Shown: one piece after another, positions 1-9,055 of the stretch
Layout: each line of letters opens with the position of its first letter
Position numbering within the stretch: position 1 is the stretch's first letter
IMG/VR virus record: IMGVR_UViG_3300028956_000044
Origin: a virus
Taxonomy: Duplodnaviria > Heunggongvirae > Uroviricota > Caudoviricetes
Reading direction: 5' to 3' (one strand)
Length of the DNA: 9,055 bases
Position numbers and translations under genes: made by a program
The notes under the pieces: model-generated
Told to the model about the DNA's origin: nothing
Seen by the model: only the letters and a program-made list of their open reading frames with translations
Database searches by the model: none

Positions 1-44
1 CCTTTAATTTTTTCCCGCTCTTCTTGTGTAAAAACTTTTGCCAC
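1..44 (-). CDS. possible 5' end of the next early/replication gene (partial, runs off window)
   Basis: Minus strand: AGGAGG (complement of 49-54) lies 4 nt upstream of a GTG (complement of 42-44) opening a frame reading MAKVFTQEEREKIK to the window edge, 40 bp downstream of the replication-protein stop. Only 14 codons visible; no ATG. Confidence 0.25.
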   Translation of the reverse strand, partial: MAKVFTQEEREKIK

Positions 45-84
45 AAGCCCTCCTGAAAATTACCTCATGACCAGAAATTAACAC

Positions 85-1050
85 TTACCCCCTGAAGCCC
101 GGCGGAATTTCGGTATCCGGCTCAGAAATATGATTCACACAACGCTGTACAGACGAACGCCCCAGGCGGATAACCAGTTCATCCCATTTTTCGCGAAGCT
201 TTAACGGACTCATGATATTTTTTACCCAGAATGGATCCCGCTGCACCCGACCAAACATTTCACAAATTTGTCTGTGAGTTCTGCCATCCAGCATCCGCAT
301 TGTGCGCACGTCGTTGGCCCATGCGGTCCAGTTGGGTTCTTTCGGTCGCGAAATCTCGCCATCATCGCTGGCGGCCTGCTCGTAAAGACTCACGATTCGC
401 CCCCAGATCCACTGCGCACACGCCAAATCTTCCTGGCTGCCCCACTGGCGTTTTTTCGCACTGAACACAACCGCGTCAGGGTGTCGGGTTAAAAAATCCT
501 GTTCAACCGTCTGCGGGTCCGGTTGCGAAGCTTCCGGACGAGAAGTCTTTTTATTCTCTGTAGTAATCTCTGTTGTATTCTCTGTAAGATCATCAGGCCA
601 TTTTGACCAGATGACATTGAGTCGTTTTGAACCAATGGAGCGTTTCATTTTGACCTCTTCCATCGTGTCATTTTGACCTGATGGAGCGGCGCATTTTAAA
701 CCGATGGATTCGCTCAATTTGCCACCATCTAAAAGCTCGCTCCCGTAGTTGATCGTGTAGAAATTGGTCATATCGCGCTTTGATTTATTGAGCTTTTCAC
801 AACGCAAAAGCCCCAGCGTTTTCAGACTTGCAAACGCGCGCTTTAACGTTGACTCTGACCAGAATGGGAACTGTTCCAGCCATTGTTCCGTTGTGTTATA
901 AATCCAGCGAACACCATCACATTCCATGCCGGAGTTGGTATCTCTCAACCAGTAGTGCAGTTGTTGCAAAACAATGGCTTCGTTTAAGCCAATTTTCATT
1001 GCCAGCTGCGTGTTTATAACCAGTGGGCGTTCAGCAAAAAGAAGACTCAT
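85..1050 (-). CDS. phage replication initiation / replisome-organizer-like protein (lambda O position)
   Basis: Long minus-strand ORF (track 85..1104 opens with TTG; first ATG is complement of 1048-1050, giving 321 aa). N-terminal segment MSLLFAERPLVINTQLAMKIGLNEAIVLQQLHYWL resembles the winged-helix N-domain of phage replication initiators as I recall them. Third gene downstream of the Cro-like gene, as in lambdoid early-right operons. Family assignment is from memory, not alignment. Confidence 0.6.
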   Translation of the reverse strand: MSLLFAERPLVINTQLAMKIGLNEAIVLQQLHYWLRDTNSGMECDGVRWIYNTTEQWLEQFPFWSESTLKRAFASLKTLGLLRCEKLNKSKRDMTNFYTINYGSELLDGGKLSESIGLKCAAPSGQNDTMEEVKMKRSIGSKRLNVIWSKWPDDLTENTTEITTENKKTSRPEASQPDPQTVEQDFLTRHPDAVVFSAKKRQWGSQEDLACAQWIWGRIVSLYEQAASDDGEISRPKEPNWTAWANDVRTMRMLDGRTHRQICEMFGRVQRDPFWVKNIMSPLKLREKWDELVIRLGRSSVQRCVNHISEPDTEIPPGFRG

Positions 1051-1552
1051 AATTCCATCCAGCTTTTTGTTGGTATTGCTGTCGATACGCAAGCTTGAAA
1101 GCAATTGCTTTTTCTATAAGTTCGTCAGTTTCACGATCTACAACGGCAGGATCTGCAAAAAGCAGTCCGGATTCCACCACATCGCCATATTCTTTATTTA
1201 ACCCGGCGATCATGTACGTAATACTTTTTCCATCACTGATCTCACGATACAACCTGAAATCACTAATCCGGATAGCCTCCATAATCGCAGGCACTAGCGC
1301 CGTGAACTTTTCACGCTTATCCCTGGTGTCGATAGCCTTCCAGCGTTCGAATATCTTCACTCGATTAACGCCAAGCGCTCGCTGATCAACCGCGCCACCT
1401 TCATCTGTGACACGCTGAACATCGATGTTCGGGCGCTCTTTCAAAGCCCAGAATGCTTCAGTGATTAATATCGTCGCCTGCTCCTGTGTCATTCCTGGTC
1501 GACATATCCAGGCATCCAGAGCCTCACGAGCCTGTTCAGGAGTGATTTTCAT
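1031..1552 (-). CDS. 173-aa early protein in CII/YdaT position, function unknown
   Basis: ATG start (complement of 1550-1552) overlaps the dicC-like stop by 17 nt; its stop overlaps the next gene start by 20 nt (translational coupling layout). Sits immediately downstream of the Cro-like gene. No motif I can name with confidence. Confidence 0.6.
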   Translation of the reverse strand: MKITPEQAREALDAWICRPGMTQEQATILITEAFWALKERPNIDVQRVTDEGGAVDQRALGVNRVKIFERWKAIDTRDKREKFTALVPAIMEAIRISDFRLYREISDGKSITYMIAGLNKEYGDVVESGLLFADPAVVDRETDELIEKAIAFKLAYRQQYQQKAGWNYESSFC

Positions 1553-1766
1553 TGTTCAACCGCCCCGCCCGCTTCGTCTTACGATATTCATCATAAACTT
1601 TGGGATCATACTGAAGCTCCCCGCCAGATGCCTCCTGTAGACGCATCGCGCGACCTTCGGGAACTAAATCCCCTTTCCAGCTATAAAGCGAAGCCAAACG
1701 AATACCTGCTGCTTGTGCAAGTTTTGTTTTTGAACCGAAATACAAAAGAGCGTCAGTTTTAAGCAT
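1536..1766 (-). CDS. dicC: Cro-like regulator DicC
   Basis: 76-aa ORF divergent from the repressor gene, ATG at complement of 1764-1766. The length and divergent position match E. coli Qin DicC (76 aa) as I recall it. Promoter-like -35 TTGACT / 17 nt / -10 TATTTT on the minus strand (complement of 1799-1827) precedes it. Confidence 0.8.
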   Translation of the reverse strand: MLKTDALLYFGSKTKLAQAAGIRLASLYSWKGDLVPEGRAMRLQEASGGELQYDPKVYDEYRKTKRAGRLNNENHS

Positions 1767-1780
1767 TTAAAACACCTTTA

Positions 1781-1800
1781 TTGTTAGTCATGACTAACAA
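1781..1800. promoter_or_regulatory. perfect 20-bp palindrome TTGTTAGTCATGACTAACAA, probable DicA operator
   Basis: Read directly: the sequence equals its own reverse complement. It lies 15 bp upstream of the dicC start and immediately downstream of the putative dicC -10. Core TTAGTCATGACTAA (1784-1797) recurs in related form at 1834-1847 and 2330-2343. Confidence 0.65.
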
Positions 1801-1827
1801 AATAGATGTTAACAAAAACATAGTCAA
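1799..1827 (-). promoter_or_regulatory. putative sigma70 promoter for dicC
   Basis: Minus strand reads TTGACT, 17-nt spacer, TATTTT, followed directly by the 20-bp palindrome; this is the geometry expected for operator occlusion. Confidence 0.45.
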
Positions 1828-1833
1828 TACGAT

Positions 1834-1847
1834 TTAGCATTAGCTAA
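1834..1847. promoter_or_regulatory. operator-like site TTAGCATTAGCTAA immediately upstream of the dicA ATG
   Basis: 11 of 14 positions match the TTAGCCATGGCTAA palindrome and it contains the self-complementary TTAGCTAA. It ends 2 nt before the dicA start codon, suggesting autoregulation and a near-leaderless dicA transcript. Confidence 0.4.
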
Positions 1848-1849
1848 CT

Positions 1850-2257
1850 ATGGAAACAAAAAATTTAACTATCGGCGAACGCATTAGGTATCGTCGGAAA
1901 AACCTCAAACACACCCAAAGGTCTCTTGCTAAAGCCCTGAAAATCTCCCATGTGTCTGTATCACAATGGGAACGGGATGATAGTGAACCTACAGGGAAGA
2001 ACCTTTTTGCCCTCAGCAAAGTATTGCAATGCTCACCAACATGGATTCTATTTGGCGATGAAGACAAGCAACCAACACCACCTGTTGAGAAGCCAGTTGC
2101 CTTATCCCCCAAAGAACTAGAGCTCCTTGAGCTGTTTAATGCACTGCCAGAATCAGAACAGGATACCCAGCTCGCCGAAATGCGAGCTCGAGTAAAAAAC
2201 TTCAATAAACTCTTTGAAGAATTACTAAAAGCCCGTCAGCGGACAAATAAAAGATAA
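1850..2257 (+). CDS. dicA: XRE-family HTH repressor DicA (cI-like immunity repressor)
   Basis: 135-aa ORF with an N-terminal HTH segment (LKHTQRSLAKALKISHVSVSQWERD) typical of XRE/cI-type repressors. The length equals the 135 aa I recall for E. coli DicA, and it is divergent from the Cro-like gene with palindromic operators between. Confidence 0.85.
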   Translation: METKNLTIGERIRYRRKNLKHTQRSLAKALKISHVSVSQWERDDSEPTGKNLFALSKVLQCSPTWILFGDEDKQPTPPVEKPVALSPKELELLELFNALPESEQDTQLAEMRARVKNFNKLFEELLKARQRTNKR

Positions 2258-2317
2258 CATCATCAATGAGTTATCTTTTACCACATCAATCATGTTAGCC
2301 ATAACATACAAAATCAC

Positions 2318-2346
2318 TTGACCTATATGTTAGCCATGGCTAATCT
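2318..2346 (+). promoter_or_regulatory. putative DicA-repressed promoter of the rightward dicB operon, with operator palindrome TTAGCCATGGCTAA (2330-2343)
   Basis: TTGACC (2318-2323), 17-nt spacer, TAATCT (2341-2346; weak -10). A perfect 14-bp palindrome at 2330-2343 overlaps the spacer and -10, and a partial copy ATGTTAGCCAT lies at 2292-2302. Exact -10 assignment is uncertain. Confidence 0.5.
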
Positions 2347-2427
2347 TATTTACATCAACACACCGCACGGTGTTCTCAGCAAACAGTTCCGCTACCCCAG
2401 CGTTAAGGGGAAACAGAGGATTTCTCA

Positions 2428-2784
2428 GTGGGCGAAGTCAAACATCAGAATGGAAGGCGTCCAGGGATCAGCAAAGAAACAGCGATGGCGCTTTATATTG
2501 ATATCAGCGCCATTGCCGGACAGGTAAGAATTATCAGAGCGGTAACTAAGCGGTATGCGCCTTTACTTCAGAAAGTCTCTGGTGAGTGCACCGAAGATAT
2601 TGTCAACGATTTCGTCATCAAACTGCGAGGACTCATCTTCAGTTACAAGGTGACCACAATTTTTGCAGATGGCTCCCGCGAAACTGTCAGAGCCCTGCGG
2701 TTTAAAGGATGTGTCAAAGACTTCGCCACCACATTCTGGGCAAGAAAACTTGATTGTATTCATAACCAATTTCCTCTCGAGTAA
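2428..2784 (+). CDS. 118-aa ORF at the position of ydfA/ydfB in the dicB operon
   Basis: GTG start 7 nt after AGAGGA (2415-2420); first gene after the putative operon promoter. In K-12 I recall two small genes here (ydfA 51 aa, ydfB 42 aa); this window has one continuous frame. Its 3' two-thirds overlaps an antisense zinc-ribbon ORF, so the true extent is uncertain. Confidence 0.45.
   Translation: MGEVKHQNGRRPGISKETAMALYIDISAIAGQVRIIRAVTKRYAPLLQKVSGECTEDIVNDFVIKLRGLIFSYKVTTIFADGSRETVRALRFKGCVKDFATTFWARKLDCIHNQFPLE
2563..2763 (-). CDS. 66-aa Cys4 zinc-ribbon small protein, antisense to the ydfA/ydfB-equivalent region
   Basis: Minus-strand ORF MNTIKFSCPECGGEVFDTSFKPQGSDSFAGAICKNCGHLVTEDESSQFDDEIVDNIFGALTRDFLK with ATG at complement of 2761-2763, preceded by GAGAGG (complement of 2774-2779). 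Shows CPEC-x17-CKNC, a canonical zinc-ribbon spacing, followed by an acidic tail. Could still be a chance antisense frame. Confidence 0.35.
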   Translation of the reverse strand: MNTIKFSCPECGGEVFDTSFKPQGSDSFAGAICKNCGHLVTEDESSQFDDEIVDNIFGALTRDFLK

Positions 2785-2855
2785 CAGACCCCTCAGAGGA
2801 TACCACCTCGCCTGACGTGGTTAAAAGCAGGCAACGCTAACCACAAGGAGCCGAC

Positions 2856-3074
2856 ATGCAGAAACGAGAACCCGTCATCATCGCGCCAGACTATACCGAT
2901 GATGAACTTTATGAGTGGATGCGCCAGAAAATTAATGCAGCGCAGGATTTGAAATGGGCCAATGAAGCCAGGGCTAAGCAGGCTGAAAATCTGTCCGCTC
3001 TGGAGCAGGATATCACCAGGCTGGAAAAAGCAGCGGCATTAAGCATTGCCAGAATGATTACATACCCGCGTTAA
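2856..3074 (+). CDS. ydfC: YdfC-like small protein (72 aa), dicB operon
   Basis: ATG 5 nt after AAGGAG (2842-2847). The 72-aa length and position, about 340 bp upstream of DicF, match K-12 ydfC as I recall it; the protein sequence itself was not recognised. Confidence 0.6.
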   Translation: MQKREPVIIAPDYTDDELYEWMRQKINAAQDLKWANEARAKQAENLSALEQDITRLEKAAALSIARMITYPR

Positions 3075-3215
3075 TAGATAACCAACGAAGCTAAGGTTGG
3101 TAATTAAGGAGTTCTCCACGGGTGAGGTGGAGTGCGTGCGCCGGACACGGGTGAGCATCCGGCACTGACAGTTTACTGAAAGGATATTTCCCTGAAAAGT
3201 CAGACCATAACGCGA

Positions 3216-3280
3216 AAGCGCACGGCGAGGTAGCTGGTTCATAGATAGCCTGTCGTTAAATTTTCGTCGACCGTGCGCTT
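3216..3280 (+). other. RNA stem candidate: perfect 10-bp inverted repeat AAGCGCACGG / CCGTGCGCTT with 45-nt loop
   Basis: Read directly: 3216-3225 is the reverse complement of 3271-3280. Lies in the ORF-free ydfC-dicF spacer. Confidence 0.4.
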
Positions 3281-3353
3281 CCGGTTGTGGCAATCAGCGA
3301 AATGGCGCGGCGGTAAGTATGGCGGGGTTATTCCTTCCCCCGTTGAGGACACC

Positions 3354-3390
3354 GGGTTGTCAGGTTGACCATACGCTTAAGTGACAACCC
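3354..3390 (+). other. RNA stem candidate: perfect 9-bp inverted repeat GGGTTGTCA / TGACAACCC with 19-nt loop, 26 nt upstream of DicF
   Basis: Read directly: 3354-3362 is the reverse complement of 3382-3390. Confidence 0.4.
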
Positions 3391-3415
3391 CACTGCAACG
3401 CCCTCTGTTATCAAT

Positions 3416-3473
3416 TTTCTGGTGACGTTTGGCGGTATCAGTTTTACTCCGTGACTGCTCTGCCGCCCTTTTT
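3416..3473 (+). ncRNA. dicF: DicF small regulatory RNA (ftsZ-targeting sRNA of Qin-type prophages)
   Basis: The 53 nt at 3416-3468 match, to my recollection base for base, the E. coli DicF sequence. They end in a GC-rich hairpin plus a TTTTT run at 3469-3473. Position between ydfC and dicB is syntenic with K-12 Qin. Confidence 0.85.
3431..3473 (+). terminator. intrinsic terminator forming the DicF 3' end
   Basis: GGCGG (3431-3435) pairs with CCGCC (3463-3467), with an inner CAG/CTG pair, followed by CTTTTT. Confidence 0.75.
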
Positions 3474-3481
3474 AAAGTGAA

Positions 3482-3621
3482 TTTTGTGATGCGGTGAATG
3501 CGGCTAAGCGCACGCGGAACAGTTAAAACCAAAAACAGTGTTATGGGTGGATTCTCTGTATCCGGCGTTAATTGTTAACTGGTTAACGTCACCTGGAGGC
3601 ACCAGGCACCGCATCACAAAA
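3482..3621 (+). other. perfect 15-bp long-range inverted repeat bracketing the dicF-dicB spacer
   Basis: 3482-3496 TTTTGTGATGCGGTG is the exact reverse complement of 3607-3621 CACCGCATCACAAAA. Arm A starts 9 nt after the DicF T-run; arm B ends 21 nt before the dicB ATG. Confidence 0.5.
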
Positions 3622-3642
3622 CTCATTGTTGAGGGCGCGATA

Positions 3643-3831
3643 ATGAAAACGTTATTACCAAACGTTAATACGTCTGAAGGTTGTTTTGAAATTGGTGTCA
3701 CTATCAGTAATCCTGTATTTACTGAAGATGCCATTAACAAAAGAAAACACGAACGGGAGTTATTAAATAAAGTATGCATTGTTTCAATGCTGGCCCGTTT
3801 ACGTCTGATGCCAAAAGGATGTGCACAATGA
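3643..3831 (+). CDS. dicB: cell-division inhibitor DicB (62 aa)
   Basis: ATG at 3643 preceded by GAGGG (3631-3635). The 62-aa product MKTLLPNVNTSEGCFEIGVTISNPVF matches my recollection of DicB, and it sits about 170 nt downstream of DicF as in K-12. The track's 97-aa version is an in-frame GTG extension with no RBS. Confidence 0.85.
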   Translation: MKTLLPNVNTSEGCFEIGVTISNPVFTEDAINKRKHERELLNKVCIVSMLARLRLMPKGCAQ

Positions 3832-4019
3832 ATCCAGTATTTGCACTTATTCTGACGGTTTTTCTTGTTTCCGGAGAGCCAGTTGATATTGCAGTCAGTG
3901 TTCACAGAACAATGCAGGAATGTATGGCAGCAGCAACCGAACAGAAAATTCCAGGCAACTGTTATCCGGTCGATAAAGTTATTCACCAGGATAATAACGA
4001 AATCCCGGCAGGATTTTAA
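3828..4019 (+). CDS. ydfD: YdfD-like small membrane/lysis protein (63 aa)
   Basis: ATG at 3828 overlaps the dicB TGA in an ATGA junction. Hydrophobic N-terminus (MNPVFALILTVFLVSG). Length and position match K-12 ydfD as I recall it. Confidence 0.7.
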   Translation: MNPVFALILTVFLVSGEPVDIAVSVHRTMQECMAAATEQKIPGNCYPVDKVIHQDNNEIPAGF

Positions 4020-4112
4020 AACAGCACCGTAATAAATATCCAGTTTCATTCTTATATGTCAGCAATGGCAGAGATTTGTTCACCCTTAAATCTGTGATGA
4101 GGTTTACCAATA

Positions 4113-6554
4113 ATGAGCACTGATAAAGAAGAATTTGCACTATATTGCGAAGCAAAAAATGACAAAGTAAGAAAACGCCTAGGAATTAAAGGTGGTTTTT
4201 ACTGGACTACAGCAAAAAAATTATCTGTTGCAATCTCCCGCTGCATTACCGCAATGGATGACAACGATTATGATGAAGACGACTTTAAAAAACCCGTCCG
4301 CGTCAATTTGCCCGTTGTTGACGACCTTCCGCCAGAAGGCGTGTTTGATACTGAATTCTGCAACCGCTATGAAAAAGGCGGGAAAGATGGCATCACAATG
4401 ACATTTATCGGCCCTTCCCCCTCTGTTCAGGACAAACCAGCCAGCACTGACAATACCAACATCAACGGCGAAGCCATGACTGAGATTGAGGAGAGCATGC
4501 TTCTGCCTGTCTCCGGTCAGGAACTGCCCATTCGTTGGCTTGCTCAACACGGCAGCGAAAAACCAGTAACGCACGTTTCACGCGACGAACTCCAGGCATT
4601 ACACATTGCACGGGCTGAAGAACTACCGGCTGTTACTGCCCTGGCTATTTCGCATAAAACCAGTCTGCTCGACTCGCTGGAGATTCGCGACCTCCACAAA
4701 CTGGTTCGTGACACTGACAAAGTTTTCCCTAATCCTGGTAATTCAGACCTGGGACTAATAACTGCTTTTTTCGAAGCATACCTAGACGCTGACTACACTG
4801 ATCGGGGTCTGCTGACAAAAGAGTGGATGAAAGGAAATCGTGTTTCACGCATCACCCGCACGGCTTCCGGTGCTAATGCTGGCGGTGGGAACAAAACCGA
4901 TCGCAATCCGAATTTAGTACACACCCTCGACACACTGGATGTGGAGATTGCAGCAGCCACACTTCCGATGGATTTTAATATTTATGAAATTCCGGGCAGC
5001 GTTTATCGTCGCGCAAAAGAAGTAGTCCTGAACAAAGAAAGTCCGTTCAAAGAATGGTCCGCAGCACTTCGTGCAACCCCGGGTATTCTGGACTATTCCC
5101 GCGCCGCTATTTTTGCACTTATCCGAAGCGCACACCCTGAATTTTATCACTACCCGGGACGCCTTCAGGGGTATATCAACGCCTATTTGACGGAAACTGA
5201 TCACGAGAACCCCAGCAAGGAAACTCTCACAGCTGCCCGGCATACGCCGGAAAAAGATATCCTGGAAGAAATTAACCGCGAGGTGGTTACTGAGCGTGAA
5301 ACAGAAGAAGAAAAACCACAACCATCTGACGCAATGGCAGGTGAACAGGCAACAACTGAAACAATGGAACCGGATACAACTGAACATGGCCAGAACGCGC
5401 AGTCGCTGGATGCTCAGTCGCAGGTGAGTTCCGCTAACCAAGTAAAAGTCACCGCTGACGAAGTAAACAAAATTATGCAGGCAGCCAATATCAGCCAGCC
5501 TGACGCCGATAAGTTACTTGCTGTATCGCGTGGTGAATTTGTTGAGGGGATTAGCGACCCTAATGATCCGAAATGGGTCAAAGGGATCCAGACTCGCGAT
5601 TCTGTGAACCAGAACCAGCATGAATCGGAACGGAACGACCAAAAAGCGGAACAAAACAGCCCAAATGCGTTACAAAACGAGCCAGAAACGAAACAATCCG
5701 AACCAGTGGCGCAACAGGAAGTGGAAAAAGTCTGCACCGCCTGCGGTCAGACCGGCGGCGGCAACTGCCCTGATTGTGGCGCGGTGATGGGCGACGCAAC
5801 ATACCAGGAAACATTCGATGAAGAGTATCAGGTTGAAGTTCAGGAAGATGATCCGGAGGAAATGGAAGGCGCTGAACATCCACACAAGGAGAACACTGGC
5901 GGCAATCAGCATCACGATAGCGATAATGAAACTGGCGAGACGGCAGATCACTCAATTAAGGTGAACGGTCATCAAGAAATCACATCCACCAGCAGGACGT
6001 GTGACCATCTAATGATCGACCTTGAAACCATGGGAAAAAATCCTGATGCCCCGATCATCTCAATAGGTGCAATATTTTTCGATCCGCAAACCGGAGATAT
6101 GGGACCGGAATTTAGTAAGACTATCGATCTGGAAACTGCTGGCGGAGTCATTGATCGGGACACCATTAAATGGTGGCTTAAGCAATCACGCGAAGCGCAA
6201 TCTGCCATTATGACCGATGAAATCCCGTTAGATGATGCACTGTTACAATTGCGGGAATTTATCGACGAAAACTCCGGTGAATTTTTTGTTCAGGTCTGGG
6301 GAAATGGAGCCAACTTCGACAACACGATTTTGCGCCGTTCATACGAACGGCAGGGGATCCCCTGCCCGTGGCGTTACTACAACGATCGCGATGTACGCAC
6401 AATCGTTGAGCTGGGGAAAGCCATAGACTTCGATGCCAGAACGGCTATTCCATTCGAAGGTGAGCGCCATAATGCACTTGATGACGCCCGTTACCAGGCA
6501 AAATACGTTTCAGTTATCTGGCAAAAACTGATCCCGAGTCAGGCTGATTCTTAA
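4113..6554 (+). CDS. ydfE: 813-aa RecE-N-terminal-like protein with C-terminal DEDDh 3'-5' exonuclease domain (full-length YdfE-type)
   Basis: ATG at 4113 with GAGG upstream. Residues ~1-360 resemble the N-terminal region of Rac RecE as I recall it. Residues ~370-625 are acidic and low-complexity, with a C-x2-C-x7-C-x2-C knuckle (nt 5733-5777). Residues 630-813 show DEDDh motifs: MIDLETMG (D636/E638, nt 6018-6026), [10 protein letters not shown] (D736, nt 6318-6320), HNALDDARY (H786, nt 6468-6470). Gene symbol is by synteny with K-12 ydfE, where I recall only a truncated remnant. Confidence 0.85.
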
Positions 6555-6565
6555 TGTTCAACTGT

Positions 6566-6597
6566 CGCCGGTTGTGACTGGTATTCTGCAACCGGCG
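6566..6597 (+). other. perfect 9-bp stem-loop CGCCGGTTG / CAACCGGCG between the exonuclease gene and xis; no U-run
   Basis: Read directly: 6566-6574 is the reverse complement of 6589-6597, with a 14-nt loop. No T-tract follows, so it is not a canonical intrinsic terminator. Confidence 0.4.
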
Positions 6598-6626
6598 CTC
6601 GTCTGATGTAAGAGATAAAGAAATCG

Positions 6627-6878
6627 ATGAGCGAAGTAATCATGATTGTCTCTCCCGGCAAATGGGTATCCGAAGAGCAGTTAATTGCGCTGAAAGGAAT
6701 AAAAAAAGGTACGTTAAAAAAGGCCCGGGAAAAATCGTTTATGGAAGGAAGGGAATATAAGCATGTCGCTCATGACGGTATGCCATGGGATAACAGTCCA
6801 TGCTTTTACAACCTGGAAGAAATTGATCGCTGGATTGAGCGCCAGGCATCAGCGAGACCAAGACGTCATCTTACTTGA
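6627..6878 (+). CDS. excisionase-like protein (Xis)
   Basis: 83-aa ORF ending 20 bp upstream of the integrase. Contains GREYKHVAH, reminiscent of the GREY-containing winged-helix of lambda Xis. An alternative start at the Met at 6642 is possible. Confidence 0.55.
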   Translation: MSEVIMIVSPGKWVSEEQLIALKGIKKGTLKKAREKSFMEGREYKHVAHDGMPWDNSPCFYNLEEIDRWIERQASARPRRHLT

Positions 6879-6897
6879 CTAAAAGCCACACTAACTA

Positions 6898-8193
6898 ATG
6901 AGAGAAGTTGAAATGAAATATCCGACAGGCGTGGAAAACCATGGAGGGAAATTACGTATCTGGTTTGTTTATAAAGGCGTAAGAGTCAGGGAAAATCTGG
7001 GGGTTCCTGACACATCAAAAAACAGGCGCGTTGCAGGTGAACTACGCTCCTCTGTTTGTTACGCAATAAAAACTGGTGTTTTCGACTATGCAAAACAGTT
7101 TCCCTCCTCACGCAATCTGGAAAAATTTGGTGAGGCCCGACAAGATTTAACCATAAAAGAACTGGCTGAAAAATTTTTGGCACTGAAAGAAACTGAAGTC
7201 GCCAAAACATCACTCAACACATACCGTGCCGTCATCAAAAATATCCTGAGCATAATCGGTGAAAAAAATCTTGCCTCATCGATTAATAAAGAAAAATTAC
7301 TGGAGGTTCGTAAAGAGCTACTGACTGGATACCAGATCCCCAAAAGTAACTATATTGTTACACAACCAGGGAGATCGGCTGTAACTGTAAATAATTACAT
7401 GACAAATCTTAACGCCGTGTTCCAGTTTGGTGTTGATAACGGTTACCTGGCAGATAATCCGTTTAAGGGGATCTCGCCATTAAAGGAATCAAGAACCATT
7501 CCGGATCCTCTTTCGCGGGAGGAATTTATCCGTCTTATCGATGCGTGCAGAAATCAGCAAGCAAAAAATTTATGGTGTGTTTCTGTTTATACTGGCGTTC
7601 GCCCTGGTGAGCTGTGTGCACTTGGATGGGAGGACATAGATCTGAAAAATGGAACAATGATGATCAGGAGAAATTTAGCAAAAGACCGTTTCACGGTACC
7701 AAAAACACAGGCGGGAACCAATCGGGTCATTCATCTTATTAAGCCAGCAATCGACGCTCTCCGGAGTCAGATGACATTAACGAGACTGAGCAAAGAGCAT
7801 ATCATTGATGTTCACCTCAGAGAGTATGGCAGAACAGAAAAACAAAAATGCACCTTTGTTTTTCAACCTGAAGTGTCAGCGAGAGTAAAAAATTATGGTG
7901 ACCATTTTACCGTTGACTCAATAAGGCAGATGTGGGACGCAGCGATAAAACGTGCCGGACTCCGCCATCGAAAATCATATCAGTCGAGACATACTTATGC
8001 CTGCTGGTCGCTGACAGCTGGTGCTAACCCGGCATTTATAGCAAACCAGATGGGCCATGCAGATGCGCAAATGGTATTTCAGGTATACGGAAAATGGATG
8101 TCTGAAAACAATAATGCACAGGTAGCTTTGTTAAATACACAGTTAAGCGAGTTTGCCCCAACCATGCCCCATAACGAAGCAATGAAAAATTAA
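6898..8193 (+). CDS. intQ: tyrosine site-specific integrase (Rac IntR-like; intact IntQ-type)
   Basis: 431-aa ORF. Tyrosine-recombinase catalytic segment visible: HRKSYQSRHTYACWSLTAGANP ... VFQVYGKWM. The MKYPTGVENHGGKLRIWF N-terminus resembles the Rac IntR family as I recall it. The second ATG at 6913 may be the true start. Symbol is by position next to rspB; K-12 intQ is, as I recall, a pseudogene. Confidence 0.9.
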   Translation: MREVEMKYPTGVENHGGKLRIWFVYKGVRVRENLGVPDTSKNRRVAGELRSSVCYAIKTGVFDYAKQFPSSRNLEKFGEARQDLTIKELAEKFLALKETEVAKTSLNTYRAVIKNILSIIGEKNLASSINKEKLLEVRKELLTGYQIPKSNYIVTQPGRSAVTVNNYMTNLNAVFQFGVDNGYLADNPFKGISPLKESRTIPDPLSREEFIRLIDACRNQQAKNLWCVSVYTGVRPGELCALGWEDIDLKNGTMMIRRNLAKDRFTVPKTQAGTNRVIHLIKPAIDALRSQMTLTRLSKEHIIDVHLREYGRTEKQKCTFVFQPEVSARVKNYGDHFTVDSIRQMWDAAIKRAGLRHRKSYQSRHTYACWSLTAGANPAFIANQMGHADAQMVFQVYGKWMSENNNAQVALLNTQLSEFAPTMPHNEAMKN

Positions 8194-8336
8194 TTTAATA
8201 TTTATCAAATAGTTAACACGCATGACTCTTGAAATCCATAAATTCAAGCGCAGTGCCCAGCCATCCCGATACTGCTGCTTTCACCAAATCCTTAGTGCTT
8301 CTTTCATGTTTTTCTATTGTCATAATGGTTATCTCT

Positions 8337-8367
8337 AAAAAAGAGGTAAGATGCGTACTACTTACTC
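8337..8367 (-). terminator. putative intrinsic terminator of the rspB-like gene
   Basis: Minus-strand RNA after the stop folds GAGUAAG / loop of 10 nt / CUUAC(C)CUC (7 bp with one bulge), followed by UUUUUU (plus-strand A-run 8337-8342). Confidence 0.5.
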
Positions 8368-8380
8368 GCCGTTATTGGTA

Positions 8381-9055
8381 TTATTCAGAAAAAGTGAGTA
8401 AGACTTTGCAGCAATGTTTTTGATCCTGTTCAAATAAACTAATGGCATCAGCAACATGCTGGAAATCAAACGTATGGGTAATTAATTTTTCTGGTTTAAT
8501 TAACCCTTTACTTAACCAGTCGATAACAACCGGAAATTTATTTGCATTTAAGCGTGAAGAGAAAATAGAGAGTTCTTTTCCGGTAATTCCTTGCTGAATC
8601 ACTTCAGACGGTTCACTGGAGAAGCCCATCAATACAATACGTGCCGCTGGAGAAGCCAGCGTTACGGCCTCTTTCAGGATAGAAGGATGACAAGCCGCAT
8701 CGATAATTAATGTCGGCTTGATGCCTTTTTCAGCGAAAATCTCGCCAAGCGGTGTCTGGCTGTTATTGATCGCCCAGTCTGCCCCGCTCTCTTTCGCTTT
8801 TTCCAGTCGTTCATCAATGCGATCGGCAACAATCACATTTTTAACGTTATAGACGCCTTTTAATACCTGAACGATCGTCAGGCCGATTGGACCGGCACCA
8901 TAAACCAGAACGGTATCATTTTCAGTCGGTTGACCATGTCCGGTTACGTTAGCCGCAATGGTAAAAGGTTCGATCATTACCGCATATTGATCGGCCACTG
9001 CTTCAGGAATTTTCCACGCATTTTTTGCCGGAACCACGGCATATTCACTGAAACC
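8381..9055 (-). CDS. rspB: zinc-dependent medium-chain dehydrogenase, C-terminal part (RspB-like); 5' end beyond window
   Basis: ORF open to the window edge on the minus strand. Rossmann nucleotide-binding segment VLVYGAGPIGL visible. Convergent with the integrase; rspB assignment rests on recalled K-12 synteny (intQ adjacent to rspB) and was not checked by alignment. Confidence 0.7.
   Translation of the reverse strand, partial: GFSEYAVVPAKNAWKIPEAVADQYAVMIEPFTIAANVTGHGQPTENDTVLVYGAGPIGLTIVQVLKGVYNVKNVIVADRIDERLEKAKESGADWAINNSQTPLGEIFAEKGIKPTLIIDAACHPSILKEAVTLASPAARIVLMGFSSEPSEVIQQGITGKELSIFSSRLNANKFPVVIDWLSKGLIKPEKLITHTFDFQHVADAISLFEQDQKHCCKVLLTFSE

What the first reader, a model, noticed from the sequence alone, without database searches (positions are those of the whole stretch)
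2318..6554. DicA-repressed operon as a candidate multi-effector stress or defence module
Under one repressor-controlled promoter the operon encodes: small ORFs of unknown function, an antisense zinc-ribbon candidate, a processed sRNA that blocks division (DicF), a division inhibitor that, as I recall, also confers phage resistance by disabling an inner-membrane receptor (DicB), a lysis-type protein (YdfD) and a large 3'-5' exonuclease-domain protein. Growth arrest plus nuclease resembles abortive-infection or superinfection-exclusion logic. This is a hypothesis; no defence function is demonstrated for the nuclease.
Basis: inference. Interest (0 to 1): 0.6.

Follow-up and report, generated by a model that had tools for sequence, protein, structure and literature searches.

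The report
Early-left operon of Qin-type prophage
This is the well-known dicBF early-left operon of a lambda-like E. coli prophage, here complete with a very common but unstudied exonuclease (RecE front end, 3'-5' nuclease head); nothing links that nuclease to phage defence.

Summary
Window 1850-8193 carries dicA, the dicB promoter, an antisense zinc-ribbon gene, ydfC, DicF, dicB, ydfD, an 813-aa exonuclease, then xis and int, next to rspB. It is the Qin locus of K-12 in a less decayed form. The same operon sits in the deposited complete phage genome PhiR42_1.

DicB-dependent phage exclusion, DicA/Rem control and stress induction are already published. The new claim, that the nuclease is a defence effector coupled to growth arrest, finds no support.
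- The nuclease has no PADLOC match.
- Residues 58-615 are 59% identical to the N-terminal region of RecE. The C-terminal domain is a DexA/Rv2179c-like DEDDh exonuclease in place of RecE's PD-(D/E)XK domain.
- It is never followed by an annealase; xis and int come directly after it.
- It sits next to dicB/dicF in Escherichia/Shigella only. In the other genera sampled it occurs without them.
- Its DNA is in 75% of complete E. coli genomes.

Division inhibitor plus sRNA plus nuclease is the standard lambdoid early-left layout, as in lambda (kil, exo-bet-gam) and Rac (kilS, kilR, recET).

The antisense zinc-ribbon (ECs_2282 family) is a real gene. It is placed like sieB and is the better candidate for a gene expressed in the lysogen.

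The parts
1536..1766 (-). dicC, the Cro-like regulator, divergent from dicA. Context, not part of the operon.
   Evidence: Pfam P22_Cro 1.7e-11. 100% identical to K-12 DicC.
1850..2257 (+). dicA, the CI-like repressor of dicBp.
   Evidence: Pfam HTH_3 1e-15. 99% identical to K-12 DicA. Its repressor role is taken from PMC10448788.
2293..2346 (+). dicBp, the PL-equivalent promoter. -35 TTGACC at 2318-2323 and -10 TAATCT at 2341-2346. Two operator-like sites: TGTTAGCCATAACA at 2293-2306 and TGTTAGCCATGGCTAA at 2328-2343, the latter holding the perfect palindrome TTAGCCATGGCTAA (2330-2343).
   Evidence: Read directly from the sequence. Nearly identical to the K-12 dicA-ydfA intergenic region. The consensus scan did not list it, because the -10 matches only 3 of 6. 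Promoter identity is taken from K-12 literature.
2414..2855 (.). Replacement cassette. K-12 and strain MEI1O2-23 carry ydfA-ydfB here; the window carries the antisense zinc-ribbon gene instead.
   Evidence: The blastn alignments to L001 and L003 break at 2413 and resume at 2856. 922 E. coli genomes cover at least 80% of the 2300-3100 stretch that holds this cassette.
2563..2763 (-). ECs_2282-family zinc-ribbon gene, 66 aa from the ATG at 2763. Motifs CPEC and CKNC plus an acidic tail. It runs antisense to dicBp transcription.
   Evidence: NCBIfam NF047912, 57 bits against a cutoff of 37. PGAP annotates it in strain H1827/12. Homologues of 60-70% identity keep the Cys pairs, apart from one single-sequence outlier at the third Cys. 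Synonymous to non-synonymous changes are 69:118 in this frame and 39:148 in the shadow frame.
2856..3074 (+). ydfC, a small protein of unknown function.
   Evidence: phrog_1744 at 2e-39. 99% identical to K-12 YdfC.
3416..3468 (+). DicF sRNA. Its 3' hairpin followed by CUUUUU is terminator-like and lies inside the operon.
   Evidence: Rfam RF00039 76.7 bits. Identical to K-12 dicF. Predicted fold -22.2 kcal/mol, z = -3.1.
3643..3831 (+). dicB. It inhibits division through MinC and blocks phage DNA entry through ManYZ.
   Evidence: Pfam DicB 5e-40 and NCBIfam 134 bits. Function is taken from PMC6832061.
3828..4019 (+). ydfD, a lysis protein that inhibits IspG. Its start overlaps the dicB stop (ATGA).
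   Evidence: Pfam DUF1482 4e-25. 89% identical to K-12 YdfD. Function is taken from PMC8835842.
4113..5957 (+). Exonuclease gene, RecE-like N-terminal region (residues 1-615). Folded domains at residues 1-100 and 130-395, then an acidic disordered linker with a CxxC...CxxC knuckle at residues 541-556.
6006..6521 (+). Exonuclease gene, C-terminal DEDDh 3'-5' exonuclease domain (residues 632-803). Catalytic residues D636, E638, D736, H786 and D791. The gene ends at 6554.
   Evidence: PF16473 at 1e-67. The closest solved structure is T4 DexA, 8KEL. The motifs are located. D636 is invariant and H786 nearly invariant across 15 chimeras.
6627..6878 (+). Excisionase, same strand, 72 nt after the exonuclease stop. 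A likely distal member of the same transcription unit.
   Evidence: Pfam DUF1233 2e-31 and phrog_539 excisionase. An xis-like ORF follows the nuclease directly in related loci.
6898..8193 (+). Tyrosine integrase, intact at 431 aa. The prophage end abuts rspB (8381-9037, minus strand).
   Evidence: Annotated in the syntenic strain. In K-12 intQ is a pseudogene.

Best explanation
Window 2293-8193 is the early-left (PL-type) operon of a Qin/PhiR42_1-type lambdoid prophage of E. coli, integrated beside rspB.

**In the lysogen.** DicA binds operators that overlap dicBp and keeps the operon off (shown in K-12; inferred here from near-identity).

**On derepression.** Derepression can come through the Rem antirepressor, the DicA/DicC bistable switch, or urea and heat. 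Transcription then runs through ydfC and DicF. [quoted passage not shown] Read-through transcripts express dicB, ydfD and the exonuclease, and probably xis and int.

**What the products do.** They are phage early, host-takeover functions.
- DicF and DicB stop FtsZ ring formation, as lambda Kil and Rac KilS/KilR do.
- DicB also shuts ManYZ, which excludes lambda-like competitors.
- YdfD inhibits IspG.
- The 813-aa protein fills the slot that holds exo-bet-gam in lambda and recE-recT in Rac.

**The nuclease.** It is a common domain-swap relative of RecE. It has the same N-terminal region of unknown function and the same acidic linker. A DexA/Rv2179c-like DEDDh 3'-5' exonuclease head replaces the PD-(D/E)XK 5'-3' head, and there is no annealase partner.

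**Inferred, not shown.** The N-terminal region brings the nuclease to the same partner or substrate as in RecE. The head trims 3' ends of DNA, or possibly RNA, for the phage's own lytic development. That could be processing of replication or recombination intermediates, or nucleotide salvage as with T4 DexA. It is not an abortive-infection effector.
For: **Synteny with known loci.**
- The window is syntenic and near-identical with K-12 Qin and with the complete phage genome PhiR42_1, which has lambda-like structural genes.
- dicBp is described as PL-like and DicA/DicC as CI/Cro-like (PMC10448788).
- Rac is parallel gene for gene: ydaG/ydaF, antisense sieB, kilS, kilR, recE, recT, xis, int. kilS is itself a sub-threshold DicF match, 39 bits, E = 1e-5.
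- Lambda has N, antisense sieB, kil, gam, bet, exo, xis, int.

**The nuclease is a RecE relative with a different head.**
- 59% identity to the RecE N-terminal region.
- PF16473 plus the intact DEDDh residues.
- T4 DexA is the nearest solved fold.
- Among the best 150 cluster representatives, about 22 are RecE-N plus DEDDh and about 17 are RecE-N plus PD-(D/E)XK (Pfam on a 56-sequence subset).

**The head and the annealase swap together.**
- RecT is present in 3 of 3 loci with a RecE-type head and in 0 of 70 loci with the DEDDh head.
- Modules reassort. L084 has DicB, DicF, RecE and RecT. L050 has KilR and the DEDDh chimera.

**Position and distribution.**
- xis and int follow the nuclease directly.
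- In other Enterobacteriaceae the chimera keeps its place between a repressor and xis/int, but DicB and DicF were not found.
- The domain is found in 1289 phage genomes, including lytic T4-like phages.
- It has no PADLOC match.
Against: - No experiment addresses this nuclease. Its substrate (DNA or RNA) and its role are unknown.
- Pfam names the family after an exoribonuclease.
- A 3'-5' polarity does not fit the single-strand-annealing logic of the slot it occupies.
- A July 2026 preprint shows that some prophage-borne DEDDh exonucleases with auxiliary domains defend against RNA phages (PMC13344964). A defence role therefore cannot be excluded.
- Co-transcription of the nuclease, xis and int from dicBp is inferred from gene order and from K-12 RegulonDB units. 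It is not shown for this sequence.
- No N-type antiterminator was found to explain read-through of the DicF terminator.
Confidence: 0.82

Rival explanations
1. The operon is a coordinated multi-effector defence or abortive-infection module. On a trigger, DicF and DicB arrest growth, YdfD lyses the cell, and the nuclease degrades invading or host nucleic acid.
For: DicB-dependent exclusion of ManYZ-dependent phages on induction of the operon (PMC6832061). Toxic products held under tight repression, with stress induction. DicB, YdfD and the nuclease are adjacent in 67 of 70 close relatives.
Against: - The operon is the lytic early-left operon of a lambdoid phage.
- In K-12, where the exclusion phenotype was measured, this nuclease is absent; ydfE is unrelated.
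- dicF and ydfD had minimal effect on exclusion.
- The nuclease has no PADLOC match.
- The linkage to DicB and DicF was not found outside Escherichia/Shigella.
- Modules reassort freely with KilR and RecET.
- No infection-sensing trigger is known.
Confidence: 0.07
2. The nuclease acts alone as an antiviral or exclusion exonuclease, in the manner of the TONDO proteins. A DEDDh head plus an auxiliary domain would trim the 3' ends of competitor genomes, RNA phages for example. This would be independent of DicB and DicF.
For: The TONDO preprint reports DEDDh exonucleases with varied auxiliary domains, located in prophages, that protect against MS2 and Qbeta (PMC13344964). The Pfam family is named for an exoribonuclease. 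The gene is kept in 75% of complete E. coli genomes, in up to 7 copies.
Against: - The TONDO candidates were chosen as ISG20 homologues under 500 aa.
- This domain matches RNase_T/PF00929 at only 21.7 bits, below the cutoff of 24.
- No link to the plasmid-borne EcTon could be made; plasmid hits are mostly non-mobilizable records of 40-60 kb.
- The gene sits in a repressed lytic operon, not in a moron position.
- Homologues occur in strictly lytic phages.
Confidence: 0.1
3. The nuclease is a counter-defence or recombination accessory for the phage. It might remove 3' tails or small nucleic-acid signals or primers used by host systems. Or it might process ends for host RecA/RecFOR-dependent recombination in place of an annealase. 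This is a sub-case of the best explanation with a specific mechanism.
For: It occupies the slot that holds Gam, Ral/Lar and the exo genes in lambda and Rac. It shares the RecE N-terminal region. It keeps its early-left position across genera. In K. michiganensis a standalone homologue lies beside a dATP/dGTP pyrophosphohydrolase gene.
Against: There is no direct evidence. No known anti-defence family matches. The structural search of the N-terminal region was uninformative.
Confidence: 0.25

Closest known systems
[quoted passage not shown]
   Same: Same chromosomal site beside rspB. DicA, DicC and YdfC are 99-100% identical, DicF is identical, DicB is 97% and YdfD 89% identical. The promoter and operator region is the same.
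   Different: ydfA and ydfB are replaced by an antisense ECs_2282 zinc-ribbon cassette. K-12 ydfE is an unrelated pseudogene cut by IS2, whereas the window has the 813-aa RecE-N::DEDDh gene. xis and int are intact here.
Escherichia phage PhiR42_1 (PV340562), a complete lambda-like temperate phage genome
   Same: The same early-left string: cI/DicA, ydfA/B/C, the dicF-dicB region, ydfD, an 823-aa exonuclease whose C-terminal domain is 99.5% identical, xis, int. Rem, RelBE, HokD and lambda-type structural genes are also present.
   Different: It carries ydfA and ydfB rather than the zinc-ribbon cassette. Its RAST-style annotation miscalls several ORFs and labels the nuclease 'exodeoxyribonuclease VIII'.
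Rac prophage early-left operon (racR | ydaG ydaF [sieB] kilS kilR ydaE racC recE recT ralR xisR intR)
   Same: Gene-for-gene parallel. It has DUF1391 (YdaF/YdfA), an antisense gene near the promoter (sieB against the zinc ribbon), a DicF-like sRNA (kilS, 39-bit DicF match), a division inhibitor, a large exonuclease with a homologous N-terminal region (59% identity), then xis and int.
   Different: RecE carries a PD-(D/E)XK 5'-3' head and is followed by the annealase RecT. The window protein carries a DEDDh 3'-5' head and has no annealase. KilR and DicB are unrelated proteins.
T4 DexA (exonuclease A) and the Rv2179c-like family, PF16473
   Same: The C-terminal domain is a full-length PF16473 match with the DEDDh catalytic residues. 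DexA is the closest solved structure, with Foldseek E = 8e-9 and TM-score 0.66 on the target.
   Different: DexA and most homologues are standalone proteins of about 190-230 aa. Here the domain is fused behind about 620 residues of RecE-type sequence. Sequence identity to DexA is only about 21-28%.
TONDO antiviral exonucleases (PMC13344964, preprint)
   Same: A DEDDh 3'-5' exonuclease joined to an auxiliary domain of unknown function and carried on prophages or other mobile elements.
   Different: TONDOs were picked as ISG20/RNase_T-type homologues under 500 aa. This protein is of the Rv2179c-like type, 813 aa, and lies in a repressed lytic operon. No antiviral activity has been tested and no sequence link was established.

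Membership tests
Qin-type dicBF operon | DicA repressor next to a DicA-controlled promoter (dicBp) | tested here: met
   DicA is 99% identical. The promoter and operator region is near-identical to K-12. Repression itself was not tested.
Qin-type dicBF operon | DicF sRNA followed by dicB and ydfD | tested here: met
   Rfam 76.7 bits; Pfam DicB 5e-40; DUF1482 4e-25.
Qin-type dicBF operon | ydfA-ydfB-ydfC leader genes | tested here: not met
   Only ydfC is present. ydfA and ydfB are replaced by the 2414-2855 cassette.
Lambdoid early-left (PL) operon | A divergent CI-like/Cro-like pair beside the promoter, with the operon ending in xis-int at the attachment site | tested here: met
   dicA and dicC, then xis at 6627-6878 and int at 6898-8193, abutting rspB. 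The layout is the same in lambda and Rac.
Lambdoid early-left (PL) operon | A recombination module made of an exonuclease plus an annealase | tested here: not met
   No RecT or Bet homologue in the window, in PhiR42_1 or in any of the 70 DEDDh-chimera loci. Erf- and Sak-type annealases were not searched.
Lambdoid early-left (PL) operon | An N-type antiterminator and a nut site | not tested
   No N-like ORF appeared in the family scans. No specific search was made.
RecE / exodeoxyribonuclease VIII (NCBIfam NF007259) | The RecE N-terminal region | tested here: met
   59% identity over RecE residues 50-591. Pfam Exonuc_VIII 1.5e-35.
RecE / exodeoxyribonuclease VIII (NCBIfam NF007259) | A C-terminal PD-(D/E)XK 5'-3' nuclease domain and a full-length score above the cutoff | tested here: not met
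   The match covers model positions 1-602 of 877 only, at 944 bits against a cutoff of 1269. No significant alignment to RecE beyond residue 591.
RecE / exodeoxyribonuclease VIII (NCBIfam NF007259) | An adjacent RecT annealase | tested here: not met
   xis starts 72 nt after the stop codon. RecT is absent.
DEDDh 3'-5' exonuclease, Rv2179c-like/DexA type (PF16473) | A profile match above the curated cutoff | tested here: met
   227 bits against a cutoff of 27, covering positions 2-177 of 177.
DEDDh 3'-5' exonuclease, Rv2179c-like/DexA type (PF16473) | The five catalytic residues D, E, D, H, D | tested here: met
   D636, E638, D736, H786 and D791. D636 is invariant and H786 nearly invariant in 15 chimeras.
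DEDDh 3'-5' exonuclease, Rv2179c-like/DexA type (PF16473) | The DnaQ-like fold | tested here: met
   AF2 gives pLDDT mostly above 90 for residues 630-810. Foldseek top hits are DexA, RNase T, 3'hExo and Orn.
DEDDh 3'-5' exonuclease, Rv2179c-like/DexA type (PF16473) | 3'-5' exonuclease activity and substrate (DNA or RNA) | not testable with these tools
   Needs biochemistry.
Catalogued anti-phage defence or abortive-infection system | A match to a known defence protein model | tested here: not met
   PADLOC gave no hit for the nuclease, DicB, YdfD or YdfC. The zinc ribbon had only marginal hits with E about 2e-3.
Catalogued anti-phage defence or abortive-infection system | Conserved co-occurrence of the proposed effectors across taxa | tested here: not met
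   DicB and DicF accompany the nuclease in Escherichia/Shigella only. DicB was searched in all 80 species-level loci. DicF was searched by blastn in all 80 and by Rfam in eight non-Escherichia chimera loci.
Catalogued anti-phage defence or abortive-infection system | Protection against phage that depends on the nuclease | not testable with these tools
   The published exclusion phenotype was measured in K-12, which lacks this nuclease.
TONDO (ISG20-like antiviral exonucleases) | Homology to the ISG20/RNase_T-type DEDDh domain | tested here: inconclusive
   PF00929 at 21.7 bits, below the cutoff of 24. TONDO sequences are not held, so no direct comparison was possible.
ECs_2282 zinc-binding protein family (antisense gene) | A profile match above the cutoff and two CxxC pairs | tested here: met
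   57.2 bits against a cutoff of 37. C9, C12 and C37 are invariant; C34 is kept in all but one single-sequence outlier.

The most novel reading that the evidence does not exclude
The RecE N-terminal region may be a reusable targeting scaffold that phages equip with alternative nuclease heads: PD-(D/E)XK with RecT, or DexA-like DEDDh with no annealase. The DEDDh version, present in about 75% of complete E. coli genomes, would then be an exclusion or antiviral exonuclease, TONDO-like, with the RecE-N region as its auxiliary domain. On derepression it would act together with DicB to protect the induced or lysogenic cell from competing phages.
Probability: 0.08. Interest if true: 0.6.

Novelty: already known. 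Interest (0 to 1): 0.25.

Why it matters
If the defence reading were right, one of the commonest prophage genes in E. coli would be an unrecognised immunity factor. The long-unexplained RecE N-terminal domain would also gain a function.

As the evidence stands, the finding restates published dicBF biology. What it adds are annotation points.
- The large 'exodeoxyribonuclease VIII' or '3'-5' exonuclease' of Qin-type prophages is a RecE-N::DexA-like domain swap that never comes with an annealase. It should not be annotated as RecE or counted as a RecET recombineering candidate.
- K-12 ydfE is not its remnant.
- RAST-style phage records annotate the shadow strand of a real antisense zinc-ribbon gene.

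Tried and rejected
- **Homologue search with the full protein.** It saturated with thousands of near-identical E. coli copies and gave no diversity. The representative library was used instead.
- **Linking the nuclease to the TONDO protein EcTon.** No supplementary files are held for the preprint. A tblastn against plasmids found mostly non-mobilizable records of 40-60 kb, not IncF/IncC plasmids.
- **K-12 ydfE as a remnant of the nuclease.** Rejected: BLASTP finds no similarity.
- **The + strand ORF 2485-2784 (phrog_21318) as a real small protein.** Rejected as a shadow of the zinc-ribbon gene.
- **Literature searches.** The first 'RecE' search matched 'receptor'. Searches for 'exodeoxyribonuclease VIII + dicB' and for 'ECs2282' found nothing.
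- **Genome scan with alignment A2.** The alignment was too diverse to use, so A3 was used.
- **P22 erf.** The P22 stretch I fetched did not contain erf. Erf- and Sak-type annealases were therefore not screened.
- **Promoter scan.** The consensus scan does not list dicBp. Its identity rests on conservation with K-12.

Full report
**What is in the window**

The 9055-bp window is E. coli DNA. Over 95% of it aligns at 97.7% identity to strain MEI1O2-23, and 5392 of 5426 complete genomes share some part of it. It covers the integrase-proximal end of a lambdoid prophage inserted beside rspB, the site of the Qin cryptic prophage in K-12.

Gene order, from left to right:
- a replication-O-like gene and a ydaT-like gene, both on the minus strand
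- dicC, 1536-1766, minus strand
- dicA, 1850-2257
- the dicB promoter region
- a 442-bp cassette, 2414-2855
- ydfC, 2856-3074
- DicF, 3416-3468
- dicB, 3643-3831
- ydfD, 3828-4019
- an 813-aa exonuclease gene, 4113-6554
- xis, 6627-6878
- int, 6898-8193
- rspB

Against K-12, DicA, DicC, YdfC, DicB and YdfD are 99, 100, 99, 97 and 89% identical, and DicF is identical.

The promoter is TTGACC (2318-2323), a 17-nt spacer, then TAATCT (2341-2346). It carries two TGTTAGCC-type operator-like sites, and the whole region is almost base-for-base that of K-12.

**Corrections to the observation**

1. ydfA and ydfB of K-12 are missing. The alignment to K-12 and to MEI1O2-23 breaks at 2413 and resumes at 2856.
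2. The cassette that replaces them encodes the 'antisense zinc-ribbon candidate', and this is a real gene.
   - It matches NCBIfam NF047912 (ECs_2282 family) at 57 bits against a cutoff of 37.
   - PGAP annotates it in strain H1827/12.
   - Homologues of 60-70% identity in Citrobacter, Klebsiella and Enterobacter keep CPEC...CxxCGH and an acidic VTEDESSQFD stretch, apart from one single-sequence outlier at the third Cys.
   - Over six pairwise comparisons, substitutions fall 100/43/130 on codon positions 1/2/3. Synonymous to non-synonymous changes are 69:118 in the zinc-ribbon frame and 39:148 in the exact antisense frame. The antisense frame also has a stop codon in one homologue.
   - The + strand ORF 2485-2784 (phrog_21318, annotated in phage Evi) is therefore a shadow ORF.
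3. The operon does not end at 6554. xis and int follow closely on the same strand. The consensus scan lists no +-strand terminator-like site between the exonuclease and int. K-12 units in RegulonDB run from dicB through intQ (PMC11430063).
4. 'One promoter' is a simplification. DicF ends in a hairpin plus a U-run that looks like an intrinsic terminator, upstream of dicB. K-12 has further annotated promoters before dicF and before dicB.
5. The nuclease is not an intact K-12 YdfE. BLASTP finds no similarity between them.

**What the nuclease is**

The C-terminal residues 632-803 are a full-length PF16473 (Rv2179c-like 3'-5' exoribonuclease) match at 1e-67. The DEDDh residues D636, E638, D736, H786 and D791 are all present. 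D636 is invariant and H786 nearly invariant across 15 diverged chimeras. The closest solved protein by sequence and by fold is T4 DexA, PDB 8KEL, followed by RNase T, 3'hExo and Orn.

Residues 58-615 are 59% identical to residues 50-591 of RecE, the exonuclease VIII of the Rac prophage. The NCBIfam RecE equivalog matches positions 1-602 of 877 and then stops. In RecE the nuclease domain is C-terminal (residues 564-866) and the N-terminal domain has no known function (PMC11611040). The protein is thus a RecE relative whose PD-(D/E)XK 5'-3' head has been exchanged for a DexA-like 3'-5' head, across an acidic disordered linker.

This architecture is not a one-off. Among the best 150 representatives at 50% clustering, about 22 are RecE-N plus DEDDh, about 17 are RecE-N plus PD-(D/E)XK (DUF3799), and 67 are standalone DEDDh proteins (Pfam on a 56-sequence subset). 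DNA for the DEDDh head is present in 4048 of 5426 complete E. coli genomes, in up to seven copies per genome. The dicF-dicB-ydfD segment is present in 3779.

*Close relatives.* In 80 IMG/VR loci, 70 carry the DEDDh chimera. Of these, 67 have dicB and ydfD within 1.5 kb upstream and 53 have DicF. None has RecT. An xis-like ORF and an integrase follow directly, at median offsets of about +60 and +270-350 nt.

*The head and the annealase travel together.* All three loci with a RecE-type head carry RecT.

*Modules reassort.* L084 combines DicB, DicF, RecE and RecT. L050 combines KilR and YdaE with the DEDDh chimera.

*One genome per species (GTDB).* This sample gave 19 chimeras and 57 standalone genes.
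- DicB was found in the four Escherichia/Shigella-type loci only, both by tblastn and by an HMM built from 21 DicB variants.
- DicF was found in three of those four by blastn. An Rfam search found none in eight non-Escherichia chimera loci.
- In Citrobacter, Kluyvera, Kosakonia, Enterobacter, Leclercia and others, the chimera sits about 1.5-3 kb downstream of a DicA-like repressor and just before xis/int. An Rrf2-like gene often lies directly upstream, and a YdfD homologue is sometimes present.

*Conclusion.* The nuclease is a conserved member of this early-left operon, and DicF/DicB are an Escherichia-lineage addition. Their adjacency reflects shared ancestry, not an obligate functional pairing.

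*Wider distribution.* The DEDDh domain occurs in 1289 phage records, including strictly lytic T4-like phages. Its plasmid hits are mostly non-mobilizable records of 40-60 kb.

**What the operon is**

The literature describes dicBp as PL-like and DicA/DicC as CI/Cro analogues. It also reports an antirepressor (Rem), spontaneous bistable induction, and induction by urea and heat (PMC10448788).

The complete phage genome PhiR42_1 carries the same operon ahead of xis and int. It also has Rem, RelBE, HokD, Q, lysis genes and lambda-type head and tail genes. No annealase is annotated or found in it by tblastn.

Rac is parallel gene for gene: ydaG/ydaF, antisense sieB, kilS, kilR, ydaE, racC, recE, recT, ralR, xis, int. 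Its kilS overlaps a sub-threshold DicF match of 39 bits, E = 1e-5. Lambda has N, antisense sieB, ral, cIII, kil, gam, bet, exo, xis, int.

'Growth arrest plus nuclease' is therefore the ordinary content of a lambdoid early-left operon.

**The interpretation**

The defence element that is real is DicB blocking ManYZ-dependent phages, with minimal contribution from dicF and ydfD. It is published, and it was measured in K-12, which lacks this nuclease (PMC6832061). YdfD as an IspG-targeting lysis protein is also published (PMC8835842).

For the nuclease there is no PADLOC match and no conserved partnership with the other 'effectors'. It sits in a repressed lytic operon rather than in a position expressed in the lysogen.

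In the homologous prophage of strain MEI1O2-23, a recognised defence system (Kiwa KwaA/KwaB) lies elsewhere, beyond the replication genes.

The one piece of outside support is a July 2026 preprint. It shows that some prophage-borne DEDDh exonucleases with auxiliary domains (TONDOs) protect against RNA phages (PMC13344964). Those proteins were chosen as ISG20-type homologues under 500 aa. The present domain matches RNase_T only below threshold, and no sequence link could be made.

**Best explanation**

This is the early-left operon of a Qin/PhiR42_1-type prophage, and its products serve the phage's lytic programme.
- DicF and DicB block division.
- DicB excludes competitors at ManYZ.
- YdfD inhibits IspG.
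- A RecE-scaffolded 3'-5' exonuclease processes nucleic-acid 3' ends.
- xis and int excise the prophage.

The identity of each part and the layout are shown by the analyses above. Regulation is inferred from near-identity to K-12. The nuclease's substrate and role are inference only.

**Novelty and score**

The object is already known and annotated in thousands of genomes. Its proposed new function is unsupported but not excluded. The useful residue is threefold:
- the domain-swap description of a very common, unstudied prophage nuclease;
- the fact that this nuclease never comes with an annealase;
- the antisense zinc-ribbon gene.

Interest: 0.25.

Noticed in passing
window 2563-2763 (minus strand); L090-L093 8001-8201; L094 and L095 6001-6201: The ECs_2282 zinc-ribbon gene always lies within a few hundred bp of the immunity region and runs antisense to an early lytic transcript. 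In the window and in Citrobacter and K. michiganensis prophages it opposes the early-left operon. In K. variicola it opposes the early-right operon just after cro. sieB has the same topology in lambda and Rac. It is a candidate lysogen-expressed moron of unknown function. Its minus-strand upstream region has a possible extended -10 (TGGTATCCT) and a good ribosome-binding site, and a GGCGCT...AGCGCC hairpin follows the stop codon.
   Followed up: partly
window 2485-2784 (+); phage Evi LR597642 (L089 5983-6339): RAST-type phage annotations and phrog_21318 call the shadow ORF on the strand opposite the zinc-ribbon gene. RefSeq PGAP calls the zinc ribbon. Public records therefore disagree on the coding strand here.
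   Followed up: yes
L004 8911-8966 (K-12 Rac, kilS): The Rac sRNA gene kilS overlaps a sub-threshold DicF match (39 bits, E = 1e-5). DicF-like sequences of 88-90% identity lie about 210 nt upstream of kilR in Rac-like IMG/VR loci L078 and L080. The DicF-type sRNA thus travels with either of two unrelated division inhibitors, DicB or KilR.
   Followed up: partly
L001 1-2442 (strain MEI1O2-23, left of the region matching the window): The homologous prophage carries a Kiwa defence system (KwaA and a KwaB-like gene) and a QueH gene beyond the replication genes. Recognised defence cargo in this phage type sits outside the dicBF operon.
   Followed up: no
L096 (JAGZPX010000007.1, labelled as a Veillonella parvula MAG): This contig is 93-100% identical at the protein level to the E. 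coli prophage, including the exonuclease, DicB, YdfD, xis and int. It is probably a mis-binned or contaminating contig in that MAG.
   Followed up: no
L100-L110, L116, L126, L137 (non-Escherichia chimera loci), about 140 nt upstream of the exonuclease gene: A 110-123-aa Rrf2-family winged-helix protein is encoded directly upstream of the RecE-N::DEDDh gene in 13 of 19 species-level chimera loci. It takes the place held by dicB-ydfD in Escherichia.
   Followed up: partly
P0136, P0140, P0150, P0193, P0221, P0223, P0235, P0250, P0278: Many proteins of 640-815 aa with a RecE-type N-terminal region have neither a DEDDh nor a DUF3799/PD-(D/E)XK domain recognisable by Pfam. They may be fragments, or they may carry further, undescribed C-terminal heads. 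L080 and L087 carry a head only 27-30% identical to that of RecE, with no RecT or Bet nearby.
   Followed up: partly
L095 1-1085 (K. michiganensis prophage): A standalone Rv2179c-like exonuclease lies next to a dATP/dGTP pyrophosphohydrolase (PF04447) gene at the distal end of an early-left operon. This hints at a link to nucleotide metabolism for the standalone form.
   Followed up: no

What the first reader, a model, noticed from the sequence alone, without database searches (positions are those of the whole stretch)
2428..2784. Single 118-aa ORF where K-12 Qin has two small genes (ydfA, ydfB)
A continuous frame with a good RBS (AGAGGA plus GTG) fills the space between the dicB-operon promoter and ydfC. 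By my recollection K-12 annotates 51-aa and 42-aa genes here. Either this strain carries the ancestral unsplit gene, or the frame is fortuitously open across the antisense zinc-ribbon ORF.
Basis: partly seen in the sequence, partly recalled or inferred. Interest (0 to 1): 0.4.

Follow-up and report, generated by a model that had tools for sequence, protein, structure and literature searches.

The report
Nested antisense pair replacing ydfA–ydfB
The 118-codon frame is real but unrelated to K-12's ydfA/ydfB: it is an alternative prophage cassette with a conserved small zinc-ribbon gene nested on the opposite strand, and both frames look protein-coding in related phages, although in E. coli only the zinc-ribbon frame shows clear selection.

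Summary
The ORF exists exactly as described: 2428-2784, +, GTG, 118 aa, with AGAGGA 7 nt upstream. It is not an unsplit ydfA-ydfB. Homology to K-12 stops at 2413 and resumes at ydfC, and the ORF shows no protein similarity to YdfA or YdfB. It is an alternative cassette found in 937 of 5426 complete E. coli genomes; the ydfA-ydfB cassette is in 3746.

Nested on the minus strand (2563-2763) is a 66-aa four-cysteine protein that passes the NCBIfam "ECs_2282 family putative zinc-binding protein" cutoff. RefSeq annotates one strand or the other for identical DNA.

I collected about 250 copies from at least 8 lineages (E. coli, Klebsiella, Citrobacter, Serratia-like and others). Both frames are open in every lineage. 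No locus with an intact zinc-ribbon ORF has a broken long ORF.

The part of the long ORF outside the overlap (2488-2562) evolves like a protein (dN/dS 0.49, p=3e-6). In non-E. coli lineages, conditional tests show selection on both frames, and control genes show none. Within the window's own E. coli clade, only the zinc-ribbon frame is constrained (dN/dS about 0.2).

The first 19 codons (2428-2484) look unconstrained. The conserved core starts at ATG 2485 (99 aa).

Verdict: probably a nested antisense gene pair. Function is unknown and no expression data exist.

The parts
2428..2784 (+). The 118-aa ORF of the finding (GTG start, TAA stop at 2782-2784). Also annotated at this length in the induced phage vB_EcoS-640R1.
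   Evidence: Matches phrog_21318 at E=9e-67 over residues 20-118 only.
2428..2484 (+). N-terminal 19 codons, present only in the E. coli clade. They show no codon periodicity and are probably an untranslated linker or a dispensable extension.
   Evidence: Changes by codon position are 12/13/13. dN/dS is 1.07. There is no homology to other lineages upstream of about 2470-2485. The O157:H7 copies align over 356 nt with a shifted upstream frame, consistent with a 1-nt deletion.
2485..2784 (+). Conserved core of the long ORF: 99 aa from ATG 2485, which is PGAP's call WP_001240336.
   Evidence: A start codon lies within 0-4 codons of this position in lineages A, B, D, E and the Serratia-like one, with AGGAG-type SDs in B and D. 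The core aligns without gaps across lineages.
2488..2562 (+). The part of the long ORF that lies outside the zinc-ribbon ORF. This is the segment that carries an unambiguous plus-frame coding signal.
   Evidence: dN/dS is 0.49 (p=3e-6) in the ORF frame and 0.97 in the antisense same-triplet frame. The result holds with de-duplicated changes: 0.46, p=6.5e-5. It is 0.42 in non-E. coli lineages but 0.81-0.97 within the E. coli clade.
2563..2763 (-). Zinc-ribbon ORF, 66 aa (ATG 2763..2761, TAA stop = 2565..2563). It is fully nested in the long ORF and uses the same triplets, so codon position 2 faces position 2.
   Evidence: NCBIfam NF047912 scores 57.2 bits against a cutoff of 37. Four Cys are invariant in all homologues down to 48% identity. 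dN/dS is 0.44 overall and 0.21 in the E. coli clade. RefSeq annotates it as WP_001092153.
2770..2778 (-). Shine-Dalgarno sequence of the zinc-ribbon ORF (GAGAGGAAA, 6 nt before the ATG).
   Evidence: An SD plus ATG is kept in every lineage although the surrounding sequence differs: AAGGAGGT in B, AGAAGGA in C, D and F, and AAAAGGAA in the Serratia-like lineage.
2797..2835 (-). Conserved element upstream of the zinc-ribbon ORF. Candidate extended -10 promoter (TGG-TATCCT = 2805..2797, with a -35-like TTAACC = 2824..2819) plus a GCCTG...CAGGC stem.
   Evidence: It is conserved in all lineages, with the -10-like hexamer about 33 nt from the ATG. The promoter scan did not call it (8 of 12 matches). 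The stem shows no covariation. A 37-nt core also occurs in phages that lack the cassette. Its role as a promoter is inferred, not shown.
2415..2420 (+). AGAGGA, the RBS-like motif 7 nt before GTG 2428.
   Evidence: It lies just right of the left mosaic junction at 2413/2414.
2258..2413 (+). Left conserved flank: the DicA-repressed promoter/operator region and leader shared with K-12 (95.5% identical). TTGACC 2318-2323 and TAATCT 2341-2346 are read off the sequence.
   Evidence: Repression by DicA/DicC is from PMC5069750. The hexamers were not called by the scan.
2247..2277 (.). A/T-rich hairpin after dicA, followed by a T-run on both strands. It is bidirectional and terminator-like, and is the likely end of a minus-strand transcript from the zinc-ribbon gene.
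   Evidence: -19.6 kcal/mol (z=-4.3) on the minus strand and -11.6 kcal/mol (z=-5.2) on the plus strand.
2856..3074 (+). ydfC, the right conserved flank of the cassette.

Best explanation
Window 2414-2796 is an alternative first cassette of the DicA-repressed dicBF-type early operon of a Qin-like lambdoid prophage. It sits in the slot that K-12 fills with the unrelated ydfA-ydfB.

The cassette carries two nested, oppositely oriented reading frames built on the same triplets:
- A sense ORF, co-directional with the early operon. Its conserved core is 99 aa from ATG 2485; the 118-aa GTG form is specific to the E. coli clade.
- A 66-aa four-Cys zinc-ribbon ORF (ECs_2282 family) on the minus strand, with its own Shine-Dalgarno sequence and a conserved promoter-like element.

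Across the family both frames behave as protein-coding, making this a nested antisense gene pair. In the E. coli clade of this window the zinc-ribbon gene is the one under strong selection. The sense ORF is kept open there but shows relaxed or no detectable constraint.

Inferred mechanism (not shown): the zinc-ribbon gene is transcribed leftward from its own promoter while the early operon is repressed. It runs antisense through the sense ORF and the dicB-operon promoter to the bidirectional terminator after dicA. The sense ORF is made only when DicA repression is lifted. Convergent transcription would then make the two products mutually exclusive. The biochemical functions of both proteins are unknown.
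For: Cassette replacement:
- Homology to K-12 ends at 2413 and resumes at ydfC.
- There is no protein similarity to YdfA or YdfB.
- The cassette is in 937 of 5426 genomes; ydfA-ydfB is in 3746.

Zinc-ribbon ORF:
- NF047912 scores 57.2 bits against a cutoff of 37.
- Four Cys are invariant and the start and stop positions are conserved down to 48% identity.
- SD plus ATG is kept in all lineages.
- dN/dS is 0.44 (p=5e-12) overall and 0.21 in E. coli.
- Conditional omega is 0.25-0.40.

Sense ORF:
- It is open in all lineages, including the Serratia-like, E and F lineages.
- None of 213 loci with an intact zinc-ribbon ORF has it broken. This compares with 15 expected stop events, or 7.6 after halving for codon bias (P=4e-6 and 0.004).
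- The zinc-ribbon frame uses TCA in 6 of 240 TCN serine codons. All 6 are at codon 2 in lineage B, where TCA is the sense ORF's natural stop. TCA is 34% of TCN codons in the window's other genes.
- The non-overlapping segment has dN/dS 0.49 (p=3e-6), with the antisense control frame at 0.97.
- Conditional omega for the sense frame in the overlap is 0.43 (P=0.004) and 0.69 (P=0.011). In non-E. coli lineages it is 0.26 (P=7e-4). The same test on the antisense frames of ydfC, dicB and DUF1482 gives 0.98, 1.02 and 0.98.
- A start codon with an AGGAG-type SD sits at the homologous position in lineages B and D.
- The ORF is always co-directional with the flanking early operon, both downstream of the repressor and downstream of cro.

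Other support:
- Gene callers and RefSeq pick either strand for identical DNA.
- A terminator-like hairpin lies at 2247-2277.
Against: - Within the window's own E. coli clade the sense frame looks neutral. dN/dS is 0.81-0.97 in its unique part, and conditional omega is 1.00 and 0.69, neither significant. Operon neighbours, using the S/N counts with sites, have dN/dS of roughly 0.5.
- Marginal dN/dS of the sense frame in the overlap is 0.92.
- My BLOSUM conservativeness test was not robust. P=0.05 after de-duplication, and one control gene (dicB) scored P=0.006-0.02.
- The counts rest on NJ trees and parsimony in mosaic phage DNA.
- Much of the sampling was anchored on conserved motifs.
- The sense protein family is tiny: 9 clusters among 1.8 billion representatives, never seen away from the zinc-ribbon ORF. 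It has no Pfam or NCBIfam model.
- AlphaFold confidence is only moderate for both products: pLDDT 69.9 and 64.9.
- No transcription, translation or phenotype data exist for either ORF.
- The promoter assignment is weak (8 of 12 matches) and its core also occurs without the cassette.
Confidence: 0.55

Rival explanations
1. Only the minus-strand zinc-ribbon ORF is a gene. The long plus ORF is a shadow frame that stays open because the zinc-ribbon gene happens to avoid TTA, CTA and TCA codons.
For: - In the E. coli clade all detectable constraint is on the zinc-ribbon frame. Changes by plus-frame codon position are 65/11/23, zinc-ribbon dN/dS is 0.21, and plus dN/dS is 1.4-1.6 in the overlap and 0.8-1.0 outside it.
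- NCBI curates only the zinc-ribbon family.
- The same-triplet antisense frame is the one that most easily stays open.
- The plus family is never found independently of the zinc-ribbon ORF.
Against: - It does not explain the plus-frame periodicity and dN/dS of 0.42-0.49 in the 75 nt outside the zinc-ribbon ORF.
- It does not explain conserved start codons and SDs at the homologous site.
- It does not explain 0 stops where about 8-15 are expected.
- It does not explain conditional omega of 0.26-0.43 when three control genes give about 1.0.
Confidence: 0.33
2. Only the long plus ORF is a gene, the first cistron of the early operon. The zinc-ribbon ORF is then an annotation artefact on its antisense strand.
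For: - Phage annotators and older PGAP runs call the plus ORF.
- The plus ORF has the operon's orientation.
- An O157:H7/O55-type clade carries a TAA after CPECGG in the zinc-ribbon frame, with the plus ORF intact.
Against: - The zinc-ribbon frame has the strongest selection signal everywhere: 0.21-0.44, and conditional omega 0.18-0.40 with P down to 1e-11.
- The plus-strand triplets opposite the four Cys codons keep both Cys-specifying positions invariant.
- ATG, SD and the stop position are conserved in all lineages.
- There are weak but repeated zinc-ribbon profile hits.
Confidence: 0.04
3. The ORF is the ancestral, unsplit form of ydfA plus ydfB. K-12 acquired a stop or an indel.
For: Only the position: same slot, same promoter and leader, similar total length.
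Against: There is no DNA homology between 2414-2855 and K-12 ydfA-ydfB. BLASTP finds nothing. The PHROG families differ and there is no DUF1391 hit.
Confidence: 0.01

Closest known systems
K-12 Qin dicBF operon (ydfA-ydfB-ydfC-dicF-dicB-ydfD), repressed by DicA/DicC
   Same: Same operon frame. The window has dicC, a dicA-like repressor, a promoter/leader 95.5% identical to K-12's, ydfC, DicF RNA (Rfam 76.7 bits), DicB (Pfam 133 bits) and DUF1482/YdfD (PMC5069750).
   Different: The ydfA-ydfB slot holds unrelated DNA. The downstream exonuclease (813 aa) and integrase are intact here, whereas K-12 has an IS2-truncated pseudogene.
NCBIfam NF047912, 'ECs_2282 family putative zinc-binding protein'
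   Same: The minus ORF passes the curated cutoff and has the CxxC...CxxC pattern.
   Different: The family is a naming model only, with no function, structure or publication found. Its entry says nothing about the conserved ORF on the other strand.
Antisense overlapping genes proposed in E. coli O157:H7 (e.g. ano/ECs2385, PMC5960689; three OLGs in EDL933, PMC9927249)
   Same: A shorter ORF is embedded antisense in a longer ORF of an E. coli or prophage genome.
   Different: Those cases rest on RNA-seq, Ribo-seq and phenotypes, and are mostly young and taxonomically restricted. This pair has no expression data. It is conserved across several enterobacterial genera, with sequence-level selection signals on both frames.
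Lambda Rz/Rz1 nested genes (my own knowledge, not tested here)
   Same: One phage gene lies wholly inside another, and both are functional.
   Different: Rz1 is on the same strand in the +1 frame. Here the nesting is antisense and the function is unknown.
Lar-family restriction-alleviation proteins (TIGR03655; phrog_6422)
   Same: Small phage or prophage CxxC...CxxC proteins encoded in early regions.
   Different: The hits are far below threshold: 15.6 bits against a cutoff of 39.6, and E=0.008. The protein is not a member.

Membership tests
YdfA (DUF1391) / YdfB | Sequence similarity to K-12 YdfA or YdfB, or to their profiles | tested here: not met
   There is no DUF1391 or other relevant Pfam hit. 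BLASTP finds no alignment at E<=100. The PHROGs differ. The DNA does not align.
ECs_2282 family zinc-binding protein (NF047912), minus ORF | HMM score at or above the curated cutoff (37 bits) | tested here: met
   57.2 bits, E=1.1e-15, over profile positions 1-56 of 60.
ECs_2282 family zinc-binding protein (NF047912), minus ORF | Two CxxC pairs able to bind zinc | tested here: met
   C8, C11, C33 and C36 are invariant in 11 homologues down to 48% identity. The AF2 model shows short beta hairpins plus a C-terminal helix at moderate confidence. Actual zinc binding cannot be tested here.
phrog_21318 (long plus ORF) | Profile match | tested here: met
   E=8.8e-67 over residues 20-118, matching profile positions 1-99 of 99. 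The family is built from annotated phage ORFs, so membership does not prove that the ORF is translated.
Antisense overlapping (nested) protein-coding gene pair | Both ORFs intact and conserved across divergent lineages | tested here: met
   At least 8 lineages. 213 of 213 loci with an intact zinc-ribbon ORF keep the long ORF. The only indel is 4 codons, in frame for both ORFs.
Antisense overlapping (nested) protein-coding gene pair | Purifying selection attributable to each frame separately | tested here: inconclusive
   Met for the family as a whole and for non-E. coli lineages. Sense-frame omega is 0.26-0.43 given zinc-ribbon-synonymous changes, the unique part has dN/dS 0.42-0.49, and controls are about 1. 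Not met for the sense frame within the window's E. coli clade, where omega is 0.8-1.0.
Antisense overlapping (nested) protein-coding gene pair | Transcription and translation of both ORFs | not testable with these tools
   No expression data are available here, and no paper mentions the locus.
Lar family restriction alleviation protein (TIGR03655) | HMM score at or above the cutoff (39.6 bits) | tested here: not met
   15.6 bits.
Qin-type dicBF early operon | DicA/DicC regulators, DicF RNA and DicB in order on one strand | tested here: met
   HTH_3 repressor at 1850-2257, dicC at 1536-1766 (-), DicF at 3417-3468 (76.7 bits against a threshold of 48), and a DicB Pfam hit of 133 bits.

The most novel reading that the evidence does not exclude
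A bona fide, evolutionarily old nested antisense protein-coding pair in lambdoid phages. An early-operon protein of about 95-100 aa and a 62-67 aa zinc-ribbon protein would be read from the same triplets on opposite strands. Convergent transcription next to the immunity repressor would make the two products mutually exclusive read-outs of the lysogenic and derepressed states.
Probability: 0.4. Interest if true: 0.7.

Novelty: new member of a known kind. Interest (0 to 1): 0.45.

Why it matters
Long antisense overlapping genes in bacteria and their phages are few and disputed. Annotation pipelines forbid them, and here RefSeq flips between strands for identical DNA.

This pair is compact (357 nt). 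It is present in about 17% of complete E. coli genomes and in other enterobacterial prophages, and it sits at a well-studied regulatory node (DicA/DicC, dicBF). That makes it a cheap, genetically tractable test case: stop codons can be introduced in one frame that are silent in the other.

Practically, the finding corrects a tempting mis-homology (an "unsplit ydfA-ydfB"). It also shows that the dicBF operon has at least two unrelated promoter-proximal cassettes.

Tried and rejected
- The genome-contig scan with the zinc-ribbon alignment returned only two chance CxxC matches, in a Bacteroidota and an archaeal MAG.
- The first viral contigs protein scan returned only near-identical E. coli copies. 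Re-querying with divergent members first gave the useful diversity.
- The BLOSUM conservativeness test first looked strong (P=0.0007-0.0015). I rejected it as decisive. De-duplication gave P=0.05, and a control gene (dicB) gave P=0.006-0.02.
- Marginal dN/dS in the overlap cannot separate the frames. It was replaced by conditional, OLGenie-like ratios with control genes.
- RNAalifold on the region upstream of the zinc-ribbon ORF found only an invariant 5-bp stem with no covariation. Rfam found only DicF.
- The sigma-70 scan did not call the proposed zinc-ribbon promoter or the K-12-type dicB promoter.
- Literature searches for ECs2282, the WP accessions and NF047912 returned nothing. The paaR2-paaA2-parE2 paper and the embedded-OLG preprint do not mention this locus.

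Full report
**What is in the window.** The window is the immunity and early-left region of a Qin-like lambdoid prophage lying next to an rspB-like dehydrogenase gene.
- It holds a replication gene and a YdaT-like gene, then dicC (1536-1766, -) and a dicA-like HTH repressor (1850-2257, +).
- The ORF of the finding follows, and then ydfC (2856-3074).
- Further on come DicF RNA (3417-3468, Rfam 76.7 bits), dicB, a DUF1482/ydfD-like gene, an intact 813-aa exonuclease and an intact integrase.
- The observation itself is correct. 2428-2784 is a 118-codon GTG ORF, with AGAGGA at 2415-2420, 7 nt upstream.
- A 68/66-aa ORF with CPEC...CKNC motifs lies antisense at 2563-2769/2763.

**The ORF is not an unsplit ydfA-ydfB.**
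- K-12 DNA matches the window only for 2258-2413 (95.5% identity, the promoter/operator and leader, ending at GTTAAGGGGAAA) and again from ydfC.
- The 118-aa product has no BLASTP similarity to YdfA or YdfB and falls in a different PHROG.
- This is a mosaic cassette swap between conserved flanks. The cassette occurs in 937 of 5426 complete E. coli genomes (1403 copies, all at 90% identity or more). The ydfA-ydfB cassette occurs in 3746.
- A module 100% identical to the window's is present in the sequenced phage vB_EcoS-640R1.

**Two annotations exist for the same DNA.**
- The minus ORF passes NCBIfam NF047912, "ECs_2282 family putative zinc-binding protein", with 57.2 bits against a cutoff of 37. 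The plus ORF has no Pfam or NCBIfam hit.
- RefSeq records with DNA identical to the window carry either the 66-aa minus-strand protein or a plus-strand "hypothetical protein". Phage records annotate the 118-aa ORF.
- The two frames use the same triplets. Plus position 1 is minus position 3, and position 2 faces position 2.

**Comparative material.**
- Protein searches, exact-protein look-ups, a DNA-pattern scan and degenerate-peptide scans gave about 250 loci.
- They fall into at least 8 lineages:
  - A: E. coli Qin-like, which includes the window.
  - B: Klebsiella and Citrobacter.
  - C, D, E and F: prophage and metagenome contigs.
  - Two Serratia-like loci.
- Zinc-ribbon protein identity to the window falls to 48%.
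- The region from the conserved plus start to the zinc-ribbon start aligns without gaps, apart from one 4-codon indel.
- The module always lies beside the immunity genes. It sits directly downstream of the repressor, or in lineage B directly downstream of cro. The long ORF is always co-directional with the flanking early operon and the zinc-ribbon ORF is always antisense to it.

**Evidence that the zinc-ribbon ORF is a gene.**
- Four Cys are invariant.
- The ATG and the stop position are conserved.
- A Shine-Dalgarno sequence is retained in every lineage although its sequence differs: GAGAGGAAA, AAGGAGGT or AGAAGGA.
- Tree-based substitution counts on 52 distinct sequences give dN/dS 0.44 (p=5e-12) for its frame in the overlap, and 0.21 within E. 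coli.
- Conditional ratios are 0.25 among changes synonymous in the plus frame and 0.40 among changes non-synonymous in it (P=2e-5 and 4e-11).

**Evidence that the long ORF is more than a shadow.**
1. It is open in every lineage. None of 213 loci with an intact zinc-ribbon ORF has it interrupted. If only the zinc-ribbon frame were selected, about 15 stop-creating or stop-removing events would be expected on the tree, or 7.6 if halved for codon bias (P=4e-6 and 0.004). The zinc-ribbon frame uses TCT, TCC and TCG freely but never TCA, except where TCA is the plus ORF's natural stop in lineage B. TCA makes up 34% of TCN serine codons in the window's other genes.
2. The 75 nt of the long ORF that lie outside the zinc-ribbon ORF (2488-2562) evolve like a protein in exactly that frame. 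dN/dS is 0.49 (p=3e-6), or 0.46 after de-duplicating changes. The antisense same-triplet frame, which is closed there, gives 0.97-1.29.
3. A start codon lies within a few codons of window 2485 in most lineages, with AGGAG-type SDs in B and D.
4. Inside the overlap, changes synonymous for the zinc-ribbon protein are 2.3 times more frequent per site when they are also synonymous in the plus frame (omega 0.43, P=0.004). The same test on the antisense frames of three neighbouring single-coding genes (ydfC, dicB, DUF1482) gives 0.98, 1.02 and 0.98.

**Caveats that limit the claim.**
- The plus-frame signal comes from non-E. coli lineages and from branches between lineages. In non-A lineages the unique part has dN/dS 0.42 (p=9e-6) and conditional omega is 0.26 (P=7e-4).
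- Within lineage A, the window's own clade, the unique part has dN/dS 0.81-0.97. Conditional omega there is 1.00 and 0.69, neither significant. Only the zinc-ribbon frame is constrained.
- Operon neighbours in largely the same loci have dN/dS of roughly 0.5 (counts). The relaxation is therefore specific to this ORF.
- A BLOSUM-based conservativeness test that first looked strong was not robust and gave a false positive on dicB. I do not rely on it.
- Trees are NJ with parsimony on mosaic DNA, and part of the sampling was anchored on conserved motifs.
- Structure prediction is only moderately confident for both products: pLDDT 69.9 for a helix-helix-hairpin-helix model and 64.9 for the zinc ribbon plus C-terminal helix. 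Fold and sequence searches give no functional lead.
- The plus family is tiny and never seen apart from the zinc-ribbon ORF.
- No paper mentions either ORF.

**Where the long ORF starts.**
- Codons 2-19 (2431-2484) show no periodicity (12/13/13 changes; dN/dS 1.07). They have the highest substitution rate of the cassette and no counterpart in other lineages.
- The O157:H7 copies align over 356 rather than 357 nt and read in a different frame upstream. This fits a 1-nt deletion that puts GTG 2428 out of frame. PGAP calls the 99-aa ATG form there.
- On the other hand, GTG 2428 (ATG in one variant) with its AGAGGA is kept in 34 of 34 distinct lineage-A sequences that have the frame. It occupies the position of the ydfA start relative to the shared leader.
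- The conserved protein is therefore the 99-aa core. The 118-aa form may be what is translated in this strain, with a dispensable extension.

**How it most likely works (inference).**
- On the zinc-ribbon strand, a conserved element (2797-2835) places a TGn-TATCCT-like extended -10 about 33 nt upstream of the ATG in all lineages. A hairpin follows that overlaps the SD and has different stem sequences in different lineages.
- A minus-strand transcript from there would cross the sense ORF, the leader and the DicA-controlled promoter. It would end at the bidirectional terminator-like hairpin at 2247-2277.
- I therefore favour a model in which the zinc-ribbon gene is expressed from the repressed prophage, and the sense ORF is expressed only after derepression. 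Convergent transcription and antisense pairing would make the two mutually exclusive.
- This fits the persistent selection on the zinc-ribbon frame in resident E. coli prophages.
- None of these expression steps is shown. The 37-nt core of the element also occurs in phages that lack the cassette, so it may have another role.

**Verdict.**
- The "unsplit gene" reading is refuted. The "fortuitous frame" reading is only partly right.
- The best-supported description is an alternative dicBF-operon cassette containing a nested antisense ORF pair.
  - The zinc-ribbon gene is essentially certain.
  - Coding status of the long ORF is probable for the family (about 0.65).
  - It is uncertain for this E. 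coli clade (about 0.4).
- Both sequences are already in databases. What is new is the evidence that both strands are constrained.

Noticed in passing
window 2797-2833 (+), also L265:1501-1537: A 37-nt stretch (AGGATACCACCTCGCCTGACGTGGTTAAAAGCAGGCA) is 100% identical in many E. coli genomes and in phages HannyBb and mEp460_ev081, which lack the cassette. Related versions sit upstream of the zinc-ribbon ORF in all lineages. It could be a mosaic boundary sequence, a promoter, or an RNA element of the early-left operon.
   Followed up: partly
window 2770-2800 (-) and homologous positions in L028, L089, L125, L241, L007: The 5' leader of the zinc-ribbon ORF can form a hairpin that overlaps the SD. 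The stem sequences differ between lineages (CCTCT/AGAGG, TCTTGG/CCAAGA, CGGTCC/GGACCG), which suggests structure conservation. This was seen by eye only; RNAalifold on a MAFFT alignment did not recover it.
   Followed up: partly
L003, L024, L042, L081, L112, L234, L240 (O157:H7/O55-type prophage copies): One clade (42 of the collected loci) carries GAA to TAA at codon 14 of the zinc-ribbon ORF, right after CPECGG. The O157:H7 genome copies also align over 356 rather than 357 nt, which fits a 1-nt deletion near GTG 2428. The 99-aa plus ORF stays intact, so the zinc-ribbon gene is dispensable there. L083 has a separate nonsense mutation.
   Followed up: partly
window 2247-2277: An A/T-rich perfect hairpin immediately after the dicA-like gene folds on both strands and has T-runs on both sides (z=-4.3 and -5.2). 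It looks like a bidirectional terminator separating the repressor gene from the dicB-operon promoter.
   Followed up: partly
window 4113-6554 and 6898-8193: The exonuclease (813 aa) and the integrase (431 aa) are intact. K-12 Qin has an IS2-truncated exonuclease pseudogene. This prophage end is less decayed than K-12's, and the identical module occurs in a sequenced phage (vB_EcoS-640R1).
   Followed up: partly
L010, L011, L014, L015, L022, L023: In several E. coli-type loci a paaA2-parE2 toxin-antitoxin pair sits between the repressor gene and the cassette. In L012 and L019 a HigB-type toxin gene sits there instead. The slot next to the repressor appears to be a hotspot for accessory cassettes.
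   Followed up: no
L028:7579-7974, L089:11380-11931: In lineages C and D the long ORF's frame stays open far upstream (131 and 183 aa from TTG/GTG), and in C it includes a CKSCGY motif. The protein may carry an extra N-terminal segment there, or the frame may simply be open.
   Followed up: no
window 3538-3831: The mechanical ORF list gives dicB as 97 aa from GTG 3538. The Pfam DicB match covers only residues 36-97, so the real gene is the 62-aa form starting at 3643, as RefSeq annotates it.
   Followed up: yes
window 3100-3400: The region between ydfC and DicF is about 340 nt long and has no convincing ORF on the plus strand. This corresponds to the long untranslated leader described for K-12. 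In O157 copies the region holds extra annotated ORFs of 135 aa (+) and 77 aa (-).
   Followed up: no

What the first reader, a model, noticed from the sequence alone, without database searches (positions are those of the whole stretch)
2563..2763. Antisense 66-aa Cys4 zinc-ribbon ORF inside the DicA-repressed operon
The minus strand encodes MNTIKFSCPECGG...CKNCGH with CxxC-x17-CxxC spacing, an ATG start and a GAGAGG RBS, followed by an acidic tail (DESSQFDDEIVDNIF). It is nested antisense within the ydfA/ydfB-equivalent ORF, and no minus-strand gene is annotated here in K-12 to my knowledge. It could be an unannotated counter-transcribed regulator or anti-defence-type small zinc-ribbon protein, or a chance frame.
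Basis: seen in the sequence. Interest (0 to 1): 0.55.

Follow-up and report, generated by a model that had tools for sequence, protein, structure and literature searches.

The report
Zinc-ribbon gene nested antisense in prophage operon
The minus-strand ORF is a real small zinc-ribbon gene that NCBI already annotates (ECs_2282 family), and the plus-strand early-operon ORF that contains it also looks protein-coding, so this may be a rare nested antisense gene pair.

Summary
The ORF exists as described at 2563-2763(-): 66 aa, ATG start, GAGAGG ribosome-binding site, acidic tail. The cysteine spacing is CxxC-x21-CxxC, not x17.

It is not a chance frame. It scores 57 bits against NCBIfam NF047912 (cutoff 37), and PGAP annotates it on this strand. 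Substitutions across 38-48 haplotypes are strongly biased to synonymous in its frame (omega about 0.25-0.3, p down to 1e-15). About 80 clusters of stand-alone ~66-aa relatives keep all four cysteines.

It lies in a ~420-bp portable cassette that replaces ydfA-ydfB of K-12, so K-12 has nothing to annotate here. The cassette carries a predicted minus-strand promoter and a conserved 3' hairpin, and it always faces the phage early operon, as sieB does.

The plus-strand ORF (99/118 aa, phrog_21318) is unrelated to YdfA/YdfB but also looks coding. It is open in every lineage examined, four diverged loci (three independent upstream contexts) have ribosome-binding site plus ATG, and its 24 non-overlapped codons show coding periodicity (p=7e-8 outside E. 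coli).

A Zn-frame nonsense allele (E14*) occurs in 516 complete E. coli genomes.

Function is unknown. My inference is a lysogeny-expressed small binding protein that early transcription shuts off.

The parts
2563..2763 (-). Zn gene: 66-aa Cys4 zinc-ribbon protein (C8, C11, C33, C36) with an acidic C-terminal helix; ECs_2282 family.
   Evidence: ORF and translation. NCBIfam NF047912 scores 57.3 bits against a cutoff of 37. PGAP annotates it on this strand. Synonymous bias in this frame: S=140, N=143 against 27% expected, p=1e-15. Omega 0.24-0.29.
2772..2778 (-). Shine-Dalgarno sequence GAGAGGA, 8 nt before the Zn ATG.
   Evidence: Sequence. A purine-rich GAAGGA/AGGAGG sits at the same place in the other lineages.
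2797..2826 (-). Predicted Zn promoter: -35 TTTTAA (2821-2826), 18-nt spacer, extended -10 TGgTATCCT (2797-2805). The spacer holds an inverted repeat, ACCAC-N10-GTGGT (2802-2821).
   Evidence: This block is conserved in almost all lineages aligned (the L003/L004/L021 clade keeps only the -10 hexamer). Homology ends about 75 nt upstream of the Zn ATG. Coordinates. It is a consensus-based inference and was not picked up by the simple scanner.
2472..2513 (-). Zn 3' hairpin (ATGGCGCT 2506-2513 paired with AGCGCCAT 2485-2492) followed by the U-rich run UGUUUCUUUG (2472-2481); probable terminator of the Zn transcript.
   Evidence: RNAalifold keeps the stem in 8 of 8 lineages with compensatory changes. 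Five lineages have G.U pairs that would be A.C mismatches on the other strand. Also seen in the single-sequence fold.
2428..2784 (+). Operon-sense ORF containing the Zn gene: 118 aa from GTG 2428 (SD AGAGGA at 2415-2420), or 99 aa from ATG 2485. It is phrog_21318 and RefSeq WP_001240336.1, and is codon-for-codon opposite the Zn frame.
   Evidence: Open in every lineage examined. SD+ATG in four other loci, three independent upstream contexts. Coding periodicity in the 24 non-overlapped codons: S=42, N=28, p=7e-8 in the non-E. coli types and p=0.065 in the E. coli type. AlphaFold2 pLDDT 67.9 with 8 sequences.
2414..2835 (.). Portable cassette that replaces ydfA-ydfB of K-12 Qin.
   Evidence: The window and K-12 are near-identical up to about 2413 and again from 2856. 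The conserved block shared with Citrobacter, Klebsiella and Enterobacter prophages starts near the plus-ORF start and ends about 75 nt upstream of the Zn ATG.
2292..2346 (+). Early (dicB-operon) promoter: -35 TTGACC (2318-2323), -10 TAATCT (2341-2346), with two palindromes (2292-2307 and 2330-2343) as presumed DicA operators.
   Evidence: Sequence. It aligns with the K-12 region between dicA and ydfA with only a few mismatches. The operator assignment rests on established knowledge of dicA/dicB and was not tested here.
2632..2658 (.). Near-invariant 27-nt block (Zn codons 36-44, CGH-x-VTEDE; opposite plus-ORF residues L-I/V-F-S-Y-x-V-T-T). Synonymous sites are frozen here.
   Evidence: The codon table over 13 diverged sequences shows only 2 variable positions in 27.

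Best explanation
The minus-strand ORF is a genuine gene. It encodes a 66-aa protein made of a Cys4 zinc ribbon and an acidic C-terminal helix, and it is a member of the ECs_2282 family.

It sits in a ~420-bp mobile cassette (about 2414-2835). That cassette occupies the slot between the DicA-controlled early promoter and ydfC, where K-12 has ydfA-ydfB. The cassette carries minus-strand signals of its own: a predicted extended -10 promoter, a ribosome-binding site and a conserved 3' hairpin. The gene is therefore transcribed head-on against the early operon.

Most likely mode of action (inferred, not shown): the gene is expressed while the prophage is repressed. When the early promoter fires, convergent transcription and translation across it shut it off. 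This is the arrangement known for sieB. The product is too small and too acidic to be an enzyme or a typical DNA binder, so it most likely acts by binding a partner protein. An exclusion, defence or immunity-linked role is a guess.

The plus-strand ORF that contains it is not YdfA or YdfB, but it also appears to be maintained and translated as the first early gene. The locus is therefore probably a true nested antisense gene pair. The plus frame probably arose by overprinting on the older zinc-ribbon gene.
For: Shown, that the gene is real:
- NCBIfam NF047912 scores 57.3 bits against a cutoff of 37, and PGAP annotates this strand.
- Window vs L017: Zn frame dN/dS 0.08, plus frame 1.8.
- Events on a minimum spanning tree of haplotypes: Zn frame S=140, N=143 against 27% synonymous expected, p=1e-15. 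For the E. coli type alone, S=62, N=37, p=6e-12.
- An overlap-aware test gives omega Zn 0.24-0.29, p=1e-7 to 3e-15.
- 81 cluster representatives match at E<=1e-3 among 1.8e9 proteins. Most are 63-75 aa stand-alone proteins; all 29 that I aligned keep the four cysteines at the same spacing.

Shown, the cassette and its orientation:
- Homology with K-12 breaks at the cassette edges.
- In every locus for which flanking genes were read, across five genera, the Zn gene opposes the early operon next to cI/cro. In L011 it follows sieB on the same strand.
- The hairpin shows compensatory changes and strand-specific G.U pairs. The promoter block is conserved.
- In Rac, sieB has the same counter-orientation beside the ydfA/ydfB homologues ydaF/ydaG.

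Shown, that the plus ORF is maintained:
- It is open in all lineages examined, including those with 45% Zn identity.
- Given the Zn protein and local codon usage, the chance of that is 0.03-0.19 per lineage.
- SD+ATG sits at the homologous N-terminus in four loci (L003, L004, L005, L010; three independent upstream contexts, since L003 and L004 are close relatives) whose upstream DNA is otherwise unrelated.
- The non-overlapped 24 codons give S=42, N=28 against 29% expected, p=7e-8.
- At Zn-synonymous sites in the non-E. coli types, changes that are also plus-synonymous are about 3-fold over-represented (dSN/dSS 0.33); dNN/dNS is 0.38, p=5e-5.
- Plus-ORF relatives down to 36% identity keep a 93-104 aa length and a conserved N-terminal helix.

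Inferred only: expression in lysogens, shut-off by early transcription, and a protein-binding role.
Against: - I have no transcription or translation data. A search of EHEC transcription-start and Ribo-seq supplements found nothing at this locus.
- The promoter is a consensus guess, its -35 is weak, and the scanner did not report it.
- The nonsense allele E14* is present in 516 complete E. coli genomes, against 865 with the intact 48-mer. The protein is therefore dispensable in a large EHEC lineage.
- In the E. coli-type cassette, which is the window's own type, the plus ORF shows no significant constraint: omega 0.87 in the overlap and p=0.065 in the non-overlapped part. It also lacks a ribosome-binding site at the conserved ATG.
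- The dNN/dNS test can be biased, because second-position changes are harsher on the Zn protein too.
- The structure models are weak: Zn pLDDT 58.6, plus ORF 67.9. No fold or PDB relative gives a function.
Confidence: 0.6

Rival explanations
1. Only the zinc-ribbon gene codes. The plus-strand ORF is a non-functional shadow frame that stays open because it lies exactly opposite a gene with few TTA/CTA/TCA codons, and gene callers pick it up by mistake.
For: - In the E. coli-type cassette the plus frame evolves as if unconstrained: S=19, N=83 in the overlap, and omega 0.87.
- Most conserved plus-frame residues mirror conserved Zn residues.
- A distant Zn homologue in an unrelated context also has an open opposite frame (L128).
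- The plus ORF has no family, fold or PDB relative.
- PGAP does not call it when the Zn gene is intact.
Against: - The frame stays open 24-35 codons beyond the Zn stop in every lineage.
- That non-overlapped part shows codon periodicity, p=7e-8, and protein-level conservation down to 36% identity.
- Ribosome-binding site plus ATG occurs at the homologous start in four loci with unrelated upstream DNA.
- Chance openness is 0.03-0.19 per lineage with local codon usage.
- The ORF always runs with the early operon.
Confidence: 0.2
2. The plus ORF is translated, but only the act of translation matters. Ribosomes reading through the antisense insert would protect the early transcript from Rho-dependent termination, so that ydfC-dicF-dicB are still expressed. 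The plus-ORF product would have no function.
For: - Openness and start signals are conserved, while amino-acid constraint in the overlap is weak or absent in the E. coli type.
- About 430 nt (2428-2855) would otherwise be untranslated leader between the plus-ORF start and ydfC.
Against: - The non-overlapped N-terminal codons are conserved at amino-acid level, not just kept open.
- Zn-synonymous sites opposite hydrophobic plus-ORF residues (W, Y, F, L, V) are frozen.
- AlphaFold2 gives a compact alpha-alpha-beta-beta-alpha model with core pLDDT 70-81 from only 8 sequences.
Confidence: 0.12
3. The counter-transcript is what matters, not the protein. Convergent transcription from the cassette promoter, or the resulting antisense RNA, would dampen leaky early transcription of the toxic dicF/dicB genes. 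The zinc-ribbon protein would be secondary.
For: - Head-on orientation is found in every context examined.
- The promoter block and hairpin are conserved.
- A null protein allele, E14*, persists in 516 genomes with the rest of the cassette intact.
- Antisense RNAs such as lambda oop and P22 sas/sar are known in immunity regions (established knowledge).
Against: - Strong purifying selection acts on the protein sequence itself: omega about 0.25, with invariant cysteines.
- A broad family of stand-alone homologues exists outside this context.
Confidence: 0.06
4. The zinc-ribbon frame is a chance or shadow frame of a real plus-strand gene.
For: - Phage records and some RefSeq genomes annotate only the plus ORF.
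- The E14* stop is common.
Against: - Substitutions are overwhelmingly synonymous in the Zn frame and non-synonymous in the plus frame.
- All four cysteines are invariant across 29 aligned relatives down to about 27-30% identity.
- There are 81 homologous clusters of the same size, and the NCBIfam score is above its cutoff.
Confidence: 0.02

Closest known systems
NCBIfam NF047912, 'ECs_2282 family putative zinc-binding protein' (namesake: E. coli O157:H7 Sakai ECs_2282, NP_310309.2)
   Same: Full-length match above the curated cutoff, the same 66-aa length, four cysteines, and the same prophage position.
   Different: Nothing differs; the window protein is a member. The family has a name but no reported function, and I found no paper about it.
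sieB of lambda, P22 and Rac (superinfection exclusion gene)
   Same: A gene set against the direction of the early-left operon, close to the immunity region. In Rac it lies right beside the ydfA/ydfB homologues ydaF/ydaG. In L011 the Zn gene lies directly downstream of sieB on the same strand. That sieB is expressed from its own promoter in lysogens is established knowledge.
   Different: No sequence similarity: PF14163 is not among the Pfam hits. SieB is a ~160-190-aa protein without a zinc ribbon. No exclusion phenotype has been tested for the Zn protein.
Embedded antisense overlapping genes reported in EHEC (ano, asa and others; PMC5960689, PMC6294744, PMC9927249, bioRxiv 10.1101/2020.11.18.388249)
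   Same: One ORF is fully embedded antisense in another. The EDL933 copy of this locus appears in that preprint's Table S12, as an embedded ORF matching ECs_2282 residues 32-66.
   Different: Here the embedded gene is the older one with a wide family, and the longer host ORF is the clade-restricted one. The support here is comparative (both frames, many lineages), not expression data. The preprint lists the locus only in a BLAST table, without expression evidence.
PADLOC candidate PDC-M14A and phrog_4852
   Same: Their N-terminal ~50 residues resemble the zinc-ribbon module. 17 of 29 wider-family members hit PDC-M14A (best E 2e-7); the window protein scores E 0.0019. phrog_4852 scores E 1e-9 over profile columns 10-54 of 194.
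   Different: Those proteins are 150-190 aa with an extra C-terminal region that is absent here. PDC-M14 is only a candidate defence system, and I found no paper on it.
YdfA (DUF1391) and YdfB of K-12 Qin
   Same: The same slot: the first ORFs after the DicA-controlled promoter and before ydfC.
   Different: No similarity on either strand. They are two short co-directional genes with no antisense gene.
Elf1 / TFIIB-type zinc ribbons (PF05129, PF08271) and DUF5795
   Same: CxxC-about 21-CxxC ribbon knuckles. IMG names one relative cluster 'Elf1'.
   Different: All hits fall below the Pfam cutoffs. The best is DUF5795 at 23.4 bits against 27. The organisms and context differ.

Membership tests
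NCBIfam NF047912 (ECs_2282 family zinc-binding protein) | Whole-protein HMM score above the curated cutoff | tested here: met
   57.3 bits against a cutoff of 37, covering residues 4-59 of 66.
NCBIfam NF047912 (ECs_2282 family zinc-binding protein) | Four cysteines in two CxxC knuckles, and a length of about 66 aa | tested here: met
   C8, C11, C33 and C36 are invariant in all intact homologues, which are 66 aa long.
NCBIfam NF047912 (ECs_2282 family zinc-binding protein) | Actual zinc binding | not testable with these tools
   Inferred from the Cys4 pattern only.
Nested antisense protein-coding gene pair | Both ORFs intact across diverged homologues | tested here: met
   The plus frame is open in all lineages. 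The Zn frame is intact in most, with E14*, E44* and one frameshift as exceptions.
Nested antisense protein-coding gene pair | Purifying selection on the embedded (Zn) frame | tested here: met
   Omega 0.24-0.29, p down to 3e-15.
Nested antisense protein-coding gene pair | Purifying selection on the containing (plus) frame | tested here: inconclusive
   Non-E. coli types: non-overlapped codons p=7e-8, dNN/dNS 0.38 (p=5e-5), dSN/dSS 0.33. E. coli type, which is the window's own: p=0.065 and omega 0.87.
Nested antisense protein-coding gene pair | Transcription and translation of both strands | not testable with these tools
   Nothing found in the EHEC supplements that are held.
sieB-like lysogen-expressed counter-oriented prophage gene | Orientation opposite to the early operon, next to the immunity region | tested here: met
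   True of every locus whose flanking genes were read. Rac sieB for comparison.
sieB-like lysogen-expressed counter-oriented prophage gene | Own promoter and terminator | tested here: inconclusive
   An extended -10 block and a hairpin with covariation are conserved. The promoter is only a sequence prediction, and the scanner missed it.
sieB-like lysogen-expressed counter-oriented prophage gene | Homology to SieB (PF14163) | tested here: not met
   No PF14163 hit.
sieB-like lysogen-expressed counter-oriented prophage gene | Expression in lysogens and an exclusion phenotype | not testable with these tools
   Needs an experiment.
YdfA (DUF1391) / YdfB | Sequence similarity of the plus ORF to YdfA or YdfB | tested here: not met
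   No Pfam or NCBIfam hit. The DNA alignment with K-12 shows unrelated sequence between about 2414 and 2855.
PADLOC PDC-M14A (candidate defence protein) | Full-length profile match | tested here: not met
   Only profile positions 18-67 of 152 match, at E 0.0019 and 16.5 bits. The wider family matches the same part.
DksA/TraR C4 zinc-finger proteins (which an x17 spacing would suggest) | C-terminal CxxC-x17-CxxC finger and a Pfam zf-dskA_traR match | tested here: not met
   The spacing is x21, the ribbon is N-terminal, and no such Pfam hit appears.

The most novel reading that the evidence does not exclude
The cassette is a two-strand switch. One strand encodes an early-lytic protein (plus ORF) and the other a lysogeny-expressed zinc-ribbon protein, so their expression is mutually exclusive by head-on transcription. 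The plus gene was born by overprinting on the antisense strand of an older, widespread zinc-ribbon gene. The two products, or the two transcripts, act on the same decision, such as immunity, exclusion or control of dicF/dicB. The EHEC E14* allele would be a natural single-strand knockout.
Probability: 0.3. Interest if true: 0.75.

Novelty: new member of a known kind. Interest (0 to 1): 0.5.

Why it matters
1. Public annotation disagrees at this locus. PGAP calls the 66-aa minus gene when it is intact and the 99-aa plus ORF when it carries E14*. Phage records call only the 118-aa plus ORF. Both cannot be handled by pipelines that allow one gene per locus.

2. Well-supported nested antisense protein-coding pairs are rare in bacteria and phages. 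This one has many diverged natural copies, and a common natural stop allele that hits one strand only, so it is directly testable.

3. The cassette sits between the repressor-controlled promoter and dicF/dicB. Those genes affect cell division, phage resistance and, in EHEC, virulence regulation (established knowledge). Anything that modulates read-through here could matter for those traits.

4. It may be a clean case of gene birth by overprinting.

Tried and rejected
- YdfA/YdfB homology of the plus ORF: rejected.
- YdaE, the Rac zinc-binding protein, as a relative: no alignment.
- A second 66-aa ORF near the cassette in L005 as a paralogue: it has no cysteines and is unrelated.
- Genome-collection scan with the family alignment: only two spurious zinc-ribbon hits inside larger membrane proteins, L013 and L014.
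- The search for related loci with the broad alignment failed because no stretch was conserved enough. P0047 in viral contigs gave nothing. P0038 in metagenomes gave two soil contigs whose context says little: a large upstream ORF and a ~207-aa neighbour.
- PDB sequence search found nothing meaningful for either protein.
- Literature: no paper mentions ECs2282, the peptide sequences or PDC-M14. EHEC translatome and transcription-start supplements showed nothing at the locus, but the stored files are truncated.
- A 5'-UTR hairpin hiding the Zn ribosome-binding site: dropped, because its 5' arm overlaps the predicted -10 and would lie upstream of the transcript start.
- SSB-tail mimicry by the QFDDEIVDNIF motif: considered, then dropped. 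The motif is internal rather than C-terminal, and nothing supports the idea.
Full report
**What is in the window.**
The window is the early region of a Qin/DicA-type lambdoid prophage. Its genes, in order:
- an O-like replication gene (85-1104, minus strand) and a CII-like/YdaT gene (1031-1552, minus strand)
- dicC (1536-1766, minus strand) and dicA (1850-2257, plus strand)
- ydfC (2856-3074), DicF RNA (3417-3468) and dicB
- an exonuclease (4113-6554), xis and int

**The observation.**
- The ORF is as described: 2563-2763(-), ATG start, 66 aa, with GAGAGGA 8 nt upstream, 12 acidic and 5 basic residues.
- The cysteines are at positions 8, 11, 33 and 36, so the spacing is CxxC-x21-CxxC and not x17.
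- The ORF lies inside a plus-strand ORF, 2428-2784 from GTG or 2485-2784 from ATG. The two frames share the same triplets, so codon position 1 of one faces position 3 of the other.

**Already annotated, and why K-12 lacks it.**
- The peptide scores 57.3 bits against NCBIfam NF047912, 'ECs_2282 family putative zinc-binding protein', whose cutoff is 37.
- PGAP annotates it on this strand in RefSeq E. coli genomes.
- An alignment with K-12 shows near-identity from dicA through the promoter and leader up to about 2413, and again from the ydfC ATG. In between, K-12 has ydfA-ydfB and the window has unrelated DNA. K-12 therefore has no such gene because it carries a different cassette.
- The plus ORF has no Pfam or NCBIfam family. 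It is phrog_21318 (E 9e-67). That reflects how deposited phage genomes are annotated: those records call the 118-aa plus ORF and not the zinc-ribbon gene.

**Which strand codes? The zinc-ribbon frame.**
I collected the cassette from Citrobacter, Klebsiella and Enterobacter prophages (60-70% protein identity), from intermediate E. coli variants, and from 101 viral contigs.
- At intermediate divergence the Zn frame is clearly the constrained one. Window vs L017 has 21 differences: Zn dN/dS is 0.08 and plus-frame dN/dS is 1.8.
- I counted substitutions along a minimum spanning tree of 48 haplotypes. The Zn frame has 140 synonymous and 143 non-synonymous events, against 27% synonymous expected (p=1e-15). 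For the E. coli type alone the counts are 62 and 37 (p=6e-12).
- A test that classifies each change by its effect on both frames gives omega Zn of 0.24-0.29.
- A profile search of 1.8 billion representatives finds 81 clusters at E<=1e-3. Most are 63-75-aa stand-alone proteins. The 29 that I aligned share four invariant cysteines, the same spacing, a GAxCxxCGHxxTEDD core and a C-terminal helix.

The zinc-ribbon ORF is a real gene, and it is older and more widespread than this cassette.

**Which strand codes? The plus ORF is not a simple shadow.**
- It is open in every lineage examined, including the P0034 loci at 45% Zn identity. It always ends within a few codons of the Zn ATG and always extends 24-35 or more codons past the Zn stop.
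- With the codon usage of the window's own phage genes, the chance that the opposite frame is stop-free over the Zn gene is 0.03-0.19 per lineage.
- Four diverged loci (L003, L004, L005, L010) have a strong ribosome-binding site plus ATG at the homologous N-terminus, although their upstream DNA is unrelated. L003 and L004 are close relatives, so this is three independent contexts. The E. coli type instead uses AGAGGA-7 nt-GTG at 2428.
- The 72 nt outside the overlap show codon periodicity in the plus frame: 42 synonymous and 28 non-synonymous events against 29% expected, p=7e-8, in the non-E. coli types. In the E. coli type the counts are 24 and 34, p=0.065. The only other frame with signal shares the same wobble positions and contains stops.
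- At Zn-synonymous sites in the non-E. coli types, changes that are also synonymous in the plus frame are about three times over-represented. Zn codons 36-44 have frozen synonymous sites opposite plus-ORF residues L-I/V-F-S-Y-x-V-T-T.
- A profile search finds plus-ORF relatives down to 36% identity. All are 93-104 aa (a few are longer through N-terminal extensions) and have a conserved N-terminal helix. At the four positions opposite the Zn cysteines they carry only Ala or Thr, which is what conserved TGY codons on the other strand require. No plus-ORF relative without the Zn gene was found.
- AlphaFold2 with 8 sequences gives an alpha-alpha-beta-beta-alpha model with pLDDT 67.9. It has no informative fold match.

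Caveats: in the E. coli-type cassette the plus frame looks relaxed (omega 0.87), and the dNN/dNS test can be biased. I put the probability of true dual coding at roughly 0.5-0.65.

**Anatomy of the cassette.**

Minus strand:
- a conserved block with -35 TTTTAA (2821-2826), an 18-nt spacer holding the inverted repeat ACCAC-N10-GTGGT, and an extended -10 TGgTATCCT (2797-2805)
- the ribbon gene's ribbon-binding site, i.e. its Shine-Dalgarno sequence, then the gene
- a hairpin (2485-2513) followed by a U-rich run

Homology between lineages ends about 75 nt upstream of the Zn ATG on one side and near the plus-ORF start on the other. The hairpin is kept in 8 of 8 lineages with compensatory changes. 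Its G.U pairs exist only on the Zn-sense strand, which fits a terminator or 3' stabiliser of the Zn transcript.

Plus strand: the promoter TTGACC-17-TAATCT, with two palindromes (2292-2346), aligns with the K-12 region upstream of ydfA with only a few mismatches.

**Context.**
- In every locus whose flanking genes I read, the plus ORF runs with the early operon and the Zn gene runs against it, next to cI/cro. The cassette is usually on the pL side, and on the pR side in L003, L004 and L021.
- The same slot holds toxin-antitoxin pairs or an HSDR_N gene in some phages. In L011 the Zn gene follows sieB on the same strand.
- In Rac, sieB is likewise counter-oriented beside the ydfA/ydfB homologues ydaF/ydaG.

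From this I infer, without expression data, that the Zn gene is made in the repressed prophage and is silenced by head-on early transcription.

**Function.**
Function is unknown.
- The protein is small and acidic, so a partner-binding role is more likely than DNA binding or catalysis.
- The only lead is that 17 of 29 wider-family members resemble the N-terminal third of PADLOC candidate PDC-M14A (best E 2e-7; window protein E 0.0019), together with phrog_4852.
- Pfam hits are generic zinc ribbons below cutoff. No PDB relative was found.

**A natural knockout.**
- A GAA to TAA change at Zn codon 14 (F to L in the plus frame) is present in 18 of 118 viral loci.
- In complete genomes, 516 match the mutant 48-mer and 865 match the wild-type 48-mer. 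The mutant is mostly in O157:H7, O111 and O26. In these genomes PGAP annotates the 99-aa plus ORF instead.
- Apart from one frameshift that disrupts both frames, no stop or other disruption of the plus frame was seen.
It does not outweigh the selection seen elsewhere.

**Prior notice.**
No paper discusses the locus. Table S12 of a 2020 preprint on embedded antisense ORFs lists the EDL933 copy as matching ECs_2282 residues 32-66. That is a BLAST table only, with no expression evidence.

**Verdict.**
- The ORF is real and already annotated as a family of unknown function, so the claim that it is unannotated fails.
- The new element is comparative evidence that the ORF containing it is also maintained, which makes this a good candidate for a nested antisense gene pair in a portable prophage cassette.
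- Interest is moderate.

Noticed in passing
window 2722-2724 (Zn codon 14); L130 1632-1931; L024 and 17 other viral loci: A GAA to TAA nonsense allele (E14*) of the zinc-ribbon gene is common in EHEC lineages (516 complete genomes). It leaves the plus ORF intact (F to L), and PGAP then annotates the opposite strand (WP_001240336.1).
   Followed up: yes
window 3417-3468 (+) and about 3643-3831 (+): A canonical DicF sRNA (Rfam RF00039, 76.7 bits) and dicB lie downstream of ydfC. Anything that affects read-through of the cassette would affect these genes.
   Followed up: partly
window 2802-2821: The inverted repeat ACCAC-N10-GTGGT sits inside the spacer of the predicted Zn promoter. It is conserved in most lineages while its loop varies. 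It could be an operator or an RNA hairpin on the early transcript.
   Followed up: partly
window 2632-2658: A 27-nt block (Zn codons 36-44) is almost invariant at all three codon positions across sequences that otherwise differ by about 25-30%. I used it as an exact-match probe, which recovered 101 viral contigs.
   Followed up: partly
L019 2031-2509; L022 2057-2721; L010 5930-7084: The slot between the repressor gene and the cassette holds PaaA2-ParE, HigB-HigA or an HSDR_N-domain gene in different phages. It looks like a hot spot for accessory or defence genes.
   Followed up: no
L005 4995-5555 (-), L089: In the C. freundii-type cassette the plus frame stays open for 186 codons. It fuses with about 90 upstream codons that have an internal ribosome-binding site plus ATG at the conserved start.
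   Followed up: no
L129 123-341: A relative (P0035) sits next to an MFS transporter gene. It keeps the promoter-like block (GGTGGTATCCTGG...) but has a replaced C-terminus, and the opposite frame no longer resembles the plus ORF. It is probably a prophage-edge remnant.
   Followed up: partly
L133 3172-3660 (K-12 Rac): sieB in Rac is counter-oriented inside the early-left operon, directly beside ydaF/ydaG (the ydfA/ydfB homologues). This is the closest positional analogue of the zinc-ribbon gene.
   Followed up: partly
window 2485-2513: In the E. coli-type cassette the conserved plus-ORF ATG (2485) lies inside the perfect 8-bp stem of the Zn 3' hairpin and has no ribosome-binding site. This may be why this type starts at the upstream GTG (2428).
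   Followed up: no

What the first reader, a model, noticed from the sequence alone, without database searches (positions are those of the whole stretch)
3075..3415. ~340-nt ORF-free, highly structured region between ydfC and DicF
No credible ORF (longest ATG frame about 21 codons, no RBS), yet several perfect inverted repeats: ACCAAC/GTTGGT (3081-3101), GCCGGA/TCCGGC (3139-3162), a 10-bp pair at 3216-3280 and a 9-bp pair at 3354-3390. This fits an RNA processing platform that releases DicF from the operon transcript. It may also hold an additional processed RNA species.
Basis: partly seen in the sequence, partly recalled or inferred. Interest (0 to 1): 0.5.

Follow-up and report, generated by a model that had tools for sequence, protein, structure and literature searches.

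The report
Conserved leader RNA of DicF precursor

Summary
Window 3075-3415 is non-coding, and the 10-bp and 9-bp inverted repeats exceed chance (2 observed, 0.07 expected). The two 6-bp repeats do not.

The processing interpretation is right but already published. In E. coli K-12, RNase III makes a 190-nt "long DicF" and RNase E then releases the 53-nt DicF (PMC10448788, citing Faubladier 1990). Counting 190 nt back from the DicF 3' end gives about 3280.

- It has four helices, three of them with compensatory changes, plus a candidate pseudoknot.
- It has no Rfam match.
- It is not detectably related to HK022 put RNA, tested with covariance models in both directions.
- It occurs once per locus in lambdoid prophages and in P1/P7.
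- In all 76 distinct downstream flanks examined it sits 40-95 nt before a hairpin and U-tract, with 11 classes of downstream sequence (variable-seed sRNA candidates).

E is therefore the constant 5' module of a mobile sRNA cassette. Its function is not shown. I favour a precursor (pro-sRNA) domain. A put-like terminator bypass is the main rival.

The parts
3081..3101 (+). Hairpin ACCAAC/GTTGGT with a 9-nt loop, just after the ydfC stop codon
   Evidence: Present. A 6-bp stem is at chance level. A mosaic breakpoint at about 3095 cuts through it in many homologues.
3114..3132 (+).
   Evidence: 6-bp inverted repeat that forms in the minimum-free-energy fold. Homologues show loop changes and one uncompensated change.
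3140..3163 (+). Hairpin GCCGGA/UCCGGC
   Evidence: The arms are conserved and the loop varies (CACGGGUGAGCA versus CACGGAUAAGAA). No compensatory change was seen.
3190..3205 (+). Degenerate copy of the small hairpin CCCUGA-AAAG-UCAGGG. Here the 3' arm reads UCAGAC.
   Evidence: Alignment. Most homologues have CCCUGA/UCAGGG and two have CUCUGA/UCAGAG (a compensated change). The window and a few others have a broken 3' arm.
3213..3283 (+). Probable RNase III substrate giving the 5' end of the 190-nt long DicF at about 3280.
   Evidence: (pair I2, 92% complementary) and the fold. The 190-nt species and its RNase III dependence come from PMC10448788. The position is my inference from the length. 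The interior (3229-3266) varies in sequence and length among homologues, and the arms carry several uncompensated mismatches.
3293..3408 (+). Conserved RNA domain E, core 3295-3390.
- P0: 3295-3299 / 3306-3310.
- P1: 3311-3314 / 3351-3354.
- P2: 3323-3327 / 3338-3342, a variable hairpin.
- P3: 3354-3362 / 3382-3390, plus inner pairs 3363-3365 / 3375-3377.
- Candidate pseudoknot: 3317-3322 with 3369-3374.
   Evidence: Covariance model R1 scores 129.5 bits here and finds 89 hits, one per locus. 97% of cells are paired and 6 pairs show changes on both sides, a count reached by 0 of 500 shuffles. By eye, P2 stems appear in at least 5 compensated versions. The pseudoknot is 99.3% paired, with U-A changing to C-G in the P1 clade. 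The frequent G-U pairs I read as pointing to the + strand. No Rfam hit at E-value up to 10.
3391..3416 (+). C-rich, G-poor linker (CCACUGCAACGCCCUCUGUUAUCAAU) ending at the RNase E-made 5' end of DicF (3416/3417)
   Evidence: The DicF model starts at 3417. RNase E dependence is from the literature. GC skew is negative only in this part of the leader. The motif CCCCRCYRCAAC is conserved in the lambdoid copies but not in P1/P7.
3417..3469 (+). DicF sRNA with its intrinsic terminator (context, outside the finding)
   Evidence: Rfam RF00039, 76.7 bits, E = 5e-16.
3478..3625 (+). Downstream long hairpin with 19-nt arms (3478-3496 / 3607-3625). Probable RNase III site giving the 72-nt DicF 3' end (context).
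   Evidence: pair I1, 95% complementary. The 72-nt RNase III product is from the literature. It encloses a sub-threshold STnc100 match (38.8 bits, gathering score 47).

Best explanation
The 340 nt are the untranslated leader of the DicF precursor in the early-left (dicB) operon of a Qin-like prophage. The leader is a mosaic of hairpin modules, and two of them matter.

1. The long hairpin 3213-3283 is the double-stranded entry site where RNase III separates the ydfC mRNA from the sRNA part. This creates the 5' end, at about 3280, of the known 190-nt 'long DicF'.

2. The next ~100 nt (E, 3293-3408) fold into a compact four-helix domain, probably pseudoknotted, that forms the body of that 190-nt RNA. 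RNase E then cuts in the single-stranded C/U-rich linker just 3' of E (3416/3417) to release the 53-nt DicF.

E is the constant 5' module of a mobile cassette made of E, a variable seed and a terminator. That cassette is shared by lambdoid prophages and P1-like phages.

My inference is that E works in cis as a pro-sRNA domain. It would fold fast and independently of whichever seed follows it. It would give a stable precursor with a structured 5' end. It would leave the linker and seed exposed so that RNase E cuts at a defined place.

Shown by others: the 190-nt and 53-nt species and their dependence on RNase III and RNase E.
Shown here: the conserved fold of E, its distribution, and its invariable pairing with a downstream terminator-ended sRNA.
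Inferred: the exact RNase III site, and the role of E.
For: Literature: the 190-nt DicF is lost in an rnc deletion strain and accumulates in rne-ts. The 53-nt form needs RNase E. The primer used to map the 190-nt 5' end anneals to 3365-3386, inside E.

Geometry: 3469 minus 190 gives about 3280. That is the base of the 13-bp stem. It lies within 4 nt of the 5' edge (3284) of the block shared with cdtI-type phages.

E is real:
- R1 scores 129.5 bits in the window and finds 89 single-copy hits.
- 6 pairs carry double changes, against a mean of 1.9 in shuffles, with 0 of 500 shuffles reaching the observed count.
- The pseudoknot pair changes from U-A to C-G in the P1 clade.
- P2 stems are rewritten with compensation while loop length varies.

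Cassette: all 76 distinct downstream flanks have a hairpin plus U-tract 40-95 nt after E, and they fall into 11 sRNA classes. All 22 phage records that hold DicF appear to hold E as well. I confirmed this with the model for Tritos and saw 19 of the others in the displayed hit lists for the E region. mEp460 and Aeromonas phage AP1 were not checked.

In P1 the promoter-to-terminator unit (about 180 nt) has the same size and layout as the 190-nt RNA made by processing in Qin.
Against: Nothing shows that E is needed for either cleavage. RNase E sites are normally set by local sequence (my knowledge of the field, not tested here). A 100-nt domain with invariant loops therefore seems more than a processing guide should need.

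The arms of the RNase III stem show uncompensated mismatches and no double changes in homologues.

P1/P7, and by eye cdtI-type phages, carry E without that upstream stem. The stem is therefore an add-on and not part of the conserved unit.

Genes that need the same promoter lie beyond the terminator: exo, xis and int here, and tRNAs and ban in P1. The pro-sRNA reading does not explain how they are reached.
Confidence: 0.45

Rival explanations
1. E is a cis-acting RNA that acts on the transcribing RNA polymerase or on the terminator that follows it. It would be a put-like, protein-independent antiterminator or attenuator. Part of the transcription would then pass the sRNA terminator and reach dicB, exo, xis and int (in P1: the tRNAs, tciABC and ban). 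The flanking RNase III stems and the RNase E site would then excise the sRNA from read-through transcripts.
For: - E always lies between a repressor-controlled early promoter and an intrinsic terminator.
- In P1 it starts about 35 nt after the Pban start site and is followed by a strong hairpin closed by a UUCG tetraloop, then six U. The tRNA genes and ban downstream have no other annotated promoter.
- In the window and in phage Tritos, exo, xis and int lie beyond the DicF terminator.
- No N-type protein or boxA is present. All the small ORFs fall in PHROGs families of unknown function.
- Because E is shared by P1 and lambdoid phages, I infer a host partner.
- A conserved RNase III hairpin right after the terminator, together with the published 72-nt species, implies that read-through transcripts are common.
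- Precedent: HK022 put, and HK639, where only a putL-like RNA was seen in the stretch examined.
Against: - No sequence or structure relation to put in either direction.
- The terminator does work in K-12: the 53-nt and 190-nt RNAs end there.
- A competing pairing of the E 5' strand with the terminator 3' arm appears in the minimum-free-energy fold. It is not kept where the terminator changes, in L030 and P1.
- There are no functional data.
Confidence: 0.3
2. The 190-nt RNA is itself the functional product. E would be a second, trans-acting domain, for example a protein-binding or sponge module, or a second seed in the pyrimidine-rich P2 loop (UUCCUU / CUCC, anti-Shine-Dalgarno-like).
For: The 190-nt species is reported as stable and abundant in stationary phase. 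P2 loops differ in sequence but by eye keep a UCC/CUCC core. In P1 the unit would be a primary transcript of about 180 nt.
Against: No target or partner is known. The P2 loop motif is short and was not tested statistically. The best-conserved parts are the junction and the P3 loop, which the pseudoknot explains.
Confidence: 0.1
3. The region is only a structured, G-rich spacer, a recombination mosaic left between genes. It would have no specific function beyond avoiding Rho loading on a long untranslated RNA.
For: Breakpoints at about 3095, 3117, 3135, 3195 and 3284 show module shuffling. GC skew is positive over most of the leader, which makes a poor rut site. The upstream hairpins lack covariation.
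Against: The E core stays nearly invariant between P1 and lambdoid phages (about 76% overall identity). Its flanks and the P2 hairpin have diverged or been replaced, with compensated stems.
Confidence: 0.08
4. The region encodes a small protein: the phrog_8854-like frame 3273-3368, or the 84-aa frame on the - strand that some phage records annotate.
For: phrog_8854 matches the translation of 3273-3368 with E = 6e-19. Several phage records annotate a 'hypothetical protein' over this DNA.
Against: The annotated frames lie on different strands and in different positions from phage to phage. A 1-nt indel separates near-identical copies inside the frame. Indels in homologues are not multiples of three. 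The frame here starts with GTG and, by eye, has no ribosome-binding site. No Pfam match.
Confidence: 0.02

Closest known systems
The 190-nt 'long DicF' precursor of E. coli K-12 Qin (Faubladier et al. 1990; Ragunathan et al. 2023, PMC10448788)
   Same: It is the same locus. The K-12 spacer is 96.8% identical to the window, and E is found there with 136 bits. The RNase III-made 5' end, the RNase E-made DicF 5' end and the terminator 3' end all apply.
   Different: In the papers I could read, the 5' part is treated only as precursor sequence. They do not describe a conserved fold, a pseudoknot, presence in P1/P7, or the link to other sRNA seeds. Faubladier and Bouche 1994 and the P1 genome paper could not be read here and may hold part of this.
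HK022/HK639 put (polymerase-utilisation) antiterminator RNAs
   Same: Both are cis-acting, multi-helix RNAs of 70-100 nt. Both lie downstream of a repressor-controlled early promoter, and the E-bearing phages lack N. A hairpin plus U-run follows closely, seen by eye in the HK022 sequence. Both contain a pseudoknot-type element.
   Different: There is no detectable homology. The put model finds putL (95.9 bits), HK639 putL (89.8) and putR (45.3) but nothing in E, and the E model finds nothing in HK022. E has a different helix layout. Only short local resemblances exist (CGAAAUGGCGCG versus CGAACGGCGCG; CGGGUUGUCAGGUUGAC versus CGGGUUCAGGAUGAAC). No activity has been tested.
sRNAs derived from 3' UTRs or from inside operons and matured by RNase E (for example MicL, CpxQ, SroC)
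   Same: The sRNA shares its terminator with, or sits inside, an mRNA. Its 5' end is made by RNase E next to stem-loops.
   Different: To my knowledge those cases have no large conserved leader domain shared by unrelated seeds and no upstream RNase III step.
P1/P7 C4 and P4 CI immunity RNAs
   Same: They are phage regulatory RNAs cut out of the leader of the operon they belong to (established knowledge).
   Different: They are processed by RNase P, the mature RNA is the structured part, and Rfam's C4 family does not match here. In E cassettes the known mature product is the part downstream of the structure.
Lambda-type nut sites (boxA + boxB with N)
   Same: Position in the early-left transcript. 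Homologues carry a small hairpin CCCUGAAAAGUCAGGG that shares CCCUGAAAA with lambda boxB as I recall that sequence.
   Different: There is no boxA on the + strand between the promoter region and dicB. There is no N-like protein. The hairpin is degenerate in the window and absent from cdtI-type and P1 copies.

Membership tests
DicF precursor leader (RNase III / RNase E processed) | Lies directly 5' of a bona fide DicF in the dicB-type operon | tested here: met
   RF00039 at 3417-3468, 76.7 bits. The gene order dicC, dicA, ydfC, dicF, dicB, ydfD, exo, xis, int comes from the annotated homologue.
DicF precursor leader (RNase III / RNase E processed) | A double-stranded segment where the 190-nt 5' end is expected | tested here: met
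   13-nt arms at 3213-3225 / 3271-3283, 92% complementary. 3469 minus 190 gives about 3280.
DicF precursor leader (RNase III / RNase E processed) | [quoted passage not shown] | not testable with these tools
   Reported for K-12. This is not measured for this strain, whose spacer is 96.8% identical.
HK022 put RNA family | Match to a covariance model of known put RNAs | tested here: not met
   Model R2 was built from 7 put sequences. It recovers putL, HK639 putL and putR but gives no hit in E of the window, P1, P7, cdtI, pPE4 or F1055 at E-value up to 10 with filters off. The reverse search with R1 on HK022 is also negative.
HK022 put RNA family | Located downstream of an early promoter and upstream of terminators in a phage without N | tested here: met
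HK022 put RNA family | Suppresses termination in cis, dependent on the RNA polymerase beta' zinc-binding domain | not testable with these tools
   Needs reporter and in vitro transcription assays.
Any Rfam 15 family (riboswitches, ribozymes, C4, IsrK and others) | Covariance-model match in 3075-3415 | tested here: not met
   cmscan of 2800-3700 at E-value up to 10 returns only DicF, a sub-threshold STnc100 (3480-3620) and a chance tsr32 hit. ARAGORN finds no tRNA or tmRNA.
Lambda-type nut site | boxA (YGCUCUUUA) followed by a boxB hairpin, with an N protein encoded nearby | tested here: not met
   No boxA-like match on the + strand between 2258 and 3640. The small ORFs all fall in PHROGs families of unknown function.
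RfaH ops element | GGCGGTAGNNTG | tested here: not met
   0 matches with up to 1 mismatch. E has GGCGGTAAGTATG, which fits only if one base is deleted.
Protein-coding gene | Frame preserved among homologues; family match | tested here: not met
   Frame-breaking indels. No Pfam match. The phrog_8854 hit is explained by translation of conserved non-coding DNA.

The most novel reading that the evidence does not exclude
E is a new class of protein-independent RNA that controls transcription termination. It would be functionally like put but unrelated to it in sequence. It would make terminator-ended sRNA genes non-polar inside phage early operons. It would serve as the early antitermination device of N-less Qin/Tritos-type lambdoid phages and of the P1 ban operon.
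Probability: 0.3. Interest if true: 0.8.

Novelty: new variant of a known kind. Interest (0 to 1): 0.5.

Why it matters
DicF is a textbook prophage sRNA, and its processing pathway is known. The 5' two-thirds of its stable 190-nt precursor, however, turn out to be a conserved, structured module. That module travels with at least 11 different sRNA seeds and occurs in about 80% of complete E. coli genomes (4289 of 5426 match the spacer), as well as in P1-like phage-plasmids.

If E only aids maturation, it defines a reusable pro-sRNA cassette, which would help in predicting phage sRNAs and in engineering. If it lets RNA polymerase pass the terminator, it would be a second family of antiterminator RNAs. 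It would also explain how N-less lambdoid phages and the P1 ban operon express genes that lie behind a strong terminator.

Tried and rejected
- Rfam at its gathering thresholds and at E-value up to 10 gave nothing in the spacer.
- put homology was rejected by covariance models in both directions. The short local resemblances to put were judged not significant.
- An antiterminator made by pairing of the E 5' strand (GCGGCGG) with the terminator 3' arm (CUGCCGC) appears in the minimum-free-energy fold of the 190-nt RNA. I rejected it. E stays unchanged where the terminator base changes to GGUGG/CCACC (L030) or is unrelated (P1).
- The alternative helix 3324-3336 / 3379-3391 (pair I3) was rejected because P2 sequences vary while 3388-3391 does not.
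- A local mini-hairpin GUCA-GGU-UGAC, resembling the tip of put stem II, was rejected. In P1/P7 the U-to-C change is compensated in the distal arm and not in the local one.
- boxA and ops are absent.
- Coding potential was rejected.
- A resemblance of E to 5S rRNA segments (GCGCGGYGGU, AAGUGAMAAC) was judged to be chance by a rough count. Rfam's 5S model does not hit.
- The genome-contig scan with a 15-base pattern was wasted. Nearly all of the 120 returned loci were chance matches, and only E. albertii was real. The host range beyond Escherichia, Shigella, Salmonella and Klebsiella records is therefore not established.
- Faubladier and Bouche 1994 and the P1 genome paper could not be read.
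- Mutual-information scanning of the E alignment is confounded by the split between P1 and lambdoid copies. I did not use it beyond the pseudoknot pair.

Full report
**Context**

The window is the left arm of a Qin-like lambdoid prophage inserted next to rspB. The gene order is dicC (-), dicA (+), a variable segment, ydfC (2856-3074), the spacer, dicF, dicB (3643-3831), ydfD, exonuclease, xis and int. DicF is confirmed at 3417-3468 (RF00039, 76.7 bits). Everything from dicA onward is on the + strand. This is the PL-type early operon controlled by the repressor DicA (established knowledge).

**The observation**

The spacer 3075-3415 holds no credible gene.
- The longest ATG frame on the + strand is 21 codons.
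- The frames tested, including an 84-aa frame on the - strand, have no Pfam match.
- The one PHROGs match (phrog_8854 to 3273-3368) is best read as a family built from translated non-coding DNA. Near-identical copies differ by a single C in that frame. Annotated ORFs over this DNA lie on different strands in different phages.

All four inverted repeats exist.
- Two perfect repeats of at least 9 bp are found where 0.07 are expected. Only 1 of 500 shuffles reached that.
- 6-bp repeats are not enriched: 7 against 3.6 expected.
- Folding energy alone is weak evidence. The z-score is -2.0, and -3.1 on the opposite strand.

**What is already known**

K-12 work reports a 190-nt DicF species whose 5' end depends on RNase III. 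It is absent in an rnc deletion strain and accumulates when RNase E is inactivated. The 53-nt DicF depends on RNase E. A 72-nt form gets its 3' end from RNase III on read-through RNA (PMC10448788; PMC5069750 and PMC9438474; all cite Faubladier 1990).

The K-12 spacer is 96.8% identical to the window. Counting 190 nt back from the DicF 3' end (3469) gives about 3280. I could not read the exact mapped base, because the figure marks it only by a coloured letter.

A second long stem lies right after the terminator (3478-3496 / 3607-3625). It is well placed to give the 72-nt 3' end.

**The spacer is a mosaic**

BLAST blocks start at about 3095, 3117, 3135, 3195 and 3284.
- The first reported hairpin straddles the 3095 breakpoint.
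- GCCGGA/UCCGGC is conserved without covariation.
- The arms of the RNase III stem carry several uncompensated changes, and its interior varies in length and sequence.
- Homologues also carry a small hairpin CCCUGAAAAGUCAGGG, compensated to CUCUGA/UCAGAG in two of them. It is degenerate in the window at 3190-3205.

**The conserved domain E**

The block from 3284 to about 3408 is shared with phages that have no other similarity in this area: cdtI, Stx2c phages, Ayreon, 2H10, Salmonella F1055, a record named Actinobacillus phage pPE4, and P1, P7, SJ46 and RCS47. It also occurs in 511 plasmid records, mostly P1-like and all from Escherichia, Salmonella, Klebsiella and Shigella.

In P1 it overlaps the feature annotated 'dicF-like region' and starts about 35 nt after the C1-controlled Pban start site. 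In cdtI, pPE4 and F1055 it follows the repressor gene at the head of the early-left operon.

I aligned 20 representatives, proposed a structure and built model R1.
- R1 scores 129.5 bits in the window.
- It finds exactly one copy in each of 89 loci.
- It finds E in K-12, in phage Tritos and in a Stx2c phage, and nothing in the put phages.

On the 76 distinct sequences, 97% of cells pair. Six pairs carry changes on both sides, and 0 of 500 shuffles reached that count. Versions with the 3' partners slid by 1-3 columns pair at 34-56%. That alignment was fitted to the model, which favours the structure.

Independent of the model, the P2 hairpin appears by eye as CGGGG/CCCCG, CUGGG/CCCAG, CUGGGG/CUCCAG, CCAGGUG/CACCUG and CAGGGG/CUCCUG, with loops of different length. 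P1 shows U-A changing to C-G in P7. P0 never covaries and is imperfect in the window.

The invariant junction GUAUGG (3317-3322) is complementary to CCAUAC (3369-3374) in the P3 loop. This pairing holds in 99.3% of cells. It changes from U-A to C-G in the P1 clade and to U.G in three other sequences. With one covarying pair it is a candidate pseudoknot only.

I read the many G-U pairs as placing the RNA on the + strand.

**E is not a known family**

Rfam gives nothing at E-value up to 10. Because of its position, I tested HK022 put closely.
- R1 finds nothing at putL or putR with filters off.
- A put model built from seven put RNAs recovers putL (95.9 bits), HK639 putL (89.8) and putR (45.3). 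It gives no hit in E of six phages or the window.
- boxA and ops are absent.

**E travels with sRNAs**

All 76 distinct downstream flanks have a hairpin plus U-tract 40-95 nt after E. They fall into 11 sequence classes. DicF is one of them, and the others differ in the seed and in the terminator stem. All 22 phage records with DicF appear to carry E too. I confirmed Tritos with the model, and 19 others appear in the hit lists for the E region. mEp460 and AP1 were not checked.

In P1 the unit from promoter to terminator is about 180 nt. That is the same layout and size as the 190-nt RNA that Qin makes by RNase III cleavage. The conserved unit is therefore E, a linker and seed, and a terminator. 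The upstream RNase III hairpin is an adaptor used when the unit sits behind coding genes.

**How it works**

Shown by others: RNase III and RNase E convert the operon transcript into the 190-nt and 53-nt RNAs. Shown here: the body of the 190-nt RNA is a conserved fold.

My preferred reading (confidence 0.45) is that E is a pro-sRNA domain. Its compact, self-contained fold would give a stable precursor and leave the C-rich linker (negative GC skew only there) open for RNase E.

The main rival (0.3) is that E acts on transcription.
- In the window and in Tritos, exo, xis and int lie behind the DicF terminator.
- In P1 the tRNAs and ban, with no other annotated promoter, lie behind a strong terminator closed by a UUCG tetraloop.
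- These phages show no N-like protein.
- The conserved RNase III hairpin after the terminator suggests that read-through RNA is common.

Against the rival, the terminator clearly functions in K-12, E is unrelated to put, and a simple competing-helix mechanism fails the covariation check. The two readings are not exclusive.

Less likely readings are a trans-acting role for the 5' domain (0.1), a mere structured spacer (0.08) and a coding function (0.02).

**Verdict**

The finding is real, and its interpretation is right but already published. The added value is the definition of E: a structured RNA motif absent from Rfam and from the papers I could read, conserved from lambdoid prophages to P1, and forming the constant head of a family of phage sRNA cassettes. 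Its function is open and can be tested directly.

Noticed in passing
window 3478-3496 / 3607-3625: A 19-nt inverted repeat (95% complementary) right after the DicF terminator encloses a sub-threshold STnc100-like match (3480-3620, 38.8 bits, gathering score 47). It is probably the RNase III site behind the published 72-nt DicF. Its 5' arm (AAAGTGAATTTTGTGATGCGGTG) is conserved after most lambdoid sRNA variants.
   Followed up: partly
window 2258-2855: Between dicA and ydfC the window lacks the ydfA and ydfB genes of K-12. It carries different DNA with a 68-aa zinc-ribbon-like ORF on the opposite strand (2563-2769, phrog_4852, E = 5.5e-10).
   Followed up: partly
window 3273-3368 (+): PHROGs family phrog_8854 (unknown function) matches the translation of the 5' half of the conserved RNA domain (E = 6e-19). 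It is probably a spurious protein family called on conserved non-coding DNA.
   Followed up: partly
L003 2590-2770 (record PP818812, 'Actinobacillus phage pPE4'): The sRNA-plus-terminator unit after E is tandemly duplicated in this record. Its early region (dicA, kil, exoVIII) looks like that of an E. coli phage, so the host label may be doubtful.
   Followed up: no
window 3190-3205 and homologues: A small hairpin CCCUGA-AAAG-UCAGGG shares the 9-mer CCCUGAAAA with lambda boxB as I recall that sequence. It is compensated to CUCUGA/UCAGAG in two homologues and degenerate in the window. No boxA or N gene accompanies it.
   Followed up: partly
L130 4662-4800 (IMG/VR contig, P7-like): This copy of E has an insertion of about 25 nt, including a G-run, inside the P2 hairpin. 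It still scores 88.8 bits, which shows that P2 tolerates large insertions.
   Followed up: no
window 3298-3309 and 3353-3369, compared with HK022 putL (L004 6240-6313, - strand): Two short colinear resemblances to put RNA (CGAAAUGGCGCG versus CGAACGGCGCG; CGGGUUGUCAGGUUGAC versus CGGGUUCAGGAUGAAC). The covariance models do not pick them up, so they may be chance.
   Followed up: partly
phage record MT713136.1 (Aeromonas phage AP1, 254 kb), 249906-249980: This record holds a DicF copy 98.7% identical to the E. coli one. That is unexpected for a jumbo Aeromonas phage and may reflect an assembly chimera or contamination.
   Followed up: no
window 3404-3425: The RNase E cleavage site lies in the loop of a small predicted hairpin (GUUAUCA / UGGUGAC) that includes the first bases of DicF. 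By eye, the DicF-like variant UAUCAC...GGUGAU can form a similar hairpin in a shifted register.
   Followed up: no

What the first reader, a model, noticed from the sequence alone, without database searches (positions are those of the whole stretch)
3482..3621. Perfect 15-bp inverted repeat enclosing the whole dicF-dicB spacer
15/15 complementarity over a 110-nt span is unlikely by chance. In read-through RNA it would form a long duplex starting 9 nt after the DicF terminator and ending 21 nt before the dicB start, a candidate RNase III substrate setting the dicB mRNA 5' end. Alternatively the two arms could be paired protein-binding sites; each arm contains GATGCGGTG.
Basis: seen in the sequence. 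Interest (0 to 1): 0.5.

Follow-up and report, generated by a model that had tools for sequence, protein, structure and literature searches.

The report
RNase III stem closing a prophage RNA
The inverted repeat between dicF and dicB is real: it is the closing stem of a conserved prophage RNA related to STnc100, lengthened to the size RNase III cuts, and the literature already reports an RNase III cut there (the 72-nt DicF).

Summary
The 15/15 inverted repeat (3482-3496 / 3607-3621) is confirmed and is not chance: 0 of 300 shuffles reach 15.

It is an RNA helix on the + strand. Across 53 distinct homologues, 17 of its 20 pairs show compensatory changes. G-U wobbles outnumber A-C by 80 to 19.

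With its extension (3476-3480 / 3623-3627) the helix is 20 bp here and 21 contiguous bp in K-12. It is 21-22 bp, with different sequences, in Klebsiella, Citrobacter and Lelliottia copies.

Two papers citing Faubladier 1990 say RNase III gives DicF an alternative 72-nt form. That 3' end maps to about 3487, inside the 5' arm.

They form a multi-helix RNA that matches Rfam STnc100 below threshold (38.8 bits against 47). It recurs upstream of kilR, kil, rha and terB genes and in P1-like phages. Outside lambdoid early operons its closing stem is only 4-10 bp.

I infer that RNase III excises a ~130-nt RNA and creates the dicB mRNA 5' end near 3618. Neither is shown. The protein-binding-site alternative is rejected.

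The parts
3416..3468 (+). DicF sRNA (53-nt form), followed by its terminator T-run at 3469-3473
   Evidence: Rfam RF00039 at 76.7 bits, 3417-3468. The K-12 dicF annotation 1649382-1649434 aligns to window 3416-3468.
3476..3496 (+). 5' strand of closing helix P1: outer extension 3476-3480, A-C mismatch at 3481, perfect core 3482-3496. The literature-derived RNase III cut lies after about 3487 (3' end of the 72-nt DicF).
   Evidence: for structure. for covariation: 17 of 20 pairs have double changes. for the 72-nt DicF made by RNase III; the mapping to 3487 is my arithmetic.
3497..3499 (+). Invariant unpaired AAU junction after GGUG
   Evidence: Invariant columns in alignment A1. It is also present in nearly all of the 117 sequences that were fished out with a 3' motif only.
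3500..3515 (+). Hairpin P2 (GCGGC UAAGC GC-A-CGC), the signature of the subtype found here
   Evidence: Minimum-free-energy fold. RNAalifold recovers it, and 98.9% of cells are paired.
3516..3563 (+). Variable arm P3 (base GGAACAG / CUGU-AUCC), the hypervariable centre of the element
   Evidence: Fold only. The region is swapped between variants. Anecdotal covariation at its base (GGA/UCC in the window, GGC/GCC in Rac).
3564..3590 (+). Hairpin P4, a 10-bp stem with the conserved loop UUGUUAACUGG
   Evidence: All 7 consensus pairs show compensatory changes.
3592..3606 (+). Hairpin P5 (CCUGG AGGCA CCAGG), directly abutting the P1 3' strand
   Evidence: U-A to G-C double change in 21 of 53 sequences and 100% of cells paired. 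CCAAG/CUUGG in Arsenophonus copies.
3607..3627 (+). 3' strand of closing helix P1: core 3607-3621, mismatch at 3622, extension 3623-3627. Predicted partner RNase III cut between 3617 and 3618.
   Evidence: The cut position is inferred from the 2-nt 3' overhang rule of RNase III and is not measured.
3623..3646 (+). dicB leader hairpin (UCAUUGUUG / CGAUAAUGA). The SD GAGGG (3631-3635) sits in its loop and the AUG (3643-3645) in its stem. It competes with the P1 extension.
   Evidence: Minimum-free-energy fold of 3470-3650. Prediction only.
3643..3831 (+). dicB coding sequence (62 aa)
   Evidence: Pfam DicB PF05358, E 5e-40. Annotated as dicB in identical genomes.

Best explanation
The inverted repeat is the closing helix (P1) of a structured RNA of about 145 nt encoded on the + strand between dicF and dicB. 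This RNA is a divergent relative of the prophage sRNA family STnc100/PasD.

In lambdoid early-left operons, P1 has been lengthened to about two helical turns (20-22 bp), the size that E. coli RNase III cuts. When transcription reads through the DicF terminator, the helix forms and RNase III cleaves it near its middle.

The cut on the 5' strand (about 3487/3488) is the published origin of the 72-nt DicF.

By inference, the staggered cut on the 3' strand (about 3617/3618) releases a ~130-nt RNA closed by a 9-bp stem. It also leaves dicB mRNA with a 25-nt leader (3618-3642).

Shown here: the helix, its covariation, its strand, its conserved length, and its family relationship. Taken from the literature: RNase III dependence of the 72-nt end. 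Inferred: the second cut, accumulation or function of the excised RNA, and any effect on dicB expression.
For: Helix and statistics:
- dG -64.6 kcal/mol, z -4.9.
- 0 of 300 shuffles reach 15 nt.

Covariation on 53 distinct homologues:
- 92.1% of cells are paired, against 33-43% when the partners are slid.
- The covariation score is 0.318, against 0.03-0.08 slid. 0 of 500 shuffles reach it.
- In P1, 17 of 20 pairs carry double changes.

Strand:
- G-U/U-G 80 cells against A-C/C-A 19 in P1.
- K-12 carries two independent C-to-U changes that give U-G and G-U.
- The model scores 172.6 bits on + and 29.8 on -.

Length conservation with sequence divergence:
- K-12 has 21 contiguous bp, Klebsiella 22 and 21, Citrobacter 21, Lelliottia 22, and the Rac type 10 + bulge + 12.
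- P1 is 7-10 bp in P1/P7/D6 and other subtype-A copies, and 4-9 bp (one of 12) in 54 STnc100 copies.

Family:
- Rfam STnc100 matches 3480-3620 at 38.8 bits, E 3e-7, and its outer helix is the repeat.
- All subtype-A copies score 35-43 bits.
- My model R1 finds Rfam-grade STnc100 copies at 40-60 bits.

The element occurs without dicF or dicB.

RNase III:
- 72-nt DicF.
- dicA-dicF-dicB intergenic regions are listed as RNase III substrates.
- Gordon 2017 Table S1 lists a site at 1649470 (window ~3504) with 26 reads in the rnc mutant against 0 in wild type.
Against: - I could not read the primary paper (Faubladier 1990). The position 3487 is my arithmetic from '72 nt' and carries an uncertainty of a few nt, though any value within 3476-3496 lies in the helix.
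- PMC10448788 (2023) discusses only the RNase III site upstream of DicF and does not mention this one.
- The Gordon 2017 signal is weak (26 reads) and of low positional resolution.
- No data show the 3'-arm cut, a stable ~130-nt species, or Hfq binding. K-12 RIL-seq tables have no dicF-dicB entry.
- The window copy has an A-C mismatch in the helix.
- The match to STnc100 is below Rfam's gathering score.
Confidence: 0.72

Rival explanations
1. The element is mainly a cis-acting 5'-leader device for the toxic gene downstream (dicB, kilR, kil, terB). The long helix and RNase III cut tune translation or stability of that mRNA, as in the lambda N leader. The excised piece is a by-product with no function of its own.
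For: - In subtype A the element ends 33-46 nt upstream of a start codon with an SD in most copies.
- The downstream genes are DicB, KilR, a Lambda_Kil-like protein, Rha, TerB and small membrane peptides.
- In K-12 the base of the helix pairs the DicF U-tract with the dicB SD region.
- A leader hairpin covering the AUG competes with the P1 extension.
Against: - The same core occurs as terminated, stand-alone or tandem copies with no ORF directly behind. 37 of 57 STnc100-type copies are followed by a terminator-like hairpin.
- In one type, a DicF-like sRNA follows the element rather than a gene.
- PasD, said in a 2026 preprint to share ancestry with STnc100, is an Hfq-dependent sRNA seen on Northern blots.
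- The two readings are not mutually exclusive.
Confidence: 0.2
2. The long helix is only a structural clamp that insulates folding of the module inside a long mRNA. It is not cleaved in vivo.
For: Long closing stems commonly stabilise multi-branch RNAs. The window copy has a mismatch, and some copies have bulges.
Against: - The literature reports an RNase III-made DicF 3' end that maps into the helix.
- The length is held at 20-22 bp in several genera rather than being merely long.
- Family members elsewhere fold with only 4-10 bp.
Confidence: 0.05
3. The two arms are paired DNA binding sites for a protein (operator-like palindrome halves).
For: Each arm carries GATGCGGTG on opposite strands.
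Against: - Variants change both arms in compensating fashion to quite different sequences.
- Single changes are C-to-U transitions that keep G-U pairing on the + strand only (80 G-U against 19 A-C cells). This breaks DNA symmetry but not the RNA helix.
- The motif has no further copies in the window.
Confidence: 0.02
4. Chance inverted repeat without function.
For: None beyond the small size of the repeat.
Against: 0 of 300 shuffles reach 15 nt. There is strong covariation, and the fold z-score is -4.9.
Confidence: 0.01

Closest known systems
RNase III processing site downstream of DicF that yields the 72-nt DicF (Faubladier, Cam & Bouche 1990, as cited in PMC5069750 and PMC9438474)
   Same: Same locus and, by position, the same helix. 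The 72-nt 3' end maps to about window 3487, in the 5' arm.
   Different: The sources I could read give only the RNA length. They do not describe the helix, its partner arm 110 nt away, the cut on the dicB side, or the nature of the enclosed RNA.
STnc100 (Rfam RF02076) and PasD1/PasD2, prophage-encoded Hfq-associated sRNAs of Salmonella, EHEC and EPEC
   Same: Same architecture:
- a closing helix xxxxGGUG/CACCxxxx;
- an AAU junction;
- internal hairpins;
- a 3' CACCNGGAGGCACCNGGCACC, with P5 abutting P1.
Both are prophage-borne. The match has E 3e-7, and my model detects STnc100 copies in return.
   Different: - The score is below the gathering threshold (38.8 against 47).
- The P2 hairpin differs (GCGGCUAAGCGCACGC instead of CCCCCUGUGCGGAGGGG).
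- P1 is 20-22 bp instead of 4-9 bp.
- It has no terminator of its own.
- It lies inside an early-left operon, upstream of a gene, rather than in the late region next to tRNAs, stx or esterase genes.
Processing stalks of rRNA precursors (long-range helices flanking 16S and 23S rRNA, cut by RNase III); my own knowledge
   Same: Works alike: sequences flanking a structured RNA pair over a long distance. RNase III cuts both strands of that stalk and so excises the structured RNA from a polycistronic transcript.
   Different: No sequence relationship. The scale differs (110 nt enclosed against 1.5-2.9 kb). Excision here is inferred for the 3' strand.
RNase III hairpin in the phage lambda N leader and the R sites of T7 early mRNA; my own knowledge
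   Same: An RNase III-cut structure within a phage early transcript, just upstream of an early gene's ribosome-binding site.
   Different: Those are simple, irregular hairpins with no known conserved multi-helix core. Homology was not tested here.

Membership tests
E. coli RNase III substrate | Double-stranded RNA helix of about two turns (about 20 bp or more) | tested here: met
   20 bp with one A-C mismatch in the window (3476-3496 / 3607-3627). 21 contiguous bp in K-12.
E. coli RNase III substrate | RNase III-dependent cleavage within the helix, in vivo or in vitro | not testable with these tools
   Literature only. The 72-nt DicF made by RNase III maps to about 3487. There is a weak RNA-seq signal comparing rnc mutant and wild type at window ~3504. 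The primary paper is not held.
E. coli RNase III substrate | Helix maintained by selection (pairing and length conserved while sequence changes) | tested here: met
   17 of 20 pairs carry compensatory changes. The helix is 21-22 bp in Klebsiella, Citrobacter and Lelliottia copies with different outer sequences.
E. coli RNase III substrate | Absence of inhibitory base pairs (antideterminants) in the proximal and distal boxes | not tested
   Not examined.
Rfam RF02076 STnc100 | Covariance-model score at or above the gathering score (47 bits) | tested here: not met
   38.8 bits for the window. Other subtype-A copies score 35-43 bits. True STnc100 copies score 57-165 bits.
Rfam RF02076 STnc100 | Consensus architecture: outer helix, internal hairpins, P5 hairpin CCNGG-AGGCA-CCNGG adjoining the 3' strand of the outer helix | tested here: met
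   The cmscan alignment covers model positions 21-154 with the outer helix on the repeat. RNAalifold and pair counts agree.
Rfam RF02076 STnc100 | Prophage or phage location | tested here: met
   The window is a Qin-like lambdoid prophage. Homologues lie in phages and prophages.
Rfam RF02076 STnc100 | Discrete sRNA with its own 3' terminator; Hfq association | tested here: not met
   No terminator follows the window copy, and dicB starts 21 nt after the helix. Only 7 of 51 subtype-A copies have a terminator-like site within 110 nt, against 37 of 57 subtype-B copies. Hfq binding is not testable here.
DicF (RF00039) | Lies within the DicF model | tested here: not met
   DicF ends at 3468 and the repeat starts at 3482. 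Only the 72-nt form would include part of the 5' arm.
tRNA or tRNA-like gene | Cloverleaf recognised by a tRNA detector | tested here: not met
   ARAGORN finds no tRNA or tmRNA in the window. Rfam tRNA models do not hit the element.

The most novel reading that the evidence does not exclude
The dicBF operon, and the homologous kilR/kil operons of Rac-like and Klebsiella prophages, may encode a third, overlooked product: a ~130-nt STnc100/PasD-class structured RNA (window ~3488-3617) cut out of the read-through transcript by RNase III.

The class itself would then be a modular phage RNA whose invariant junction and loops point to a structure-dependent role, such as binding a protein or the ribosome, rather than a simple base-pairing sRNA.

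Its ends would be defined in three interchangeable ways:
- its own terminator;
- an RNase III stalk;
- a tRNA-operon context.
Probability: 0.3. Interest if true: 0.6.

Novelty: new member of a known kind. Interest (0 to 1): 0.4.

Why it matters
The dicBF operon has been a model for prophage control of host cell division for 35 years. Its dicF-dicB interval is unannotated in K-12. The 2026 survey of PasD/STnc100 does not mention dicB, dicF or kilR.

Recognising the interval as an STnc100-like RNA with an RNase III-length stalk has three consequences:
- It explains the old 72-nt DicF species structurally.
- It predicts the 5' end of dicB mRNA.
- It links three separately studied items (DicF/KilS modules, STnc100/PasD sRNAs, and P1's ban-operon RNAs) into one recurrent phage RNA cassette.

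It also gives a direct handle for asking what this widespread family does: rnc dependence, arm mutations, and operon induction by Rem.

The RNase III cut itself is not new.

Tried and rejected
Ideas considered and rejected:
- **Mobile element (MITE-like).** This arose because blastn found the repeat-bounded piece without dicF or dicB. I rejected it. The copies sit at the same operon position in related prophages, the Rac copy is preceded by a DicF-like sRNA (KilS), and variation is confined to the P3 centre.
- **tRNA-like gene.** The idea came from the 5-way junction, P5 stacked on P1, and neighbouring tRNA genes. ARAGORN and the Rfam tRNA models do not call it.
- **Retron msr/msd with a1/a2 repeats.** Considered from memory. 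No reverse transcriptase is annotated near identical loci. I did not pursue it.
- **Known upstream RNase III site as the same site.** It is not. The 190-nt DicF 5' end lies about 137 nt upstream of DicF, in a separate hairpin at 3205-3289.

Searches that led nowhere:
- **Genome-contig scan** with GTGAATGCGGCNNNGCGCNCG. It returned mostly chance matches in GC-rich, unrelated genomes. Only Enterobacterales hits passed the model.
- **Papers not held:** Faubladier 1990 and 1994, and Murashko 2017. The supplements of Altuvia 2018 are not held either.
- **Search for further mentions of '72-nt DicF'** added nothing.
- **K-12 RIL-seq tables** have no dicF-dicB species.

Full report
**Observation**

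The window is a Qin-like lambdoid prophage of E. coli. Its order is repressor region, ydfC, dicF, dicB, ydfD, exonuclease, xis, int.
- DicF (Rfam RF00039, 76.7 bits) lies at 3417-3468, with its T-run at 3469-3473.
- dicB (Pfam DicB, E 5e-40) starts at 3643.

The repeat finder gives arms 3478-3496 and 3607-3625 with 110 nt between them. The perfect core is 3482-3496 / 3607-3621.

The repeat is the longest perfect inverted repeat with a spacer of 200 nt or less in the window. None of 300 dinucleotide shuffles reaches 15 nt; the maximum was 14, once, and the mode was 10.

As RNA, 3470-3650 folds to -64.6 kcal/mol (z -4.9). The repeat closes a multi-branch structure. In a longer context the helix continues for five more pairs after one A-C mismatch (3476-3480 / 3623-3627).

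**It is an RNA helix on the + strand, under selection**

I collected homologues from E. coli genomes, phage records, IMG/VR and one genome per species. I then aligned 53 distinct copies of the same subtype (A1).

RNAalifold recovers the closing helix and three internal hairpins. Counting pairs for the full structure gives:
- 92.1% of cells paired, against 33-43% when partners are slid by 1-3 columns;
- 26 of 37 pairs with changes on both sides;
- a covariation score of 0.318, against 0.03-0.08 when slid, with 0 of 500 shuffles reaching any observed measure.

In the closing helix itself, 17 of 20 pairs have compensatory changes.

The strand is settled by wobble asymmetry:
- G-U/U-G make up 80 cells in P1, against 19 for A-C/C-A.
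- The K-12 copy differs from the window by two independent C-to-U changes, one per arm. They turn C-G and G-C into U-G and G-U.
- All four combinations of these two changes occur among viral contigs.
- A covariance model built from A1 scores 172.6 bits on + and 29.8 on -.

This excludes paired DNA binding sites as the main explanation.

**The enclosed 110 nt are a conserved structured RNA, not a spacer**

A permissive Rfam scan matches 3480-3620 to RF02076 STnc100 at 38.8 bits (gathering score 47, E 3e-7). The model's outermost helix falls on the repeat.

The same repeat-bounded element occurs without dicF or dicB in several contexts:
- upstream of kilR in Rac-type prophages and Stx phages;
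- upstream of a Rha-family gene;
- upstream of small ORFs and a lambda-type Kil in a Klebsiella phage;
- in the tRNA-containing ban operon of P7 and D6-like phage-plasmids, upstream of terB/tciA.

All these copies score 35-43 bits against STnc100.

A scan of viral contigs with only the 3' motif returned more than 120 loci. Nearly all of them also carry the 5' GGUGAAU that the pattern did not require. They fall into two subtypes:
- Subtype A has P2 = GCGGCUAAGCGCACGC, as in the window.
- Subtype B has P2 = CCCCCUGUGCGGAGGGG and is STnc100 proper, scoring 57-165 bits in Rfam. It often occurs in tandem arrays beside phage tRNA genes.

My subtype-A model finds subtype B at 40-60 bits and finds further copies in Arsenophonus and Phlomobacter.

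Window anatomy:
- P1 3482-3496 / 3607-3621, plus the extension;
- AAU junction at 3497-3499;
- P2 3500-3515;
- variable P3 3516-3563;
- P4 3564-3590;
- P5 3592-3606, abutting P1.

What the literature says about the family:
- STnc100 and PasD are prophage sRNAs said to share an ancestor (bioRxiv 10.64898/2026.05.13.724894).
- PasD is Hfq-dependent and has RIL-seq partners (PMC8550237).
- STnc100 lies 75 nt downstream of stx2 (PMC12370729).
- None of these papers mentions dicB, dicF or kilR.
- K-12 has no annotated feature between dicF and dicB.

**The long helix is specific to lambdoid early operons and has RNase III length**

I measured P1 outward from the invariant GGUG/CACC.

| Group | P1 length |
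|---|---|
| STnc100 proper (54 distinct copies) | 4-9 bp, mode 8, one of 12 |
| P1, P7, D6 and several other subtype-A copies | 7-10 bp |
| Window | 15 + mismatch + 5 |
| K-12 | 21 contiguous |
| Klebsiella copies | 22 and 21 |
| Citrobacter | 21 |
| Lelliottia | 22 |
| Rac type | 10 + one bulged A + 12 |

The long copies reach this length with different outer sequences. Two helical turns is the canonical size of E. coli RNase III substrates (established knowledge).

**RNase III cleavage here is already reported**

- PMC5069750 and PMC9438474, both citing Faubladier et al. [quoted passage not shown]
- A 2009 review lists the dicA-dicF-dicB intergenic regions among RNase III substrates.

K-12 dicF (1649382-1649434) aligns to window 3416-3468. 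A 72-nt RNA therefore ends at about 3487. That is in the middle of the helix, 9 nt from its inner end and 11 nt from its outer end.

Gordon et al. 2017 (Table S1) list a dicF-dicB site at 1649470 (window ~3504). It has 26 reads in the rnc mutant, 0 in both wild-type replicates, and is flagged as known. That signal is weak and coarse.

The 2023 study PMC10448788 deals only with a different RNase III site, the 5' end of the 190-nt precursor. That site lies in a separate hairpin at 3205-3289. I could not obtain the 1990 paper, so the nucleotide position is my derivation.

**Mechanism**

The steps are marked as shown, taken from literature, or inferred.
- Shown here: read-through RNA can form a 20-21-bp P1 that closes a conserved core.
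- From literature: RNase III cuts the 5' strand at about 3487/3488.
- Inferred: with the usual 2-nt 3' overhang, the partner cut is at 3617/3618.

That geometry would give three products:
- DicF with a 19-nt tail;
- a 130-nt RNA (3488-3617) closed by a 9-bp stem, the size of P1 in stand-alone family members;
- dicB mRNA with a 25-nt leader (3618-3642) containing the SD (3631-3635).

The same core is given defined ends by a terminator in subtype B (37 of 57 distinct copies, against 7 of 51 in subtype A). This fits the idea that the module is meant to be released as a discrete RNA.

The main rival reading is a cis-acting leader device for the toxic gene downstream. It is supported by these points:
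- the constant 33-46 nt spacing to a start codon;
- predicted pairing of the dicB SD region at the helix base in K-12;
- a leader hairpin over the AUG that competes with the P1 extension.

The two readings are compatible, and I cannot separate them computationally.

**Verdict**

The RNase III interpretation is right but largely known since 1990, and the protein-site alternative is rejected.

The added value is that the "spacer" is an unannotated, sub-threshold relative of STnc100/PasD. Its closing stem has been extended into an RNase III stalk in lambdoid early-left operons of several enterobacterial genera. The function of the conserved core remains unknown.

Noticed in passing
window 3205-3289 (+): A second irregular helix of about 22 bp (GCGCACGGCGA... 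/ ...UCGACCGUGCGC; dG -37.4, z -2.6). The published RNase III-made 5' end of the 190-nt DicF precursor (about 137 nt upstream of DicF) falls on its 3' side, near 3279. DicF is therefore bracketed by two RNase III helices.
   Followed up: partly
L011 (K-12 Rac, NC_000913.3 1418229-1418510, minus strand); L001 2951-3170: Rac has the same layout: the sRNA KilS (which hits the Rfam DicF model at 39 bits), then the same STnc100-like element, then kilR. Gordon 2017 Table S1 lists an RNase III candidate at 1418510, 8 nt upstream of the annotated KilS 5' end. This suggests KilS may be processed like the 190-nt DicF.
   Followed up: partly
L024 2265-3380, L041 342-1038, L115 4349-5513 and 8357-8555, L129 4210-4887: Rfam-grade STnc100 copies occur in tandem arrays of 2-5. 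In L024, L041 and L129, and at the single copy in L013, they lie within about 1 kb of clusters of phage tRNA genes.
   Followed up: partly
L004 (phage P1) 1212-1313 and 2504-2620; L005 (P7) 2501-2616: The C1-controlled ban operon of P1-like phages carries an annotated 'dicF-like region', tRNA genes, and a short-stem copy of the same element upstream of tciA/terB. P1 itself keeps the 5' and 3' conserved parts but has a different interior.
   Followed up: partly
L121 5880-6111 (-), also the L012 type: In one group the short-stem element is followed, 68 nt later, by a DicF/KilS-like terminator hairpin (GGCGGUACCAG...CUGGUACCGCUCUUUUU). This is the reverse order of the dicF-element arrangement.
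   Followed up: no
window 3538-3831 (+): A 97-aa GTG-started ORF is the in-frame upstream extension of dicB and begins inside P3 of the structured RNA. This fits an old report, whose title I saw only in a reference list (Cam et al. 1988), that DicB is translated from an internal in-phase start.
   Followed up: no
window 3590-3610 (+): P5 carries an SD-like GGAGG (UGGAGGCA) that is invariant in the alignment, though the search pattern required it. CACC occurs three times, so the 5' GGUG has alternative partners. Arsenophonus copies keep GAGG with a covarying stem (CCAAG/CUUGG).
   Followed up: no
L010 1936-2125 (K-12 dicF-dicB): In the K-12 fold the helix continues past a bulge. The DicF terminator tail UUUUUAA pairs with the dicB SD region UUGAGGA (7 bp, 3 of them wobbles). 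After an RNase III cut, the 72-nt DicF tail could stay annealed to the dicB leader.
   Followed up: no

What the first reader, a model, noticed from the sequence alone, without database searches (positions are those of the whole stretch)
5733..5777. Cys4 zinc knuckle embedded in a long acidic low-complexity linker of the exonuclease protein
C541-x2-C544-x7-C552-x2-C555 ([17 protein letters not shown]) sits in an otherwise D/E/Q-rich, probably disordered region (residues ~370-625) between the N-terminal domain and the DEDDh domain. This could be a nucleic-acid or protein docking element, or a DNA-mimic-like region. Not a feature I associate with RecE.
Basis: seen in the sequence. Interest (0 to 1): 0.45.

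Follow-up and report, generated by a model that had tools for sequence, protein, structure and literature searches.

The report
Portable Cys4 zinc-ribbon tag in RecE-like exonuclease
The four cysteines are real and conserved, but they are a normal part of E. coli RecE's N-terminal region: a roughly 30-residue, probably zinc-binding mini-module that also sits at the end of Dam methylases from unrelated phages, which suggests a shared docking tag of unknown partner.

Summary
Observation confirmed. C541-x2-C544-x7-C552-x2-C555 is encoded at nt 5733-5777 of the 813-aa ORF 4113-6554(+). It lies in an acidic linker that AlphaFold2 predicts with low confidence, between a folded N-terminal domain and a DEDDh exonuclease domain.

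The remark "not a feature of RecE" is wrong. K-12-lineage RecE carries the same motif at C517/C520/C528/C531, and the window protein matches the RecE model over aa 1-615. Only the C-terminal nuclease is swapped: DEDDh here, PD-(D/E)XK in RecE.

The motif is the core of a discrete module of about 30 aa, V-CxxCG-xxGGGx-CPDCG-[AP]VMG-xxTY-xE[MT]F. Its Cys, Pro and Asp residues are invariant, although their codons vary synonymously. The module survives where the flanking sequence is unalignable. Most distant RecE homologues, such as the Salmonella Gifsy type, lack it.

The same module forms the C-terminal extension of Dam methyltransferases in P2-like phages and prophages of many Enterobacterales.

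No curated family or solved structure covers it, and I found no paper that mentions it. The best reading is a small structural zinc ribbon acting as a portable protein-docking tag. Zinc binding and the partner are inferred, not shown. Interest is moderate.

The parts
4113..6554 (+). Gene for an 813-aa prophage exonuclease. It combines a RecE-type N-terminal region with a DEDDh 3'-5' exonuclease C-terminal domain.
   Evidence: ORF. Pfam PF06630 at aa 57-189 and PF16473 at aa 632-803. NCBIfam NF007259 (RecE) matches aa 1-615 only. The gene is 100% identical to 'exonuclease' WP_000102136.1 of E. coli M217 and to phage vB_EcoS-640R1.
4113..5297 (+). Folded N-terminal domain (aa 1 to ~395), shared with RecE. 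Its function is unknown.
5298..5987 (+). Acidic, Q/E/D-rich linker of low predicted order (aa ~396-625). It carries the two conserved islands listed below.
   Evidence: Composition: 57 D/E against 18 K/R in aa 370-625. pLDDT below 50 over most of aa 400-645.
5502..5582 (+). Conserved linker island [26 protein letters not shown] (aa 464-490). It is more widespread than the Cys4 module.
   Evidence: 70-85% identity to divergent homologues that lack the Cys4 block, including Salmonella FSL SP-016 RecE, which reads [18 protein letters not shown]. Weak PF13284 DUF4072 hit at aa 454-481. pLDDT 66-79.
5727..5816 (+). The whole conserved mini-module, aa 539-568: [30 protein letters not shown].
   Evidence: Alignments A4 and A5. 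Invariant: the four Cys, P553 and D554. Conserved in at least 90% of sequences: G545, G549, G556, V558, M559, G560, T563, Y564, F568. The block is retained in P0152 and P0206 and in Dam methylases, where the flanks are unalignable. pLDDT peaks at ~70 on aa 540-559.
5733..5777 (+).
6006..6521 (+). DEDDh (Rv2179c-like, DnaQ-like) 3'-5' exonuclease domain. It replaces the PD-(D/E)XK domain of RecE.
   Evidence: PF16473 at 227 bits against a cut-off of 27, aa 632-803. Similar to a 227-aa PDB 'Exodeoxyribonuclease', 8kel_A, at E=1.8e-6. Similarity to K-12-lineage RecE ends at about aa 615.

Best explanation
The four cysteines most likely bind one structural metal ion, probably Zn2+. They would do so through two rubredoxin-type knuckles (CTACG and CPDCG) joined by a Gly-rich 7-residue loop, forming a minimal zinc ribbon. 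The ribbon and the conserved segment after it ([13 protein letters not shown]) make up a self-contained module of about 30 residues. The module behaves as a mobile accessory cassette. It sits in the flexible acidic linker of RecE-family proteins, whichever nuclease follows (the 5'-3' PD-(D/E)XK domain in RecE or the 3'-5' DEDDh domain here). It also forms the C-terminal extension of Dam methyltransferases from P2-like phages. I propose that it is a small rigid protein-protein docking tag held on a flexible tether. It would bring different phage DNA-processing enzymes to one common partner, probably a host protein of Enterobacterales and their relatives at replication forks or DNA ends. Shown here: the motif, its conservation under purifying selection, its modular distribution, and the absence of any curated family. 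Inferred only: metal binding, the fold, the docking role and the partner.
For: - The motif is present and unlikely by chance.
- The Cys, Pro and Asp residues are invariant although their codons change synonymously.
- 112 of 120 E. coli/Shigella cluster representatives keep all four Cys and the spacing, with 22 different versions of the residues in between. Five of the 8 exceptions are truncated or frameshifted fragments and three carry local lesions.
- Both halves match the CxxCG/CPxCG knuckle pattern.
- Every sub-threshold Pfam hit of the isolated module except Rifin (PF02009), DUF2321 (PF10083) and DUF7573 (PF24458) is a zinc-ribbon or rubredoxin-like family: DZR, Zn_ribbon_3, Zn_Ribbon_TF, Zn_ribbon_LapB and others.
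- Most PDB profile hits, all sub-threshold, are also zinc ribbons: TFIIB, bL32, RadA, rubredoxin.
- In the AlphaFold2 model of aa 520-600, pLDDT peaks at 70-71 with beta-bridges exactly on aa 540-559, and the flanks fall below 50.
- Modularity in RecE-type proteins. The same block occurs in K-12-lineage RecE, in proteins with a different N-terminus (L003), and in divergent Salmonella and E. coli PD-(D/E)XK proteins P0152 and P0206, whose flanks are unalignable.
- Modularity beyond RecE. The block sits at the C-terminus of D12-class Dam methylases in phages phiT5282H and SW3/SW5/SI7, in a K. pneumoniae element, and in prophages of Yokenella, Citrobacter, Trabulsiella, Enterobacter, Hafnia, Kosakonia and Klebsiella. 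There PF02086 ends at about aa 265 and the module follows it.
- tblastn is reciprocal: the RecE-type block finds the Dam type at E 2e-5 to 8e-7, and the Dam-type block finds the RecE type at 3e-8.
- The residues conserved outside the Cys are G, V, M, T, Y, F and D. No basic residue is conserved and the module is neutral to acidic. This fits a protein-contact surface or mini-core better than a DNA-binding surface.
- The carriers come from unrelated phage groups, lambdoid and Peduoviridae, that share only their host range. This points to a host partner (inference).
Against: - No metal, structure or interaction was measured.
- The AlphaFold2 confidence on the block is only moderate (about 70; 58 in the full-length run). 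I had no coordinates, so the Cys geometry could not be checked.
- Foldseek found no significant structural neighbour for the module model.
- The module is dispensable for the family. 73 of 81 full-length representatives, including Gifsy-type RecE, lack it.
- The RecE nuclease domain alone supports recombination, according to review PMC11611040.
- No partner was identified, and no known short docking motif, such as a clamp-binding motif, fits the conserved tail.
- Rare natural variants with C552Y or C552G exist, although they come from tiny clusters.
Confidence: 0.5

Rival explanations
1. The module is a nucleic-acid-binding zinc finger. It would help the tethered nuclease or methylase hold DNA ends, ssDNA or a particular DNA structure.
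For: All carriers are DNA enzymes: RecE-type exonuclease, DEDDh exonuclease and Dam. Small C4 zinc ribbons in TFIIB, RadA and primases do contact nucleic acids, and weak profile hits to TFIIB and RadA were seen.
Against: No Lys or Arg is conserved in the module. Its net charge is neutral to negative in all 14 variants examined. In RecE-type proteins it sits in a linker with net charge of about -39, which should repel DNA. The conserved non-Cys residues are Gly and hydrophobic or aromatic residues.
Confidence: 0.15
2. The module is purely structural or self-associating. It would be a metal staple that compacts or protects the flexible linker, or that links subunits of the oligomeric nuclease, with no external partner.
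For: It lies in an otherwise disordered linker. The RecE nuclease domain is a tetramer (PMC11611040). Conserved V558, M559, Y564 and F568 could simply form the mini-core of the ribbon.
Against: The same module is the extreme C-terminal appendage of Dam methylases, where there is no linker to staple. Strong conservation of an exposed tail of about 10 residues after the last Cys, across carriers with unrelated flanks, is more than a staple needs.
Confidence: 0.15
3. The site binds iron or is redox-active. It would be a rubredoxin-like Fe(Cys)4 centre or a thiol switch that makes enzyme activity or stability respond to oxidative stress.
For: The CxxCG...CPxCG pattern is the rubredoxin knuckle signature. 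Weak hits to rubredoxin-like families were seen.
Against: The 7-residue spacer and the lack of rubredoxin's aromatic core do not fit. Nothing in the genomic context links it to redox chemistry. Most Cys4 ribbons of this size bind Zn (general knowledge).
Confidence: 0.07
4. The module is a neutral passenger. It would be a recently spread insert that looks conserved only because the E. coli prophage copies are young.
For: Most copies are in closely related E. coli and Shigella prophages. The module is absent from most distant homologues. Occasional C552Y or C552G variants and frameshifts occur.
Against: Synonymous codon changes occur at every invariant position. The block is retained at 55-70% identity where the flanks have diverged beyond alignment and on a different enzyme class. 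The residues between the Cys vary while the Cys never do in intact copies.
Confidence: 0.05

Closest known systems
N-terminal region of E. coli K-12 Rac prophage RecE (exonuclease VIII; NCBIfam NF007259, Pfam PF06630)
   Same: The window protein aligns with RecE over aa 1-615. This includes an almost identical Cys4 block (RecE C517/C520/C528/C531) and the following [15 protein letters not shown]. Both genes lie in the early-left operon of lambdoid prophages upstream of xis/int.
   Different: RecE continues into a PD-(D/E)XK 5'-3' nuclease domain (PF12684) and is followed by recT. The window protein continues into a DEDDh 3'-5' exonuclease domain (PF16473) and is followed directly by xis/int with no recT. 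No function, and no zinc, has been reported for this part of RecE in the papers I could search.
C-terminal extension of Dam (D12-class) methyltransferases of P2-like phages (e.g. Enterobacter phage phiT5282H, Salmonella phages SW3/SI7)
   Same: The same module is present, V-CxxCG-R-x-GGG-x-CPDCG-[AP]-VMG-xx-TY, at 55-70% identity, with reciprocal tblastn hits.
   Different: Here the module is terminal rather than internal. It is followed by a short Ala/Gly stretch and in most cases by an acidic tail ending in Phe, such as FDDLEAF-COOH. The catalytic domain is a methyltransferase.
Generic zinc ribbons (Pfam DZR PF12773, Zn_ribbon_3 PF13248, TFIIB Zn_Ribbon_TF PF08271)
   Same: Two CxxC knuckles are predicted to flank short beta elements, and weak profile matches fall on exactly these residues.
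   Different: All scores are below the gathering thresholds; the best is DZR at 16.4 bits against 27.3. The 7-residue Gly-rich spacer is short. The invariant P-D in knuckle 2 and the conserved GxVMGDATY tail are specific to this module.
Rubredoxin-type metal knuckles (CxxCG ... CPxCG)
   Same: Both halves of the motif, CTACG and CPDCG, fit the knuckle consensus, including the Gly after the second Cys and the Pro after the third.
   Different: In rubredoxin the knuckles are about 29 residues apart around an aromatic core that binds Fe (my own knowledge). Here the spacer is 7 residues. The rubredoxin hit in the PDB search is not significant at E=2.2.
Retroviral-type CCHC zinc knuckle (C-x2-C-x4-H-x4-C)
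   Different: The window motif has no His ligand, different spacing and no basic or aromatic RNA-binding residues. No match to that family appeared in any scan.

Membership tests
RecE / exodeoxyribonuclease VIII (NCBIfam NF007259 equivalog) | Full-length match above the curated cut-off (1269 bits) | tested here: not met
   944 bits, and only model positions 1-602 of 877 are matched.
RecE / exodeoxyribonuclease VIII (NCBIfam NF007259 equivalog) | N-terminal Exonuc_VIII region (PF06630) and the linker, including the Cys4 block | tested here: met
   PF06630 at 123 bits against a cut-off of 25. The alignment with K-12-lineage RecE is continuous to aa ~615, with the Cys4 block conserved.
RecE / exodeoxyribonuclease VIII (NCBIfam NF007259 equivalog) | C-terminal PD-(D/E)XK 5'-3' nuclease domain (PF12684) and an adjacent recT | tested here: not met
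   The window protein has no PF12684 hit, while RecE scores 99 bits. The next ORFs are xis and int, not recT.
DEDDh 3'-5' exonuclease, Rv2179c-like (PF16473) | Domain match above the gathering score, with DxE ... D ... H-x4-D residues | tested here: met
   227 bits against 27, aa 632-803, covering the full profile. [14 protein letters not shown] and HNALDDA are visible in the translation.
Zinc ribbon (Pfam DZR / Zn_ribbon_3 / Zn_Ribbon_TF) | Two CxxC pairs positioned to give four metal ligands | tested here: met
   C541/C544 and C552/C555 are invariant in 44 diverse sequences.
Zinc ribbon (Pfam DZR / Zn_ribbon_3 / Zn_Ribbon_TF) | Profile score at or above the family gathering threshold | tested here: not met
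   Best scores are DZR 16.4 against 27.3, Zn_Ribbon_TF 14.3 against 29 and Zn_ribbon_3 12.4 against 27.
Zinc ribbon (Pfam DZR / Zn_ribbon_3 / Zn_Ribbon_TF) | Beta-hairpin 'ribbon' fold around the metal site | tested here: inconclusive
   AlphaFold2 shows isolated beta-bridges and pLDDT of about 70 on aa 540-559. There is no significant Foldseek neighbour.
Zinc ribbon (Pfam DZR / Zn_ribbon_3 / Zn_Ribbon_TF) | Stoichiometric Zn2+ binding | not testable with these tools
   This needs metal analysis of purified protein.
CCHC zinc knuckle (PF00098) | C-x2-C-x4-H-x4-C ligand pattern | tested here: not met
   The sequence is C-x2-C-x7-C-x2-C with no His in the block. No hit appeared in the Pfam scans.
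Rubredoxin | CxxCG and CPxCG knuckles separated by about 29 residues with an aromatic core; Fe binding | tested here: not met
   The knuckle consensus is present but the spacer is 7 residues. The rubredoxin PDB hit has E=2.2 and Zn_ribbon_LapB has E=8.2. The metal identity cannot be tested here.

The most novel reading that the evidence does not exclude
The 30-residue Cys4 module, together with the acidic, aromatic stretch that follows it, is a portable targeting tag. Unrelated temperate phages (lambdoid and P2-like) would have exchanged it to deliver different DNA enzymes (5'-3' exonuclease, 3'-5' exonuclease, Dam methylase) to one host hub at the replication fork or at DNA ends. In the Dam carriers the tail often ends in FD[DG]xxxF-COOH, which resembles the SSB C-terminal tail. 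That tail reads DFDDDIPF in E. coli (my own knowledge); compare the FDDEIPF pattern in PMC13490951. The hub could therefore be a protein that reads SSB tails. If this is right, the module would also help explain why full-length RecE outperforms the truncated nuclease in linear-linear recombination.
Probability: 0.2. Interest if true: 0.65.

Novelty: new variant of a known kind. Interest (0 to 1): 0.4.

Why it matters
RecE/RecT is a workhorse of recombineering, yet about two thirds of RecE, its N-terminal part, has no known function (PMC11611040, PMC11610958). This module is a small, sharply defined and strongly constrained element inside that region. Its coding segment is present in 83% of complete E. 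coli genomes, in up to 8 copies. It therefore offers a concrete handle: Cys-to-Ser mutants, a 30-residue bait for partner hunting, and deletion in linear-linear recombination assays. Its reuse on Dam methylases from an unrelated phage family suggests a common docking target for phage DNA-processing enzymes. Such a target would be of interest for phage-host biology and for engineering recombineering or methylation tools. If the module turns out to be only a structural staple, the finding is an ordinary zinc ribbon and matters little.

Tried and rejected
1. The search for homologous proteins with aa 455-625 returned only E. coli/Shigella fragments shorter than 300 aa. With the full protein it returned 120 sequences all about 100% identical. 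Both were useful for counting Cys conservation but not for diversity.
2. The viral-contig scan with the module profile returned 80 loci all identical to the E. coli type. The species-level genome scan supplied the diversity instead.
4. Pfam and NCBIfam scans of the isolated module found no family above threshold. The PDB sequence-profile search gave a best E of 0.042, to an unnamed 68-aa 'conserved protein', 9qtr_i.
5. I considered a beta-clamp-binding motif in YQETF / YQEMF and rejected it. The Gln is not conserved in the Dam carriers (N, D or G at that position) and the spacing does not fit QLxLF (and my own knowledge).
6. I considered RecT as the partner and think it unlikely. The window gene and the P2-like Dam genes have no recT nearby.
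7. I considered programmed frameshifting, because several database fragments change frame just after the module. There is no slippery run, and the fragments come from small clusters or contig ends. Decay of cryptic prophages or sequencing errors are the likelier explanations.
8. The primary paper on full-length RecE (Fu et al. 2012, PMID 22544021) is not held in the library, so the truncation data could not be checked.
Full report
**The observation**

The window encodes an 813-aa protein at 4113-6554(+). Nucleotides 5730-5780 read gtc-TGC-acc-gcc-TGC-ggt-cag-acc-ggc-ggc-ggc-aac-TGC-cct-gat-TGT-ggc.

The protein has only nine cysteines, and none lies between residues 84 and 540 or between 556 and 629. 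Random placement of nine Cys in 813 positions produced any CxxC-x(4-20)-CxxC arrangement in 31 of 300,000 trials.

**The protein that carries it**

- Pfam finds the RecE N-terminal family PF06630 at aa 57-189 and a DEDDh 3'-5' exonuclease domain (PF16473, Rv2179c-like) at aa 632-803, scoring 227 bits.
- The NCBIfam RecE model NF007259 matches aa 1-615 to model positions 1-602 of 877. It stays under its cut-off because the C-terminal third of the model is not matched.
- The gene is 100% identical to 'exonuclease' WP_000102136.1 of E. coli M217 and to a gene of phage vB_EcoS-640R1.
- It lies in a Qin/Rac-like lambdoid prophage: DicF RNA at 3417-3468, then dicB, ydfD, this gene, xis and int, and then a host Zn-dependent oxidoreductase gene. 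No recT follows it.
- AlphaFold2, run with a 110-sequence alignment, gives a confident fold for aa 1 to ~395 (pLDDT mostly above 90). For most of aa 400-645 pLDDT is below 50, with small islands at aa 448-490 and 541-550.

**The motif belongs to RecE**

I aligned the window protein with RecE of a K-12-lineage strain (WP_000105143.1, 866 aa). Similarity is continuous up to about aa 615, and the block is nearly identical: RecE reads [32 protein letters not shown], with Cys at 517, 520, 528 and 531.

After ETGE-AD the two proteins diverge completely. RecE continues into the PD-(D/E)XK domain (PF12684) and the window protein into DEDDh.

The block lies upstream of the RecE nuclease domain (residues 564-866 according to PMC11611040). 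The truncated enzyme used in vitro therefore lacks it.

Two 2023 reviews state that the function of the RecE N-terminal part is unknown or unclear, and neither mentions zinc. A full-text search for 'exonuclease VIII' together with 'zinc' found nothing relevant. A 2025 survey notes DnaQ-like 3'-5' nucleases in lambdoid recombination modules but does not discuss this linker.

**Conservation**

- Among 120 E. coli/Shigella cluster representatives that match aa 455-625, 112 keep all four Cys with the same spacing. The residues between the Cys occur in 22 versions.
- Of the eight exceptions, five are fragments that are cut or frameshifted inside the block (P0108, P0109, P0113, P0116, P0118). Three come from tiny clusters: C552Y in P0018 (3 members), C552G in P0080 (2 members) and a local frameshift in P0091 (1 member).
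- In an alignment of 44 diverse module-bearing sequences, the only invariant columns are C541, C544, C552, P553, D554 and C555. G545, G549, G556, V558, M559, G560, T563, Y564 and F568 are conserved in at least 90% of sequences.
- Twenty distinct DNA versions show TGC/TGT at every Cys codon, CCT/CCG at Pro and GAT/GAC at Asp, with the amino acids unchanged. This indicates selection on the protein sequence, not merely recent common descent.
- The 243-nt segment around the block is present in 4513 of 5426 complete E. coli genomes, in up to eight copies per genome.

**The module is accessory**

I searched 1.84 billion representative proteins with aa 1-625 and obtained 270 hits. Of the 81 listed representatives of at least 400 aa, only eight carry the motif. 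The Gifsy-type RecE of Salmonella phage FSL SP-016 has the N-terminal domain, an acidic linker and the other linker island ([16 protein letters not shown]), but has no Cys at all in its linker.

Where the module does occur, it is combined with either nuclease type, with a third type of C-terminus (P0125), and with a different N-terminus (L003-type).

Two divergent PD-(D/E)XK proteins, from Salmonella enterica and E. coli (P0152 and P0206/P0388), have flanks that cannot be aligned with the window protein. They nevertheless keep vCTGCGA[VI]GGGHCPDCGAV[MT]GDATYA.

**A new lead: the same module on Dam methylases**

A tblastn search of the 40-residue block against 50,697 phage records hit only 50 records. 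All but four were annotated exonuclease/exonuclease VIII genes, Dam-family methyltransferases of P2-like phages or a hypothetical protein of two Aeromonas phages, or lay in records without annotation. The four exceptions were two weak matches at E=0.9 on a helicase gene of Lactobacillus phage LfeSau (listed under two accessions) and two partial matches of 16 residues on DNA methyltransferase genes of Klebsiella phage ST16-OXA48phi5.4 (also two accessions), which I did not examine further.

The Dam carriers found there are:
- Enterobacter phage phiT5282H
- Salmonella phages SW3, SW5 and SI7
- a K. pneumoniae element

The translated Dam proteins end in sequences such as [45 protein letters not shown] and VIGVLRV-CDGCGRSGGGYCPDCGPVMGASTYDAMAAAGAFDGAEGF*.

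A scan of one genome per bacterial species found the same arrangement in prophage Dam genes of Yokenella, Citrobacter, Trabulsiella, Salmonella, Enterobacter, Hafnia, Kosakonia and Klebsiella. It also found the module in small proteins of Plesiomonas and Oceanisphaera. In the Dam proteins Pfam PF02086 covers residues 8 to ~265 and nothing covers the tail.

The reverse search, with a Dam-type block as query, retrieves the RecE-type exonucleases at E=3e-8. The block is therefore a homologous, mobile cassette of about 30 residues. It is shared by three classes of phage DNA enzymes in two unrelated phage groups that infect Enterobacterales and their relatives.

**What the module is**

Both halves fit the rubredoxin-type knuckle consensus (CxxCG and CPxCG). 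Scanned alone, the module gives only sub-threshold hits, and all but three of these (Rifin, DUF2321, DUF7573) are zinc-ribbon or rubredoxin-like families: DZR at 16.4 bits against a cut-off of 27.3, Zn_Ribbon_TF, Zn_ribbon_3 and Zn_ribbon_LapB. A profile search of PDB sequences gives mainly weak zinc-ribbon hits (TFIIB, bL32, RadA, rubredoxin), with a best E of 0.042.

An AlphaFold2 model of aa 520-600 has its confidence maximum (70-71) exactly on aa 540-559, with beta-bridges before knuckle 1 and after knuckle 2. A low-confidence helix covers aa 562-578 and the flanks fall below 50. Foldseek finds no significant neighbour.

The module is best described as a minimal Cys4 zinc ribbon of a family that has not been curated. 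It is not a CCHC 'zinc knuckle'. Metal binding is inferred, not shown.

**How it probably works**

- The conserved non-Cys residues are Gly, Val, Met, Thr, Tyr, Phe and Asp.
- No basic residue is conserved, and all 14 variants examined are neutral or acidic.
- In RecE-type proteins the module sits in a linker with a net charge of about -39.

These features argue against direct DNA binding. They favour a small rigid protein-contact element presented on a flexible tether.

The catalytic partners differ: two nucleases of opposite polarity and a methylase. The phage backgrounds differ too. RecT is absent next to the window gene and next to the P2-like Dam genes. The simplest common denominator is therefore a host protein. 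This step is inference.

One observation may point to the partner. Eight of ten distinct Dam-type tails end in Phe, and six read FD[DG]xxxF-COOH. This resembles the SSB C-terminal tail, which is DFDDDIPF in E. coli (my own knowledge); compare the FDDEIPF pattern in PMC13490951. In the window protein the corresponding stretch is internal (TFDEEYQ...), so it cannot be a true C-terminal mimic. I treat this as a lead only.

RecE and phage Dam have been discussed together as anti-restriction functions and as triggers of retron defence (bioRxiv 10.1101/2020.06.22.160242). This shows that the two enzyme classes meet the same host systems, but says nothing about the module itself.

**Rival explanations**

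The rivals are a nucleic-acid-binding finger, a purely structural or self-associating staple, an Fe or redox site, and a neutral passenger. Each is weighed in the Rival explanations section of this report. The last is the least likely, given the synonymous-codon evidence and the retention of the block in diverged contexts.

**Verdict**

It is wrong on the point that made the finding seem odd, because the motif is a standard part of RecE.

What is new is the delineation of a mobile zinc-ribbon cassette of about 30 residues and its presence on P2-like phage Dam methylases. It is a new variant of a known kind of element and of moderate interest. It is very common, has not been studied, and lies in a protein region whose function has been open for decades, but it has no demonstrated function yet.

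Noticed in passing
   Followed up: partly
window 5502-5582 (aa 464-490): A second conserved linker island, [26 protein letters not shown], is much more widespread than the Cys4 module. It is 70-85% identical even in Salmonella Gifsy-type RecE and in many divergent homologues that lack the cysteines. There is a weak DUF4072 hit. It is probably another short docking motif.
   Followed up: partly
L006:1658-2629, L008:1679-2632, L009:1649-2632, L100-L108 (Dam genes of P2-like phages and prophages): After the Cys4 module, most of these Dam methylases end in an acidic tail with a C-terminal Phe, such as FDDLEAF*, FDGAEGF*, FDDRNIF* or QEPF*. This resembles the SSB C-terminal tail DFDDDIPF. It may be an SSB-tail mimic that targets Dam to SSB-binding proteins.
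   Followed up: partly
window 6555-8193: The exonuclease gene is followed directly by excisionase (6627-6878) and integrase (6898-8193) genes, with no recT. In Rac, recE is followed by recT, ralR and rcbA. The DEDDh fusion therefore works without a cognate annealase gene next to it.
   Followed up: no
window 3417-3468 (+): A DicF antisense sRNA gene (Rfam RF00039, 76.7 bits) lies upstream of dicB (3643-3831) and ydfD (3828-4019). This marks the element as a Qin/Rac-like lambdoid prophage.
   Followed up: yes
window 2563-2769 (-): A separate small Cys4 protein (68 aa; CPECG...x21...CKNCG) belongs to the 'ECs_2282 family putative zinc-binding protein' (NF047912, 57 bits). It is unrelated to the exonuclease module.
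   Followed up: partly
window ~5800-5830, seen in database fragments: Nine of 104 distinct database segments switch reading frame shortly after the module (e.g. ...GDATYQKHSMKRIRLKFRK...). Rare variants also carry C552Y or C552G. The likely causes are decay of cryptic prophage copies or assembly errors. No slippery sequence is evident.
   Followed up: partly
window 8381-9055 (-): The window ends inside a host gene for a Zn-dependent oxidoreductase (NF007489/PRK10083, model positions 123-339). This marks the prophage-chromosome junction downstream of int. The best whole-gene match, E. coli M217, carries the same exonuclease gene at a different chromosomal site, next to potC.
   Followed up: no
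P0125 cluster (E. coli, 678-682 aa): A third architecture exists: the RecE N-terminal domain, then the Cys4 module, then a short C-terminus with no detectable nuclease domain (Pfam finds only PF06630). It may correspond to the nuclease-less 'RecE-2' proteins mentioned in PMC12315714.
   Followed up: partly

What the first reader, a model, noticed from the sequence alone, without database searches (positions are those of the whole stretch)
4113..8193. Intact version of a module that is degraded in K-12 Qin
By my recollection, in E. coli K-12 the ydfE region is interrupted by an IS2 copy and intQ is a pseudogene. Here the nuclease gene is a single 813-aa frame, an excisionase-like ORF is present and the integrase is a full 431-aa frame with catalytic motifs. 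This prophage arm may be excision-competent and the nuclease functional, making this strain a better model than K-12.
Basis: partly seen in the sequence, partly recalled or inferred. Interest (0 to 1): 0.5.

Follow-up and report, generated by a model that had tools for sequence, protein, structure and literature searches.

The report
Intact Qin-type prophage exo-xis-int arm
This is the ordinary, undamaged integrase end of a Qin-type lambdoid prophage inserted in the E. coli ydfJ gene; K-12 has lost part of it, but about 43% of complete E. coli genomes and several viable phages carry it intact, so it is not new.

Summary
Window 4113-8193 encodes an 813-aa exonuclease, an 83-aa excisionase and a 426/431-aa tyrosine integrase, all uninterrupted, next to rspB.

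In K-12 MG1655, ydfE, insD7 and intQ are annotated pseudogenes around a 706-bp IS2E remnant. Alignment shows K-12 lost 2,184 bp there: the 3' 1.7 kb of the exonuclease gene, all of xis and the first 121 bp of int.

- **xis and int:** these are the intact versions of what K-12 lost. Xis is identical and Int 99% identical to those of the deposited phage Tritos. The 11-bp att core (8233-8243) and the prophage/ydfJ junction are exact.
- **The nuclease gene:** it is not the intact form of K-12 ydfE. Its 5' 1.33 kb is a Rac-recE-like segment with no similarity to the 765-bp K-12 remnant. The true intact ydfE is an 823-aa allele, found in strain EA13 and phage Tritos.
- **The enzyme:** it has a RecE-like N-terminal region fused to a DEDDh 3'-5' exonuclease domain. 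It is not exonuclease VIII.
- **Rarity:** the intact xis-int arm is in 2,358 of 5,426 complete E. coli genomes; the K-12 lesion is in 342.
- **Induction:** DicA has no self-cleavage domain, so SOS induction is not expected.

Already known; low interest.

The parts
4113..6554 (+). 813-aa exonuclease gene in the 'exo' slot of the dicBF (PL-like) operon. It is a mosaic: a RecE-like non-catalytic N-terminal region plus a C-terminal DEDDh 3'-5' exonuclease domain.
   Evidence: ORF. Pfam Exonuc_VIII plus Rv2179c-like. PHROG 607/2082/20376. 59% aa identity to K-12 RecE aa 50-591. The exact protein is found on 3 public contigs.
4113..5442 (+). Rac-recE-like 5' segment of the exonuclease gene (codons 1-443). 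It is absent from K-12 Qin and from the 823-aa ydfE allele.
   Evidence: No blastn match to the K-12 Qin region. No BLASTP match to the K-12 YdfE remnant. nt 4451-4904 are 91.9% identical to K-12 recE. Homology to EA13 and Tritos starts at 5443.
5443..6554 (+). 3' segment shared with the 823-aa ydfE-type allele, and the part K-12 has deleted. It contains a CxxC...CxxC zinc-ribbon motif (aa 541-556) and the DEDDh domain.
   Evidence: 98.9% identical to EA13. 18 nt and 5 aa differences from phage Tritos; dN/dS about 0.1.
6006..6521 (+). DEDDh 3'-5' exonuclease domain (aa 632-803). Candidate catalytic residues are D636, E638, D736, H786 and D791.
   Evidence: PF16473 covering 2-177/177, E 1.2e-67. 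Motif positions located. phmmer hit to PDB 8kel 'Exodeoxyribonuclease' aligning the DxE and FD motifs.
6565..6598 (+). Intergenic inverted repeat CGCCGGTTG-N16-CAACCGGCG between exo and xis. It coincides with the point where other phages switch to a different xis/int module.
   Evidence: Sequence. Fold -19 kcal/mol, z -2.3. Homology breakpoints at 6562 or 6598 in viral contigs and phages.
6627..6878 (+). xis, an 83-aa excisionase of the DUF1233 family. The gene is absent from K-12 Qin.
   Evidence: Pfam PF06806, E 1.6e-31. phrog_539 excisionase. 0 nt differences from phage Tritos and strain EA13. Lies inside the 2,184 bp missing in K-12.
6913..8193 (+). int, a tyrosine integrase of 426 aa (431 aa if the upstream ATG at 6898 is used). 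It has an N-terminal arm-binding domain and a C-terminal catalytic domain. Catalytic positions are R230, K264, Y356 (in the first-His position), R359, H382 and Y392.
   Evidence: ORF. Pfam. Alignment to Tn1549 Int 6emy. 99% identical to Tritos Int and 44% to Rac IntR, with all catalytic positions invariant. K-12 intQ homology starts only at 7034.
8194..8232 (+). Phage arm of the attachment site between the int stop codon and the core. The arm probably extends back into the 3' end of int.
   Evidence: Matches the int-side arm of the reconstructed attP in phage Tritos, with 2 mismatches.
8233..8243 (+). 11-bp att core GAAATCCATAA, the int-proximal prophage/chromosome junction.
   Evidence: The same 11-mer sits at both ends of the 45-kb prophage in strain MEI1O2-23. 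The reconstructed attB is 100% identical to the empty ydfJ site, and that junction is contiguous (>=80% coverage) in 2,009 of 5,426 genomes. Tritos attP carries GAAATGCATAA flanked by the two prophage arms.
8244..8323 (-). The first ~27 codons of host gene ydfJ, cut off by the insertion. K-12 annotates this as part of 'ynfP'. rspB follows from 8381 on the minus strand.
   Evidence: Reconstruction of intact ydfJ. K-12 ynfP coordinates map to window 8213..8323. PMC6379469 reports Qin integration at the 5' end of ydfJ.

Best explanation
Window 4113-8243 is the integrase-proximal arm of a Qin-type lambdoid prophage (mEp460/Tritos-like). The prophage is integrated by site-specific recombination into the 5' end of the host transporter gene ydfJ, next to rspB.

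Gene order is dicA/dicC switch, ydfC, DicF, dicB, ydfD, exonuclease, xis, int, att. This corresponds to the lambda PL operon running into xis-int-attP.

Likely mechanism (inferred):
1. DicA repression of dicBp is lifted, by the DicC switch or a Rem-type antirepressor rather than by RecA cleavage.
2. Transcription reads through the exonuclease gene into xis and int.
3. Int recombines the two 11-bp cores. It binds arm sites through its N-terminal domain and cleaves with R230/K264/R359/H382/Y392, while Xis directs the reaction towards excision.
4. ydfJ is restored and a circular phage genome with attP is released.

The exonuclease carries a RecE-like N-terminal ~615 aa, whose function is unknown. 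In place of RecE's 5'-3' nuclease domain it has a DEDDh 3'-5' exonuclease domain, and no RecT/Bet-type partner gene follows. It is therefore most likely a 3'-5' exonuclease acting on DNA ends during the lytic cycle, not a RecET recombinase.

K-12 Qin is a derivative of a sister allele of this arm. An IS2-associated deletion removed most of the exonuclease gene, all of xis and the start of int.

Shown here: ORF integrity, domains, catalytic residues, exact att junctions, identity to deposited phages and the K-12 deletion endpoints. Inferred: transcription from dicBp, enzymatic activities and excision in this particular strain.
For: - ORFs and domains.
- Synteny with K-12 Qin and DicF.
- K-12 deletion mapped against strain EA13 as L003 6768..8951 (2,184 bp) replaced by IS2E.
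- att core and attB reconstruction, 100% identical to the empty site.
- attP in phage Tritos built from the two prophage arms.
- Phage records with the same exo-3'/xis/int/attP at 97-99% identity (HannyBb, Tritos, PhiR42_1, mEp460_ev081).
- Xis identical and Int 99% identical to Tritos, catalytic positions invariant also in Rac IntR.
- A complete 45-kb prophage (terminase through tail fibre) between rspB and ydfJ in a close relative, MEI1O2-23.
- Purifying selection on the DEDDh-containing part, dN/dS about 0.1.
- No intrinsic-terminator signal above background between ydfD and int.
- Literature: Qin excision undetected in K-12, attributed there to an inactive intQ (PMC3105296). Qin inserts at the 5' end of ydfJ and is present in 48% of strains (PMC6379469). 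DicA is not RecA-cleavable, and functional phage mEp460_ev081 carries dicB, dicF, dicAC and rem (bioRxiv 10.1101/2023.04.14.536235).
Against: - The far (ydfJ-side) junction and the late genes of this strain's prophage lie outside the 9-kb window, so completeness is unknown.
- The source genome was not found. The best complete genome is 97.7% identical over 95% of the window and the best draft contig is 99.8% over 2386-9055.
- Int has Tyr where most tyrosine recombinases have the first catalytic His. IntR of Rac, which excises in K-12 (PMC3105296), shares this Tyr.
- No experiment here shows transcription, nuclease activity or excision.
- The exonuclease N-terminal part evolves fast: 40 aa differences from the closest complete-genome allele, dN/dS about 0.5.
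Confidence: 0.85

Rival explanations
1. The arm is intact, but the prophage as a whole is 'grounded' in this strain. The far att site, late genes or regulatory inputs are lost, so xis and int are intact relics and no excision or phage production occurs.
For: Qin-locus prophages range from 11 to 97 kb and many are degraded (PMC6379469). The window shows only 9 kb. The region left of dicC differs from K-12 and is only 85-96% identical to relatives, which shows heavy mosaicism.
Against: The most similar complete genome carries a full 45-kb prophage with both cores. The replication genes in the window (O-like, YdaT-like) are intact ORFs. Int and xis show no decay at all.
Confidence: 0.3
2. The 813-aa protein is exodeoxyribonuclease VIII (RecE), a 5'-3' dsDNA exonuclease for RecET-type recombination, as several phage records annotate it.
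For: Phage records and PHROG 607 name it exonuclease VIII. Pfam Exonuc_VIII matches. 59% identity to RecE over aa 58-615.
Against: - The similarity to RecE stops at RecE residue 591.
- The NCBIfam RecE equivalog model matches only positions 1-602 of 877 and scores 944, below its cut-off of 1269.
- The C-terminus is instead a complete DEDDh domain.
- No recT-like gene follows; the next gene is xis.
Confidence: 0.03
3. One reading: the window is simply the undamaged ancestor-type copy of the K-12 ydfE-xis-intQ module.
For: Same chromosomal site, same flanking genes, and 99.4% identity from 7034 to rspB.
Against: The K-12 ydfE remnant and the window gene share no sequence. K-12 aligns end to end with the 823-aa allele of EA13 at 98.3% and 99.4% on either side of IS2E. 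The window carries a different, recE-like 5' 1.33 kb.
Confidence: 0.1

Closest known systems
Cryptic prophage Qin of E. coli K-12 (ydfE'-IS2E-intQ', b1577-b1579)
   Same: Same integration site (5' end of ydfJ, next to rspB). Same dicC-dicA-ydfC-DicF-dicB-ydfD order. The int 3' 1.16 kb and the junction are 99.4% identical.
   Different: K-12 lacks 2,184 bp (exo 3' part, xis, int 5' 121 bp) and has a 706-bp IS2 remnant in their place. The surviving K-12 ydfE 5' fragment belongs to a different allele, with no similarity to the window gene. K-12's ydfA/ydfB are replaced in the window by other DNA (2414-2855).
Temperate phages Tritos (OV696610), HannyBb (PP925841), PhiR42_1 (PV340562) and mEp460_ev081 (LR597641)
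   Same: DicF-dicB-ydfD-exo-xis-int-attP order. Window 5443-8241 is 97-99% identical to them. Xis is identical and Int 99% identical to Tritos. The attP arms and core correspond.
   Different: These phages carry the 823-aa (K-12-type) exonuclease allele, so the window's 5' 1.33 kb differs. The Tritos core has one mismatch (GAAATGCATAA).
Rac prophage recE-recT-...-xisR-intR arm of K-12
   Same: The exonuclease N-terminal ~560 aa is 59% identical to RecE, and one 454-nt stretch is 91.9% identical at DNA level. Int is 43% identical to IntR with the same catalytic residues, including the Tyr in the first-His position. Both have an excisionase directly upstream of int.
   Different: A DEDDh 3'-5' domain replaces RecE's C-terminal nuclease domain. 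There is no recT. Xis is only 26% identical to XisR. The attachment site differs (ydfJ versus ttcA).
Bacteriophage lambda PL arm (exo-bet-gam ... xis-int-attP)
   Same: The position and logic are the same: a repressor-controlled leftward operon ending in a nuclease gene, xis, int and attP. Int has an arm-binding domain (established knowledge of lambda).
   Different: Unrelated nuclease type. No annealase or Gam. The repressor (DicA) has no RecA-dependent self-cleavage domain. The insertion lies inside a coding gene.

Membership tests
Tyrosine recombinase / lambda-type phage integrase | Catalytic residues R-K-H-R-H/W-Y in the C-terminal domain | tested here: met
   R230, K264, R359, H382 and Y392 are present by alignment to Tn1549 Int and invariant across Tritos, EA13, K-12 and Rac IntR. 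The first His position is Tyr (Y356), as in IntR; this is a variant of the motif, not a lesion specific to this copy.
Tyrosine recombinase / lambda-type phage integrase | N-terminal arm-type DNA-binding domain | tested here: met
   PF12167 Arm-DNA-bind_2, aa 9-72 of the 431-aa frame, E 1.5e-23. K-12 IntQ lacks its first ~40 residues.
Tyrosine recombinase / lambda-type phage integrase | Adjacent attachment site with a short core repeated at both prophage ends and present in attB and attP | tested here: met
   The 11-bp core lies at 8233-8243. The same core is at both ends of the prophage in MEI1O2-23. attB is confirmed by the empty ydfJ site, contiguous in 2,009 genomes. attP is confirmed in phage Tritos. 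The far end in the source strain itself was not available.
Tyrosine recombinase / lambda-type phage integrase | Recombination activity | not testable with these tools
   Inferred only, from 99% identity to the Int of a deposited phage.
Excisionase (DUF1233 family) | Small protein matching the family profile, encoded directly upstream of int | tested here: met
   PF06806 covering 1-69/70, E 1.6e-31. phrog_539. The gene ends 34 nt before the int ATG at 6913. Only 26% identical to K-12 XisR.
RecE / exodeoxyribonuclease VIII | Full-length match above the curated equivalog cut-off, including the C-terminal nuclease domain | tested here: not met
   NF007259 matches profile positions 1-602 of 877 and scores 944.4, below its cut-off of 1269. 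BLASTP similarity ends at RecE residue 591.
RecE / exodeoxyribonuclease VIII | Adjacent recT annealase partner | tested here: not met
   The next ORF downstream is xis, and no RecT/Bet-like ORF lies between ydfD and int.
DEDDh 3'-5' exonuclease (Pfam Rv2179c-like, PF16473) | Complete domain with DxE, D and Hx4D motifs | tested here: met
   Profile 2-177/177, 227 bits against a cut-off of 27. IDLET at 635, NFD at 734-736 and HNALDD at 786-791. The first two motifs align with PDB 8kel 'Exodeoxyribonuclease'. The substrate (DNA or RNA) was not tested.
Qin prophage (K-12 definition) | Integration at ydfJ/rspB with the dicAC-dicBF immunity/early region | tested here: met
   (DicF, 76.7 bits).
Qin prophage (K-12 definition) | ydfE allele homologous to b1577 | tested here: not met
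   No DNA or protein similarity between the K-12 remnant and the window gene. The homologous 3' part is exactly what K-12 has deleted.

The most novel reading that the evidence does not exclude
The RecE-N-terminus::DEDDh exonuclease has two N-terminal alleles and occurs in thousands of E. coli prophages and in viable phages, always without an annealase partner. It could be an uncharacterised class of lambdoid early protein. In that reading, the conserved middle region (zinc ribbon plus acidic tract) and the swappable N-terminal region act as a targeting scaffold that can carry nucleases of opposite polarity, with a role such as end processing or counter-defence that differs from RecET/Red recombination. 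No functional study of ydfE or its intact relatives turned up in the searchable literature.
Probability: 0.15. Interest if true: 0.45.

Novelty: already known. Interest (0 to 1): 0.1.

Why it matters
It matters little beyond housekeeping. The result clarifies three points:
- K-12 Qin cannot excise because an IS2-associated 2.2-kb deletion removed xis and the start of int.
- The wild-type state of this arm is common in E. coli and is present in culturable phages, which are better experimental models than any single lysogen.
- 'ydfE' exists as at least two N-terminal alleles, so K-12's fragment should not be equated with the window's gene.

The only open biological question touched here is what the widespread RecE-like/DEDDh exonuclease does.

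Tried and rejected
- **Finding the source genome.** No complete E. coli genome is identical; the best is 97.7% over 95% of the window. An exact 40-mer scan of the GTDB species representatives gave 0 hits. The same 40-mer hit 52 IMG/VR contigs, none of them the source. An exact-protein look-up found 3 contigs, the best 99.8% identical over 2386-9055 but different further left.
- **Promoters and terminators inside the module.** Counts were at or below shuffled expectation, so they give no evidence for or against internal signals.
- **Arm-type Int sites.** A TGCCCCA-like repeat is present on both arms of Tritos attP, but the 8-mer ATGCCCCA occurs only once in the window and that is not above chance. 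Left as unverified.
- **Literature on ydfE, Rv2179c-like prophage nucleases and RecE/DEDDh fusions.** Nothing functional was found.
- **Reading the 813-aa protein as RecE.** Rejected.
- **SOS as the inducer.** Rejected on domain content and published data.


Full report
**1. What is in the window**

The six-frame ORF list confirms three co-directional open frames at the stated coordinates:
- 4113..6554, 813 aa.
- 6627..6878, 83 aa.
- 6898..8193, 431 aa. Annotated relatives and phage Tritos start at the ATG equivalent to 6913 (426 aa), which has a GAGAG motif 7 nt upstream.

Pfam assigns these domains:
- First protein: an Exonuc_VIII segment (aa 57-189, E 1.5e-35) and a complete Rv2179c-like DEDDh exonuclease domain (aa 632-803, E 1.2e-67).
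- Second protein: DUF1233 'putative excisionase' (E 1.6e-31).
- Third protein: an arm-type DNA-binding domain plus the Phage_integrase catalytic domain.

PHROGs agrees, giving exonuclease, excisionase and integrase families.

Upstream lie dicC (1536..1766, minus strand), dicA (1850..2257), ydfC (2856..3074), DicF (3417..3468; Rfam 76.7 bits), dicB (about 3643..3831) and ydfD (3828..4019). Downstream lie a fragment of ydfJ and then rspB. This is the early and integration arm of a Qin-type lambdoid prophage.

**2. The K-12 comparison**

The RefSeq MG1655 record lists ydfE, insD7 and intQ as pseudogenes and a 706-bp IS2E element between them.

blastn of the window against that K-12 region gives three blocks:
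- window 1273-2413, 98.6% identical.
- window 2856-4104, 95.9% identical.
- window 7034-9055, 99.4% identical. This block begins immediately after IS2E.

Window 4105-7033 has no K-12 counterpart.

To see what K-12 lost, I took a genome carrying the K-12-type ydfE 5' end in intact form, strain EA13. It encodes an 823-aa exonuclease, the 83-aa Xis and a 426-aa Int next to rspB. K-12 aligns with it at 98.3% up to the IS2E left end and at 99.4% from the IS2E right end. The gap is 2,184 bp of EA13, made up of:
- the last 1,705 bp of the exonuclease gene,
- all of xis,
- the first 121 bp of int.

K-12 IntQ therefore lacks about 40 N-terminal residues of the arm-binding domain, and K-12 has no xis. 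This fits the report that Qin excision is undetectable in K-12, which that paper attributes to an inactive intQ (PMC3105296).

**3. The nuclease gene is a different allele, not 'intact ydfE'**

- The 255-aa K-12 remnant has no significant BLASTP similarity to the 813-aa protein; the best E-value is 3.2.
- The window gene and the 823-aa allele are nearly identical from window 5443 onward: 98.9% at DNA level, with 5-8 aa differences. Upstream of that point they are unrelated or only faintly similar.
- The window's first 1.33 kb resembles recE of the Rac prophage. Identity is 59% over RecE residues 50-591, and nt 4451-4904 are 91.9% identical to K-12 recE.
- The similarity ends where RecE's C-terminal region begins. 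The NCBIfam RecE equivalog model matches only positions 1-602 of 877 and falls below its cut-off, 944 against 1269 bits.
- The C-terminus instead has the DEDDh motifs: IDLET at 635, NFD at 734-736 and HNALDD at 786-791. A phmmer hit to PDB 8kel, 'Exodeoxyribonuclease', aligns the first two motifs.
- No annealase gene follows.

The protein is thus a RecE-like N-terminal region fused to a 3'-5' exonuclease domain. The 'exonuclease VIII' label in some phage records is not supported.

The piece of ydfE that K-12 retains is exactly the piece the window does not share.

**4. The attachment site**

The closest complete genome, soil strain MEI1O2-23, carries a 45-kb prophage between rspB and a 5'-truncated ydfJ. 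It has terminase, portal, capsid, tail, lysis, Q, O-like and dic genes. The only 11-mer found shared between the two end regions of that prophage (about 280 bp and 1 kb compared) is TTATGGATTTC.

Joining the two host flanks across one copy gives a 431-bp sequence that is 100% identical to the uninterrupted ydfJ-rspB region of other strains. That junction is contiguous, at >=80% coverage, in 2,009 of 5,426 complete genomes.

In the window the core is GAAATCCATAA at 8233-8243. Host ydfJ codons 1 to about 27 lie on the minus strand up to 8323; K-12 annotates this stretch as part of ynfP.

Phage Tritos has the matching attP: the window's int-side arm, the core with one mismatch, then the far-side prophage arm. 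The junction in the window is therefore a precise product of Int-mediated integration. This agrees with PMC6379469, which places Qin at the 5' end of ydfJ.

**5. Is the arm functional?**

- Xis has no nucleotide differences from phage Tritos or strain EA13. Int differs from Tritos Int at 4 of 426 residues.
- The catalytic positions R230, K264, R359, H382 and Y392 are present and invariant out to Rac IntR.
- The first-His position is Tyr in all of them, including IntR of Rac, which excises in K-12 (PMC3105296). It is therefore not a defect of this copy.
- Window 5443-8241 is 97-99% identical to four deposited phages: HannyBb, Tritos, PhiR42_1 from ECOR13, and mEp460_ev081. The last is described as a functional temperate phage carrying dicB, dicF, dicAC and rem (bioRxiv 10.1101/2023.04.14.536235).
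- The DEDDh-containing part of the exonuclease gene is under purifying selection, with dN/dS about 0.1.

These points make activity of Int, Xis and the nuclease likely, but they remain inferences. The far att site and the late genes of this strain are outside the window, and the source genome could not be located.

**6. How it probably works**

By analogy with the lambda PL operon, and consistent with the lack of terminator signal above background between ydfD and int, derepression of dicBp would transcribe ydfC-DicF-dicB-ydfD-exo-xis-int. Int and Xis would then recombine the two cores, restore ydfJ and release the circular phage.

DicA here is a 135-aa HTH-only protein. Published work shows the following:
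- DicA lacks the RecA cleavage site.
- Derepression occurs through the DicC switch, the Rem antirepressor, urea or high temperature.

dicA inactivation is a sound test.

**7. How common is it?**

- The xis-int-junction segment (window 6600-8330) is present at >=80% coverage in 2,358 of 5,426 complete E. coli genomes. One is 100% identical, and ATCC 8739 is 99.5% identical.
- The K-12 ydfE'-IS2E-intQ' configuration is in 342 genomes; the two listed that carry it in full are K-12 W3110 and strain ER1709.
- The K-12-type ydfE 5' end is in 3,840 genomes, usually inside an annotated intact exonuclease gene.
- The window's full exo-xis-int combination is in 177 genomes at up to 98.2% identity.
- The exact window-type exonuclease gene (99.7%) also occurs in phages that carry other integration modules. 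The breakpoints fall at 6562 or 6598, on an intergenic hairpin.

The region is an ordinary mosaic of lambdoid modules.

**8. Verdict**

The intact state is the common wild-type state and is already represented by sequenced, viable phages and by the literature on Qin. Novelty: already known. Interest is low.

The only loose thread with any promise is the untested function of the widespread RecE-like/DEDDh exonuclease.

Noticed in passing
window 2414-2855 (ORF 2563..2769, minus strand): K-12's ydfA/ydfB are replaced by unrelated DNA carrying an opposite-strand 68-aa CxxC...CxxC zinc-ribbon ORF (phrog_4852, unknown function) inside the dicBF operon leader. A 40-mer from the left edge of this segment (window 2400-2439) is in 52 IMG/VR contigs.
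   Followed up: partly
window 6565-6598: Inverted repeat CGCCGGTTG-N16-CAACCGGCG between the exonuclease stop and the xis start (RNA fold -19 kcal/mol, z -2.3). Several phages and viral contigs share the exonuclease gene up to 6562 or 6598 and then carry a different xis/int module, so the hairpin marks a module-exchange junction.
   Followed up: partly
window 8213-8323 (minus strand); K-12 ynfP b4534: The K-12 'gene' ynfP is the first ~27 codons of ydfJ read across the att core into phage DNA. It is a by-product of prophage insertion rather than an independent gene.
   Followed up: partly
window 7978-7980 (Int Y356): The integrase has Tyr where most tyrosine recombinases have the first catalytic His. 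The same Tyr is in Rac IntR and in the Int of phage Tritos, so it is a family trait.
   Followed up: partly
window 8153-8173 and L061 5919-5950 (phage Tritos attP): TGCCCCA-like repeats occur inside the int 3' end and on the other attP arm. They are candidate arm-type Int-binding sites but are not statistically supported.
   Followed up: partly
window 4113-5442 versus 5443-6554: The exonuclease N-terminal region evolves much faster than the DEDDh-containing 3' part. The window differs from strain TUM14759 at 40 aa with whole-gene dN/dS about 0.5, against about 0.1 for the 3' part. It also exists as at least two unrelated alleles on one conserved C-terminal half.
   Followed up: partly
L008 11793-13432 (E. 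coli MEI1O2-23 prophage): The related complete prophage carries Kiwa anti-phage genes (KwaA/KwaB-like) and QueH between the replication genes and hokD, a defence-cargo island absent from K-12 Qin.
   Followed up: no
L005 7681-8019 (GCA_021452845.1 contig): A contig 99.8% identical to window 2386-9055 has a Peptidase_S24 (self-cleaving, CI-like) repressor in place of DicA. The same integration arm is therefore coupled to SOS-inducible immunity regions in other strains.
   Followed up: no
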